Virus record (IMG/VR): IMGVR_UViG_3300045988_038154 | Span: 1-42,572 of that record | Direction: 5' to 3' (one strand) | DNA: 42,572 nt | DNA from: a virus | In this document: one piece after another, positions 1 to 42,572 of the stretch | How the letters are laid out: every line of letters begins with the position of its first letter | How positions within the stretch are numbered: position 1 is the first letter of the stretch | The notes under the pieces: model-generated | What the model saw: only the letters and a program-made list of their open reading frames with translations | Told to the model about the DNA's origin: nothing | Database searches by the model: none | Program-made: the position numbers and the translations under genes

Positions 1-55
1 AACACCTTGTGGCGGCTCTCCTTGGCACGAGAAGGGGGCGGGGGTCAATTTTAAA
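1..55. repeat. 55-bp terminal redundancy identical to 42518..42572 (circular genome or assembly overlap)
   Basis: The string aacaccttgtggcggctctccttggcacgagaagggggcgggggtcaattttaaa is present at both ends of the window. Confidence 0.95.
11..46. other. GC-rich block, candidate cos / terminase recognition core
   Basis: ggcggctctccttggcacgagaagggggcgggggtc is far more GC-rich than its surroundings. It lies between the HNH and TerS genes and is flanked by GGTGT/ACACC motifs. Confidence 0.3.
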
Positions 56-108
56 TCGGGTCGAGGGTTATTACACCACCCTTATTATAAAATCGTGCTA
101 TGGGCTTA

Positions 109-633
109 TTAGAGGGGTTTAACAACGTCCTCTTTTTTGCGGGCTATTAAATCTGCCCACGATGCCACGGAAAGTCGTAGCTCGGTGTTCTGTTTCGTTC
201 TATTTTGACCAGTACCATAGATTTCTTGTTCCAAGGTACGTTTGGTATTATCGCAACTTCTACACGTTGCTACTACGTTTGAAATTTCAGTTCTAAGTTC
301 TGGAGCTATTTCAACGGGTGTTACGTGGTCGCCTATGCGTGCGTCTGGTGTGGTCACACCCAAGGCAAGACAGTACTGACATAGATAGTTGTCACGTTCT
401 AATGCAATCTTGCGAATAGAAGACCAAATCTTTGAACGATAGAACGCATACCGTTCCTTACTCTCATCGTCTCGGTTCCTTACTCGTGTGTTGTATCTCG
501 TCCGTGAATATCTCTGCCTCTCTTGTGTGTACGCTGCTTCCATGTCCTTGTGCGTGGTACAGTAGTGTGCTGGTCTCTCTGTTAAGGCATGGCACCCCTC
601 TGCCTTACATCGTCTGACCATTGGCATTGGCAT
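109..633 (-). CDS. HNH endonuclease, terminase-associated
   Basis: CQYC...GDHVTP...CRSCDNTK HNH/Zn-finger motifs. It is adjacent to TerS across the circular junction. Confidence 0.85.
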   Translation of the reverse strand: MPMPMVRRCKAEGCHALTERPAHYCTTHKDMEAAYTQERQRYSRTRYNTRVRNRDDESKERYAFYRSKIWSSIRKIALERDNYLCQYCLALGVTTPDARIGDHVTPVEIAPELRTEISNVVATCRSCDNTKRTLEQEIYGTGQNRTKQNTELRLSVASWADLIARKKEDVVKPL

Positions 634-656
634 ACCTCCTTTCAGATAAAGTAAAA

Positions 657-678
657 GAAGAACACTCCTGTGTCCTTC
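657..678 (-). terminator. Stem-loop plus U-rich tract between the late regulator gene and the HNH gene (terminator or attenuator)
   Basis: Minus-strand RNA reads GAAGGACAC-AGGA-GUGUUCUUC followed by UUUUACUUUAU. One pair is G.U on the minus strand but an A.C mismatch on the plus strand. Confidence 0.4.
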
Positions 679-747
679 TGATTCGATAATACTATGTTAC
701 CACGTTGGTAGTATGATGGTGTATGGATTGGTATATACCACTATAAA

Positions 748-1146
748 TCAATCCAAATACTTCTCAGCCTGTCTTAACTTAACGTAGTATGTAGCTTTAC
801 TAAAGCCCATGCGGTCGCATATCTGCCAGATATCCAGCTGGTCTATATATACCATTTGCAGTAGTGACCTGGCATCTATGTCCCCCACGTTTGCTATCTG
901 CCGGCGAAACTCTAGTTTCTGTTTGATAGCTTCAGCGGTAAAACGTTCTACTTCTTCACGGGCTGTCATAAGCTCCACATAGATATCGTCCTTACCCTTA
1001 CGTTTGCCACCTTTGACCATGTCTGTTTGCATTGCACCAGCCGTTACTTTTAGTGCTTGCGATTCCAGTCGTTTGATTTGTTCTATCTGACTGTCAATGT
1101 ATCTATCAAGCGCCTTGATCTGTTGCAGCCGTTCCACTGTTCTCAT
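748..1146 (-). CDS. Late transcriptional regulator, DUF1492 / sigma-70 region-4-like (ArpU/RinA functional class)
   Basis: Size, position immediately upstream of the packaging genes, and a C-terminal HTH-like GFSKATYYVKLRQAEKYL. Confidence 0.6.
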   Translation of the reverse strand: MRTVERLQQIKALDRYIDSQIEQIKRLESQALKVTAGAMQTDMVKGGKRKGKDDIYVELMTAREEVERFTAEAIKQKLEFRRQIANVGDIDARSLLQMVYIDQLDIWQICDRMGFSKATYYVKLRQAEKYLD

Positions 1147-1420
1147 AAATTACATTCCTTTATGGTATAATATTATTAATAGCGTTTGAACAGTCCTGGG
1201 CATTAGTCTGGGTCTTTTTTGTTTACAAGAATAAAGAAGGATTAAGTTATCACCTCCCATGCGTTAGATTTAGTCTTGCCACCAGTAATGCAGAGACTAG
1301 GGTGAAAAGAAATCAAAAAGGATTCCTCGATTCTAATTATTTATTTACTGGGTTTGTTGAGCAAGGTCTGTCAGCTTGCTCGATGTTGAAAAAGTGTCTC
1401 TTGGATAGTGTGACAGACAA

Positions 1421-1462
1421 TAGCTAGCGAGGGAGTCGAACCCTCGTAAACTGTTCTAGCTA
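1421..1462 (-). ncRNA. tRNA-like acceptor-stem / T-arm minihelix (not a full tRNA)
   Basis: Minus strand reads TAGCTAG-aacagttta-CGAGGG-TTCGACT-CCCTCG-CTAGCTA. The T-loop is canonical GGTTCGACTCC and it sits inside a 7-bp outer stem. Confidence 0.35.
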
Positions 1463-1666
1463 CACGCCTAACATGTAGGCTGTATAAAGAGCTTTTTTGA
1501 CCGTGGTCTTCTCACGACCTACCCTGCCTTTGTTACGATATTCTAGGGTTATGCGATCAACTTCATCGTCCAACCTCTCGCTCCATTCATAGTTATTAAA
1601 TACATAATCAATAATCTCACTAAATAACCCTCTCGAAAGTAGCCCTTCCATTTGAATAGCTTTCAA
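1460..1666 (-). CDS. Hypothetical protein (TTG start in the track; start uncertain)
   Basis: ORF in the operon frame with no recognised motif. Codon 1 is TTG and an internal ATG occurs at codon 6. Confidence 0.5.
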   Translation of the reverse strand: MKAIQMEGLLSRGLFSEIIDYVFNNYEWSERLDDEVDRITLEYRNKGRVGREKTTVKKALYTAYMLGV

Positions 1667-1671
1667 AGGCG

Positions 1672-2169
1672 TTAGAGCAGCTTTTTCCGCATAGCACAGA
1701 TTGAGGGCGTTTTGGGTTCTGTTAGCATTTTTTGGCCACAGTCCTTGACGTCTCTAATATAGTTGTTTAGATTGTTAGGGTGTTCCTTGCGTAGTTCTTC
1801 CACTTCTTCTTGAAACCGTTTAAACAAGTCCTCTGGCAGTCCTGCGTTGGTTTTCTCCAACAGCGGGCGCGTGGTTTTGCCTCTTGTGTAATTGGTAGAT
1901 AGATAATCTTGAAGGTCGTCGAATAGTTCATCGGAGATAATGCCTTCTAGTCTCTCGACAGTTTGAGGTGAGATTCTCGCACGTTCCACTACTGCACTAT
2001 TAAACGCTTGATAAATGATGCGTGCTTGTAACTCACTGCATTGTTTCACATCTTGAAAGAACTGCTTATAAGAGCCTTTTTTGTGTGTTTTTCTTAGTGC
2101 TGCATGTTCATCAACCAACCGTTGATATAATTCTGGTGTTAGTCCTGAATATTTATATTTAACGCTCAT
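1672..2169 (-). CDS. Hypothetical protein with an internal duplication
   Basis: The likely start is MSVKYKY, preceded by GAGAGGTGA. The track ORF extends to 2247 but overlaps the upstream gene. The motif GL.PE.L..R...E...LRK.H......DVK.C occurs twice. Confidence 0.65.
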   Translation of the reverse strand: MSVKYKYSGLTPELYQRLVDEHAALRKTHKKGSYKQFFQDVKQCSELQARIIYQAFNSAVVERARISPQTVERLEGIISDELFDDLQDYLSTNYTRGKTTRPLLEKTNAGLPEDLFKRFQEEVEELRKEHPNNLNNYIRDVKDCGQKMLTEPKTPSICAMRKKLL

Positions 2170-2174
2170 GGGTG

Positions 2175-2414
2175 TCACCTCTCTATCACTTTGTGATCTG
2201 TGACATATCCCTCTAACGAGATTTCTATAAGTTCTCCAGAACTCCACTCATATCGGCCTTGTTTGACTATAACTGTCGACAGTGTCCGTCTGAACAGCGG
2301 GTCCATCCCGCAGACAATAGCCATATCTTTTCTAAAACGTCCGCGTTCAAAAACCACATCATAGAGTTTTGAGACGTTTTTCATTACCGCTTTTTTTCGC
2401 TGCCGCTTGTTCAT
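2175..2414 (-). CDS. Hypothetical protein
   Basis: ATG start; tightly packed in the operon. Confidence 0.6.
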   Translation of the reverse strand: MNKRQRKKAVMKNVSKLYDVVFERGRFRKDMAIVCGMDPLFRRTLSTVIVKQGRYEWSSGELIEISLEGYVTDHKVIER

Positions 2415-2707
2415 TGACCTCTCCCTCTTAAATAGCTGGGAATATCATCCCCAATATTCACGCTGTCGTACCGCTCTTTGCTTACAAGGAATTTACCGTA
2501 AGCTCCACAGTCAATAGTGTAGAGATCATTAATTTTCTCTTTCCCGGTCACCTTACCGTGCATCTCTGCGCCCACGTTATCTACACGATGGATAGTTACT
2601 GTCTCTACCCTGCGTGGCACTGTCAGGACGTAGTAGACTGACAGCGTGTTGATAGCTAGTGATACTAGTAGTATGATTGTCGCTATCGTTAAATCTTTAT
2701 GTTTCAC
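2411..2707 (-). CDS. Small membrane-anchored protein (one N-terminal TM helix)
   Basis: GTG start 7 nt after AAGGAG. Hydrophobic segment LTIATIILLVSLAINTLSVYYVL. Confidence 0.65.
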   Translation of the reverse strand: MKHKDLTIATIILLVSLAINTLSVYYVLTVPRRVETVTIHRVDNVGAEMHGKVTGKEKINDLYTIDCGAYGKFLVSKERYDSVNIGDDIPSYLRGRGQ

Positions 2708-3458
2708 TCATAAACTCCTTATATACTTTTTCGAAAATCTCACAGACCAGACTTTGAGGAACGTTTGATCTCTCATTATAGGATTTCGTCCAATCTTGAA
2801 ATTTGATGTCATTTGATTTCTTTACATTTTTAAGATTCAGTTCAATATTTCCAGAAAATCGAGTTGGTTTAGAAATCGGATAATCATCATAATTGTTGTA
2901 CCTTGTATGATTCTCAAACGGGATTTCGAAACCCAACACTCTCTCGATGTATTGCCAAATTCTGCCATGAGCTGGGTTCTCTATGATCCAATATTTTGGC
3001 TTATATCGTTTAATGATTTCAACTGTATTGAACACACACAATTCACCATTAATGCGTTTCATAAGTTGTTTATTTGGATAATATTGATATCTGTCATAAT
3101 CCTTATGATCACGAACGGTAAATATCGACAAGGGTTCTTGTGGTTGAAATAAAGAGTCGCCTTGCTCTTGTTTCCAACACGCATTACCTCTATCCATGGC
3201 ACTAGCGTTAGACCAACTTTCGCACGGTGGACTGGCAATAATCAGATCAGGTTTAGGCAATTTGTCCAATGTGTCAAATAAGGTGTTATCTCCAAACAAA
3301 CGGCTATAATCAGCTAAATTCAGATTGATAAAATGATGATTTTTATTTTCAATATCAATGCCTATTGGATAGATTTCAATATCTTTGTCTAGTTTCTTAA
3401 CGCCCTTGGTATATGATCCGTTTCCACTGTCAAATAACGCCCAGACAATCATTTTCAA
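2697..3458 (-). CDS. Small DNA cytosine-5 methyltransferase-like protein (orphan)
   Basis: LFDSGNG (motif I-like), ASPPCESWS (Pro-Cys motif IV-like), WIIENP (motif VI ENV-like) and RSNVPQ (motif X GNxVP-like), in C5-MTase order. Confidence 0.5.
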   Translation of the reverse strand: MKMIVWALFDSGNGSYTKGVKKLDKDIEIYPIGIDIENKNHHFINLNLADYSRLFGDNTLFDTLDKLPKPDLIIASPPCESWSNASAMDRGNACWKQEQGDSLFQPQEPLSIFTVRDHKDYDRYQYYPNKQLMKRINGELCVFNTVEIIKRYKPKYWIIENPAHGRIWQYIERVLGFEIPFENHTRYNNYDDYPISKPTRFSGNIELNLKNVKKSNDIKFQDWTKSYNERSNVPQSLVCEIFEKVYKEFMSET

Positions 3459-3973
3459 AGATCTTCCTCCTTGACGAATGTTCCATTTATCATCTTTCCC
3501 TTTCTGTTCTTAATCTCCTCGTAAGCAATACCGAGACACTCAGTCACATCGAGGTCTAGTTGATGTGCTAGTACGATAATTGTTACCAGCGTGTCACCGA
3601 TAGCGTCTTTCAGTGCTGCTTGTGGTTCCGTGAATTTCGTCGGTTTCAAGAGTACATCCCGAATTTCTCCGACTTCCTCAGTTACACGCATCCACTGAAT
3701 CTTTGGGTCAGCTTGTTTTAAGCTGCGTTCGTCTGCCCAATCGTTGACCTTGTCGATTAGTTCAGTAATCCCGTCCTTTGCCGGTGCATCAAGCCCCAAC
3801 AGATAACCAACGCTAACACCGAAATATTCAGCCAGCTTTTTGGCTTCCGCCATACTGATTTTGTCGGTTCCGTGTTCCCATCTTAAAACCCTCAGTTTTG
3901 GCACTGCTATTTTTTCGGCTACCTCGACGATGGTTAGATTTTTCTGTTCTCGTAGATATCTAAGCTTGTTCAT
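3455..3973 (-). CDS. XRE-type HTH fused to a MazG-like nucleotide pyrophosphohydrolase domain
   Basis: The N-terminal end has QKNLTIVEVAEKIAVPKLRVLRWEHG (HTH_3-like). The C-terminal end has TEEVGEI and AIGDTLVTIIVLAHQLDLD (MazG EExxE / D..GD motifs). Confidence 0.75.
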   Translation of the reverse strand: MNKLRYLREQKNLTIVEVAEKIAVPKLRVLRWEHGTDKISMAEAKKLAEYFGVSVGYLLGLDAPAKDGITELIDKVNDWADERSLKQADPKIQWMRVTEEVGEIRDVLLKPTKFTEPQAALKDAIGDTLVTIIVLAHQLDLDVTECLGIAYEEIKNRKGKMINGTFVKEEDL

Positions 3974-4154
3974 TGTGCGTCCTCATGTCTAAATAATCTC
4001 TAAAACTTTGAAATTTGCTGTATTCAGATATTGTCTTTTCAAGTGATTCTTCCACTAGAGCTGAAAGACTTTTGTAATTTCCGTACTCTTTCAAAGCTAA
4101 GATGTGTGTGAATAGATCACTGGAAATTGTAGCCTGCACTCTCTTGCTCACCAC
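3960..4154 (-). CDS. Hypothetical protein
   Basis: GTG start after AAGGAGGTGGA. Confidence 0.55.
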   Translation of the reverse strand: MVSKRVQATISSDLFTHILALKEYGNYKSLSALVEESLEKTISEYSKFQSFRDYLDMRTHNEQA

Positions 4155-4196
4155 TCCACCTCCTTAACTTCAACGCCCGGGCAGTCGAATACCCAC

Positions 4197-4742
4197 TTAT
4201 TGAACATCATATCCATAATATCTCCCCTTGCTGCCGATTCCAGTTTTTATTAAAGTTGTCGCCCACGAGGGACTTTTCCCAAAAAACGCACTTGCTTCTC
4301 GTCGTGTTTCAAAAAAATATTTTTTAGATTCCAAAATATCTATTATGACGCAAGCTTTCTTAGTCTTTTTCGTCATATCCTGCATGTGTTTATCGCTTGA
4401 TACTTCGGCTAATCCGTTTTGGTACGCTCTTCTTGTGTTCTCCAAGCCCGTTACCCACTCTAAGTTTTTTACGCAATTATCTGTTTTGATTCCATTAATA
4501 TGATCTACTTGAGGTAAATTGCCTGGATTCGGTATAAAGGCCTTAGCAACTAATCTATGAGCTCTAAATGTTTTTTGTTTCCTTTTCCCCTTTGTCCCAA
4601 CTTGAAGATTTATTAGCACATACCCATGACGTTTCACAATTCTTGACCTTACATTCTTTTTAGTTAACTTATTCCTAAATTCGCCATTTTCAGACACTTC
4701 ATAATCCGGTGCTTCTAAAATCGTTTTCCATTCTTCATTCAA
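4197..4742 (-). CDS. Free-standing HNH homing endonuclease (NUMOD4 + HNH_3 type)
   Basis: N-terminal WK.I...PDYEVSENGEFRN (NUMOD4-like); AHRLVAKAF...VDHINGIKTDNCVKNLEWVT..EN (HNH). Confidence 0.8.
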   Translation of the reverse strand: MNEEWKTILEAPDYEVSENGEFRNKLTKKNVRSRIVKRHGYVLINLQVGTKGKRKQKTFRAHRLVAKAFIPNPGNLPQVDHINGIKTDNCVKNLEWVTGLENTRRAYQNGLAEVSSDKHMQDMTKKTKKACVIIDILESKKYFFETRREASAFFGKSPSWATTLIKTGIGSKGRYYGYDVQ

Positions 4743-5250
4743 CTTCTTTAACCTCTACTCCTTCACAAGAGAAAACCCAGCCAAAGCCGTTCGCTTCTAG
4801 CTCTGTTCTCGTAAAACTTCCACCCTCACTATATTGAGTCCTTGTAAACTGTGGCGTTAATTCCTCGTTGTTTAAGTAATATTTGCCTAGATATTGCCCT
4901 AAACGACCTTTAATTTTAACCGTATACCTAGGCTCTTTCTCGACCTCATAGCCGAACTGGTGCATGTTGACGAGGGTAGTGAGCGTGTCGTTACCCTCGT
5001 CAATCAACCATTTCTCGAATTCATCTAACTTATCACTGGGGTAGCTATCCACAGCAATATAGATAAATCGAAATAAGTTTATTTCAAATCCGTCCTTATG
5101 TTCCTCATACCAATCCGCCACATACTGCGGAACTACTGGTTTAGGAAAGAATGAGTCATATAGGTCTTCTGCGTAAGATACAGAACCACCAGATATCCTT
5201 GATATTGTCCGTACCGCTTCTTCTCGGCTTATTGCTTCATTTCTATCCAT
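4735..5250 (-). CDS. Hypothetical protein (resembles streptococcal phage DUF1642 proteins)
   Basis: Size and context; the family assignment is from memory only. Confidence 0.6.
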   Translation of the reverse strand: MDRNEAISREEAVRTISRISGGSVSYAEDLYDSFFPKPVVPQYVADWYEEHKDGFEINLFRFIYIAVDSYPSDKLDEFEKWLIDEGNDTLTTLVNMHQFGYEVEKEPRYTVKIKGRLGQYLGKYYLNNEELTPQFTRTQYSEGGSFTRTELEANGFGWVFSCEGVEVKEVE

Positions 5251-5463
5251 CTAATCCAACTCCTTATAAATGATTAATGCTGATGTATGGCAATATGTAG
5301 CACTAACACCGCTGTCGGCCACGCTTGAAATATTCGACTGATATTTGATATCAATGATTTTAATTTGTGGATTCTCTTCGATAAACTCATTAATCAATTC
5401 GTCGATGTCTTTGTAATCGGTGAATCCATATTTAACATCTAACCACTTCGTTCTAATCATCAT
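5251..5463 (-). CDS. Hypothetical protein
   Basis: The likely start is MMIRTKW after GGAGGAAA; the track ORF runs to 5487. Confidence 0.6.
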   Translation of the reverse strand: MMIRTKWLDVKYGFTDYKDIDELINEFIEENPQIKIIDIKYQSNISSVADSGVSATYCHTSALIIYKELD

Positions 5464-5605
5464 TTTCCTCCATCCAAACAATAGCATCCACTGCCATGCT
5501 TAACTTCTTCAACGCTTCAACATATTTCAGTGCCTCTTCCTTGTCTGTGAAATGGCACTCTTTAACATCATCCATTGTGAGTGCTACTCGTACTATCCAC
5601 CGCAT
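5453..5605 (-). CDS. Small ORF (50 aa) not in the supplied track
   Basis: Hand translation gives MRWIVRVALTMDDVKECHFTDKEEALKYVEALKKLSMAVDAIVWMEENDD. GGTGGAG lies 8 nt upstream. Confidence 0.45.
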   Translation of the reverse strand: MRWIVRVALTMDDVKECHFTDKEEALKYVEALKKLSMAVDAIVWMEENDD

Positions 5606-5751
5606 TCGATTAACTCCACCGTATACATCCTAGAATTGCGATATTTAACGCCTCTCAAACGATGTAGCTCGTTGATAGCGTCGTTTTTGTTATTGAAAAT
5701 ATGCTCACTGTCTGGCATATTGTCGTAATATACGATTACTTTGTATTTCAT
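5593..5751 (-). CDS. Small ORF (52 aa) not in the supplied track
   Basis: Hand translation gives MKYKVIVYYDNMPDSEHIFNNKNDAINELHRLRGVKYRNSRMYTVELIECGG. It has an ATGA overlap with the upstream ORF. Confidence 0.45.
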   Translation of the reverse strand: MKYKVIVYYDNMPDSEHIFNNKNDAINELHRLRGVKYRNSRMYTVELIECGG

Positions 5752-5918
5752 AACTTGACTAATCTCCTTCCATTCTCCGATGTTCTTCGAGCATATACTG
5801 GTGTTCCGTAGTGACTAACACTATTTACTGATACGCCCAATTGTTCAGCGATTTCACGCTTGGTGCCCATAGCCAGTAATTCATCGCCTTTATACAAGGC
5901 ATACTCTTTCACTTGCAT
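5748..5918 (-). CDS. Small ORF (56 aa), HTH-like, not in the supplied track
   Basis: Hand translation gives MQVKEYALYKGDELLAMGTKREIAEQLGVSVNSVSHYGTPVYARRTSENGRRLVKL. GAGGA lies upstream. Confidence 0.45.
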   Translation of the reverse strand: MQVKEYALYKGDELLAMGTKREIAEQLGVSVNSVSHYGTPVYARRTSENGRRLVKL

Positions 5919-6145
5919 AATTCCATCATCCTCGTAAGTAATTCTTCATCCGGTAACTGCTCAAGGGTTAAGATACGATTGAGCTTCTTTGCACTGATTC
6001 CTAGCTTAGCGCTGATATATTCCATATCTTCCTGATTAGCCCAGAACCACTTCGAGAATTCTTGTGTTTGACCTAATACACTTGTGTGATCATAACTCCC
6101 TGGAGCATATACACCGACTAGCTTGTCTTTATATTTGCTGTTCAT
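5909..6145 (-). CDS. Hypothetical protein
   Basis: ORF in the operon, overlapping the RusA stop. Confidence 0.6.
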   Translation of the reverse strand: MNSKYKDKLVGVYAPGSYDHTSVLGQTQEFSKWFWANQEDMEYISAKLGISAKKLNRILTLEQLPDEELLTRMMELCK

Positions 6146-6603
6146 TCCAGCTCCTTGATCTCTAATTCAATGCGTGGGTTAGGACTGTACTTCTTGCGAG
6201 CTCTTAAATCGCAAACGATACTGTCATCCGTCCAGACGATACCCTTCTTATCAACTTTGTTGTAACCAGCTTTTGAAATGCTGTCAAAGAGTGCTTTTAC
6301 CAGATTATCAACATCCGGGATTTTCGCATGCCAAAGTCTTTCATCCATGAATCGCTTGAATGCATCCCACGTTTTAGCTCTAGCTTTTGGCGTGGGTTTT
6401 TTTGACACATTCAACGGGGCTTTCATATAAAACGTGACATCTACTGAAATCGGACCGTCAAAGAATTGCCCGTCGTATTCTTGCTCAATAAGTTGCGAGC
6501 ACTGACGACGCCATGCCTTCATTTTAGGGTCTTCATAAGTTCCAAACTTGCTAAATCGTGGCCTTGTTTGAGGTTTAGGCTCGATATTTAAAGTCATTTT
6601 CAT
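6142..6603 (-). CDS. rusA: RusA-family Holliday junction resolvase
   Basis: PKPQTRPRF...PDVDNLVKALFDSI...WTDDSIV, typical RusA motifs. Confidence 0.85.
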   Translation of the reverse strand: MKMTLNIEPKPQTRPRFSKFGTYEDPKMKAWRRQCSQLIEQEYDGQFFDGPISVDVTFYMKAPLNVSKKPTPKARAKTWDAFKRFMDERLWHAKIPDVDNLVKALFDSISKAGYNKVDKKGIVWTDDSIVCDLRARKKYSPNPRIELEIKELE

Positions 6604-6611
6604 GCTGCACC

Positions 6612-7076
6612 TCAGAAGGGTAGGTCTGAATCTTGGATATCCATAGGGTTGCTATTCCCGTAAGCATAGTTGCCTTGCCCGAAGTTTTGGTTTTGCGGTT
6701 GTGGTGCTTGCTGGCCAATTGTATTGCCTTGATTTGCATTACTGCCTTCACGCGCTGCACGGCTTTCTAGCATTTGGAAGTTCTCAGCGACAACCTCAGT
6801 CACGTAAACACGTTGGCCTTGCTGATTCTCGTAGCTACGGGTTTGGATGCGTCCGGTGATTCCAATCAATGCGCCTTTTTTAGCCCAATTAGCCAAATTT
6901 TCGGCTTGCTGGCGCCAGATAACGCAGTTAATAAAGTCGGTTTCACGCTCGCCGTTAGCGTCCTTGAAGTTGCGGTTAACCGCAAGACTGAAAGATGCTA
7001 CTGCGATGTTGTTGCCGGTGTATTTTAGTTCTGGGTCTCTTGTTAATCTTCCAACAAGGCAGACTGAATTAATCAT
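6612..7076 (-). CDS. ssb: Single-stranded DNA-binding protein
   Basis: OB-fold N-terminus [20 protein letters not shown], a Gly/Gln/Asn-rich tail and the acidic C-terminal DSDLPF. Confidence 0.95.
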
Positions 7077-7093
7077 TTGTTTTCCCTTTCTCT

Positions 7094-7930
7094 CTATTCA
7101 CGGTTTAAAAAATCATCCAACGTTAGAACCTCATGTAGTTTTTTCTGTGATTTGCAATAATCACAATGCCCACATTTTTTAGGTTCTTCATTTCCGAGCG
7201 ATACTTGGTAGACTCTCGGAGCGTGCTCTGTGATGTAATTTAGCCCCTCTGCAAGCCATTCTTCAGTAAGTTCGATGATCTCCTTATCTGGTTGTTTTTC
7301 TTTCGAGACTGCCACGATAAACGGTTTATACGTTGGATAATCCATTTGTCGTAGGAGCTCTAAATAAGTTCCTAACTGGACATGGTATTGAAACCCTAGA
7401 ATATTATTGACTGCCGTCGGCACTTTGGCACGCAATTCCTCTGACCATTCCTTAGTCCAGATGGATTTCATGGTTTTCAAATCGACTACATAGCCTTTTG
7501 AAAAGTTGATGCTATCCAACTTACCCTTGAATGGCACGCCGGCGATAAAACCAGTAACAATCTTTTCTTTTTCGACCTTGTCACTTTTCTTACCGTGGTA
7601 TAAGTTGTTGAAAAGCGTGTCATCCTTTAGCGTTTCGATAACTTTTTCAGCGAGTTTGAAATCTGCTAGCAATCCATAAGGTTTACGGCTGGAAAACAAC
7701 GCTTTTTTGTTGTCTTCTTTGAATTTCTCGTGTGCTTCCTCACTCTCGAAATAGCTATGGACATAGTTTCCAAACAGTAGAGGTTTTTGATCTCGTTCGT
7801 CATCCCAAATACCATCATCGATAGCTTTAGCTCTAGCTTCACATTTCATGTATTCCTTGAAACGACTTACAGACATATAGGTTTTGTCAGAATAATAATT
7901 ATCATCCGTCAAGATTGTTAGTTCAGTCAT
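7094..7930 (-). CDS. PD-(D/E)XK exonuclease, Cas4/RecB-like, partner of RecT
   Basis: VVDLKT nuclease core, a C-terminal CGHCDYC cysteine cluster plus an N-terminal Cys, and adjacency to RecT. Confidence 0.75.
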
Positions 7931-8756
7931 TTTCTACCTCTTTGATTTTGGTTGAATCACCTTCGAACAAACTGACTTCTTCGATGATTTCACCGGTTTC
8001 AGAATCTACACTTTTTTCTGTTTCAGATTCAACTTCATCGCTCATAAGGTCGCCTAAAAGCGTTTGGGTATCCTCGTTTTTTGGTGTAACATCAATAGGA
8101 TCAGATTTAACTTCCTCAGTTTGATTGTCCGAAATAAGTCCTTCTTGCATTTCTGTCGAAAGCGGGGCGTATTTGCTCAAAATGCTTTTAAGCACGGTTT
8201 TTTGTGCCATTGCATCGAAGTCTGTAGACCAAGGCCCCCTTGCATAAGTTTTTGAAAAGCGTTTCCCGTGTGATTCTGCTTGTTCTTTTGTCCAGAATGT
8301 CAGTTTTTTAAAGCCATTTACAAGCTCGAAAGTGGCAAAATAGCCATACACTTCGTCTTCTGGTTGGGTGAAATCAATGTCCAATGTTTCAAATAATGGG
8401 TCGTACGATTTAAATTGTGCTTTGTAGACCTTGCCAGAATTAATAGCCTTAAACTGACCAGAGCGGATAGCTAGCTGGATAAGCCCTTTGTAGCCTAATT
8501 GAAATTGTGCATCTTGCTTGTAAGGGACGATATAAGCAAAGCCCAAACTTGGCTCGATAGGTAGATTTAGTACCGCTGCTTTCATTGCCGCTGTCATAAT
8601 CGAAGTGTTGCTTGCTCTTGCCAGTAGATTATTGTTGTTGACGATTGACAATAGGCTGGCTGTAAATTGTCGTTCATTCCCATTCAATACTTCTTGGAAT
8701 TTCTGTTTGACTGCTGGTGTGTTGAAAAAATCTTTGTGTGCTAATTGATTTGTCAT
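7923..8756 (-). CDS. recT: RecT-family single-strand annealing recombinase
   Basis: RecT-like core (FAYIVPY...QFQLGYKGLIQLAIRSGQ). The likely start is MTNQLAH after AGGAAG; the track ORF runs to 8798. Confidence 0.85.
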   Translation of the reverse strand: MTNQLAHKDFFNTPAVKQKFQEVLNGNERQFTASLLSIVNNNNLLARASNTSIMTAAMKAAVLNLPIEPSLGFAYIVPYKQDAQFQLGYKGLIQLAIRSGQFKAINSGKVYKAQFKSYDPLFETLDIDFTQPEDEVYGYFATFELVNGFKKLTFWTKEQAESHGKRFSKTYARGPWSTDFDAMAQKTVLKSILSKYAPLSTEMQEGLISDNQTEEVKSDPIDVTPKNEDTQTLLGDLMSDEVESETEKSVDSETGEIIEEVSLFEGDSTKIKEVEND

Positions 8757-8891
8757 GCTTTTGTCTTCCTTTTTGTTTTGAACACCCTTATTTCGCATTT
8801 TAAGGGGGTATAGTGCGATTTTAACGGTGTCATAGTCTATTTATACCACCGAGCAAAACACACGCCTTAAAATCGATTTTAGAGGGGTTTT

Positions 8892-9074
8892 CTAGTGTGT
8901 GCTAAAAATCTGCGTTGATTTCTTAGCGAAATACATATATTCGTTGATTTTGCTGATGAATGAGTATAAATCTAGCTCATCCATCATTTTCTGCTTATGC
9001 TCTTGTGAGAACACAAGGCCATGAATGCGCTCGTAGTCTTCAAAGAGCTTTAGTTTTACTTCAATCTCTGTCAA
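8892..9074 (-). CDS. Hypothetical protein
   Basis: ORF overlapping the upstream gene stop. Confidence 0.5.
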   Translation of the reverse strand: MTEIEVKLKLFEDYERIHGLVFSQEHKQKMMDELDLYSFISKINEYMYFAKKSTQIFSTH

Positions 9075-9862
9075 AGCATCATCCTCTTGTCTTGTTGCGT
9101 TTTAAACTGGTAAACGTGCTCGTTCGTGGTTCCAAGTCCTGTCTTTTTGAATATCCTCGAATACACACGCTTGCCATAAGTGCCCATGATATCCCGTGGG
9201 CTTAGGTTGGTCGTGATAATGGTCTTGGTGCGCTTATTTAAAATGCTATACAAGATGCCATTAGACCACTCTGTCACTTTTTCAGTGCCCAAATCATCGA
9301 GCACTAGCCATTCAGCTTCCGAAATGCGTCTGATATATTCAGCTTCAAGACTGAAATCCTCTTTGATTTTGGCTAATAGGTCAACCACGTTGATGAATAG
9401 CCCCATCTTTTTCGTGTGATCAGACAAAGCTTTAAGTGCTGAATATGCTAGGTGGCTTTTGCCTACTCCAGTATCGCCAATCAAAACAATGTTGTAGTCT
9501 TGACCGTCAAGATAGCCTTTAAGTTGATTTCTGACATTCTTCAAGTCTTCTTTTTGTTCTCTGGTTACTGCCTTGTAATTGTCAAAGCTAGCAGTTTTTA
9601 AATCATCATCCAGTAAGCTGAAATCTTTGAGGAAGTACAGACGTTTCTGCTCTTGCTCACGCTCATACTGCTCTTGTGCCTTGATAGCGTTCTGTTGCTC
9701 TTGTTCTTCCCTGTGGCAAAGCTCACATACTGTATAGGGCTTTGAGTTCGGAAACTGAATCGTGACATAGTACCGTTGGTGCTTCTCGCAGTATTTATCA
9801 CTAACTGTCATATACTGCCTTCGCATTTGCTTAGCTGTGCTTTCTAAACTCATAAGCATCAC
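9071..9862 (-). CDS. DnaC/IstB-like AAA+ helicase loader
   Basis: Walker A GDTGVGKSHLA, Walker B LVLDDLG, and N-terminal CxxH...CxxC. Confidence 0.85.
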   Translation of the reverse strand: MMLMSLESTAKQMRRQYMTVSDKYCEKHQRYYVTIQFPNSKPYTVCELCHREEQEQQNAIKAQEQYEREQEQKRLYFLKDFSLLDDDLKTASFDNYKAVTREQKEDLKNVRNQLKGYLDGQDYNIVLIGDTGVGKSHLAYSALKALSDHTKKMGLFINVVDLLAKIKEDFSLEAEYIRRISEAEWLVLDDLGTEKVTEWSNGILYSILNKRTKTIITTNLSPRDIMGTYGKRVYSRIFKKTGLGTTNEHVYQFKTQQDKRMML

Positions 9863-9864
9863 CT

Positions 9865-10644
9865 CTAGTATTTGCTACAAGCTGGCCCAAATTTAACCGG
9901 TTGTTCATCAAAGTTTTTACGGCTGTCAAACTTACGTTGTTCTTCATCTTGCTGGGCAACGGTATGAATCCCGTTTTGTGCCCATGATTTCAAAATAGAG
10001 TTGATATAGCCAAAACCACGTTTTGAGTTATCAGCAGCTCTATCAATGGCACGTTTGACCAACATGATTTCTAACTTATCGAAATTGATATAGCCTTCTA
10101 GTTTTTCCATTTGGTATCCGTCAATAGGTCCAATTCGTTCTTGATAATATCTGAAAATATTAAAATCTGATTGGTCATCAGCAGCAGAAGAAGAAAATTG
10201 ACTAATTTCTGATGTTTCATCCTCTCTACTGTTAGATTTACTTAAATTAGATTTACTTTCATTATCTTTACTTATATTGGGTAAACCAGTGGTTGCCGTT
10301 TGGTTTACCAGTGGTTTACCAGTGGTTTCATCGGTAGTTTCGTTTAGCAATTCTTTGTAAATGCTAGGTATATATCTGTCTTTTCTGACAGTGTTCTGTT
10401 CGTGGAAATCGACCACAAAATAAACCATTTCATCATTAAGAGGTTTTACGAATTGCTTGATAACTAGAAGTCCTAGGTTATCCTCGTTAGCTCCTATCAT
10501 TCTAAGAATAGGGAATGCTTCCACCACTCCGTCGTCGTCGCAATTTTGGATGAGGTGAAAATAAAGAGCTTGTGCTTCTAGGGGTAAACGTAAGAAACGA
10601 TGCGTTTGGGTAACAGTTTTACTTATCATTCTACGGTTTCCCAT
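9865..10644 (-). CDS. Replisome organizer (phage_rep_org_N + DnaD-like C-terminal domain)
   Basis: N-terminal FLRLPLEAQALYFHL..NCDDDGV; C-terminal YYQERIGPI...GYINSILKSW. Confidence 0.8.
   Translation of the reverse strand: MGNRRMISKTVTQTHRFLRLPLEAQALYFHLIQNCDDDGVVEAFPILRMIGANEDNLGLLVIKQFVKPLNDEMVYFVVDFHEQNTVRKDRYIPSIYKELLNETTDETTGKPLVNQTATTGLPNISKDNESKSNLSKSNSREDETSEISQFSSSAADDQSDFNIFRYYQERIGPIDGYQMEKLEGYINFDKLEIMLVKRAIDRAADNSKRGFGYINSILKSWAQNGIHTVAQQDEEQRKFDSRKNFDEQPVKFGPACSKY
10232..10334. repeat. Iteron-like direct repeats inside the replisome organizer gene (candidate ori)
   Basis: TTAGATTTACTT occurs at 10232 and 10247, with a degenerate copy near 10262. Five 11-bp periodic units start at 10280, with GGTTTACCAGT exact at 10302 and 10313. 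Confidence 0.45.
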
Positions 10645-10716
10645 TTTTACCTCCTGTGTAATAGTATTTCTGATTATCTGCCATATTTAATGCCTACCCT
10701 CCCACCGCTGCATGTT

Positions 10717-11040
10717 CTATTGGTTCGCCAAGGATTCTAGGAATGCTTTGATGCTATCTCTCATGGATTCTTCACGCTCCGTGCGTTCAAAGTCCGAGCC
10801 GTCAAGCTTAGTTACGCTGTATTCAACTTCCACGACAAGCACTTCGCAGCCAAACACTTCAGCAAGCTTGTCAATGCCAGCTTTTTGTTTTTCGTATGGT
10901 TCGATTGGTAGCTGTAGCGCTTTCCAAAGTCGGTGATCAAAAGTCGCTGTAAATGCTATGTTTCCTTTGTCTTTATAGCTCGTAAGAAAGCTATCCTTTT
11001 CAGCGCTGTAGAATACGATGTTTTTATTGTTTTCTTTCAT
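10717..11040 (-). CDS. Hypothetical protein, translationally linked to the adhesin gene
   Basis: Its AAGGAG RBS lies inside the last codons of the adhesin gene, and its ATG is 2 nt after the adhesin stop. Confidence 0.6.
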   Translation of the reverse strand: MKENNKNIVFYSAEKDSFLTSYKDKGNIAFTATFDHRLWKALQLPIEPYEKQKAGIDKLAEVFGCEVLVVEVEYSVTKLDGSDFERTEREESMRDSIKAFLESLANQ

Positions 11041-11042
11041 GA

Positions 11043-12620
11043 TTATTCTCCTTCACCTTCGTTATATTTCTTGAAGCTCAATGTCAAACCTGCGATACCT
11101 GCAGAGATAACCAAGAGACCAAGAGTTGACATGATGCCCTCTTTTTCACCAGTATGTGGTAGAGTACCACCGTAAACCGTCGTATTTGCCACTTCTTTTG
11201 GCTCAGAATCGTTTTTATAAACGACCTCGGTAATTTCTACCTCTTTTGTTTTCGGAGCGTCTACGGGCTTATTAGGTGCCTCTTTAGGCGTGCTAGGTTT
11301 TTCTGGGATCACTGGTTTTTCTGGTTCTGTTGGAATGTGCAATTCTCGCACCTCTGGAATGCCGGGGATGCCGCCTTGGAATTCTGGGATGTCAACTTTT
11401 GGTGCATCGTGTGGAATTTCGAATGTTGGTTCTGGTTTGTTCTCGCCAGACGCATCTCCACGTCCGCCTACAAGCTGAATTTTCATATATGAAACAGCAC
11501 CGTCTGATTCAGCTTTCAGTTCAATCTTGTTAGTAGGATTAGTTGAGTCCTTAACAGCATTTACAAGTTTAGTCTTATAGTTTACATAGATCATGTGATC
11601 CAAGCGATCCATTTTGATAGTGAAGCCATGATCAGATTTACTGATAGACTTAACTAAGTCCATAGCATCACCTTTATCAATCCAAGGATCAACACTTTCA
11701 ATATTCTTTACTTCAAAGAAGTTATCAACAAGTTTTTGGTTCTCAGACATTTCATCAATGATAGTCACATAGTTTAGAACACGTTTTGCATAGTTTACAC
11801 GAGCTGTCCAATTGATTACTGTAGGATCATCTTTGTCTTGCGAACCCCACTTTGCAATCAATTCATCTTTGCCAATTACTTGTTCACTACCAATGTTAGT
11901 TGTTACCAAAGTACCATTAAAATTGGCTGTTACAGGCTTGCCTGAAACTACTTTGTCAGTCCAACTTGCATCAAGTTTGAGACTCATGCTCTTATTTAGA
12001 GGGTGAGTTTTGAAATAGTCGTTGAATACAGTAGTTACTTTGTTAGTGTTGGCATCCGCTGTAGCTTTACCTACTACTGCTTTTTCAGGGTTATGTACAT
12101 CAAACTCGTAAGAAGTTTGGAATTTCACTTCTTGAGGCAAGTCAAAAGTAACCTTGTCACCCTCGTTAATTGCCATGTCGTCTGGGAAGTTGATATCTTT
12201 GTACTCAACTTCAAACGGGCTATATTTGCCAGTACCATTAGGGAAATCCACTTGCACGTCAGGGTTTGTCACTGTGATAGTGTCACCCTCTTTGACAACG
12301 CTAGTAGGTGCTGCCGGTGTTTCCACTACTGGTTGAGTTGCTGGTGCTTCTGCAATCGGTTGAGATTCTACTGGTGCTGGTGCCAACACTTTTGGTGTTT
12401 CTGCCGCTGGTTCGCTAGGTGTAACTGTGACATTTCCAGCGTTGTCAGCTGTATAGACATTAGACACCGCTGGTTGAGCGTCAACTACTGGCTGTGTTGT
12501 TTCGTCCGCTGATACTTGGCCAGCACCGATAAGCAATGCTGTAGCGAGCGCAAGTGTTCCGCAAAGACCATAGGCTTTTGATTTAGTGAAAGATGGTTTT
12601 GCAATTGTTTGTGTTTTCAT
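11043..12620 (-). CDS. LPXTG cell-wall-anchored surface protein, MSCRAMM-like adhesin
   Basis: Signal peptide MKTQTIAKPSFTKSKAYGLCGTLALATALLIGAGQVSADE, a Pro-rich wall-spanning region, then LPHTG + hydrophobic helix + KK. The A-domain motif VTTVFNDYF resembles TYTFTDYV. The start at 12620 follows AAGGAG. Confidence 0.85.
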   Translation of the reverse strand: MKTQTIAKPSFTKSKAYGLCGTLALATALLIGAGQVSADETTQPVVDAQPAVSNVYTADNAGNVTVTPSEPAAETPKVLAPAPVESQPIAEAPATQPVVETPAAPTSVVKEGDTITVTNPDVQVDFPNGTGKYSPFEVEYKDINFPDDMAINEGDKVTFDLPQEVKFQTSYEFDVHNPEKAVVGKATADANTNKVTTVFNDYFKTHPLNKSMSLKLDASWTDKVVSGKPVTANFNGTLVTTNIGSEQVIGKDELIAKWGSQDKDDPTVINWTARVNYAKRVLNYVTIIDEMSENQKLVDNFFEVKNIESVDPWIDKGDAMDLVKSISKSDHGFTIKMDRLDHMIYVNYKTKLVNAVKDSTNPTNKIELKAESDGAVSYMKIQLVGGRGDASGENKPEPTFEIPHDAPKVDIPEFQGGIPGIPEVRELHIPTEPEKPVIPEKPSTPKEAPNKPVDAPKTKEVEITEVVYKNDSEPKEVANTTVYGGTLPHTGEKEGIMSTLGLLVISAGIAGLTLSFKKYNEGEGE

Positions 12621-12649
12621 GGTATAATCTCCTTGGTATAATTTTCTCT

Positions 12650-12676
12650 GCACAGGCCCTTACCTGTGCTTTTTTT
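12650..12676 (+). terminator. Strong plus-strand intrinsic terminator with no plus-strand gene upstream
   Basis: GCACAGG-ccctta-CCTGTGC followed by T7. Confidence 0.6.
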
Positions 12677-12680
12677 AGTG

Positions 12681-12831
12681 CTTCAATCCGCACCCATCGC
12701 CCACCGTGTCATGTCTCAATGTTTTATTAGACTTATGAATGGGAAAATTAGGAAAAAAGTAATTTAGTAAAGATTTTTTTGGGGAAAGGTATAAGTTACA
12801 CTCCACGGTGAGCCGTGGCTACGGATTGAAG
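12681..12831. repeat. 28-bp imperfect inverted repeat (23/28) flanking a 95-bp AT-rich spacer in the adhesin leader
   Basis: The reverse complement of 12681..12708 (cttcaatccgcacccatcgcccaccgtg) matches 12804..12831 (cacggtgagccgtggctacggattgaag) at 7 + 6/11 + 10 positions. Confidence 0.6.
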
Positions 12832-12840
12832 ATGGCAATA

Positions 12841-13002
12841 TTATCGGTTTCCGTATTTTGCTAGTAGCTCACGCTCACGTCTCTGACGTGCTTCATATTT
12901 CTGGTCGTTGATTTCTCGTGGTGTCCACACTGGCTCGAAGAAGCACTCTTGTTGTGGTTGTTTCTTAGACCAAATCCAGTTAAATAGTTTTGATGGTTTC
13001 AT
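12841..13002 (-). CDS. Small ORF (53 aa) not in the supplied track
   Basis: Hand translation gives MKPSKLFNWIWSKKQPQQECFFEPVWTPREINDQKYEARQRRERELLAKYGNR. AAAGGAA lies upstream. Confidence 0.45.
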   Translation of the reverse strand: MKPSKLFNWIWSKKQPQQECFFEPVWTPREINDQKYEARQRRERELLAKYGNR

Positions 13003-13058
13003 TTGTTTGTTTCCTTTCGTGATACAATTGAGTTATCCCAATGAAGGGAGGTGGAATT

Positions 13059-13289
13059 ATGAGCGAACAATTCGATGCATTTAAACAAGCAGCTGACAAG
13101 GCACTAACCGAATTTGCGGGCGGTTCTGATGCTATCGTCAAACTTGTTGATGAATTACTCAAAGCCCAAGCGGTTGATCTTGAAACTTCATTCAAGCTTC
13201 AAGAAGTTGATAAGCTTAATGCAAAGATTTCTAAACTCGAGAGCCGAGTTGCTGAATTGAATGATCAACTTTCTCGACACGATAAGTAG
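13059..13289 (+). CDS. Plus-strand coiled-coil protein (76 aa) embedded in the minus-strand early operon
   Basis: Strong SD GAAGGGAGGTGG 7 nt before the ATG, and an extended -10 TGaTACAAT at 13020..13028. Confidence 0.55.
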   Translation: MSEQFDAFKQAADKALTEFAGGSDAIVKLVDELLKAQAVDLETSFKLQEVDKLNAKISKLESRVAELNDQLSRHDK

Positions 13290-13431
13290 CTTCATTCAAC
13301 CGTTTTAAAGCAGATATGCGCTCTTGCTCAACGCTGGCATAGAATGCTTCTCTAGCTTTAATCCATTCCTCTAGCAAGTCGCTAGGGGTTTTTGTTATTT
13401 GCCGTGAATACGGCCATCTTGTTGGCCTCAT
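13231..13431 (-). CDS. Hypothetical protein (start uncertain), with a convergent 59-bp overlap with the plus-strand ORF
   Basis: The track ORF is 13231..13542; internal Met MRPTRWPYS is taken as the start. The RBS is poor. Confidence 0.35.
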   Translation of the reverse strand: MRPTRWPYSRQITKTPSDLLEEWIKAREAFYASVEQERISALKRLNEATYRVEKVDHSIQQLGSRV

Positions 13432-13628
13432 GTTGCATTGTATTTCCTTTCTTCTATTACCCAACCGCACCAACAAGCTAACGAAGTATTTAAATTTAGG
13501 AGTCATCGTTAATGATATGTTTACGTACTTACCGCAAGCCACTTGGAAGGCTTTTTGTTGATATTGTTTAATAAAGGATAATTATTTTTTCGCTTCGTTA
13601 GCTCACTGCTACGGTTGGGAGATTGATG

Positions 13629-13868
13629 TTATTTGAATCTGTTTCTAGTTTTCCACTCAATGAAGGACTTAAACCCCTCATAGTTGATGAAAACCAGTTT
13701 ATGTGTCGGGTTGAACACGTAGTCTCGAAAGTCTTTGTTGTCCCTCATTTCTCTAATGAGGTTCTTTGCCATCGACTTCCCTAGACCTTCCCACCGCTGC
13801 ATGAGGTGGTCATAGTCTCCCCACTCAGCCGTTTCGTTCACTCCGACTGGTTTGTAGGTGATTTCCAT
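13629..13868 (-). CDS. Small DNA-binding/excisionase-like protein (tentative)
   Basis: Size and position downstream of the antirepressor; similarity to excisionase-like phage proteins is only by eye. Confidence 0.4.
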   Translation of the reverse strand: MEITYKPVGVNETAEWGDYDHLMQRWEGLGKSMAKNLIREMRDNKDFRDYVFNPTHKLVFINYEGFKSFIEWKTRNRFK

Positions 13869-13885
13869 TGGTAGTCCTTTCTGAT

Positions 13886-14611
13886 CTAAATTGTTAAGCG
13901 TTCTTGATTAAGAAACTTGTTGACGAAATACTGTTGGCCCTTACCAGTAACCTTAGTTGTCGTGTTGGTAGTTGTGTGGCCGTCAGCGTGATTAATATTT
14001 GTCTTTTTCAACTCAAACAGTTCTAAATCCATGCTCTTTTGCGTTGGTTGATTCCAAGAATCCCCACGGCGACTGATTAGATAGCCGTTAGAGCGTAGCC
14101 ACTGAAAGAGCTTGTTTTGACCAATATCAATCCCGTTCTGTTTCAAGATTTTAGCCAGCTCACCAATTAGACAAGATGACTTGCTAGCACTTACTGCATC
14201 AGCAAACAGCACCTTAGGACGGTCAGCTTCAATCTGTGCTTCTAGCTTATGGACTTTCTTGTCAGCCATGAGTAACGCTCTAGCCATGATTTTCTCTGGG
14301 CTATTGAAGTCTTTCTCAACTTGGATGAAGTATTCTCTGACCTCGTGTCCTTTATTTGTTTTCGACATCATAGCTAGATGTTCAGCCATGCGGATTGTAA
14401 CGGCGTAATCTTGTAATTTTTTTGTCCCGCCGTATTGATTTTGCTGTGTAGTTGTAACTACGGAGCTAAAATCTTCGTTTTCTTTGAACATTTTGAAGTT
14501 TTGCTCAACCCACTGACTGAAGCGAGTTTTTACCTCTAAACTTCTATGTAACTCACGAGCTGAAACAACAGCGCTATCATCTTTGAAATCTATATGAATC
14601 AACTCATTCAT
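13886..14611 (-). CDS. ant: Antirepressor (Bro-N/ORF6N N-terminal domain + KilAC C-terminal domain)
   Basis: VVSARELHRSLEVKTRFSQWV (ORF6N-like); SSCLIGELAKILKQNGIDIGQNKLFQWLRSNGYL (KilAC-like). Confidence 0.85.
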   Translation of the reverse strand: MNELIHIDFKDDSAVVSARELHRSLEVKTRFSQWVEQNFKMFKENEDFSSVVTTTQQNQYGGTKKLQDYAVTIRMAEHLAMMSKTNKGHEVREYFIQVEKDFNSPEKIMARALLMADKKVHKLEAQIEADRPKVLFADAVSASKSSCLIGELAKILKQNGIDIGQNKLFQWLRSNGYLISRRGDSWNQPTQKSMDLELFELKKTNINHADGHTTTNTTTKVTGKGQQYFVNKFLNQERLTI

Positions 14612-15168
14612 TTAATCACCTCTCCCATTTTTTTATTTTTCATAACATAATATGTAATATCGTCATCCATTTTTGAATCGGCAAGTCTCTTCTCAGTGAC
14701 ACCTATTAAAATTGGATTGATAAATTCTTTTGAATAGGCTAATAATTGAATAGTGGGATTTTTATTATCTGTTTTCAATTCAATAATCACTGGTCTCTTG
14801 CTGCTTTTTTCTTCGGCTAAAATGTCAATTCGGCCACTTTTTATTACAAATTCACTTTTCACAAATTCAAAATTAGGGAACAGCGTTTCGAAGTTTTGAC
14901 AGATATAATTCTGCATATTCTTTTCACGGTCTTCCCTGCTGTTTTCACATTCCAGAGCGTGAATGAACTCTAAATCTAAAAAATCAATGAGATATATTGT
15001 TCCTTGGAACTTATTCAGATATTTATCTTTAATAAAAGTTCTCAGCTTTTTGATTTGCTGTGAGTTGTAATTGCATTTTTGCTTTTCTCTAGCTACCCAC
15101 AAAAACAATTCTTCAAAAGAACTAAACTCATTGTTTTTGTTTAATGTTATATTGATTAAATTGTTCAT
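14608..15168 (-). CDS. PD-(D/E)XK nuclease-like protein (NucS/DUF91/Shedu-type core), AT-rich
   Basis: FPNFEFVKSEFVIKSGRIDILAEEKSSKRPVIIELKTDNKNPTIQLLAY contains D...ExK...QxxxY. It has ATGA overlaps with both neighbours. Confidence 0.55.
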   Translation of the reverse strand: MNNLINITLNKNNEFSSFEELFLWVAREKQKCNYNSQQIKKLRTFIKDKYLNKFQGTIYLIDFLDLEFIHALECENSREDREKNMQNYICQNFETLFPNFEFVKSEFVIKSGRIDILAEEKSSKRPVIIELKTDNKNPTIQLLAYSKEFINPILIGVTEKRLADSKMDDDITYYVMKNKKMGEVIK

Positions 15169-15353
15169 GTATTATCCTTTCTGAATTCGTCTAAACTGAC
15201 ATCTAAAGCGTCAGCAATCTTCACCATTCTACTGAAAGAAAGGTCTCTCTTTCCGATGTTCATCAACGTGTTATAGCTGATACCAGTCTTTTCAGCTAAC
15301 TCTGTGACTGTCATTCCTCTGTCAATAAGTAACTTGCTTAAAGTTTTTTTCAT
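15165..15353 (-). CDS. XRE-family HTH protein (62 aa), a second Cro/C-protein-like regulator
   Basis: MKKTLSKLLIDRGMTVTELAEKTGISYNTLMNIGKRD. The track ORF begins at an upstream GTG (15401) that has no RBS. Confidence 0.7.
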   Translation of the reverse strand: MKKTLSKLLIDRGMTVTELAEKTGISYNTLMNIGKRDLSFSRMVKIADALDVSLDEFRKDNT

Positions 15354-15396
15354 GTTCAATCCCAAAACACAATATATAGTTTTTGATTGTATTGAA

Positions 15397-15414
15397 AACA
15401 CAACATATTGTGTT
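15397..15414. promoter_or_regulatory. Palindromic operator-like box AACACAA-cata-TTGTGTT, with an extra half-site at 15366..15375
   Basis: Perfect 7-4-7 inverted repeat. It overlaps the -35 of the plus-strand promoter (TTGTGT-17-TATAAT, 15408..15436). Confidence 0.5.
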
Positions 15415-15518
15415 ACTCTATCCTTTCTGATATAATTGATTCATGACAAACGATTAAATAGGGCCTCTCATCTCCTTATGAAAGTCGCTAGTCAAATATT
15501 ATGGAAAGGAGAATTAAT

Positions 15519-15842
15519 ATGTCTAATACAAAAAAATTTGACTTAGTTGGTGATATAGCATTCTTTGCCACAGAAATTGATTATGATATTGCTATATCGA
15601 CAGCGGCTGGAACATACTTTGGAAAATTACTTCCTGATAATCCTGATGAAACTTATGATGGTATAAAAAAATTTTTAGAGTTTCGTAAAAATTTAAGCCA
15701 TACTTTCGACGGCGACGAACCACTCGAAGTTATTCTATTAGTAGATGTCACTTTGGTTACTGGTTCAAATCAAAAAATGACGATGCCATTTGTTTATTTG
15801 TTTATTGACCAAATAATTGGCGTCTCATGTGGCAAAATTTAA
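15519..15842 (+). CDS. Hypothetical 107-aa protein in a self-contained plus-strand cassette
   Basis: SD GGAAAGGAG before the ATG at 15519; it has its own promoter and its own terminator. Confidence 0.65.
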   Translation: MSNTKKFDLVGDIAFFATEIDYDIAISTAAGTYFGKLLPDNPDETYDGIKKFLEFRKNLSHTFDGDEPLEVILLVDVTLVTGSNQKMTMPFVYLFIDQIIGVSCGKI

Positions 15843-15942
15843 GATTAGAAACATTTGCTAGTCTTTTAGAATCAATCGTTATATTCAAAATAGCGTTTGA
15901 TTCTTTTTTCTTTCCACTATATGGATATCGTTTTGGTTTCAT
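15802..15942 (-). pseudogene. 46-codon ORF with a strong RBS that runs antisense into the plus-strand cassette (possible truncated early gene)
   Basis: AGAGGAGCAAAC precedes the ATG. The product is MKPKRYPYSGKKKESNAILNITIDSKRLANVSNLKFCHMRRQLFGQ, and the ORF overlaps 15802..15842 of the plus-strand ORF and its terminator. Confidence 0.3.
15869..15909 (+). terminator. Intrinsic terminator of the plus-strand cassette
   Basis: GAATCAA-t-CGTTA ... TAGCG-t-TTGATTC followed by T6. Confidence 0.6.
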
Positions 15943-15956
15943 GTTTGCTCCTCTTT

Positions 15957-16208
15957 CTACACATCTCCTTTAATAGGATTTTTTGCAACCCACTTCATAG
16001 TAGCTATTTGATTGATATTAACCATCAAGCCACCTATATTCAAAAACCTATTTTTAGGATTTCCAACAAATTGGAATAATTCAACAATTTGCATTACAGG
16101 GTTCGTCACCTCTATTTTCCTACCGTTCGATAGAGTAATGATCGCTGTAACTATCTCTGCAACTGGTACAGAATTTTTTAAACCTTTTTCTGAAATCAAA
16201 TTCGCCAT
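15957..16208 (-). CDS. Hypothetical 83-aa protein
   Basis: AGGAGTAGG lies 5 nt before the ATG. Confidence 0.6.
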   Translation of the reverse strand: MANLISEKGLKNSVPVAEIVTAIITLSNGRKIEVTNPVMQIVELFQFVGNPKNRFLNIGGLMVNINQIATMKWVAKNPIKGDV

Positions 16209-16354
16209 TTTTCCTACTCCTCAGTATTTCATTGAGGGCTGTTCTTTCTAGTTCATTCATTGTTTGTTCCTTTCATAATTTTAATTAGGCTCGAACCAGA
16301 ACCTCAGATAATATTAATAGGTTTCAAATAGCTACGTTCTTATTAGCTTTTTAC

Positions 16355-16371
16355 CTTGAATTTAATTCAAG
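16355..16371. promoter_or_regulatory. Perfect 17-bp palindrome CTTGAATTTAATTCAAG, a distal operator (O_D-like) downstream of cro
   Basis: It matches the near-identical site at 16634..16650 inside the lytic promoter. Confidence 0.6.
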
Positions 16372-16389
16372 TTTTACTGTAAAAAAATA

Positions 16390-16593
16390 TCAGATACCGT
16401 ACAAATCAGACGATTGAATGTGGTATTTATTACAAATGAGTACCATGTTCTTAGGAGAAATAGAAAGCACGTTCTTCTCCCAAGCGCTGACTGTTTGAGC
16501 TGTCGTACCAACGCTTTTAGCGAATTCTTTTTGCGTCATATTATGACGGGCTCGAAGTTCTTTGATTGTAATCTTTGGAACTATTTTTGTCAT
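16390..16593 (-). CDS. cro: Cro-like XRE HTH regulator
   Basis: HNMTQKEFAKSVGTTAQTVSAWEKN; divergent from the CI-like repressor. Confidence 0.85.
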   Translation of the reverse strand: MTKIVPKITIKELRARHNMTQKEFAKSVGTTAQTVSAWEKNVLSISPKNMVLICNKYHIQSSDLYGI

Positions 16594-16626
16594 TTTGTTG
16601 CTCCTCTCTAACTAACTTACAAACAT

Positions 16627-16655
16627 ATTGTAACTTGAATTTAATTCAATGTCAA
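16627..16655 (-). promoter_or_regulatory. Lytic promoter TTGACA-17-TACAAT, with an operator palindrome filling the spacer
   Basis: The minus strand reads TTGACAttgaattaaattcaagtTACAAT; the operator is at 16634..16650. Confidence 0.7.
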
Positions 16656-16704
16656 CAATTTTGTTGATTTTTTTTCAAGTTTTTTTAGTTTTTTTATAAA
16701 ACAA

Positions 16705-16733
16705 CTTGAAAGTTAGGAAAGTCTACTATATAA
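16705..16733 (+). promoter_or_regulatory. Lysogenic promoter TTGAAA-17-TATAAT for the repressor operon
   Basis: TTGAAAgttaggaaagtctactaTATAAT lies 28 nt upstream of the cI-like ATG. Confidence 0.65.
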
Positions 16734-16761
16734 TACTAATATAAACAGCAAGGAGAAAGAT

Positions 16762-17463
16762 ATGGATTTGAATAAGCAAAGAGGAAGTAGAATTGAAAGT
16801 TTGAGAGCTAACAAGGGCATTAGTCAACTTGAATTAGCGAAAATGTTAGGGTATAAGTCTGACTCAACTATTTCGAAGTGGGAAGGCGGTGCTAGTATTC
16901 CAACGGGGACAAAGATTGTAAAATTAGCTCAAGTTTTAGGAACTTCCACGGACTACATCTTGTATGGAGTCGATAAGCCTGCTGTCTCTGATATTCAATC
17001 TATCTATGATGACCTAAATGACATAAACAAGAAAAAAGTAGTAGATTTAGCTCTTACCTTGCGTGATAAACAAAATAGAAAGCCAATTCAAATGACTACT
17101 GTTTTTATCACAGGCTTTGTTTCTGCTGGCAACGGGGTCATGCAAGACGACTATGTAGACGCTGAAATCACAATTCCCTCTAATGAGGTTCCTGATGAAT
17201 TTGATAGCGTTGCAAAAGTGATAGGCGAAAGTATGTCACCTAAAATAAAAGACGGAGACCTACTTTTTATCAAGCATACCCCGCAAGTAGAGAATAATGA
17301 TATTGCAATTTTTCAAGTTAATGGCGAGAACTATGTCAAACAGTTCAAATCAAACGGGACACCATACCTGAAATCACTTAACCCCGACTACGACAATGTC
17401 TATCTTTCAGAAAATGACGACATCCGAACGATCGGGGAAGTCGTAGATATCTATAGAGTTTAA
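16762..17463 (+). CDS. cI: CI-like repressor (XRE HTH + LexA/S24 peptidase domain)
   Basis: N-terminal GISQLELAKMLGYKSDSTISKWE; C-terminal GESMSPKIKDGDLLFI ... VKQF (Ser/Lys dyad). Confidence 0.9.
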   Translation: MDLNKQRGSRIESLRANKGISQLELAKMLGYKSDSTISKWEGGASIPTGTKIVKLAQVLGTSTDYILYGVDKPAVSDIQSIYDDLNDINKKKVVDLALTLRDKQNRKPIQMTTVFITGFVSAGNGVMQDDYVDAEITIPSNEVPDEFDSVAKVIGESMSPKIKDGDLLFIKHTPQVENNDIAIFQVNGENYVKQFKSNGTPYLKSLNPDYDNVYLSENDDIRTIGEVVDIYRV

Positions 17464-17514
17464 ATTATGTGCAATCACTGAACCACATTAAAAGCTGGGA
17501 GGAGAATTCATATT

Positions 17515-18126
17515 ATGAAAGACGAAAAAAAAGTCTTAGGTATTTTAGCGATTGTTTTTGGTGGCATTGCCCTAATTGGTTCTTGGGTGCCTATTTTAAA
17601 CAATGTTTCATTCTTTATTGCTATTATCTCACTGATTTTGGGTGTAATCGCATTGATTGTTAACCGCAAAAACAAAAAAGCGCTTGCTATTGTCGGAACT
17701 TGTTTATCTATAGCTTCAATCATCATTGTACTTGTGACTCAAACAATGTATAGTAGCGCTCTAGATAATGCTAGCAAAGCGATTGATAAAGCTAGTTCGT
17801 CCATTGATGCTGATTATAGTAAGTCATCTTCCGAAAAAGCTAGTAAAGAAGCAAAAGCTGATTCAAACTTCAAGTGGACTGACGCTTATTTTGATAGCAT
17901 TGTAGATGGCACTACTACTTATGACGAGATTGTAGCAACTGTCGGTGAACCAAATACAACTAAAACAGATACTGACTATGATATTGATACTGATTCGAAA
18001 ATTCCATCTAAGGATTGTGATTGGGATTTAGACAATGGTTCATACTATGCTAGCGTTTCAATTCACTTTGTTCAAAAAAACGGAACTTATGTAGTTGATT
18101 ACAAAACCGGTACTGGTCTTAAATAA
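17515..18126 (+). CDS. Membrane protein (3 TM helices + extracellular domain), candidate superinfection exclusion factor
   Basis: Three hydrophobic helices in the first 75 aa. The C-terminal domain ends in TGTGLK, reminiscent of DUF3862-type lipoprotein domains. It sits between the repressor and the integrase. Confidence 0.6.
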   Translation: MKDEKKVLGILAIVFGGIALIGSWVPILNNVSFFIAIISLILGVIALIVNRKNKKALAIVGTCLSIASIIIVLVTQTMYSSALDNASKAIDKASSSIDADYSKSSSEKASKEAKADSNFKWTDAYFDSIVDGTTTYDEIVATVGEPNTTKTDTDYDIDTDSKIPSKDCDWDLDNGSYYASVSIHFVQKNGTYVVDYKTGTGLK

Positions 18127-18180
18127 AACAAAAAGCCCTACACTCACCGTCGCCAAACTTAGAGTGTAGAGCTAGCACCA

Positions 18181-18243
18181 CAGAAAAACAGAAAACACAC
18201 TAACAGTAAAACAAACCAATAAGGTTGTGTTTTCTTTTTTCTG
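18181..18243 (+). terminator. Long imperfect hairpin ending in a T-run, upstream of int
   Basis: CAGAAAAACAGAAAACACAC ... GTTGTGTTTTCTTTTTTCTG. Confidence 0.35.
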
Positions 18244-18276
18244 TACCCATTTTACCAAAATTAAGGAGATCTGACA

Positions 18277-19449
18277 ATGTGGGTAGAAGAATTACCAAAC
18301 GGAAAATATAAATATTTTGAGAGATACAAGGACACTTACACTGAGAAGTGGAAACGGGTATCTGTAACGCTTAACAGTGGGTCTAATCGAGCAAAGAAAG
18401 AGGCTCAACGCTTACTGGATGATAAGATAGCTGAGAAGATGGCTGGCTTAAACACTACCGATGCATCATTTAACGACGTGTTGCACGAATGGTGGGAATT
18501 CCACAAGAAAGGCATTCGAAGGACTTCGATTAGTTCCATGACCAGTAATGTCAGGTATGTCGAAGAGAATTTCGCTGTAGATGTCAAAATAGCAAACATT
18601 GATACACACTATATCCAACGCTTTATCAACGATGCCGATGTTCCACGTTCAATCCTTGAGCGTGTTAAATCTATTTTAAACCTTACCTTCGATTACGCTT
18701 GCACCGTTGGTTACATTCCTAGCAACCCTGCAAGACAAGCAAAACTTCCCAAGAAACAACAAACGATGGAAGATTACGACAAGATAAGAAATAAATTTCT
18801 AGAGATAGACACTGAACTACTTCCGCTACTTGCAGAATTACGAAAGCAAAAACGCACTTATAGAAATGCCATCCTTGCAGAGTTTCTCTTTGTCAGCGGT
18901 GCTCGAATCGGTGAAGCGGTAGCCCTTGAAACGTGCAATTACAGAAAAGAGGACGGCTACCTTGATATTTTTGGGACTCTTGATAGTGTCCAAGGCTACA
19001 AGAGGGCTAAGAAAGAACCACCTAAAACGCCAGCCGGCTACCGTAGCAATAAACTAACTAAACGTGAAATAGAATTGCTGGATGAAGCTATACAGATTCG
19101 TGATCTAAACAAGTCGTTATCAGACGATTGGGCGAACATGGATAGAGATTATATTTTTGTGACTGACAAGGGAGTGCCACTTCAACGGAACTCATTTAAC
19201 AATTCTATCCAAGCTGCTAACAAGAGACTGGATAAGCCGATTAATAAACCGATATCATCACATATCTTCAGACATACGCTGGTCAGCTATCTGGCTGAGA
19301 ATGGTGTCCCGTTAAAGGCTATCATGGATAGGGTTGGGCACGATGACAGTGATACCACAATGAAGATTTATACCCACGTAACCAACAAAATGAAGAATAA
19401 AGTGGTTGAAATCATTGATAACTTGCCCCTTTCGTGCCCCTCGAAATAA
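18277..19449 (+). CDS. int: Tyrosine integrase
   Basis: ARIGEA...HIFRHTLVSYLAENG...GHDDSDTTMKIYTHV (R..HxxR..Y catalytic signature). Confidence 0.95.
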   Translation: MWVEELPNGKYKYFERYKDTYTEKWKRVSVTLNSGSNRAKKEAQRLLDDKIAEKMAGLNTTDASFNDVLHEWWEFHKKGIRRTSISSMTSNVRYVEENFAVDVKIANIDTHYIQRFINDADVPRSILERVKSILNLTFDYACTVGYIPSNPARQAKLPKKQQTMEDYDKIRNKFLEIDTELLPLLAELRKQKRTYRNAILAEFLFVSGARIGEAVALETCNYRKEDGYLDIFGTLDSVQGYKRAKKEPPKTPAGYRSNKLTKREIELLDEAIQIRDLNKSLSDDWANMDRDYIFVTDKGVPLQRNSFNNSIQAANKRLDKPINKPISSHIFRHTLVSYLAENGVPLKAIMDRVGHDDSDTTMKIYTHVTNKMKNKVVEIIDNLPLSCPSK

Positions 19450-19456
19450 AAAAAGA

Positions 19457-19497
19457 CCTATCTACCAAGGTTTAACCCTTGATATGATAGGCTTTTT
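19457..19497 (+). terminator. Terminator after int
   Basis: CCTATC-ta-CCAAGG-tttaa-CCCTTG-atat-GATAGG followed by CTTTTTC. Confidence 0.65.
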
Positions 19498-19787
19498 CTT
19501 TGAGTCTTATTTTACTGTGCGGGAAAGTTAATCGGTTTTTAGATAAGTATATAATAGGAAGAAAACCTATTAAATAAGGATATATGCGTGTAAGATATAG
19601 ACGGTAAAACTCACATAAAGTTACTAAAGTTTACACTTATTGCCCCTTATTTGCCCCCTTTTCATAAAAAAGACTTGGCAGCATGAGCTACCAAGCGGCA
19701 TGAAAAAACAAAAACATTGAACGTTAAAGTCCATATATAGTGTACCTCTATTTGAATTAAATGTCTAATGTTACATCAAGGAGACAC

Positions 19788-19811
19788 AAAAAGGCTAGGA
19801 TAACCCTAGTC
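19788..19811 (-). terminator. Terminator of the small-protein operon
   Basis: Minus-strand GACUAGG-GUUAU-CCUAGCC followed by UUUUUG; it overlaps the stop codon of the last ORF. Confidence 0.45.
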
Positions 19812-19988
19812 TTTTATCGTTCCCAGATTACAACGTCTTTCTGCGATAAGCTCCTCTAGTTCGTTCAAATCCGAACCCGTAGCATGATTTCTGATAAAGC
19901 TACGAGCGGACGACCTTTTAGAGAGATAATTTCTATGCTCTCTATTGTTTGCATTCCACTTCTTAGTGGCCTTTGCTTGTGCGTCCAT
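19806..19988 (-). CDS. Hypothetical basic 60-aa protein (third gene of the moron operon)
   Basis: KKWNANNREHRNYLSKRSSARSFIRNHATGSDLNELEELI; no family recognised. Confidence 0.6.
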   Translation of the reverse strand: MDAQAKATKKWNANNREHRNYLSKRSSARSFIRNHATGSDLNELEELIAERRCNLGTIKD

Positions 19989-19997
19989 GCGATCTAC

Positions 19998-20294
19998 TCA
20001 CTTTCCAAATCTAGCGACGAATAATTTATGATATAACTCAATGTCATCGTTAGTGACATCTAACAATTTGCCGTGAGATTTTTTAACATTCACGTATTTT
20101 TCAAGTTCTTCGACGTTACGCATGTTGCTGATGTCGTAGCCAGCTGTTAACAAACCGTACAACGCTTTGTGGATTTCTCGCAAATTATCATTTTCCAATT
20201 TTTTAGAAAGATTGAACATTTTGCTTGCTGTTGCAGAATTGTTTTTGATCTCGTCTGTGTATCGAGAACCTAAAATTGTTTGACCGTTTTTCAT
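19998..20294 (-). CDS. Hypothetical 98-aa protein (second gene of the moron operon)
   Basis: GAGGT RBS; no motif recognised. Confidence 0.65.
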   Translation of the reverse strand: MKNGQTILGSRYTDEIKNNSATASKMFNLSKKLENDNLREIHKALYGLLTAGYDISNMRNVEELEKYVNVKKSHGKLLDVTNDDIELYHKLFVARFGK

Positions 20295-20336
20295 TTTGTT
20301 TTACCTCGTTTTATTTTTTTATGCTACTTCTTTGAG

Positions 20337-20519
20337 TTATCCAATGAAGTCGATTAATTCTTCAAAAGGAACTTGCTCTAAATCTTCATAATCTGTGAAG
20401 TCTTTCATGTATCCTTTCAAATCTTCGAGAACTTTTTCTTCAGTAACTTCTTCGTCTCCATCATAAACGCTCTTGTACTCTTCGACTAATTGGTTGATTT
20501 GTGATTGTGTTAGTGCCAT
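20337..20519 (-). CDS. Highly acidic 60-aa protein (first gene of the moron operon)
   Basis: AAGGTGA RBS; by hand count it has 18 Asp/Glu against 4 Lys and no Arg. Confidence 0.65.
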   Translation of the reverse strand: MALTQSQINQLVEEYKSVYDGDEEVTEEKVLEDLKGYMKDFTDYEDLEQVPFEELIDFIG

Positions 20520-20572
20520 TTTGTTTCACCTTGAGAACTTCTTTTGTTCTCCCTTTCCTTATCTTCATTTAT

Positions 20573-20601
20573 ATTATAGTACATATACTATAAATTGTCA
20601 A
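20573..20601 (-). promoter_or_regulatory. Perfect consensus sigma-70 promoter TTGACA-17-TATAAT
   Basis: The minus strand reads TTGACAatttatagtatatgtacTATAAT. Confidence 0.8.
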
Positions 20602-20637
20602 CACTTTTGAGAAAGAAATTTAAGTTTTTTGCAAAAT

Positions 20638-20661
20638 AAAAAAACCCGACAAAAAGCCGGG
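20638..20661 (-). terminator. Intrinsic terminator (insulator upstream of the moron promoter)
   Basis: Minus-strand CCCGGC-UUUUU-GUCGGG followed by U7. Confidence 0.65.
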
Positions 20662-20740
20662 GACAGTTCGAGAATTTTCGTCGAAAGACGTCAAATATTC
20701 CAATGACTATAGTAGCACTTATAGTAGAGATTAGCAAATA

Positions 20741-20801
20741 CAAAAAAGAGCTATGAGATAACCTCGTAGCTCTTTGCCTATGATGGACTTATATTATACC
20801 A
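20741..20801 (-). ncRNA. Candidate ~45-nt small RNA: extended -10 TGGTATAAT followed by a terminator, with no ORF
   Basis: TGGTATAAT lies at 20801..20793. The hairpin AAGAGCUA-CGAGGUUAUCUCA-UAGCUCUU plus UUUUUG ends at about 20741. Confidence 0.35.
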
Positions 20802-20804
20802 AAT

Positions 20805-20832
20805 AAAAAAAGCCCCAGCAAATGCCAGGGCT
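20805..20832 (-). terminator. Terminator after the endolysin gene
   Basis: Minus-strand AGCCC..UGGCAUUUGCUG..GGGCU followed by U7. Confidence 0.6.
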
Positions 20833-20919
20833 TCGACCACTACTGCCATGATATCCCTATTGCAGTGTGAGGGGAGGTGATATACTCCTTTTCGTTTTTT
20901 TAGTTTGCGTGGTCTGTTA

Positions 20920-21639
20920 TTACATATCTGTGCAGTCGTCCAAGTACTGGTCTTCAACCCACTGAGCACTGTCAGGGTGGTTGATTCGAGACCACCCGTT
21001 TAGTTTCTCGTAAACACGGACTCGTGTGCCTGCTGGGAGAAATTCCTTGTCTTGGCTATCAATGCGAGGACCAGCTTCAACGTAGTAGTCAGTGGTAAGA
21101 GTGCCTTCATAATAGGGTTTGTCTGACTTCTCTAAGCGTGTATTAACATCTAATTCACGCTCAAATTCGCTTTGGGCTGGTGCTGGAAGAGGTGTTCCGC
21201 TTTCACGGAAGACAATTTCACGAGGACGACCGTTTAAATCCCAAATATAATTATAGTCGTTTTCAGTCACACCGTCCATGCCATAGTTGCAATGGATAGC
21301 TGTGCTATCACTAGTCATAATCAATACGTGGCCAAACGCACCGAGCGAGCTTGAACCGTCACGAGGTGCCCAAATGACAACGTCCCCACGTTGACCATCG
21401 AATGTACCATCTACAGCGTCAAACACTTTTGCATAGCCAATTGCTGGCAATGCTTGTTGAAGTGATTCTGTGTTGTTATTTAAGCTGATTTCGAGTGCAT
21501 AGCTTACCGCTGATGAGCAGTCAAACTCAATGCGCCCATCTCCGTCAGCGTCGTTTCCGTAACGGTCACCCATGTCATAATGTACAGGGATTGATTGTAA
21601 GTGATACATGCGTGCGATACTTGATTCAATTTTACTCAT
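20920..21639 (-). CDS. Endolysin: Amidase_5/CHAP-like cysteine peptidase domain + SH3b-like wall-binding domain
   Basis: YDMGDRYG...EFDCSSAVSYAL...GHVLIM (Cys/His). The C-terminal end has LPAGTRVRVYEKLNGWSRI (SH3-like). RBS GAAGGAG. Confidence 0.85.
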   Translation of the reverse strand: MSKIESSIARMYHLQSIPVHYDMGDRYGNDADGDGRIEFDCSSAVSYALEISLNNNTESLQQALPAIGYAKVFDAVDGTFDGQRGDVVIWAPRDGSSSLGAFGHVLIMTSDSTAIHCNYGMDGVTENDYNYIWDLNGRPREIVFRESGTPLPAPAQSEFERELDVNTRLEKSDKPYYEGTLTTDYYVEAGPRIDSQDKEFLPAGTRVRVYEKLNGWSRINHPDSAQWVEDQYLDDCTDM

Positions 21640-21657
21640 TTATTTATTCTCCTTCAA

Positions 21658-21889
21658 TTAATCTTGCTTTGGTTCGTGGTAGCCCAAGGCTTGCTCACTG
21701 TCTCCAAGACCCTTAGTGGTTGGGTCAGTTACGATACCCAAGATTACCAAAATCACAACGAAAGTATTAACTCCCTCTTGAATGTTGCTAGGGATATTAA
21801 GTCCAAACTGTTGCAACATCAAAAAAGATTGCTGAGATAAGAGCTACTAGAGTAGCTTTGTTTTGCAAACGTAGTTTAAAGTTAATCAT
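21658..21889 (-). pseudogene. phiLC3/LL-H-type holin interrupted by a +1 nt frameshift in a homopolymer
   Basis: MINFKLRLQNKATLVALISAIF stops 8 codons after the T6 run (plus-strand A6 at 21821..21826). The other frame continues LMLQQFGLNIPSNIQEGVNTFVVILVILGIVTDPTTKGLGDSEQALGYHEPKQD. The span is 232 nt, i.e. 3n+1. Confidence 0.7.
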
Positions 21890-22301
21890 TTTCTTCTTCC
21901 TCCTCAATTAAGTTAAATTTATCTTTATCAATATTTTTTTTGACATATCTGTCAATAAAGGGAATTTCAACCCCTAGAGCTGACAAACTAGCAAGGATAC
22001 TAGCACCGTAAGCTGATAACACGGAAAAAATAAACGCATCCATAGCACCACCTAAGTTCATGTAAACCATGAACGGGTATGATACTGCTACGATAATTAA
22101 CATAGCTGTATGGCTAACCAATCCCTTTCGAAATCTACGGCTTGAAAATTCATGATAAGCCCACGCTCTGGATACTCCCAAAACAATGTCAGCTACGATA
22201 ACCAACATAAGTAGGAATACCCAAAGATGTTCGTCTATGCCATGTTCGTAGAAATCTTTGACGACTTCAAAGACGCCAAAGATGCCGTCTGGTTTCTGCA
22301 T
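21882..22301 (-). CDS. Holin (multi-TM, 139 aa)
   Basis: Several hydrophobic helices, a charged C-terminus EEEEEND, and a position upstream of the lysin. Confidence 0.75.
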   Translation of the reverse strand: MQKPDGIFGVFEVVKDFYEHGIDEHLWVFLLMLVIVADIVLGVSRAWAYHEFSSRRFRKGLVSHTAMLIIVAVSYPFMVYMNLGGAMDAFIFSVLSAYGASILASLSALGVEIPFIDRYVKKNIDKDKFNLIEEEEEND

Positions 22302-22304
22302 CTA

Positions 22305-22559
22305 TCACGCTCCTGTAGTAGTATCAGCCAAAATCTCATCTTCTACTTTGTAACGCAAGTCACGTAGAGCACGTTCGTCTGTACGCATTTCTTGACGATG
22401 TTTAGCGTAGAGTTCAGCGTTTAGAAGATTCTCTTGGACAGTAGAGACTGCATTGGAATCTACACTAATGAGTGTCTGTTTAACAAGGATTGTAGCCCCT
22501 TCTTCTTCGACGTTAAATTCTGCATTGATTGTGCGTTGTTTTGTAATTTTAAGTGACAT
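22305..22559 (-). CDS. Hypothetical protein between the tail fibre and the holins
   Basis: The likely start is MSLKITKQ after AAAGGAAAAA; the track ORF runs to 22637 and overlaps the fibre gene. Confidence 0.6.
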   Translation of the reverse strand: MSLKITKQRTINAEFNVEEEGATILVKQTLISVDSNAVSTVQENLLNAELYAKHRQEMRTDERALRDLRYKVEDEILADTTTGA

Positions 22560-22575
22560 ATTATTTTTTCCTTTC

Positions 22576-24618
22576 TTAATTTGGATAATTGTCTTCAGTG
22601 ATATAAGTGATCGTGCCGTTGTAAACTGCTTTAGCATCGGACTGATTTGTTAGATTAATGTTCCCGTTAGGCAATAAATGCCATGTTGCTACGCCTACTT
22701 GATTTCCACCTATGTTTTTACTGGCGTTCAAATTCGTTTCGACGGCTGGTCTAAAACCTTCTGGCATTTTCTCGTTAAGTTCTTTGTACTCTATTCCACC
22801 TAGCGTCGAATAGATACCACGAACCAAACTGCACATAACTGTGTTCCCTTTTCTAACCATGTTAGCTTTAACGCCAAACCCCATATCGACTTCTTTCTTT
22901 ACCAGAGCCGGTTCTGGCTTTTCCGGTTTCTCTGGTTTGGGCGTGTACTCAATCCATGAACCATTAGAATTGTTGGTTACTGTCCGTTTAAACATACGAC
23001 CAGATATAGTCGTTAATGTTTGATGGTATCCAGAAACACTTTCCACGACTTGCAAATAAGCCCCCTCGCCCGATGCTGGATGGTTTCGGTAGTTCCCTAG
23101 AATCGAATAGAAACCAGTGGTTCTATAGTCGTTTAGGTTATCCACTTTAGTATCTATGGCTGCACCATTTGGTTCAGTCAATTTGTGGTGCTGAATCTGC
23201 TTGCGGTTTGAATAAATCAACCCGTCAACATCCAAAGCTCCACGCTCACGGTATTTATTAATTCCGATACCTTCTTTATCGTAGGACATTACGATTCGGT
23301 CACTCGGTACAGTAACTTGAAACGATACGCTAGTAAACTTATCTTCTAACTTACCGACCACAATGTAGGATGTATCGGCTGGGTACGAATTACCGAGGTT
23401 TGCGTTTGATGCGCTAAACTCTGAAACCTGCGACCATGTTCCACCAGCTCCACCGTTGTCGATTGTTTCGGTATCAGAATCAACTTTTCGTGTGGTGAAT
23501 GTTAACTTCATCGGGTTCTTCTGGACACCATTAACCATAAGCGGTGCTACTTTGGCAAAACGTTTAATGGTAAGCGTGCTATTGGTTGCACCACTCCTAG
23601 TTGCTTCAAATTTCAACGTTGGACTGAAGTAATTTAAAACAGTGATGGTCGTTTCGTATGAATCAGACCTAATCCCTCGACTATCCTCAACATAGCCCCT
23701 TAACGTGAATTGTGTATCTTTGTTAACGGATATTTCACGAAAAGTTCCGTTAGGTGCAGAAATCGTGTTATTGTTTCCGACAATCTCCATGAAATAGCCC
23801 GTGATAGATGCTCCGTACCTTACTTGAACATTTTCAAAACGTGCATAGATTTTGGATAACACGGAAACAAAGTGTCTATCCGATTGAGTAATATTCCTTG
23901 TCAATTCAGTGGCATCCGCTAATGCAATCCTAGAGAATGTGGGCTTAACTCTATTCAATGACAAACCAACAGTGAATGTTTTTGATTGCGTATTGATTAG
24001 TTTTCCGTCAACGTAAGTATCTAGGAATATCGTTCCCCAACCACTTGAACTATTCGGGATGTCGTTAGCAAAACTGTCTGGAATCGTCCATTTATACGAT
24101 GTGTCAATATTGTCTGCCAGTTTTCCTTCAAGACCATACCATGAGTAGCGTAGTGTGTGCTTGGCTGAAGCCACTCTTTTAGCAATAGAAAAATTCACGC
24201 TATCCCCCAGAATTACGTTGCTAGGCATGGTTAAGACACTAGCGTTGGTAATCGGGTCAAGGGTAATAGCGTATGGACCGACGTTTAAATCTCCCGGACC
24301 TTGTGGGCTGTAACAATAGAAAAACGCCTTTGAACCAAATACGTTCTTGCCGTTCGTGTGTTCAACTTCGATGGTTTTATCGATTAGTTGTGTTTCTGAA
24401 TTTTGTCTTGAAACCTCTAAATGGTTAGTGTCACCAATATATTGACCAAACGCATCAACATACCACTTACACATTCCTCTTGGAAACGTTTGATTAGTAT
24501 TAAACAAAACTAATCTAATGCGGACAGTAGAACTATTTTTTTCGACATTCTGACTAACTTGGTCAATCGTCATTTTGATGCGAAAACCTTTGTCGGTATT
24601 CGACCAATATTCTTCCAT
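22576..24618 (-). CDS. Tail fibre / receptor-binding protein (DUF859-like N-terminus)
   Basis: Position after the tail-tip genes. The N-terminus FRIKMTIDQVSQNVEKNSSTVRIRLVL is typical of siphovirus DUF859 proteins (family from memory). Confidence 0.7.
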   Translation of the reverse strand: MEEYWSNTDKGFRIKMTIDQVSQNVEKNSSTVRIRLVLFNTNQTFPRGMCKWYVDAFGQYIGDTNHLEVSRQNSETQLIDKTIEVEHTNGKNVFGSKAFFYCYSPQGPGDLNVGPYAITLDPITNASVLTMPSNVILGDSVNFSIAKRVASAKHTLRYSWYGLEGKLADNIDTSYKWTIPDSFANDIPNSSSGWGTIFLDTYVDGKLINTQSKTFTVGLSLNRVKPTFSRIALADATELTRNITQSDRHFVSVLSKIYARFENVQVRYGASITGYFMEIVGNNNTISAPNGTFREISVNKDTQFTLRGYVEDSRGIRSDSYETTITVLNYFSPTLKFEATRSGATNSTLTIKRFAKVAPLMVNGVQKNPMKLTFTTRKVDSDTETIDNGGAGGTWSQVSEFSASNANLGNSYPADTSYIVVGKLEDKFTSVSFQVTVPSDRIVMSYDKEGIGINKYRERGALDVDGLIYSNRKQIQHHKLTEPNGAAIDTKVDNLNDYRTTGFYSILGNYRNHPASGEGAYLQVVESVSGYHQTLTTISGRMFKRTVTNNSNGSWIEYTPKPEKPEKPEPALVKKEVDMGFGVKANMVRKGNTVMCSLVRGIYSTLGGIEYKELNEKMPEGFRPAVETNLNASKNIGGNQVGVATWHLLPNGNINLTNQSDAKAVYNGTITYITEDNYPN

Positions 24619-24619
24619 C

Positions 24620-27541
24620 TTACTTACCTCCTACATATCTGATTACGTTACGGTCTGGATTAATGAAATCTTGTTCTTCCCTAAAACGACCAATCTGGAT
24701 AGTTTTTGAGAAAATACCATTCTCGATGTGAATCACACCTTTAGAAATATACATAACCTCATTACCGGCTGAGAACATTGAAATGCGTCCATTTGGGCTG
24801 AACAGCATAGAACTAGAGTTATCGGTTTTACCAATGACAAGCCCTTCGTTTGATGAGGTCATGTAGCTGTCGATGAAGTTCCAGCGCTCTGACATGTCGC
24901 TTAGATTGTTTTCTAGCTTAGCCACACGGGCGCTTGCGTCAGCCAAGTTCTTCTCAGCCTGCGCCCGATTAGCGTTATTTGCATTAACGAAATCTTGATA
25001 GGCTTTGACCCATTGGTTGAGCGTGTCAAGAGATGCTTTGGCTTCAAGCTCGGCTTGTACCACAGAATTAACTTCGTTGAGCTTATTGAGCTGTGCTTGT
25101 GTCAAAACTTGGTCGGCTTTGGAATCGATGCCATCCTGTACATCTTCAATCGCAGGGGTCCAGTCCGTTTTGACTGTTCCTTTTTCGATTTTTACTTCCC
25201 AAACAGATTTGCTAGCCGTTTTGTGATATGTATTGACCCGTAGATGATAATTTCCTGTCGGTTTATTCCAAGTAACTAGCGTTCCTGTAGTTCCAGTCTT
25301 CAAATCGGATACAATCTGATAATTTTGGTATTTATCATCAATCAACCAAAGTGTCACATTATCGCTTTCGATATTTGGGTTGTGCAAAGCAGTAAAATTA
25401 CCGTCTGATTTTGCGCTAATAAGATATTTTTGATTTTGCTCTAAGAAGATAGAAGTTTCGGTTTTGTATAAAACATTATTATCAAAATTCGTTGGTTTTC
25501 TGTCGGGGTTAAAAGGCCCTTTCGAACCTTTTAAGAGATTCCGACCACCAACTGAAACACTGCCAGCCGTGTCATTCCACGAATAGTCGGCTGGATTAGT
25601 GCTATTTGCTTTGTCAAAGTCAGTACATATCCCTAGATATCGCTTAGTGCCGTCTTGCGTAAAACTGAAACCAGTGCGACCATCGGCACTATCGGCATAA
25701 GCAAAATGGACGTAAGGTGTTCGTCCGTCTGCTCCTGCTTTACCCGGTATACCATCACGCCCATCGCTACCCTTCCACTTGGACCAGCGATAGTCTTGTG
25801 GGTTTCGGCTATCCGTAGTATTGAAATCTTGGTACATGCCGATAAACGCCTTGTCAGTGTCGGTTTGGCTGAAACCACTACCAGAGACCGTGTCAGCGTA
25901 TGCTATGTGGGTGTACTGTGTTTTACCATCAGCACCCTTAACACCAGGGATACCTTGGTCACCTTTTGGACCTTGTAAGCCTTGTAAACCACGTTCGCCC
26001 TGCAATCCTCTGTCACCTTTTGGGCCTGCTGGCCCTGGGTCGCCTTTATCTCCCTTGACACCATTTCGGCCATCGGAGACATTTAAAAAAGTAACCTCTT
26101 CCGAAGCTACTTCCTTGTTGTCTACCCAGGCTGAAACCGTTAAGGCTGTCGGTTGGGTAATCTGAGATGCTACCATATCATAGGTCATACCCGCATACTT
26201 AATAGCACCATCGATAACGAAACGCCATGTAGCGTTAACCACTCTATTGCCTTGCTTTAAGACGGGTCGAACAGTCGAACGACCAACACCGTTCTTAAAC
26301 ACTGTACCATTCGTTGTCGTGATCTCGACACGGTATGGCAGAGATTTAGAAACAATCTCATCAATGCGTTGTTGTAAACTACCAGACGGTTTATTGTCCA
26401 GCTTTCTGAAGTTGGTAAACACCACTGAGTTATTAAGTGGCATATCAAAACTGATTACCATTTCAGACACACGAGCCTCAAGGGCTAACCCACCTCTGAA
26501 ATTATTATTAATAATCTTAACAGTGTCGCCTAAATTAATATCCTTGTAGTTTTCAATAAAGCTAGATTGAATATCAACGGTGTAGGTCAATAGCGGGTAA
26601 GCGTACTGCTTGATGGTACGCAAGGCGTAACCTTTTAAAGCATTGACATCCTTGTATTCGGTTTCAAAGTCCTTACGTGTCCATCTATCCGTATCACTAT
26701 CTTTCAGTGTAGACGGGTATTTCTCCATAGACAGCGGTGCATAGACCATCGGACTACCTTTTCTAGAGTAAAACTCTACTTGCCCACGCTCGTTCTTTTC
26801 CTCAAACTCTACGTTTTCAAGGTTAGCGCCCTCTTGTCCTACAAAATATCCAGCGTTAAATAGTTGAGTTTTATCACTAGCAACTTGGACACCTTTTAGC
26901 CCATTTTGGTAGTAAAGAATAACATCCCCTCGGACCTTACCGATGCCGTGGTGATTTTCGTCTGGTTGCTGATAGATATCGATGATGAATCGCTTTAAAG
27001 TTCCATCTCGATTTAGCTCGGTACGAAAAACAAATTCAGCGTCGAATTGATTCATCAAGCTATGAAGTTGTTCTAACTTAGTACCATTTTGAGAATCAAA
27101 CGTGATAGTCCTTGTTTTATCAGTGATTTCATTGATACCAATTTCAAGACCAGCATTCCCTAACAAGTCCAGCTCCTTTAAATACCAAGCAATATTCTGT
27201 GGTTTATCCGCCTTACGAGACTGTGCAGATTCCATTGCTAACTCAAGGTTAGTGTTGTTACAAGTCACTTGAAAGCTCGTGTCGTTTTCAACAAGTTGCG
27301 ACACATAGAAAACGTGATAGGTATTATCGTAGAAGAATGACACATACATTTGATCATTGATGTAAGCTACATCCTCGTGCATTTTACCATTCACAATTTT
27401 AGGGATTGCAAAATCGAATGTACTGGTTGAATACTCAAGGTAAGTGTGCCATTGACTGTTAGAATAGGGCAACATGCCCGGAACGTTATTGTTTAGGGCA
27501 CAAACCTTACGCATGTTTTTGTCATGAATCCAAATTTGCAT
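24620..27541 (-). CDS. Tail-associated protein / antireceptor with collagen-like repeats
   Basis: N-terminal prophage-tail domain; Gly-X-Y run [49 protein letters not shown]. The start MQIWIHD overlaps the Dit stop as TAATG. Confidence 0.8.
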
Positions 27542-29106
27542 TAAACAAAACGCTCCTTCCAAGAAATTTCAATAGTTGGGTCAGTTCTTATCCAACTAGA
27601 CGTGTAGATGTCGATTTCAGTTTCACCAGTGCCGATACTGAATGGCTCGGATAAGTAAGTTAGCTCATTAGATGCTGGCAAGTTGTCAACAAAGGTTTTG
27701 CCTTTCGACATGTCCACTTCCAACACCGAGCCTTTGCCAAATCGGTTAGGGATATCCTCGGTAGCATTGACGAAATCTTTGCGATAGCAGAATTTATCGA
27801 CATACATATGAGTTACAAGCGGACTTTGACCAACTCCGGACAATAGAACACTAACTTTTGCTGACTTACGACCTTTTAAGATAGGCACTTTGTATTTTAA
27901 GTAAGAGCCCCACCAGTAAAAGATTAATTCATCATCCCTACGTGCCATGTCTGACCACCCACGAGTTGAGTTGAATGGGTTGTGTTCGTCTAAATGCGTA
28001 CCCAGAAAATGCCTACTGTCAATAATTTGATAGCTGCCTTTGCCATCAGTAGTCATGATGTTGTAATCACAACCTAGCCCGTTTTCTTTTTTCTTAGACT
28101 CAACACCGTAAAGGAAACGACCTTGATCATCGGAAACACAGATTTTGAGATAACCATATTGGCTAGGCAAACCTAACCAAAAAACTTGTCTCCACCAGAT
28201 ATAGTCATTTAAAGAACCTCTTTCACCGCTAGAATCAACTGGAATATCCCATGAAATCGAGCCGCCTTGAAGGAATTTATTCCCATTCCCTCTTGAAGTA
28301 AGAGCGATGTTTGGGCGATTAAAGACGTCAACAATTCCAAGCGTTCCGTTCAAATCAGCACTGTTGTCGTTAAAAACACCATCGTTTTTTGAACCACTCG
28401 AAAAGCCTTTTCGAATGCCATTTTCGTCTCGATAATCTAGCAATATTTCCGAACGCTTAACGTTTTGTGTGTCAGCTTCATTAGAATTGCCAATCTCGTA
28501 GCTTTCGCTAGAAGACTTCACAATTCCAACCCAGCCATTATCCGAGTTAAACTTCAGCTTAATATCTGGGTAAGTTTCAGCCGTGCCAAAATTCTTCAAC
28601 GTGGCCTTGTAGTGTCCAGTCGATACCTTTTTAATACTTCCGTACTTGGTTTCACCGTCGCTACTTACTAGGGCTTGTGCCTTGTTCTCACCGTAGCTTT
28701 TAGGTACATCAAATGTTACCGTTACCGTTGCGGTAATCGGTGCCGTGTTCTTGTCCACTGTTAAGGACGCTTGACCAGACGGGATAGCCTCCCAGACCTT
28801 GTTAGGCTCATCGCCAAAAATCAACGGTTTAGGCTTATCTACGTTAAGATAACCGCCCAATGTTTCGGCGATGGTATTAAAGTAGTCGTAGTTTCCGACC
28901 AAGGTAAACGATACTTGAATCTGCTTGACGGACAAGGTGCTATATAGGAATTGCTGACCGTAGCGTCTACGCCCTTGGTCTTGATAGTTGTTATTGAAGT
29001 TGGATGCCACGTTCTTAGTGACATCCACTGGAACGGTACGCCCTTGCCCCTCATTAAATAATTCGGTTAAGTTCTTACCGTCAAAAATTACTGACATTCC
29101 TATCAA
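27541..29106 (-). CDS. Distal tail protein (Dit-like, extended)
   Basis: Immediately downstream of the tape measure gene; siphovirus tail-component-like N-terminus. Confidence 0.7.
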
Positions 29107-32100
29107 ATAATGCTACCTCCTAGCAACGCTTGTCTGCGTTCATAATCGTTTGTTGCTTTTGTCATAAAGGGTGCTAGACCGTTTGACACGCTTCTACCAT
29201 CAATGATGTTTCTAACTTCGATTGGGTTAGAACCGTTGGTTACTAATTGACCGAGTAGGTCAATCATGACATCTAACTTGTTTTCTAGGACAGAAACACG
29301 CTCATGATCTGAAGTATTGTCGTGATTGCCTTGTGGGGCATCCCCGGCAAAACGTGCCACTGCTTCAGTAAGTAATTGCCACGCTCTGCCTCGTTTTGCG
29401 ATATCCGTTGGGATGACATATTCTGGCATATCGCCTTCAGCTAGCTCATAAACACCGTTCTTGTGGACTAGGCCACCGTTAGCGTAGCCATAGGCTGCGA
29501 CACGGTTAAAGGCTGCATCCGATGTTCCATAGCGATGCTTGATGTAGTTGATTGCAGCAAGCAAGTTATCATAACCGTTGCGGATGTTGTTGTGTCCTGG
29601 GTGTTTATAAGCGTTAAATGTCGGACCGATGGTCTGCATCAAACCAATTGATGGTGTACCAGCTCTGGCGTTACTATCCCAATTGTTTTGTACGTTAGGG
29701 TCGCCACCAGATTCACGTTGGATTGTTGCCAAGATTTTAGAAACACGGAAGTCATTTGGTTCAATACCATTAGCCTTCAACGCTCTAACTACGGACTCAC
29801 GCCAACGAGAAACACCAGTTCCTTGTGGCCCATCTTCCCCACCACCCGGAGGGCTGAGCAACGAGCCAAGAGTTTTCTTAATCCATTCGAACATGCCCCC
29901 AACTTGACGTTTAATCAAGGTTTGAAGTGGACTGTTACGGTCTTTAAGTGGTTTACTGTTGTCTTCACCTCCGCCACCACTGTCACGCACTCCAAAGTCA
30001 AGGAAGGTAGCAGCGTTAGCAATATGACGGCCAGCGTATTGGTGATACTGACCATTACCGCCATAGTTGTATTCTTCACCATCATAGGTATCGCCATGAA
30101 CGGCTGTGACAAAGTCAACGTGGTTGCTTGATACTGGACCACCAGTGTAGACTGCAACCGTTCCGGGTTTAGGTCTGCTTAAGTGTGGTACGCTCGCAGA
30201 CACCCACTGATTACCGTTCCCAAGGTGACTAAATAGACTAGGTTTAACACCAAGGTTAGCCAAACGGCTGGCAACGAATGATACACACTCACGATAGAAG
30301 TAACCCCACGGGTCAGCACCAGCATCTTTAGCTTTGTCTTTGAAGCGGTAGTCATCACCTTTAGCACCCATAGCCACAGTGCCTTCATCCATAGAAGCAC
30401 TGGCCATTGACCAAAGTTCTTTCCACCAGTTCTTAGCTTCTTCGACTGGTTTCTTATACAAGGCATTACCGAGTGGGTTAAACATACCGGCCAACTTATC
30501 AGCATTAGGACTGAATTTCTTAGCAAGCGATCCCACTGGGTCTTTAACAACATCCGTGACAAACTCAATCATTTTCATGAATTTGTCAACACCATTCTTC
30601 ATAGTGTCCCACACTGAGCCAGCCACGTTAGTAGCGGTATCCCAGATTTTAGACCAGAATCCAGTACCTTTTGCAAAGGCTCCACGTTCAACACCCATGA
30701 GCATTGCTAACTCACTGGCATTAATAACTTCCGAACCAGCCGGCAAGAGGTATTCAACGTTTCGACCTTGTGGCAAGAATGACTTACCATTAGGCAGAAT
30801 TACCATTTCTTGGTTGTTGGTTTCTGGGCTATCGTAGCCGTCATTAAGTGTAGCTAACGTAGGCTTGGTGATTGGGTTTCGGTATGAGCTAAACATACCA
30901 GTACCACCGGCAAACTTAACTTTAGGGATTTTAGAGATAGCTTCTTTACTACCACCAAAATCAGAAATCAGTTTGTTAATACCGTCAATACCAGCGTTAG
31001 GCAGTGCGATGACGGCGTTGATACCGTCCCCGGCAAGTTTCTTCATGCCATCCCACATCTCGCCAAAACCTTTTTTAACGTTATCCCACGTATCTTTGAA
31101 GAATTTAGCAATGTTGGTTAAGGCGTCGGTAATTAGCTTGGTAATATTAACACCGAATTTCTCTTGCGTTAATGCTCCGATTTCATCCCACTTTTTAGAT
31201 AGGAATTTCTTAGAGTTTTCCCAGCCGTCAAACCAATTTTTATTGATGCCCTTGTGGTGTTTGTCGATATCTTTACCAAGGGCAGTCATGGCTTCCGTAG
31301 CATTACCCTTGATACCTTCCCATGTTTTAGATGCGAATTTCTTGACGTTGTCCCACTTTTCGCCCCAATCTTTTTTAAGATTACTCATGTGTTTTGCAAC
31401 GCCCTTCGCCATATCTTTAACGTGGTCCACGGTGCTATCAACAAACTTTTTGAATGGCTTGTTATGCTTGTACATCAACTCAAACCCAGCGACTACCGGA
31501 TTAGAGATTACAAGTAACTTCTTAGCAGTGTTAGTGAAGGCTTTAATGCCTTTCTCACCACCAGTGAAGTAAGTCTTGGTTTTTTCAAAACCTTTCTTGG
31601 TGCTCTTGGTCATTGAGTCCATCGCACCAGTCCAAGTTTTCTTCATGCCATCCCATGTCTTACCGAGCCATTTACCAGCGTTAGAAAAACCGTCTTTGAT
31701 ACTTTTCACAATACCATCAACGAATTTCTTGAATTTCTTATTGTGCTTGTAAATTAAAGCGAAAGCCCCAGCAATCGGATTGGCAATAAATAAAAGGACT
31801 TGTTTCCAGTCCTTTTTAAAGAAATCAATAATCTTACCAAAGATTTCTTTGGTAACTTTGAAGATTTTATCAAAGGCTTTTTTAGCAGCGCTAAACATGC
31901 CATCAACAAATTTCTTGAATTTCTTGTTGTGTTTATAGAGCAATACCAATGCAGCGACAGCCGCTGCTACCGCAACAGCGATTAACCCGATGGGATTTGC
32001 TGCCATTGCTGCGTTCAATGCTACTTGCACCCCCGTCGCAATTTTTTGGGCGGCAGCCATAGCTTTTTGGGCGACAGTCATAGCTATCGTTGAATTTTTC

Positions 32101-34109
32101 ATCACGTTAATAGCTTTCGCAACTTTCATCACTCCTGAAGCTACTTTAGAACCCACAAAGTAGGCAGCAAACAAAGAACCGACTGTTTTAATAGCCGTTT
32201 TATGTTCTGCAATACCGCCTAAAGCCTTTGATAGTGATGTTACTGGTGATTTAGCTTTCTTGCCGTTGCCAGTCATTAGGTTAAGCGCTTCGGCAACACC
32301 TTTAATCATGCCTACGGCAGTTTCCCAAACACCGCTAGCAAAGTCTTTACCAATGCTAAACACCGAACCTAAACTATCTTTAACCTCTTTGAAAAAGGCT
32401 ACAATTTTAGGAGCATTGTTAGCAATGCTCTTGCTCAGATTATCGACAAACTTATTAAGACCGTCCATTAAGCCATTAAGTTTATCTGTACCATCACCGA
32501 GATTAAACACTTTAGAAAAGGCATCCATGATAGTGCCTAAGCCCTTGGAAACGTGCTCCCCTAAATCTTTAAACTTGGTTTCAGTGTTAGGATCAGCAAC
32601 CCAATTACCAATCTGTTGCAAGAATGGGTTTTTCATTTTGTCGATTGGGTCACGGAACGCTGCAACTACCGCCGGCATACGAGATTGGATAGTTCTTTCA
32701 AGACCACCGATAGTTGTTGAAAAGTTAGCCGTGGCATCCTTGTACTTGTCTTGCAACTCAAACAAGGCTTTCTGCGCCATTTCAGCGGTAATCTTACCAT
32801 CTTTTTGAAGCTCCGCATATTTATCGGCGGTCATGTCTGCAATCCCAAGTTCTTGTGCAGCTACTTCTTTAAGCTGGTTCTTCATTTCTGGGAAGACGTT
32901 GATAATAGACATCATATCTTGCCCTTGAACCTTACCGTTGGCAATCATTTGAGCCCACTGAGTAGCGAAATTCTCAACGGCTGCATCGGTCTGACCGAAT
33001 GCGTCTTGCAATGTCAAGATAGCTTGTGTTTGTTGCTTAGTCAACTCGGTATTGTGGGTAACGGCATAGAATTTCTGGTTCATACCGTCAACCATTTCGG
33101 TTGAGTTAGCTGCCGCTTGTGCCATTTGGTTGGTCATGTCAACCATCTTCTTACCTTCTTCGGCATTGCCGGTTAAGGTAAGCCAAGTGGCGTTCATGGT
33201 TTGTTGATATTTAACATATTCGGCACTTGATTGGGCGATTTCGTCAAACTTGCCCTTGATAGCTCCCAATGCGTTTTGGAAACCGTTACTAATCAAGTTA
33301 GCTGCAAACGTAGCTCCGAAGATACCTTTTAAGCGTGAGGTTTTCGTTTCAGTCTCACTGACTTCACTTCCTAAGCGTTTAAAGCTATCCTTTAAGCGTC
33401 CAATGAACGTGCTAGAGCGTTGACTTTGTTCAATCTCATCATTCAATCTATCAGCAGCATTACGAGCGTGAGCCAAACTAGTAGCTGTTTCATCCAAGCG
33501 TCTACGCTGAACGAGGTATTCTTCAGAGGTTTTACCAGATTGGCGAGCGACACGCTCAAGCATTTCTTTCTGTTTCTCATACTGCTTATTTAAGTTAGTA
33601 ATCGAACCTTTGTATTGCTTGAGTTGCTCTTGTCTAGCTTCATCTTCCTTACCTTCCGCTTTCAAACGCTTGATATAAGCGTCGGAAGTTTCGTTTTGTA
33701 GCTTGTACTCTCTTTGCAATTCAGCAAGCCCAGACCTATGATAGTCCAGACTGTTCTTAGCTTGCCTTTGTTGGTTTTCCAACGATGCCAAGCGGGTAGT
33801 AGCTTGGTCAATCTGTTGTTGGTATTTAAGGTACTGTTCAGCGGTTTCAGCGGTACTACCCTTAAGTTGAGACTGCTCTTGTTTCAGTTTCTCAATCTTG
33901 TGCTGTTGGTTTTGGATAGCATTGCCCAAACCATCGTACTTAGCTTGTGCTGCTCCCAGATAGTCCCCAGCACTACGCATTTGGCTCTCTTGTGCCTTCC
34001 ATGCGTTCGTAGAACTATTGACTAACTGAGTTAACCGCTTAATCGAGTTAGCCGCTTGAAGCGTGTCTAAGGCGATTTCCGTGGACATGGTAGCTTGTAC
34101 TTTTGCCAT
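29103..34109 (-). CDS. Tape measure protein with embedded CHAP and lytic transglycosylase (SLT) domains
   Basis: 1668 aa, with a coiled-coil N-terminus and TM segments. CHAP-like [14 protein letters not shown]...NHVDFV; SLT-like [31 protein letters not shown]. Confidence 0.9.
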   Translation of the reverse strand: [1668 protein letters not shown]

Positions 34110-34137
34110 GTATTATTTTTCCTCCTTTCCTTAAAAA

Positions 34138-34341
34138 TTAGAGTAAAGATGTTGGGTCAACCATCCTATCTTCTTCCTCTTTGGCATTTAAGATTTTCAT
34201 TAGCTCATAATAGTCAGTGTCGTAATACTGATCTAGTGTCCACCCAAAACCTTGGATTGATTTTTTAGCAATGATTTTTAAATCTTCAATGCGATTTTCT
34301 AAATCAAAAATCTGTTCGCCTTTAGATTTTAGTCTTTTGGG
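34138..34341 (-). CDS. -1 frameshift extension of the tail chaperone (gpT-like part of the G-T fusion)
   Basis: The -1 frame is open for 67 codons from the CCCAAAA heptamer to the TAA at 34138..34140, filling an otherwise ORF-less gap. Confidence 0.7.
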   Translation of the reverse strand, partial: PKRLKSKGEQIFDLENRIEDLKIIAKKSIQGFGWTLDQYYDTDYYELMKILNAKEEEDRMVDPTSLL

Positions 34342-34682
34342 TCAATGTCACCAGCAGCATTTTCGAGTTGTTCGTCTGTCAATCCGTACATGTAGCCCAC
34401 CAATTTTTCAGAGATTTCTTGTGTGCGGACATTATCCAAATCAAGCAATTTATCATAGGCTTCATCATCCAAGTCGAGAATAGCACGGATAAAGCTGAGC
34501 ATTTCCTTGAGCACAGTATAGCTTGCTTGTGCTTGCTCTTGTGTATCGCTATCTTCCATAGTGTCACTGAGTTTCAACACGGCAAGTTGATACTCGTGCA
34601 TACGCAAAACGTTACGGTTGCTTGTAGTCACTTTGAAGGCTTTTTTACTGATTTCTGGGATTTGAATAGTTTTGATTTCCAT
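34329..34682 (-). CDS. Tail assembly chaperone (gpG-like)
   Basis: Position between the major tail and tape measure genes; it ends just after the slippery site. Confidence 0.8.
   Translation of the reverse strand: MEIKTIQIPEISKKAFKVTTSNRNVLRMHEYQLAVLKLSDTMEDSDTQEQAQASYTVLKEMLSFIRAILDLDDEAYDKLLDLDNVRTQEISEKLVGYMYGLTDEQLENAAGDIDPKD
34335..34341 (-). other. Programmed -1 ribosomal frameshift heptamer C_CCA_AAA
   Basis: X_XXY_YYZ pattern in the zero frame of the chaperone gene, two codons before its stop. Confidence 0.7.
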
Positions 34683-34700
34683 TTATCTTTACTCCTTTAA

Positions 34701-34734
34701 CAAAAATAGAGGTCAGGCCATGAGCCCGACCTCT
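34701..34734 (-). terminator. Terminator after the major tail protein gene
   Basis: Minus-strand AGAGGUCGGGC-UCAU-GGCCUGACCUCU followed by AUUUUUG. Confidence 0.65.
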
Positions 34735-34749
34735 TGCGAATTATTTAGA

Positions 34750-35367
34750 TTATCCACCGACTACTGGTGTACCAGTGAGAACATATCCACCGAATACTTC
34801 TTTGAACATGTTAGCTTTGTCGAAAGTAGATGCTCCAGAATAGTATTTCTTGTAAGGTTCACCGTTGAACGAGATGGCTGACAATGCGTTAAATGTCATA
34901 TTGTCGTCTTGGCGAGTTTGGGCAGTATCAGTATCTGTTGCAACGTTTTGAGTTGATTCTTGCATAATGCCGTTAGCGAAACCAAAGAAAACTGAGTGTT
35001 TGCGGTCAAGTGTTTCAGATTCAATCAATACCGCTGTGTGTGGCTTTTCACCGTCCATCACGTAACCACCCTTGCCGTCTGCTTTGAAACCAAGCATTTT
35101 TTGTTTAATTTCAAAATCGAGGTTATTGAAGTCAAACGCCACGGTTGGTGAACCTGGTGCAATCATAACGTCTTGCACTGAGTTGTTCCCAGGGATTTTA
35201 GTCGCTTGACCTTCCAAGTTTGAGATGTTAGCGGTACGAGTACCAAGCATGCTTGAATCAACTTCGATTACACCGTCTGTTGAAAGGCCGTCAGCACCTT
35301 TAATTAGTTTTTGGGTTTTAGGGTCAACCAAAGCAAGGCGGACCATTTTCAAACCTACAATTGCCAT
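34750..35367 (-). CDS. Major tail protein
   Basis: Position, size, strong RBS and a downstream terminator. Confidence 0.8.
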   Translation of the reverse strand: MAIVGLKMVRLALVDPKTQKLIKGADGLSTDGVIEVDSSMLGTRTANISNLEGQATKIPGNNSVQDVMIAPGSPTVAFDFNNLDFEIKQKMLGFKADGKGGYVMDGEKPHTAVLIESETLDRKHSVFFGFANGIMQESTQNVATDTDTAQTRQDDNMTFNALSAISFNGEPYKKYYSGASTFDKANMFKEVFGGYVLTGTPVVGG

Positions 35368-35385
35368 ATAGTAATTTCTCCTTTG

Positions 35386-35757
35386 TTAAATTAATTTATC
35401 GAGAGCAACAAAAAAGACCGCCGTAATCTGCAAAGTATCGGGGTCTATACTATGTTCTCTCATGTCTGTAATTGAGTAGTGTTCAGATTTTAGGAATTTC
35501 AGTAATTCCATTTCAAAGGCTTCGATATCAAAATCGATATCAGCTTTGTAAAAAATCTGTACCTCTACCCTATCCGTTTTTCCGAAAAAGGTATTATTCC
35601 CACTCAAATCAAGGGACGGATTGCTTTCAGTGAGCAAAACGATTGTCTTATCGGTATTTTCTTCGAGCTCTTTAGGCAAGTTGTTTGCATATACTTCGCT
35701 TATTTCACCAAATTCTTTGCCGTCAATTAGCTCTTTTAGTTTTACGGTCGCTAACAC
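35386..35757 (-). CDS. Tail terminator / tail completion protein
   Basis: Synteny between the HK97 gp10-like gene and the major tail gene. Confidence 0.6.
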   Translation of the reverse strand: MLATVKLKELIDGKEFGEISEVYANNLPKELEENTDKTIVLLTESNPSLDLSGNNTFFGKTDRVEVQIFYKADIDFDIEAFEMELLKFLKSEHYSITDMREHSIDPDTLQITAVFFVALDKLI

Positions 35758-35762
35758 TTAAA

Positions 35763-36185
35763 TCACTTTCCTCCTTTTCTTCGAATGAGTTTCTCATATT
35801 CCTCTTTTTCTGCTAATAGCACCTTTCTTTGAACGGCACTATCGTTTTGGACATTGGTAACGAAATGATCGGCACGGTATTTCTTAGTGCCGTCATTTAA
35901 TCGTCTGGCATTTTGAGCGTGGTAGTTGTTTTTCCAGCCTACGGTTGCCACACCGTTCTTTCTGCCATCCGCATTCGTGGATTGGACAGATAAACCGTCA
36001 GCCATGTGCCCATACTTCAAATGTTTCTTGTTTGAGTAGTGTTTCTCCCTAGTAACTTCTTCCAGTTCCTTTTGAAACACCTTTGCGCCAGCGGTTGTAA
36101 TTTTGGCTTGTTCCGCTGGTGTCAAATCACCAATGCTGGCGACTGTTTCAAGCCAGCCCTCTAGTGCTTTGTCAAGTCCTACCAT
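35763..36185 (-). CDS. HK97 gp10-family head-tail joining protein
   Basis: Synteny and size. Confidence 0.65.
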   Translation of the reverse strand: MVGLDKALEGWLETVASIGDLTPAEQAKITTAGAKVFQKELEEVTREKHYSNKKHLKYGHMADGLSVQSTNADGRKNGVATVGWKNNYHAQNARRLNDGTKKYRADHFVTNVQNDSAVQRKVLLAEKEEYEKLIRRKGGK

Positions 36186-36191
36186 AAGCCA

Positions 36192-36542
36192 TCACCCAAC
36201 TTTCTTATGCTTCCGCAATGTCAGAAAGTCGTAGCGGTTAAGTCCAAAGTTTTCGTTTGGGCTAACACGCACAATATCATACTGAGTGCCATTTAGGACG
36301 GCAACTTGACCTTCAATAACTTTAGCGTTATGACGAATAACAATCACTCTTGTATCACTTTCGCCATTTTGTTGGGCCAAATACTCTTGATTGAGTGTGC
36401 GAGTGTGTGGCTTATAGTGCAGCGTAAACTGTTTCACAAACTTTGGCACGCTCACACCCGTAAACTTGTTAGGGGTGCTTTGGTATGTGCCAAAATCAGC
36501 TTTAAAGCGAAAGTCTGAGGGTAAATATCTAACTTTAGGCAT
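36192..36542 (-). CDS. Head closure / head-tail adaptor protein
   Basis: Synteny; typical C-terminal ...YDIVRV... pattern. Confidence 0.65.
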   Translation of the reverse strand: MPKVRYLPSDFRFKADFGTYQSTPNKFTGVSVPKFVKQFTLHYKPHTRTLNQEYLAQQNGESDTRVIVIRHNAKVIEGQVAVLNGTQYDIVRVSPNENFGLNRYDFLTLRKHKKVG

Positions 36543-36856
36543 TAGTCACCTCTTTCTTCACTATACGTTGCGTATAAGCCCCTTAATTGCCCGATTATGC
36601 TATTTAGAGTTAGGTTAATCGGATAAGTCACCGTGTCGGTTAAAGCCACCCGGTATGTGAAATAAGTGCTTGTGAGGGCAATTACAGCCGTGTCAAATAG
36701 AGATTCTACACTGTCAAGGTCGTAGAATTTTTGATCACTACCGACTGCATTGATAATGTACTGTTGAGCCGATTCAATGTAAGCTGGAATGAGTGCAGTG
36801 TCGTCTGTCTCATCCAGATTCAAGGTCTGCATGATGGTTTCCTTAGATACACTCAT
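36542..36856 (-). CDS. gp6-like head-tail connector protein
   Basis: Synteny directly after the capsid gene. Confidence 0.65.
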   Translation of the reverse strand: MSVSKETIMQTLNLDETDDTALIPAYIESAQQYIINAVGSDQKFYDLDSVESLFDTAVIALTSTYFTYRVALTDTVTYPINLTLNSIIGQLRGLYATYSEERGD

Positions 36857-36871
36857 TGCTTACCTCCTAAA

Positions 36872-38065
36872 TTAAGCTCCAGCAGTAAGATTAGCTTTTT
36901 GGTCAGCGATAGCTTTGAATGACGCTGGCACAAACGCTTCTTCATCCGTTTTAACAACATCGAAGCGGTCAATAACACGTACTTTAGTCGTGTCAGTTTC
37001 AAATGCACCGCCACCGATATTAGTTGAAAGTAGTGACAAGTGTTGACGGTCAAACAATGTTACCGCTTGTTTCAAGTCACCAAAGTAAAGTGGCATAGCT
37101 CCACCAGTACCGTTAGCAAGCCAGCGGTCTGAAACTTCTTTAACTGCGAAACCATCGATTGAGTATCCAGTTGGTGATTTCACGTCACGTTCCATGAGGT
37201 AATCACCCATTGCGTTCTTAACTTTCTTAAGGGCAGTGAAGCCTGAAGTATTAGTTAAGAAGAATGACGTTTGTTTGATCGCTGGGTCAACTTTAGCTTC
37301 GAGGTCGATAATATCATCCCATTTAGCCAATGTTGGTTTAGTTGGGAGTGTTGCAATAACATCCAAGATAGCTTTGTTACGAGTAACAACAACTTTTTTC
37401 GCAATCCAACCAGACAACCAAGCAAGAATATTTTCAGCAGAATCAGCAAGCAAGCTGTTAGTTACTGTTGAGATACCAGCATAGCGTTTGATAGCGTAGC
37501 GGATAAGAGAAAGTTTAGGATCGTCATTGGCACCGATTTGTCCAGCTTCATCATCGAGTTTAGAAAGACCAGTAATTTCAGCCCATTTTTCGTAAACACG
37601 AGAACCAGTAAGAGTAGTTACGTTTTCAACGTTTACATACTCTTGCAATGAGTCATATTGACGAACCAATGTATTGATAGCTGTACGGATATCTTGTGGG
37701 ATAGTCAAGCCAGCGTCTGAGCCAGTAGCGTCTGTTTTAGAATCAAGCAAGTTTTGGTAACGACCACGAACGAGGTTTTTGAAGTCTTTAACAAAGGCGT
37801 CTTTTACTTCTTCTTCATTCTTAGTCAATGGTTGTTTTTCTTCTTCAGTCATGTTTGCCACTTCGCTAGCACGAGCTTCAGTGTATTGTTCTTTGAACAT
37901 GTCACGTTTCATTTTTGCAGTGTCACGCTCATTTTTGATTGCTTGCAATTCTTCAGCGGTAACTGAATCATCAAGCATAGCTACGTTAAGTTTTTCATTA
38001 AGATTTTCGACCTTGTCGCCTTGAGCAACCCAAAGGTCATGCAATTCGTTTGATGTTTTCATCAA
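36872..38065 (-). CDS. Major capsid protein, HK97 fold
   Basis: 397 aa, with an N-terminal coiled-coil delta domain, following the ClpP-like protease. Confidence 0.9.
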   Translation of the reverse strand: MMKTSNELHDLWVAQGDKVENLNEKLNVAMLDDSVTAEELQAIKNERDTAKMKRDMFKEQYTEARASEVANMTEEEKQPLTKNEEEVKDAFVKDFKNLVRGRYQNLLDSKTDATGSDAGLTIPQDIRTAINTLVRQYDSLQEYVNVENVTTLTGSRVYEKWAEITGLSKLDDEAGQIGANDDPKLSLIRYAIKRYAGISTVTNSLLADSAENILAWLSGWIAKKVVVTRNKAILDVIATLPTKPTLAKWDDIIDLEAKVDPAIKQTSFFLTNTSGFTALKKVKNAMGDYLMERDVKSPTGYSIDGFAVKEVSDRWLANGTGGAMPLYFGDLKQAVTLFDRQHLSLLSTNIGGGAFETDTTKVRVIDRFDVVKTDEEAFVPASFKAIADQKANLTAGA

Positions 38066-38076
38066 TCATCTTCCTT

Positions 38077-38745
38077 TCATTTTTCAAGTAAAATAGCCAA
38101 TTTCTGCTCACGCAATGAATCGGTCTTAGGTGTTGCAATCATATTCTTAAATTTATTGATTGCTGACTTGCTTGGTAGCTGATGTACGGCGTTAGTAACC
38201 ATGATTTCTTCTTCATCATTGTCGAAGAACATGATCTCATCCGCAAAGCCTTTATCAACGGCAGTTTTAGCATTAAGCCATGTCTCTTTAGCCATGAGAT
38301 CAAGTAACTCTGGTTGCTTAAGTCCAGTTTTCATCTCGTATGCCAAAGCGATAGACTCATCAATGCTATTAAGCACCGCTGATTGGTGCTCTAGGTCATC
38401 GCTATTACCAACGATGCCAGTAGATGCCTTGTGAATCATGATGTGTGCCGTTGGACTGATACGCACGGTATCGCCAGCCATAGAAATGACACTCGCAGCA
38501 CTAGCCGCAAGCCCTTGCACATTAACCACAATACGCTTGCCGCTTGCCTTTAGCATTGTATAGATTTCGCTGGCTGCAAACACATCACCACCATTAGACG
38601 CTATATTAAGCGTGATTTCTTCATCTTCGTCGTTTGCAATGGCATCTTGTACCAGTTTCGGATAGGTACTAGACATGCCAAAGTATTCGTAGAAAGCACC
38701 AGCATCATCACTTACAATATCGCCTTTAATGTCAATCTTGCCCAT
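38077..38745 (-). CDS. ClpP-like (S14) prohead protease
   Basis: GLAASAASVISMAGD (Ser) and IMIHKAS (His). Confidence 0.9.
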   Translation of the reverse strand: MGKIDIKGDIVSDDAGAFYEYFGMSSTYPKLVQDAIANDEDEEITLNIASNGGDVFAASEIYTMLKASGKRIVVNVQGLAASAASVISMAGDTVRISPTAHIMIHKASTGIVGNSDDLEHQSAVLNSIDESIALAYEMKTGLKQPELLDLMAKETWLNAKTAVDKGFADEIMFFDNDEEEIMVTNAVHQLPSKSAINKFKNMIATPKTDSLREQKLAILLEK

Positions 38746-39883
38746 TTATCTCACCTCCTTTCAATGTGGTTCGGTTAGGGTTTTTACCCTCTGGCAACTC
38801 TTTAGGTAGAATTTCAGCTTGTTGCAAAATATACAAACCTTGATTCTGTGCGAGTGTGCCACTTTTAACCATGCTATTGATCCGACTGATATAGTTAGCA
38901 CCAGTCGGGTCAACCGCTGGGAAAATATCTGCGTCCACATCGCATGAAAGTTTTTGAGATAACTCACTAAGGAGCGGTCTTAAATAGCGTACTACTGCTT
39001 TAGAGTACACATTTGAGCTCATTTCTAGTGAAGACTGTTGGTCACCTTGTCCTCCGACAACGTTCTCTGGGATACCGTAGACTTTTGCAAATTGTCCGGT
39101 CGTCCAGTCCGCTTGCTTAAGTAGTTGGGCCACGTTGGATTTTATTTCAAGAGGTGTGAAATCCTCTAAATCGTCTAGTACCAACGGACCGCCTTGCATT
39201 TGCTTCATCGCTTGTCGTGAGCGTGAGACTTTAGTTTTAAAATCGAGCAAACCACCGCCCTTGATTTTCAAAATACCATTGGCGTTTAGGGCGTTCTTAA
39301 GAGAGTTAAGCGTTAGCTTATCACTGGCTTTCTGAATATCGAGTTCTCTACCAAGAGCCATCAAAGGGCTTACACTTGTCAAACCACCGTCCACGGATAG
39401 CAATCTGAAATGTAAGATGTCGCTTTGTGGAACGTGCTGTTTTGGTGGAATGCGTGGATCGTCAAAAGTAATGTTGTAATAAAGACCGTTTTGGTTGTCT
39501 AATCGGTTGAAAGAGACTTGAGATGGTCTTAAATACTCCCACTTCATATCACGCCCGTTATCATTACGCCATCGATATGCAAAGGCTTCTCCGCCCAATA
39601 GCATTTGAGCAAAGATAGATTGGTAAAAGTTAAAGCGATTTGCGTTGTTAGACGGGTTATCCACGATACCTTGCATTTGTTTTCGGCTAGTCGTTAGCTT
39701 AGCAGTCGCAAGGTCGTTAGATAGCTGACTGATAATAGAGAATAGGTCCGAGTTTTTTAGAGCGGTTTCGGCTGATACCCACTCACTACCATTCAAGGTA
39801 GCTAAAAACTCTGGATCAGTGATATCAAAAAAGCCCCCTTGGTTGCTCGGTGGGCTTTCGGTTGCTAAATTAAATATCGGCAA
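38732..39883 (-). CDS. Portal protein (HK97 family), TTG start
   Basis: Synteny; the start codon is TTG, 7 nt after AAAGGAGGTGA. Confidence 0.9.
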   Translation of the reverse strand: MPIFNLATESPPSNQGGFFDITDPEFLATLNGSEWVSAETALKNSDLFSIISQLSNDLATAKLTTSRKQMQGIVDNPSNNANRFNFYQSIFAQMLLGGEAFAYRWRNDNGRDMKWEYLRPSQVSFNRLDNQNGLYYNITFDDPRIPPKQHVPQSDILHFRLLSVDGGLTSVSPLMALGRELDIQKASDKLTLNSLKNALNANGILKIKGGGLLDFKTKVSRSRQAMKQMQGGPLVLDDLEDFTPLEIKSNVAQLLKQADWTTGQFAKVYGIPENVVGGQGDQQSSLEMSSNVYSKAVVRYLRPLLSELSQKLSCDVDADIFPAVDPTGANYISRINSMVKSGTLAQNQGLYILQQAEILPKELPEGKNPNRTTLKGGEINGQD

Positions 39884-39900
39884 TTATTATCACCTCCTTT

Positions 39901-40080
39901 CTAGCCTTTTTTAGCGGCTAGCTCACTAATCAACCCTGCTAGTACGAATGTAATGGTCATGCTAATGCCAAACCATACATATCCGAGGTTGTAAGTCGTT
40001 AAATTTAGCGAAATCGCAGCTAAAATGAACATAAGAATGTCAAAAATAGCCCAAATTGCCTTAAAAAACTTCAAAATCAT
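39901..40080 (-). CDS. Small two-TM membrane protein (59 aa) between TerL and portal, not in the supplied track
   Basis: Hand translation gives MILKFFKAIWAIFDILMFILAAISLNLTTYNLGYVWFGISMTITFVLAGLISELAAKKG. Confidence 0.55.
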   Translation of the reverse strand: MILKFFKAIWAIFDILMFILAAISLNLTTYNLGYVWFGISMTITFVLAGLISELAAKKG

Positions 40081-40083
40081 GTA

Positions 40084-41961
40084 TTAATACTCCTCTAATA
40101 GCCCACTATCTGGGTTTTTCAGCCAATTTAAAACGGCCTCTTGACTCATGTGTTCGACCTTCCACGTTGGGTTGTTAGTAATAGCGTAGTCTTCAAACGC
40201 ATACATACCATCATAAAATGCGTCGATAAGAGCGTCCACAACGTCGATTTTATAGGTCGATTTCATTTTATCGACTTGAATACCGATGTTATCCTCTTTA
40301 ATCACCGCATTTATCAAGGCTTTTCGCATAATCTCATCATCAAGGCGAGTGATATTGCCTTCGATAAATAGCGTTTGAAGGAATTTTGTTGGATCTTTTA
40401 GTTCGCTTGTCCGCTGTCTAATCGGCATGAGTGGGAAACTAGTGTTAGATTCCAAAGCCTTGATAATCTTAGAGACTCCCATCGCATCGTAGCCAAAGAA
40501 AACCACATCAAGCTGATTATCTTCCACATACTCACAAAACCAACGGTACACTTCCTCTGGATTGATTAGTCCTTGTGGATGGCTTGTAATTGTACAAAAA
40601 CCTTTTTTCTCAAGCTCACGATAATTGACGCCATCTTGTTTTTCTTTGGCTTCAAGTGAGCCTGCTTGTTGCCACGGAATGAAACTATGCTGTTCTATAT
40701 GCCATTTCTGGCTACCATCTTCCGAAACATACGGATAGACGAAACCAATAGCCGTGTTATCGCTGAACATCGAAGCGTCAAGCCCAACATAAACACGTTT
40801 TCCCTTGATATCAAATTCATCAACGACTGCATTTTCAATATCTGTTAGATCAAGAAAGCTATTGCTATCTGCTAATAACCAACAATTCATGTTTTTTACT
40901 TGGAAATCAGCTAGTTTTCCCATGAGTAATTTCTTATCACGTTCGGAAAGTAGCCCCTTCATCAAGCCATCCTTAAGTTTAGGGTGGTTAAGTAGTGGGT
41001 TACTCTTTGGCCATGTCTCTGGTTTAAAGACTTCTTCCAGATTATCCTGTGACCAGATTAGACATAGCTGGTCATCACCAGACCTGTCAAAGTCACGTTC
41101 CATAATCTCAATCAGTTTCTTTTGCTCTTGATGAAATGGAACATCGGGTGTTTGGTAAGATGTTGAAATCTCAATAAAACGTGAACCCTCGGTGTTAACC
41201 TGTCCAGATGTGATTTTAGAAATCCCTTCATCCGTTCTAAGCTCACCGACCTCATCGGCCACGGCTAATTTAAAGTGCTTACCATCGAATTTACCAGATT
41301 CAAACGAGATAGTGTGAATGGTATTGGCATCCACAAGCGATTTAATTTCTCGTGAATATAATTGGACTTGCGTTTCCTCTGCCAGTGACTTAAACGGTTC
41401 ATTCTCAATGATTCTAGCCATCATAGATTTAACGTAAGTATAGAGCTTCATCGTCTGGTCGAAGTTTAGAGAGCTAACAAGGAAGTCTTGGTTACTTTGC
41501 CCGATAATTTCAATCAGATAAGAGAAATTAAGACAAATACCAGCTATCATTGTCTTACCTTGCGAACGGGCAATCGAGATAATGATATTTGAAAACCTTG
41601 GTACATCGTCTAAATCAAACCATGCAAAGAGTTGGGCAAAGATGAAATACTGCCAATCCATCGGCTCTAGCTTTTGACTCAGATCATCAACATTCGGGAC
41701 TAGTGATAGAAATTTCAAGAAACGGTTAAACGCTTCGACTGAGTAGACATAAGGAAAGTCTTTATCACCTTGTCTTTGCAAGTCTCGGAGGTGTCGGAAA
41801 CATGCTAGTTGGATGTTGTAACCAGCGACAATCTCGCCATCTAGCACATTAAAACAGTATTGCGTGCCATAGTCGGTATAAGTTTTTCGCTCGAAAGAAA
41901 AATCGATGCTATTATAAGCACCGATTACATCTTTTGATTTGGTTAGATCAATCTCTTGCAT
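40084..41961 (-). CDS. terL: Terminase large subunit
   Basis: 625 aa with Walker A-like SIARSQGKT and a C-terminal nuclease region; synteny. Confidence 0.95.
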   Translation of the reverse strand: MQEIDLTKSKDVIGAYNSIDFSFERKTYTDYGTQYCFNVLDGEIVAGYNIQLACFRHLRDLQRQGDKDFPYVYSVEAFNRFLKFLSLVPNVDDLSQKLEPMDWQYFIFAQLFAWFDLDDVPRFSNIIISIARSQGKTMIAGICLNFSYLIEIIGQSNQDFLVSSLNFDQTMKLYTYVKSMMARIIENEPFKSLAEETQVQLYSREIKSLVDANTIHTISFESGKFDGKHFKLAVADEVGELRTDEGISKITSGQVNTEGSRFIEISTSYQTPDVPFHQEQKKLIEIMERDFDRSGDDQLCLIWSQDNLEEVFKPETWPKSNPLLNHPKLKDGLMKGLLSERDKKLLMGKLADFQVKNMNCWLLADSNSFLDLTDIENAVVDEFDIKGKRVYVGLDASMFSDNTAIGFVYPYVSEDGSQKWHIEQHSFIPWQQAGSLEAKEKQDGVNYRELEKKGFCTITSHPQGLINPEEVYRWFCEYVEDNQLDVVFFGYDAMGVSKIIKALESNTSFPLMPIRQRTSELKDPTKFLQTLFIEGNITRLDDEIMRKALINAVIKEDNIGIQVDKMKSTYKIDVVDALIDAFYDGMYAFEDYAITNNPTWKVEHMSQEAVLNWLKNPDSGLLEEY

Positions 41962-41973
41962 GTTTCACCTCCT

Positions 41974-42450
41974 TTATTTAAAGAATGCTGCCATCTTATC
42001 TTTCATAGATGTATTATCAGCTTGTCCTCCAGCTATTTCAGCTAATTCTGCCCTTCCTTTAGGCGTAAGACCTAGCTGGATGCCTATTTTATTAAGTGTT
42101 TCGGTAGCATCTTTCATCGTCGCAACGGCTGGGTTCTTCTTAAATCCCATTGACTGCTCGCCTAGAATCTCGCCACTACCTTGTGCTTGAATAACTTTCT
42201 TAATCTCGGTTTGGATACCGTTTTCTTTCACGTCCTCATAAGCTTTTTTGTAAATCTCGTAGTTAGTACAGTAGGTCTCCACAAGAAACGTGTCAATGCG
42301 TTCGACCTTTTCTGTTGCTTTTAAAAACGGAATGATTTTAGTCCAAACCGACCTCGCCACCGTTCCTAAATAGTTCGGTGGGTCAATGGGTAGAAAGCGG
42401 TCATTTTGCTCGTAAAACGGTTTCCGTTTGGCTGGTGACTTATTCGCCAT
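41974..42450 (-). CDS. terS: Terminase small subunit (P27 family)
   Basis: Size, synteny, and the C-terminal LGLTPKGRAEL motif typical of P27-type TerS. Confidence 0.85.
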   Translation of the reverse strand: MANKSPAKRKPFYEQNDRFLPIDPPNYLGTVARSVWTKIIPFLKATEKVERIDTFLVETYCTNYEIYKKAYEDVKENGIQTEIKKVIQAQGSGEILGEQSMGFKKNPAVATMKDATETLNKIGIQLGLTPKGRAELAEIAGGQADNTSMKDKMAAFFK

Positions 42451-42517
42451 TTTCTCACTTCCTATCTTTGTTATGACACCGCTTAAAAACCCTCAAAATT
42501 GGCGTTCGGTGTAAAAG

Positions 42518-42572
42518 AACACCTTGTGGCGGCTCTCCTTGGCACGAGAAGGGGGCGGGGGTCAATTTTAAA
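42518..42572. repeat. Second copy of the 55-bp terminal redundancy
   Basis: Identical to 1..55. Confidence 0.95.

What the first reader, a model, noticed from the sequence alone, without database searches (positions are those of the whole stretch)
11043..12620. Phage-encoded LPXTG-anchored MSCRAMM-like adhesin inserted in the early region
The 525-aa product has a Sec signal peptide and an Ala/Pro-rich N-terminal stretch. It also has Ig-like A-domain features (VTTVFNDYF resembles the TYTFTDYV motif, and a GGRGDASGE latch-like segment contains RGD). A Pro-rich wall-spanning region follows, then LPHTG + TM + KK. After the KK the tail continues with an unusual acidic YNEGEGE, which encodes the RBS of the next gene. 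A sortase substrate has no role in virion assembly, so this is a lysogenic-conversion candidate that could alter host adhesion, biofilm formation or surface exclusion of other phages. Its position is atypical for morons: it sits between the antirepressor/Xis-like cluster and the replication genes, in the lytic transcription direction.
Basis: partly seen in the sequence, partly recalled or inferred. Interest (0 to 1): 0.65.

Follow-up and report, generated by a model that had tools for sequence, protein, structure and literature searches.

The report
Phage-carried wall-anchored streptococcal adhesin gene
A temperate phage of the mouth and gut bacterium Streptococcus salivarius carries a gene for a cell-wall-anchored adhesin of the staphylococcal MSCRAMM/Cna type; the gene is common and strongly conserved in phages of commensal streptococci but has been deleted from their dairy relatives, and although it is already annotated in public phage genomes its function is untested.

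Summary
The minus-strand ORF 11043-12620 encodes a 525-aa protein with a signal peptide, an Ala/Pro-rich linker, two Ig-like domains, a Pro-rich stalk and LPHTG + TM + KK. Pfam finds Big_8 and Collagen_bind. The AF2 model (pLDDT 83.5) matches SdrE, ClfA, SdrG, Cna, RspB, Cnm and Ace at E 1e-17 to 1e-12. The tail encodes the next gene's RBS.

- The gene is not a fresh insertion. It sits at this position in YMC-2011, SA-TP2 and Javan534-539, and occurs in more than 200 IMG/VR contigs; YMC-2011 already annotates it as an LPXTG collagen-binding protein.
- The A-domain is under strong purifying selection (dN/dS 0.09).
- RGD is incidental: K replaces R in 54 of 97 copies.
- It has no promoter or terminator of its own. 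It is the first ORF after a covarying structured RNA leader and is tightly coupled to the replication genes, so it probably rides the early lytic transcript. Expression in lysogens is unproven.
- At least 117 S. thermophilus phage records keep the leader plus a 14-codon microhomology deletion scar of this gene.

Verdict: a real, functional accessory gene; a new member of a known kind; moderate interest.

The parts
11043..12620 (-). CDS of the 525-aa LPXTG adhesin (stop codon 11043-11045)
   Evidence: ORF list and translation. Pfam Big_8 + Collagen_bind. TIGR01167 LPXTG anchor. dN/dS 0.09-0.25 along its length in 97 distinct copies.
12507..12620 (-). Signal peptide, aa 1-38 (basic n-region, hydrophobic AYGLCGTLALATALLIGAG, VSA|DE cleavage site), a YSIRK-like streptococcal variant
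   Evidence: Read from the sequence. Conserved in about 90 homologues. Weak TIGR03726 match, 17.6 bits, below the cut-off.
12297..12506 (-). Ala/Pro-rich N-terminal linker, aa 39-108; variable in length between homologues
   Evidence: Sequence. Homologue lengths range from 477 to 710 aa with variation here and in the stalk.
11901..12296 (-). Ig-like domain 1 (aa about 109-240), carrying the VTTVFNDYF motif at aa 195-203
   Evidence: Pfam Big_8, aa 142-226. AF2 strands at model residues 7-142. Motif aligned with ClfA IYTFTDYV and Cna TITFND and invariant in relatives.
11469..11900 (-). Ig-like domain 2 (aa about 241-384), Cna-N2/Collagen_bind type, with invariant K257 and D289 aligned to Cna K176 and D209
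   Evidence: Pfam Collagen_bind, aa 253-359. AF2 strands at model residues 155-282. MAFFT with the 2f6a sequence.
11442..11468 (-). GGRGDASGE segment (aa 385-393): Gly-rich strand directly after domain 2, where the lock/latch of Clf/Sdr/Cna proteins lies; the RGD is incidental
   Evidence: Predicted beta-strand at model residues 286-293. GG[K/R]GDASG: 54 K against 42 R. Only the glycines are conserved in distant relatives.
11163..11441 (-). Pro-rich wall-spanning stalk (aa 394-486); a shortened version of the SIALI-17 repeat region of longer homologues
   Evidence: Sequence. NF043031 SIALI-17 is hit in the longer homologues P0088, P0103 and P0121 but not in the window copy.
11046..11162 (-). 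Cell-wall sorting signal: LPHTG (11148-11162), hydrophobic stretch, FKK, tail YNEGEGE
   Evidence: TIGR01167 scores 16.5 against a cut-off of 15.9. LPxTG variants in homologues: N 54, H 13, S 9, V 5, K 5, L 4.
11048..11053 (-). Shine-Dalgarno AAGGAG of the next gene, embedded in the last adhesin codons; next ATG at 11040
   Evidence: Sequence. The same arrangement occurs in 37 loci, and the tail co-varies with the downstream gene.
10717..11040 (-). Downstream 107-aa ORF (phrog_2486, unknown function), translationally coupled; followed by the DnaD-like, DnaC-like and RecT genes
   Evidence: PHROG scan. Synteny in 53 loci.
12805..12828 (-). 5' arm of a 22-bp long-range RNA helix in the leader
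   Evidence: MFE z-score -5.5. RNAalifold and pair counts on 87 distinct leaders: 99.2% of cells paired and 11 pairs of this helix with compensatory changes.
12684..12707 (-). 3' arm (G-rich block) of the long-range helix; the arms enclose a 97-nt G-poor loop (12708-12804)
   Evidence: 342 G.U cells mean that only the coding-strand RNA pairs fully (99.2% against 85.5%).
12651..12679 (-). Invariant A-run (12669-12679) followed by a 7-bp GC-rich hairpin (12651-12668), 16 nt upstream of the adhesin SD (12629-12634)
   Evidence: Three stem variants with compensatory changes (CACAGG/CCTGTG, CATGGG/CCCATG, CACGGG/CCCGTG). On the opposite strand the same sequence reads as an intrinsic terminator.
12841..13002 (-). 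Upstream 53-aa ORF (phrog_1022), the usual 5' neighbour of the leader
   Evidence: PHROG scan. Present 300-400 nt upstream of the adhesin ATG in 40 loci.

Best explanation
**What it is.** The gene encodes a Sec-exported protein that the host's housekeeping sortase attaches covalently to peptidoglycan. A Pro-rich stalk holds out a two-domain MSCRAMM/Cna-type binding region.

**How it most likely binds (inferred from homology).** It binds an extended host-derived ligand, a peptide or collagen-like chain, between the two Ig-like domains. Binding would follow the dock-lock-latch or collagen-hug mechanism.

**What kind of gene it is (shown).** It is accessory cargo of temperate siphophages of the S. 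salivarius group and of related oral streptococci.
- It is dispensable for phage multiplication.
- It is held under strong purifying selection in human-associated phages.
- It has been deleted in the dairy S. thermophilus phages.

**Wiring in this phage.**
- Shown by sequence: it is the first ORF after a conserved structured RNA leader at the head of the replication module. It has no promoter or terminator of its own. It overlaps the RBS of the next gene.
- Inferred: it is made from the polycistronic early transcript whenever that operon is on. That means after infection or induction, and possibly at a low level from leaky or plasmid-state expression. It would not come from a dedicated lysogen-specific promoter.

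**Benefit (inferred).** Niche-specific adhesion or retention on mucosal, salivary-pellicle or neighbouring-cell surfaces.
For: **Protein architecture**
- ORF and motifs.
- Pfam Big_8 and Collagen_bind above threshold.
- LPXTG anchor above threshold.
- AF2 pLDDT 83.5.
- Foldseek matches to SdrE, ClfA, SdrG, Cna, RspB, Cnm and Ace at E 5e-17 to 4e-12 over about 310 columns.
- Motif register with ClfA and Cna, and invariant K257/D289 at the Cna isopeptide positions.

**Functional maintenance**
- dN/dS 0.086 in the A-domain with dS about 1.3.
- The A-domain is 85-100% identical across 53 clusters.

**Phage-borne and syntenic**
- YMC-2011, SA-TP2 and Javan534-539.
- 215 IMG/VR contigs.
- An integrated prophage beside rplS.
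- Prophages of S. parasanguinis and S. gingivalis.

**Dispensable**
- Microhomology deletion scars in 858, P7952, SW31, SW15 and DT1, and in at least 117 phage records.

**Operon wiring**
- No coding-strand promoter or terminator.
- A 2-nt gap with the RBS inside the tail.
- A covarying helix spanning the leader.
- In S. thermophilus relatives, early transcription starts at the cro-type promoter and runs through the downstream early genes (PMC13575424).

**Host sortase.** S. salivarius has srtA (PMC5826255).
Against: - No expression, localisation or binding data exist for any member. No paper on it was found in four searches, and the YMC-2011 paper is not held.
- The ligand is unknown. The Pfam name 'collagen binding' does not establish specificity.
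- The promoter scan covers only the sigma-70 consensus, so a weak or activator-dependent promoter in the leader cannot be excluded.
- The Asn partner of the putative isopeptide could not be aligned unambiguously.
- Why a phage would profit from an adhesin made mainly in cells committed to lysis is not obvious.
- In one S. parasanguinis prophage the homologue is followed by a strong terminator and a new promoter, which is different wiring.
Confidence: 0.6

Rival explanations
1. Classical lysogenic-conversion moron. The adhesin is transcribed in uninduced lysogens from a promoter of its own in the 220-nt leader, independently of the CI-repressed early operon, and changes the adhesion or biofilm behaviour of the lysogen.
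For: - A 220-nt conserved non-coding stretch is unusual in a compact phage genome and could hold regulatory signals.
- The gene is useless for lytic growth.
- Its retention in commensal phages and loss in milk phages fit a host-benefit trait.
- In an S. parasanguinis prophage the homologue ends a transcription unit with a strong terminator.
- From memory, not checked here: YMC-2011 is kept as a 3-4-copy extrachromosomal element. If so, the replication genes downstream of the adhesin must be expressed in the carrier state.
Against: - No sigma-70-like site on the coding strand between 12621 and 12840.
- Candidate -10 boxes in the loop are not conserved.
- Both arms of the covarying helix must lie on one RNA, so transcripts start upstream of 12828.
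- There is no terminator after the gene, and it is translationally coupled to the replication genes. A constitutive promoter would therefore also drive those genes.
Confidence: 0.25
2. Phage-directed surface modification for the phage's own benefit. The wall-anchored protein masks or binds the phage receptor. It would then act as superinfection exclusion, or stop progeny being wasted on debris as T5 Llp does. Alternatively it tethers infected cells to neighbouring host cells.
For: - The gene sits in the early lytic operon, the timing expected for such functions.
- Surface-exposed exclusion proteins are well known in the sister S. thermophilus phages (Ltp; PMC3952083).
Against: - No similarity to Ltp-type or other exclusion or defence families. 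PADLOC gives no hit and PHROGs gives none.
- There is no lipobox.
- The fold is that of host-ligand adhesins.
- The gene is lost precisely in the dairy phages, where superinfection and adsorption to debris still occur.
Confidence: 0.1
3. Not a real phage gene: a chimeric assembly, or a decaying chromosomal fragment carried passively.
For: - The window copy is among the shortest in the family, at 525 aa against a median of 594.
- A few frameshifted or truncated remnants exist in other contigs.
Against: - Both junctions are reproduced in six published S. salivarius phages and dozens of independent metagenomic contigs.
- The identical protein is on 9 contigs of up to 46 kb.
- The reading frame is intact and all modules are present.
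- dN/dS is 0.09-0.25.
Confidence: 0.01

Closest known systems
Cna-type collagen-binding MSCRAMMs (S. aureus Cna, S. mutans Cnm, E. faecalis Ace, Erysipelothrix RspB)
   Same: - Two tandem Ig-like domains, with the second matching Pfam Collagen_bind.
- The best whole-model TM-scores are to Cna 2f6a/2f68 (0.54), Ace (0.50-0.53) and RspB (0.51).
- A TITFND-like motif in domain 1.
- Lys and Asp at the Cna K176/D209 positions are invariant.
- Signal peptide and LPXTG anchor.
   Different: - Only 12-17% sequence identity, and no hit in sequence searches of the PDB.
- No Cna_B stalk repeats; a Pro-rich SIALI-17-type stalk takes their place.
- Ligand unknown.
- Encoded by a phage, inside its early operon.
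Clf/Sdr dock-lock-latch MSCRAMMs (ClfA, SdrG, SdrE, Bbp)
   Same: - The top Foldseek E-values are to this group (5e-17 to 1e-15).
- Pfam Big_8 for domain 1.
- VTTVFNDYF aligns in register with IYTFTDYV.
- A Gly-rich segment follows domain 2, where the lock/latch lies.
   Different: - No Ser-Asp repeat region.
- Domain 2 scores as Collagen_bind rather than SdrG_C_C.
- Latching was not tested.
- Streptococcal and phage-borne.
SasX/SesI, the LPXTG surface protein carried on a phiSPbeta-like prophage of S. aureus and S. epidermidis
   Same: A sortase-anchored surface protein carried by a prophage and linked to colonisation (PMC7047976 and PMC7285666, listed). It is the closest precedent for 'phage cargo = wall-anchored colonisation factor'.
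   Different: Sequence similarity was not tested here. From memory, SasX sits at the end of a very large prophage as a typical add-on gene. The present gene is embedded in, and translationally coupled to, the early/replication operon and belongs to the MSCRAMM fold class.
Ssal_phage00024 of Streptococcus phage YMC-2011 and its homologues in SA-TP2 and Javan534/535/536/539 (NCBI name: SIALI-17 repeat-containing surface protein)
   Same: A true orthologue, 57-76% identical over the full length and in the same position. It is already annotated as 'lpxtg cell wall surface protein, collagen binding domain protein'.
   Different: - The window copy is shorter, with fewer stalk and linker repeats.
- It is followed by the DnaD/DnaC/RecT type of replication module.
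- None of these orthologues has a published functional study in the library searched.
Ltp-type superinfection-exclusion lipoproteins of temperate S. thermophilus phages (TP-J34)
   Same: A surface-exposed protein encoded by a temperate phage of the same phage-host group (PMC3952083).
   Different: Ltp is a lipoprotein encoded in the lysogeny module and expressed in the lysogen. The present protein has no lipobox, is LPXTG-anchored, has an adhesin fold and lies in the early lytic operon.

Membership tests
MSCRAMM (adhesins with two adjacent IgG-like subdomains that bind by dock-lock-latch or collagen hug) | Two adjacent IgG-like (DEv-IgG) folded subdomains in the ligand-binding region | tested here: met
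   AF2 model with two all-beta domains, pLDDT 83.5. Foldseek full-length matches to SdrE, ClfA, SdrG, Cna, Ace and others at E down to 5e-17. Pfam Big_8 + Collagen_bind.
MSCRAMM (adhesins with two adjacent IgG-like subdomains that bind by dock-lock-latch or collagen hug) | Conserved TYTFTDYVD-like motif in the first subdomain | tested here: met
   hhalign pairs VTTVFNDYF with ClfA VIYTFTDYV, although the alignment itself is weak (E 0.06). MAFFT pairs it with Cna TITFND. The motif is invariant in 44 relatives.
MSCRAMM (adhesins with two adjacent IgG-like subdomains that bind by dock-lock-latch or collagen hug) | C-terminal latch strand that complements a sheet of the first subdomain | tested here: inconclusive
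   The Gly-rich GG[K/R]GDASG segment is predicted as a strand right after domain 2.
MSCRAMM (adhesins with two adjacent IgG-like subdomains that bind by dock-lock-latch or collagen hug) | Ligand binding demonstrated | not testable with these tools
   Needs binding assays with the recombinant A-domain.
Cna-type collagen-binding adhesins (Pfam PF05737) | Collagen_bind domain above the Pfam gathering score | tested here: met
   46.9 bits against a cut-off of 27.5, aa 253-359.
Cna-type collagen-binding adhesins (Pfam PF05737) | Intramolecular isopeptide triad of Cna N2 (K176, D209, N293; residue numbers recalled from memory and consistent with the 2f6a sequence) | tested here: inconclusive
   K176 aligns with K257 and D209 with D289, both invariant in 44 sequences. 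N293 falls in a gapped stretch, and an invariant N364 lies 6 residues away.
Cna-type collagen-binding adhesins (Pfam PF05737) | Cna_B repeat stalk | tested here: not met
   No Cna_B hit in Pfam at E<=1. The stalk is Pro-rich, and homologues match NF043031 SIALI-17.
Sortase A substrates (LPXTG cell-wall anchor) | C-terminal LPXTG, hydrophobic stretch and positively charged residues | tested here: met
   LPHTG-EKEGIMSTLGLLVISAGIAGLTLSF-KK. TIGR01167 scores 16.5 against 15.9. Pfam Gram_pos_anchor scores 17.8, below its cut-off of 20.
Sortase A substrates (LPXTG cell-wall anchor) | N-terminal secretion signal | tested here: met
   A typical n/h/c-region with VSA|DE, read from the sequence and conserved. 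No dedicated predictor was available.
Sortase A substrates (LPXTG cell-wall anchor) | A sortase in the host | not tested
   The host genome is not in the window. S. salivarius JIM8777 has srtA (PMC5826255).
Phage morons / lysogenic-conversion cassettes | Own promoter upstream and own terminator downstream | tested here: not met
   No coding-strand sigma-70-like site in 12621-12840 and no terminator after the gene. A 2-nt gap to the next ATG. The helix spanning the leader implies transcription from upstream.
Phage morons / lysogenic-conversion cassettes | Dispensable for the phage life cycle | tested here: met
   Cleanly deleted in at least 117 S. thermophilus phage records and in 8 of the 98 distinct leader-bearing sequences examined.
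Phage morons / lysogenic-conversion cassettes | Expressed from the repressed prophage | not testable with these tools
   Needs transcriptomics or proteomics of lysogens.
Ltp-type superinfection-exclusion lipoproteins | Lipobox signal peptide, and a location in the lysogeny module | tested here: not met
   No [LVI][ASTVI][GAS]C lipobox: the Cys lies in YGLCG, inside the hydrophobic core. The gene is in the early lytic operon. No PADLOC or PHROG hit.

The most novel reading that the evidence does not exclude
The adhesin is not a lysogen-expressed moron. It is the first product of a leader-controlled early/replication transcript. A roughly 190-nt covarying RNA structure with no Rfam family would process or stabilise the message; it consists of a 22-bp long-range helix, an A-run and a hairpin. 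A short antisense RNA from a conserved extended -10 overlapping the start codon might add control. Cells that switch on the early operon (on infection, on induction or in the plasmid state) would then coat their wall with an adhesin. That adhesin would hold the coming burst, or the carrier cell, in a host-rich mucosal or biofilm site. This would be a phage-directed adhesion strategy, abandoned when the phage lineage moved into milk.
Probability: 0.15. Interest if true: 0.65.

Novelty: new member of a known kind. Interest (0 to 1): 0.4.

Why it matters
S. salivarius is a pioneer coloniser of the human mouth and gut, and its adhesins decide where it lives.

**What is shown.** Most of its temperate phages carry a highly conserved MSCRAMM-type wall-anchored adhesin. 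The dairy-adapted sister phages have deleted exactly this gene.

**What would follow if the protein is functional.** Phage carriage would then be a variable determinant of adhesion in a major commensal. This would parallel SasX in staphylococci, which makes it a testable link between the oral and gut virome and bacterial colonisation.

**Why expression timing matters.** The gene is wired into the early/replication operon behind a structured RNA leader. That raises the question of when the adhesin is made, and for whose benefit.

**Limits.** The existence of the gene is already recorded in public annotations. The value added here is the structural assignment, the population-level conservation, the deletion scars and the leader, not a new kind of system.

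Tried and rejected
- **First AF2 run.** The alignment was shallow (all sequences 85% identical or more) and the model was unusable for domain 2, pLDDT <50. It was repeated with 31-100% identity relatives found by searching with the CJLB-5 homologue.
- **Sequence searches of the PDB.** Single sequence and profile both gave nothing meaningful. Only fold comparison worked.
- **hhalign of the family profile against Cna.** It returned an off-register local match between domains, so MAFFT with the Cna sequence was used instead.
- **RGD as an integrin motif.** Rejected, because K and R alternate.
- **Lipoprotein reading of the YGLCG cysteine.** Rejected: there is no lipobox, and TIGR03726 is below its cut-off.
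- **The hairpin at 12650-12669 as a terminator ending an upstream unit on the coding strand.** Rejected, because no U-run follows it on that strand.
- **The leader as adhesin-specific.** Rejected, because it also precedes the first replication gene in about 300 adhesin-less phage records.
- **The hairpin decaying once the adhesin is lost.** Not consistent. It carries a C.A mismatch in S. thermophilus phages but is intact in 7 of the 8 adhesin-deleted leaders.
- **Known RNA family for the leader.** None at gathering or E<=1 thresholds apart from a spurious miRNA hit.
- **Rho-utilisation reading of the G-poor loop.** Set aside because, from memory, streptococci lack Rho.
- **Literature.** No functional study of the gene was found. 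The YMC-2011 paper could not be read.
Full report

Yes. The minus strand carries an ORF whose ATG is at 12620, preceded by AAGGAG at 12629-12634, and whose stop codon is at 11043-11045. It encodes 525 aa.
- a signal-peptide-like N-terminus ending in VSA|DE;
- an Ala/Pro-rich linker (aa 39-108);
- VTTVFNDYF at aa 195-203;
- GGRGDASGE at aa 385-393;
- a Pro-rich segment (aa 394-486);
- LPHTG at aa 487-491, followed by a hydrophobic stretch, FKK and YNEGEGE.

The last codons, GAA GGA GAA TAA, contain AAGGAG. They sit 2 nt from the ATG (11040) of the next ORF.

**2. What the window is**

The window is a complete temperate siphophage of the Streptococcus salivarius group, in reverse orientation. 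GC content is about 40%.

Around the gene, all on the minus (early lytic) strand, the order is:
- anti-repressor, 13886-14611;
- excisionase-like protein, 13629-13868;
- a small phrog_1022 ORF, 12841-13002;
- the adhesin;
- a phrog_2486 ORF, 10717-11040;
- a DnaD-like gene, a DnaC-like gene and RecT.

A candidate integrase ORF lies on the plus strand at 18277-19449; its function was not checked here.

DNA and protein searches of GenBank phages identify the nearest relatives as S. salivarius phages YMC-2011, SA-TP2 and Javan534/535/536/539.

**3. The protein**

*Domain assignment.* Pfam finds Big_8 (aa 142-226, E 5.5e-15) and Collagen_bind (aa 253-359, E 4e-12), both above their gathering scores. 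NCBIfam finds the LPXTG anchor just above its cut-off, and a streptococcal YSIRK-variant signal just below its cut-off. There is no PHROG family and no sequence-level PDB hit.

*Structure prediction.* The first AF2 model, built on a shallow alignment, failed for the second domain. A second search seeded with a 33%-identical homologue supplied relatives of 31-44% identity. The new alignment gave a confident model with pLDDT 83.5, pTM 0.74 and two all-beta domains.

*Fold comparison.* Foldseek against the PDB returns only MSCRAMMs at the top, with alignments of about 310 columns:

| Match | E-value |
|---|---|
| SdrE | 5e-17 |
| ClfA | 7e-17 |
| RspB | 3e-16 |
| SdrG | 9.5e-16 |
| Bbp | 1.2e-15 |
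| Cna (best TM-score, 0.54) | 1.4e-15 |
| Cnm | 6.7e-15 |
| Ace | 4.2e-12 |

Sequence identity to these is 12-17%. The only strong hit among predicted viral structures is a metagenomic siphovirus 'clumping factor'.

*Motifs.*
- The family profile aligns VTTVFNDYF in register with ClfA IYTFTDYV (the ClfA sequence was verified against 1n67).
- A multiple alignment places the motif opposite Cna TITFND (the Cna sequence was verified against 2f6a).

*Putative isopeptide.* Cna K176 and D209 are, from memory, two of the three isopeptide residues of the Cna N2 domain. They align with K257 and D289, which are invariant in all 44 relatives. The Asn partner is ambiguous; an invariant N364 lies nearby.

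*RGD.* The RGD is not conserved. The segment reads GGKGDASG in 54 copies and GGRGDASG in 42, and only the glycines survive in distant relatives. The segment is predicted as a strand directly after domain 2, which is where the lock/latch of Clf/Sdr/Cna proteins lies. I could not inspect the coordinates to see what it docks onto.

*Stalk.* The stalk is a shortened form of the Pro-rich 'SIALI-17' repeats that give longer homologues their NCBI name. The window copy, at 525 aa, is among the shortest in a family ranging from 477 to 710 aa.

**4. Distribution and selection**

The gene is neither an assembly artefact nor a one-off insertion.
- The identical protein is on 9 contigs of up to 46 kb, and more than 120 clusters of 68-88% identity exist, many on phage-sized contigs.
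- In IMG/VR, 215 contigs encode a relative.
- Among GTDB genomes it appears in prophages of Streptococcus sp., S. parasanguinis and S. gingivalis, flanked by helicase, primase and terminase genes.
- In an S. salivarius chromosome it lies in a prophage integrated beside rplS, with the same gene order as the window.
- YMC-2011 already annotates it as 'lpxtg cell wall surface protein, collagen binding domain protein'. SA-TP2 calls it an LPXTG anchor protein. The Javan records mislabel it 'sialidase' or 'WapA'.
- The A-domain is 85-100% identical among 53 cluster representatives.
- Over 97 distinct coding sequences, dN/dS is 0.086 in the A-domain at a saturated dS of about 1.3, and 0.12-0.25 elsewhere.

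The protein is therefore maintained by selection.

**5. Wiring**

*Downstream.* The gene never has a terminator in the S. salivarius lineage. The stop-to-ATG distance is 2 nt in 37 loci, 4 nt in 6 and -1 in 5 (two further loci overlap by 4 nt). The remaining loci have a short conserved spacer with its own RBS. The C-terminal tail changes with the downstream gene:

| Tail | Downstream context |
|---|---|
| NEGEEE / NEGEGE | before the phrog_2486 gene |
| NEEKED / NEKED | before a 438-aa gene |
| NGKEDK / NEK | before the spacer |

This confirms that the tail doubles as an RBS donor. It also shows the acidic tail to be a family trait rather than an oddity.

*Upstream.* No sigma-70-like promoter is found on the coding strand between 12621 and 12840. 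No coding-strand terminator is predicted between about 15400, near the promoter-like sites at the presumed early-promoter region, and the gene.

**6. The leader**

The 220-nt leader turned out to be the most conserved non-coding DNA of the region.

*Structure.* Its two conserved blocks, 12805-12828 and 12684-12707, are complementary. They fold into a 22-bp long-range helix closing a 97-nt G-poor loop. After the helix come an invariant A-run, a 7-bp GC hairpin (12651-12668), the SD and the ATG. The MFE z-score is -5.5.

*Covariation.* On 87 distinct leaders:
- 99.2% of cells form pairs;
- 13 of 29 pairs show compensatory double changes, 260 cells in all, a value reached by 0 of 500 shuffles;
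- partners slid by 1-3 columns pair in only 23-45% of cells.

*Strand.* 342 cells are G.U pairs, so the opposite strand could pair in only 85.5% of cells. The structure therefore belongs to the coding-strand RNA. Both arms must sit on one molecule, so transcripts start upstream of 12828. The adhesin is thus read from a polycistronic early transcript.

*Known families and relatives.* No Rfam family matches. In S. thermophilus relatives, early transcription starts at the cro-type sigma-A promoter and runs into the downstream early genes (PMC13575424).

*Function.* The function of the leader is unknown. A processing and stabilisation role is a reasonable inference, but nothing more. On that reading, the two-turn helix would be an RNase III-type substrate. 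The A-run plus hairpin would act as a cleavage site and a 5' stabiliser.

*Opposite strand.* The reverse complement of the SD-ATG spacer forms an extended -10 (TGnTAnnnT) in 93 of 94 leaders. The hairpin followed by a T-run reads as an intrinsic terminator. A short antisense RNA is possible but unproven.

**7. Deletion scars**

The leader is not specific to the adhesin. It occurs in 306 phage records, mostly S. thermophilus Brussowvirus and Moineauvirus phages that lack the gene.

In those phages the leader's SD is followed by a mini-ORF and then the first replication gene:
- ATGAAAACATTTAAAATTACAACAATTAGGGAGGGTAGGAATTAA, encoding MKTFKITTIREGRN.
- The first 27 nt match the 5' end of adhesin genes (MKSFNTQTI...).
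- The remainder matches the spacer found 3' of the adhesin in other loci.

In SW31 the junction AAAACAATTGAAGTGGTTGGAGGGTAGG joins the two at an AATTG microhomology. At least 117 records carry leader plus scar. SW15 and DT1 show further decay.

- 82 have a full-length adhesin;
- 7 are cut by contig ends;
- 8 fall in an intermediate-length class in which the adhesin is lost. In most of these the phrog_2486 gene is fused to the leader SD, and two (L109, L199) are frameshifted remnants;
- 1 further leader is followed by a 21-codon truncated remnant.

The gene is therefore ancestral to this phage group and dispensable for multiplication. It has been retained in human-associated phages and lost in the milk lineage. 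No S. thermophilus phage appears among the 14 records with a protein match. The S. vestibularis phage SVep1 has the leader but no adhesin.

**8. Mechanism**

*Shown.* The architecture is that of a secreted, sortase-anchored MSCRAMM/Cna-type protein. The gene is carried by phages, is under purifying selection, is dispensable for the phage and is embedded in the early operon.

*Inferred.* These points follow from established knowledge of MSCRAMMs and sortase substrates:
- export by Sec;
- cleavage between T and G of LPHTG by host SrtA, with linkage to peptidoglycan;
- binding of an extended ligand between the two domains.

*Open.* The ligand, and the timing of expression.

I favour co-expression with the early operon (confidence 0.6 for the whole account). 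The classical lysogen-expressed moron gets 0.25, a superinfection-exclusion or receptor-masking role 0.1, and artefact 0.01.

Wiring differs in other lineages. One S. parasanguinis prophage has an 11-bp bidirectional terminator and an 11/12 promoter right after the homologue.

**9. Comparison and novelty**

The protein belongs structurally with the MSCRAMMs. It lies between the Cna-type and the Clf/Sdr-type and lacks their stalk repeats. As phage cargo, its closest precedent is SasX (PMC7047976, PMC7285666).

The orthologue is already annotated in published phage genomes, and PGAP names the family. The finding is therefore a new member of a known kind. What was added here:
- the structural assignment;
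- the demonstration of selection and prevalence;
- the operon wiring;
- the deletion scars in dairy phages;
- the covarying leader.

No functional study was found in the library, and the YMC-2011 paper was not available.

Interest is moderate at 0.4. The protein itself is unsurprising to a specialist. Its near-universal carriage by S. salivarius phages, its early-operon position and its clean loss in milk phages make a concrete, testable question.

Noticed in passing
window 12651-12828 (minus strand); also L097 2383-2557, L098, L100-L102 and about 80 IMG/VR loci (alignment A4): A conserved structured RNA leader of about 190 nt sits at the head of the replication module of S. salivarius and S. 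thermophilus phages. It consists of a 22-bp long-range helix, a G-poor loop, an A-run and a hairpin. On 87 distinct leaders 99.2% of cells are paired, 13 pairs show compensatory changes, and the G.U pairs are specific to the coding strand. There is no Rfam family and the function is unknown.
   Followed up: yes
L097 2540-2640 (phage 858), L098, L101 (SW31), L102 (SW15), L100 (DT1): S. thermophilus dairy phages carry a mini-ORF of 11-14 codons (MKTFKITTIREGRN) that is a microhomology (AATTG) deletion scar of the adhesin gene. At least 117 phage records carry the leader plus this scar.
   Followed up: yes
window 12620-12676 (plus strand): An extended -10 (TGGTATAAT, 12620-12628) lies antisense to the adhesin start and overlaps the start codon. 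It is conserved as TGnTAnnnT in 93 of 94 leaders. An intrinsic-terminator-like hairpin plus T7 follows at 12650-12676. A cis-antisense RNA of about 40-55 nt is possible. In the window the TGGTATAAT box is duplicated at 12634-12642.
   Followed up: partly
L099 (MW057932.1, 'Campylobacter phage CJLB-5') 4947-6377: This record encodes a 476-aa LPKTG-anchored homologue, 33% identical, at the same position: after an excisionase and before a replication protein. The locus has 42.5% GC. The closest relatives that carry a name are labelled Streptococcus sp. or S. panodentis (most have no name). The Campylobacter host label is almost certainly wrong.
   Followed up: partly
L003 3992-5713 (Javan535; the same in Javan534 and Javan539); Javan371; Javan311: Public annotations of the orthologues are inconsistent. 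They read 'sialidase' (Javan534/535/539), 'cell wall-associated protein precursor WapA' (Javan371) and 'putative peptidoglycan bound protein' (Javan311). The 'sialidase' label has no support in the domain content.
   Followed up: partly
window 13041-13289 (plus strand), terminator-like site 13368-13388 (plus strand): An 82-aa coiled-coil-like ORF on the strand opposite to the early operon has its own terminator-like hairpin and overlaps a 103-aa minus-strand ORF (13231-13542). It is present in only 5 of about 97 related loci. No PHROG or PADLOC hit.
   Followed up: partly
window 14608-15168 (minus strand): The 186-aa early ORF upstream of the anti-repressor hits the PADLOC candidate defence models PDC-S18 (E 1e-11) and SduA/DUF4263 (Shedu nuclease domain, E 2e-4). 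This is a possible phage-borne defence or nuclease gene. It is found in only 2 related loci.
   Followed up: no
L006 9247-9274 and 9428-9455 (S. parasanguinis MAG prophage): In this lineage the adhesin homologue is followed by an 11-bp bidirectional terminator hairpin and then a near-consensus promoter (TTGAGA-16-TATAAT). The gene therefore ends a transcription unit there, unlike in the window.
   Followed up: partly
H36-H39 (Listeria phage LM 4-11-1 / LM 4-14-1 records OR846743, OR848102, OR848115, OR846734): Unannotated Listeria phage records encode proteins with 30% identity to aa 123-350 of the adhesin. MSCRAMM-like cargo may be more widespread in phages of Firmicutes.
   Followed up: no
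   Followed up: no

Follow-up and report, generated by a model that had tools for sequence, protein, structure and literature searches.

The operon of three small genes between the endolysin and integrase genes is, with a probability of about 0.88, an acr-aca13 operon: a temperate siphophage of the Streptococcus salivarius group carries it between lysin and att as an accessory anti-CRISPR cassette. The window, the whole stretch of 42.6 kb that was analysed, is a complete phage genome in attP configuration (excised or permuted). By homology, two of the three proteins belong to known families, the middle one (gene 2) to the AcrIIA25 anti-CRISPRs and the last one (gene 3) to the Aca13 repressors, and the acidic first product (gene 1) is a good Acr candidate. 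The general reading of the original prediction is retained: an accessory locus for anti-CRISPR function that carries its regulator with it and lies where lysin and att adjoin in a temperate phage of Firmicutes. The roles are assigned differently. The anti-CRISPR function had been given to the acidic first product; the documented Cas9-inhibitor family is that of the middle 98-aa protein, which had been left uninterpreted.

Table 1. Features of the acr locus and its surroundings in the window, in minus-strand order.
Feature	Position	Strand	Description
Endolysin gene	21639-20920	-	flanking gene
Upstream terminator	20834-20809		found by scan
Unit B	20739..20801	-	outside operon; extended -10 TGGTATAAT, segment of about 48 nt with invariant seed TCCATCATAGGCAAAG, hairpin, T-run
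Middle upstream terminator	20775-20745		hairpin and T-run, by eye and as inverted repeat I4
Unit C	20638..20737	-	outside operon; TTGCTA-17-TACTAT promoter-like site, segment of about 75 nt, terminator
Terminator of unit C	20661-20645		found by scan
Whole acr cassette, approximate extent	19774..20644	-	alignment against L048
acr promoter	20573..20601	-	-35 TTGACA (20601-20596), 17-nt spacer, -10 TATAAT (20578-20573)
Putative Aca13 operator	20575..20592	-	18-bp near-palindrome TATAGTATATGTACTATA; dyad fits 17/18 positions
5′-UTR stem-loop	20533..20551	-	GAGAAC-N7-GTTCTC, directly 5′ of gene 1 Shine-Dalgarno
Gene 1, candidate anti-CRISPR/anti-defence	20337..20519	-	60 aa, pI 4.05, predicted three-helix protein
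Gene 2, AcrIIA25-family anti-CRISPR	19998..20294	-	98 aa, by sequence homology
Gene 3, stand-alone Aca13 repressor	19806..19988	-	60 aa, pI 9.7, by sequence homology
Intrinsic terminator of operon	19787..19809	-	hairpin 19809-19795, CTAGGGTTATCCTAG and T-tract; overlaps gene 3 TAG stop
Unit D	19665..19767	-	downstream of operon; TAGACA-17-TACACT promoter-like site, terminator 19696-19673
Integrase gene	18277-19449	+	flanking gene

Family membership of genes 2 and 3

The anatomy of the operon is that of the original prediction: the coordinates and lengths of the three minus-strand reading frames, the bracketing endolysin and integrase genes and the terminator hairpin that covers the last stop codon were all recovered. 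The same hairpin is found, identical, 3′ of aca13 in phage YMC-2011. Because the window stands in attP configuration, the location at a prophage end is deduced rather than read directly; related prophages agree with it, host comGC coming directly after the lysin/att region in them. An upstream, out-of-frame 35-aa ORF (20568-20461), not conserved, was rejected as a gene because a stop interrupts the frame in sister loci.

The gene 2 product aligns over its full length with chain B ('A25') of PDB 8YE9 (residues 1-98 on 1-101, E=1.2e-44). It is 75% identical (76/101) to AcrIIA25.1 and 73% identical (72/98) to AcrIIA25, the reference sequences being those of Table S1 in PMC8934645, and is assigned to phrog_13146. 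In phage TP-778L, orf50, the neighbour of an annotated AcrIIA5, is 83% identical to it. A homologue lies beside AcrIIA6 in P5641, and in the window aca13 follows directly downstream. Gene 2 is, on this homology, a member of the AcrIIA25 family, and its activity, like that of gene 3, is predicted from homology and the published functions of the family. Within the family, published activity is that of AcrIIA25 and AcrIIA25.1 only, which inhibit SpyCas9- and St3Cas9-type Cas9 and are unequal in the inhibition of St3Cas9 (PMC8934645). The inhibition by AcrIIA25.1 is allosteric: the protein docks on the sgRNA nexus of Cas9-sgRNA, at a distance from the DNA-binding site, and locks the complex in an inactive conformation (PMC13089141); prophage expression of acrIIA25.1 has been described in S. 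tigurinus (bioRxiv 10.64898/2026.06.01.729453). At 73-75% identity, the Cas9 specificity of the gene 2 product is uncertain.

A regulatory role for the basic last product, as had been suggested, was borne out by a match of gene 3 to residues 90-139 of AcrIIA32 (PDB 8YE6 chain B, E=4.8e-14). Identity is 88% (50/57) to the Aca13 domain of S. salivarius AcrIIA31.1, 32/50 to the stand-alone S. equinus Aca13 and 31/51 to a third published Aca13, and the family assignment is phrog_2277. Aca13, a repressor without an HTH, was originally recognised as the C-terminal domain of AcrIIA32 (PMC8934645, PMC12282945). Binding to the inverted repeat (IR) and repression of the acr promoter have been published for AcrIIA32-CTD and homologues, and alanine at K92, W99, R107 or S111 abolished repression by Aca13, for which R104 is required too (PMC12282945). 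Gene 3 keeps five of the six residues that have been tested functionally, W11, R16, E17, R19 and S23 corresponding to W99, R104, E105, R107 and S111. Q4 stands at the K92 position, which varies across Aca13 homologues, and lysines are nearby. Judged by these matches, gene 3 is a stand-alone Aca13 repressor. The earlier statement that none of the products belonged to a nameable family fails for genes 2 and 3 and holds for gene 1; the profile and structure searches proposed as a check named the former two, left gene 1 with neither sequence nor fold relatives and yielded noise from PADLOC.

Promoter, putative operator and cassette variation

The acr promoter matches the consensus at 12/12 positions and, as originally noted, is the sole perfect TTGACA-17-TATAAT in the window, where 0.03 would be expected from shuffles. 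Its frame, AAAAGTGTTGACA..., stands at the head of about 40 related acr operons. The near-palindrome within it occurs once in the window and runs through the spacer into the -10, of which it takes in the first 4 nt. Repression of acr promoters by Aca13 works through an inverted repeat to which the protein binds as a dimer; the bound IR has been placed between -35 and -10, and an 18-bp site modelled (PMC12282945). From its position, its length and its co-variation across loci, the near-palindrome is taken as the putative Aca13 operator and as the likely counterpart of the published IR2.

The co-variation was observed by comparing related loci. The 18-bp site is kept in every Aca13-carrying locus compared, one of which (L025) has it as a perfect palindrome, TATAGTACATGTACTATA. 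A near-identical site is present in S. equinus phage Javan213, in whose aca13 operon the acr genes are others. In related loci without Aca13 the near-palindrome is replaced by TATCAT-NN-ATGATA. Where AcrIIA6 takes the place of Aca13, the -35, the leader and gene 1 are the same, yet the palindrome is a different one, and the Aca12 operon of TP-778L has a different palindrome as well. A second AT-rich dyad (inverted repeat I6) overlaps the putative operator.

The cassette as a whole is accessory, about 0.87 kb long and polymorphic for presence and absence at a fixed site. At this site 40 of the 69 informative related loci carry an acr promoter and 29 are empty. One empty locus, L048, reads unit B, unit C, unit D and att in succession, and its alignment with the window leaves 20644-19774 as an insertion. 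The contents of the cassette are shuffled among gene 1, AcrIIA25, Aca13, Aca13::AcrIIA31, AcrIIA6, orf1 and orf13. Two sister phages (L002 and L005) have gene 1, AcrIIA25 and Aca13::AcrIIA31 in this order, and the Aca13::AcrIIA31.1 fusion is the usual follower of gene 1 in S. salivarius.

Among described systems, acrIIA25.1-aca11 of the Streptococcus sp. F0441 prophage (PMC8934645, PMC12658196) likewise has an AcrIIA25-family gene followed by a small Aca gene, in a prophage accessory region and behind a TTGACA-17-nt-TATAxT promoter with an internal palindromic operator. It differs in its regulator, the HTH protein Aca11 rather than the non-HTH Aca13, and in its operator, 24 bp (AGTATATAACAAATGTTATATACT) as against the 18-bp TATAGTAYATGTACTATA of the window; here there is also an extra first gene, and the AcrIIA25 homologue is 75% identical. 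The published acr-aca13 loci share with the window the regulator family and an operator between -35 and -10 (PMC8934645, PMC12282945). The Aca13 forms in them are the AcrIIA32 fusion of S. uberis NZ01, a stand-alone protein with AcrIIA32.1 in S. equinus and Aca13::AcrIIA31.1 in S. salivarius (PMC8934645, PMC12282945). In contrast to the fusions, Aca13 of the window stands alone, free of an AcrIIA31 or AcrIIA32 domain, and its partner Acr is AcrIIA25. AcrIIA25 was previously described with Aca11 or without any Aca, and no published description of its pairing with Aca13 was found in the acr/aca literature examined. The lysin-int region of phage YMC-2011 (NC_018285) is 87% identical in DNA from the upstream small units through the promoter to gene 1, and has the same promoter, operator and terminator. 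In that phage gene 1 is followed directly by aca13, acrIIA25 being missing; in its record aca13 is unannotated and gene 1 is a 'hypothetical protein'.

The acidic first gene and the neighbouring small units

The composition reported for gene 1 (18 D/E, 4 K, 0 R) was reproduced on recalculation and gives a net charge of about -14. A median dN/dS of 0.13, with 17/12/41 variable sites at the three codon positions, indicates a real gene under purifying selection. A stem-loop precedes its Shine-Dalgarno sequence (-8.5 kcal/mol, z = -2.9). The stem is present in all operons led by gene 1, with a loop of 5 to 9 nt, both arms shortened in L025 (GAGAC/GTCTC) and a G.U pair in L004 and L020; operons headed by another gene lack it.

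The AF2 model of gene 1 has three helices (pLDDT 87.9). A profile search of the PDB and a remote sequence search gave no relatives, and the fold search reached a best E of 1.0 in the PDB and 1.9 in BFVD. A profile search of 1.84 billion representatives returned its own narrow family and chimeric fragments only. This family, in at least 30 viral contigs and 233 protein clusters, is named 'hypothetical protein' throughout the databases. Several candidate identities were rejected. Paratox (Prx), a 60-aa protein of this prophage end, had no backing from Pfam or the PDB. The resemblance to the N-terminus of AcrIIA31, 16/33 in a pairwise alignment, has an hhalign probability of 3.3%, and that of the first 18 residues to the N-terminus of ribosomal protein uS15 (E about 0.2) is taken as chance. 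A PADLOC match to Csm2 (E=0.002), which would make gene 1 a Csm2 mimic, is regarded as noise because only 5 of 28 family members give it and the PDB profile search finds no Csm2.

Gene 1 is an optional first gene of acr operons, Aca13-regulated or AcrIIA6-type, in S. salivarius phages, and is the commonest unknown gene behind acr promoters there. In nearly all recovered contexts it lies directly behind the acr promoter, beside validated Cas9 inhibitors. As it occupies this slot and is shuffled like known acr genes, gene 1 most likely encodes one more anti-defence protein, and this is probably an anti-CRISPR aimed at another target. An Acr is defined solely by inhibition of a CRISPR-Cas system in experiment; the case for gene 1, a candidate, is one of guilt by association throughout. 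Published tests of orf1 and orf13, which are other first genes or neighbours in operons of this sort, showed no inhibition of SpyCas9, St1Cas9 or St3Cas9 (PMC8934645).

Gene 1 may already have been characterised, and the chances of this are somewhat short of even. In PMC12282945, unknown genes under acr-aca13 promoters of Streptococcus phages and prophages are screened; Cand2 became AcrIIA35, a St1Cas9-specific inhibitor, and Cand1 and Cand3, also under such promoters, inhibited none of SpyCas9, St1Cas9 and St3Cas9 (Song et al. 2025). Gene 1, so frequent in that slot, could be any of the three, and the same laboratory had earlier listed the S. salivarius Aca13::AcrIIA31.1 fusion. Against this, the text gives neither sequence nor accession for the candidates and draws no link to gene 1; its peptide strings had no match in the literature searched, it is not among the candidates of the 2022 table (PMC8934645), and no database gives its family a functional name. 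If the identity holds, nothing in the locus is new.

A more tentative, rather unlikely reading is that gene 1 is the founder of an anti-CRISPR or anti-defence family that is new and very narrow, with a target unlike that of its partner. Possible targets would then include another type of Cas9 and, in S. salivarius, the systems of type III-A or type I, and gene 1 may act as a nucleic-acid mimic. Separately, the conserved units B, C and D, which flank the acr insertion site, might be regulatory or anti-defence RNAs of the phage, of a sort as yet undescribed.

It is unlikely that gene 1 is some other accessory protein, an anti-restriction or anti-defence DNA mimic or a factor for the phage's own gene expression. 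Islands of acr genes often carry mixed anti-defence genes (PMC7648647), and one homologue of gene 1 outside acr loci adjoins a C5 DNA methyltransferase in a phage early region. The conserved 5′-UTR hairpin specific to gene 1 and an extreme acidity compatible with DNA mimicry in general point the same way. However, the near-constant position of gene 1 behind acr promoters argues against this, as does the PDB search, in which gene 1 resembled neither Ocr nor ArdA nor any further mimic fold; with neither sequence nor fold relatives to go by, the evidence speaks neither for nor against the DNA-mimic idea. A toxin-antitoxin or abortive-infection module, the alternative offered originally, is very improbable: it would suit a single operon of small genes at a moron site in which one product is acidic and another basic, and an Abi gene lies near an Aca13 homologue in S. 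agalactiae phage Javan5, but Pfam and NCBIfam gave no TA domains, PADLOC gave no consistent match, and the membership of genes 2 and 3 in experimentally characterised Acr and Aca families explains the locus.

Three consecutive terminators upstream had been read as insulating the operon. Two were found by scan and the middle one by eye, so that their presence stands; a specific insulation of this operon does not. By sequence comparison the terminators end conserved promoter-plus-terminator units and are not dedicated operon insulators. The seed of unit B recurs in 118 viral stretches. Unit C is conserved whether or not a phage has the acr operon, with compensatory variation in its terminator stem, and in phages without the operon unit D comes directly after unit C.

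These units recall the viral sgRNAs (vsgRNAs) and RNA anti-CRISPRs encoded beside acr genes (bioRxiv 10.64898/2026.06.01.729453), in being small RNA-like units with promoter-like sites and terminators of their own immediately upstream of an AcrIIA25-family gene in a Streptococcus phage. Unlike vsgRNAs beside acr genes, they also occur in phages without the acr operon, and unit B is about 48 nt long as against about 89 nt. Units B and C had no match to the tracrRNA families of Rfam even at E<=10, and none to its sgRNA families; unit B gave a sub-threshold Rfam match only. An identity of the upstream units as vsgRNAs, tracrRNAs or solitary CRISPR repeats was rejected on this Rfam result and on a similarity to a set of reference repeats and tracrRNAs that was not above shuffles (lowest p about 0.04 among 16 tests). 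No target of the unit B seed was found within the phage.

Proposed action of the operon and its meaning

On entry of the phage DNA, the consensus sigma-A promoter would fire at once and give a burst of a single tricistronic mRNA. The AcrIIA25 homologue would then neutralise the host Cas9 ribonucleoprotein. Aca13, translated last, would accumulate and sit on the 18-bp palindrome over the -10, and the promoter would be throttled. Such throttling would also reduce read-through toward attP and the converging integrase gene. In the lysogen, a low residual expression of the acr genes may shield the prophage from self-targeting.

The locus allows direct annotation of an acrIIA25 homologue, aca13 and a putative operator, which are unnamed or uncalled in records such as that of YMC-2011, and it documents a natural pairing of AcrIIA25 with a stand-alone Aca13. 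Gene 1, of 60 aa and with no known relatives, is a cheap and well-defined candidate for testing. The conserved RNA-like units adjoin acr islands, the very position at which RNA anti-CRISPRs are now emerging. The islands themselves are modular: acr cassettes are shuffled behind a common promoter frame in which swappable operators match swappable regulators (Aca13, Aca12, Aca11 or AcrIIA6-type), and the operon occurs or is missing as a unit at one fixed place.

An acr-aca13 operon at the probable prophage end

The window comprises the whole genome of a temperate siphophage, arranged in the attP configuration; in it, the minus-strand genes from terminase to lysis are followed by the operon, the plus-strand integrase and repressor, and the early genes. 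It belongs to a S. salivarius/S. thermophilus phage group, with S. salivarius phage YMC-2011 as the nearest annotated record. The operon was accurately described in the original prediction: three ORFs, a hairpin overlapping the last stop codon and a perfect consensus promoter were all found, the promoter being the only such site in 42.6 kb against 0.03 predicted by shuffles. Its proposed location at the prophage end once integrated is supported, because host comGC directly adjoins the lysin-to-att region in some related prophages. In related prophages (L038, L055, L020, L021, L027), the integration site is the 5′ end of this competence pilin gene, and the start of the ComGC ORF is supplied or replaced by prophage-proximal sequence.

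Features of the operon and its surroundings (window positions unless stated)
Feature	Position	Strand	Remark
Endolysin	21639-20920	minus	upstream of operon
Lysin 3′-UTR hairpin, then lysin terminator	20919-20809	minus	
Unit B	20801-20739	minus	extended -10 TGGTATAAT, ~48-nt unit, hairpin, T-run
Unit C	20737-20638	minus	second promoter-like unit with own terminator
Operon promoter, perfect	20601-20573	minus	TTGACA-17-TATAAT
Putative Aca13 operator, 18-bp near-palindrome	20592-20575	minus	TATAGTATATGTACTATA, in promoter spacer
5′-UTR stem-loop	20551-20533	minus-strand sense	GAGAAC-N7-GTTCTC, just upstream of gene 1 SD
Gene 1 ORF	20519-20337	minus	60 aa
Gene 2 ORF	20294-19998	minus	98 aa
Gene 3 ORF	19988-19806	minus	60 aa
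Operon terminator, hairpin and T-tract	19809-19795	minus	overlaps stop codon of gene 3
Junction repeat D1	20292-20325 and 20517-20550		also in P5641 (L032) and Javan213 (L033)
Unit D	19767-19665	minus	third such unit, downstream of operon
Integrase	18277-19449	plus	downstream of operon, converging on it
Unannotated aca13 of YMC-2011	L001 2822-3019; record about 7210-7380	minus	

An anti-CRISPR locus with its regulator had been proposed for the lysin/att end, rightly; the roles of the proteins were misassigned. Where no family could be named, two of the three proteins fall in known, experimentally characterised families. In a PDB sequence search, gene 2 matched chain B of 8YE9 ('A25'), which is AcrIIA25.1, over its full length (E=1.2e-44). 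Compared with the reference Acr/Aca sequences (Table S1 of PMC8934645), it is identical to AcrIIA25.1 at 76/101 positions and to AcrIIA25 at 72/98. Judged by sequence, gene 2 is an AcrIIA25-family anti-CRISPR homologue. AcrIIA25.1 and AcrIIA32 are type II-A anti-CRISPRs discovered in Streptococcus mobile elements by Song et al.; inhibition of SpyCas9 and/or St3Cas9 by AcrIIA25 and AcrIIA25.1 was seen in bacterial and human cells as well as in vitro, with both DNA binding and cleavage blocked (PMC8934645). In the account of Zheng et al. 2024 cited in PMC13089141, AcrIIA25.1 is described as contacting the sgRNA nexus on the Cas9 face opposite the DNA site and preventing the changes in conformation that binding to DNA depends on. 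Prophage expression of acrIIA25.1 was reported in S. tigurinus (bioRxiv 10.64898/2026.06.01.729453).

Gene 3 (pI 9.7) matched residues 90-139 of 8YE6 chain B ('A32'), which is AcrIIA32, in the same kind of search (E=4.8e-14). It has 50/57 residues identical with the Aca13 domain that S. salivarius carries joined to AcrIIA31.1, 32/50 with stand-alone Aca13 of S. equinus and 31/51 with the C-terminal domain of AcrIIA32. The latter domain is Aca13, a non-HTH repressor that targets an inverted repeat between the -35 and -10 of acr promoters and thereby represses them (Song et al. 2025, PMC12282945). In their reporter assay, alanine at K92, W99, R107 or S111 abolished repression, and R104 was important in the full-length protein (PMC12282945). 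At the residues equivalent to W99, R104, E105, R107 and S111, gene 3 has retained W, R, E, R and S; the K92 position, Q4 here, is variable in other Aca13 homologues too. By homology, gene 3 is a member of the Aca13 family and the putative repressor of the operon. The locus is therefore an acr-aca13 operon, an already known kind of system. PHROGs hold genes 2 and 3 in families labelled 'unknown function', and none of the three proteins is covered by a model in Pfam, NCBIfam or PADLOC.

Well outside Streptococcus, phages of Listeria, Lactobacillus and Clostridium also encode Aca13 homologues, 55-60% identical (e.g. Listeria phage LP-HM00113468, L035, 1980-2186). In S. agalactiae Javan5 (L034, 597-767) a lone homologue is flanked by paratox and an Abi gene, and its putative promoter carries a different palindrome, TGATA-GTA-TATCA. 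No discussion of solitary or non-streptococcal copies was found in the Aca13/acr literature examined.

Putative operator and regulator exchange

The near-palindrome in the promoter spacer reaches four bases into the -10 and occurs once in the window. On alignment of 30 viral contigs encoding a gene 1 homologue, a TATAGTATATGTACTATA-type site was seen in all the loci with Aca13, one of which (L025) has the perfect version, TATAGTACATGTACTATA. In five loci (L016/L017/L020/L021/L027), AcrIIA6 (E=1.5e-103) replaces Aca13; the -35, leader and gene 1 are unchanged, and a TATCAT-NN-ATGATA palindrome is present at the same spot. The S. equinus phage Javan213 carries Aca13 with other acr genes and an operator almost identical to that of the window. 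The frame AAAAGTGTTGACA...TATAAT/TATACT is common to Streptococcus acr operons (P5641, TP-778L, Javan213 and the five AcrIIA6 loci), and its spacer palindrome is matched to the regulator: TATAGTAYATGTACTATA for Aca13, the above palindrome for AcrIIA6-type loci, and yet another, TTGACATATGTCAA, in the Aca12-regulated AcrIIA25-AcrIIA5 operon of TP-778L. Aca11 operons, as published, have their own palindrome in the same frame. Because the operator co-varies with the regulator across loci, there is good comparative evidence for 20592-20575 as the putative site of Aca13 action. Position, 18-bp length and co-variation also suggest that it corresponds to the published IR2.

At this locus, the consensus promoter would give an immediate burst of a single mRNA, and the AcrIIA25 homologue would disable the Cas9 complex of the host. 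The product of the last cistron, Aca13, would then close the promoter via the -10-overlapping palindrome. This shut-off would limit read-through to attP and to the integrase gene that converges on the operon, with low expression remaining in the lysogen.

A mobile cassette between putative small transcription units

The presence of the operon was counted at 69 informative related loci, anchored on the conserved upstream seed of unit B. The acr promoter was at the site in 40 and the site was empty in 29. Alignment with an empty-site phage sets the cassette at ~20644-19774 in the window. Across viral contigs, the commonest layout is gene 1 - Aca13::AcrIIA31; the others are gene 1 - AcrIIA25 - Aca13 (as in the window), gene 1 - AcrIIA25 - Aca13::AcrIIA31, gene 1 - Aca13, Aca13::AcrIIA31 alone, AcrIIA25 - Aca13, and orf1-led and AcrIIA6-type operons. 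In YMC-2011, aca13 comes directly after the shared promoter and gene 1, and acrIIA25 is missing. These comparisons indicate that the operon is a mobile cassette.

In YMC-2011 (L001, NC_018285), aca13 is absent from the annotation and 88% identical to gene 3; the gene 1 homologue directly before it is the 'hypothetical protein' Ssal_phage00009, and promoter, operator and terminator are the same as in the window. A common ribosome-binding junction, AGGT(A/G)AAACAAAATG, is found at the starts of genes in these operons and recurs over different acr genes and species. It could be a recombination joint for cassette shuffling.

The spacer upstream of the operon had been read as three insulating terminators. 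Alignment of 26 loci from lysin to promoter shows that the spacer is not a bare insulator: after the lysin 3′-UTR hairpin and terminator it holds the promoter-like units B and C. The lysin 3′-UTR hairpin shows double compensatory substitutions among loci (ACTGC...GCAGT vs ACCAC...GTGGT). The 16-nt seed of unit B, TCCATCATAGGCAAAG, is almost invariant in 118 viral stretches; a second site for it in the phage was not found. Unit D directly follows unit C in phages without the operon. The three conserved units flank the acr insertion site, occur with and without the operon, and are predicted miniature transcription units in which a promoter-like site is followed by a short segment and a terminator. 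In some loci there are additional, related units as well as tandem repeats of TGCTATAAAA, and ~170 S. thermophilus phage records match the lysin-proximal end of the query (about 20790-20918).

As a preprint of 2026 places viral sgRNAs directly upstream of acrIIA25.1 (bioRxiv 10.64898/2026.06.01.729453), the small units were examined for tracrRNA likeness. They gave no tracrRNA-like Rfam match, even at E<=10, and their similarity to a set of reference Streptococcus repeats and tracrRNAs was not above shuffles; by these tests the units are not tracrRNA- or repeat-like.

Gene 1

Gene 1 (18 D/E, 4 K, no R; pI 4.05) is a real gene, as seen from a median dN/dS of 0.13 over 18 distinct alleles and 17/12/41 variable sites by codon position. 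The AlphaFold2 model has three confident helices (pLDDT 87.9). A word-indexed search gave 233 clusters, all close unnamed homologues, at least 73% identical in the 120 listed, and when 1.84 billion representative proteins were searched exhaustively with a profile, 15 matches came out, essentially the same family or its chimeric fragments. No relative was detected in the PDB by sequence or profile search, nor by Foldseek of the model against PDB and BFVD at E < 1. Leads to AcrIIA31 and to Csm2 failed on testing.

Gene 1 is absent from the 2022 anti-CRISPR candidate table (PMC8934645), and its peptide strings did not occur in the literature text searched. Of the three unknown genes behind acr-aca13 promoters that Song et al. 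2025 assayed, one became the St1Cas9-specific AcrIIA35 and two were negative on three Cas9s (PMC12282945). Gene 1 is an obvious candidate for one of them, and its identity with one of the three is a real possibility, at somewhat below even odds.

The slot directly behind the acr promoter is filled by gene 1 or, alternatively, by orf1 (111 aa; L043 and other orf1-led loci), which was inactive on SpyCas9, St1Cas9 and St3Cas9 (Song 2022, PMC8934645); two unrelated uncharacterised proteins therefore share this 'leader gene' slot. The stem-loop before gene 1 is confined to gene 1-led operons, with a conserved stem, a variable loop and, in one locus, changes in both arms. It may act on mRNA stability or on translational control. 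A 62-aa homologue of gene 1 lies outside any acr locus (L028 2489-2677; L030), among clustered early genes of a phage and on the downstream side of a C5 DNA methyltransferase, with IS200/IS605-type TnpB-like ORFs nearby.

Gene 1 comes immediately after the acr promoter in operons of two regulator types, and its presence is optional. Because of this position and optional presence, its small size and its acidity, a role as an anti-CRISPR or other anti-defence candidate fits.
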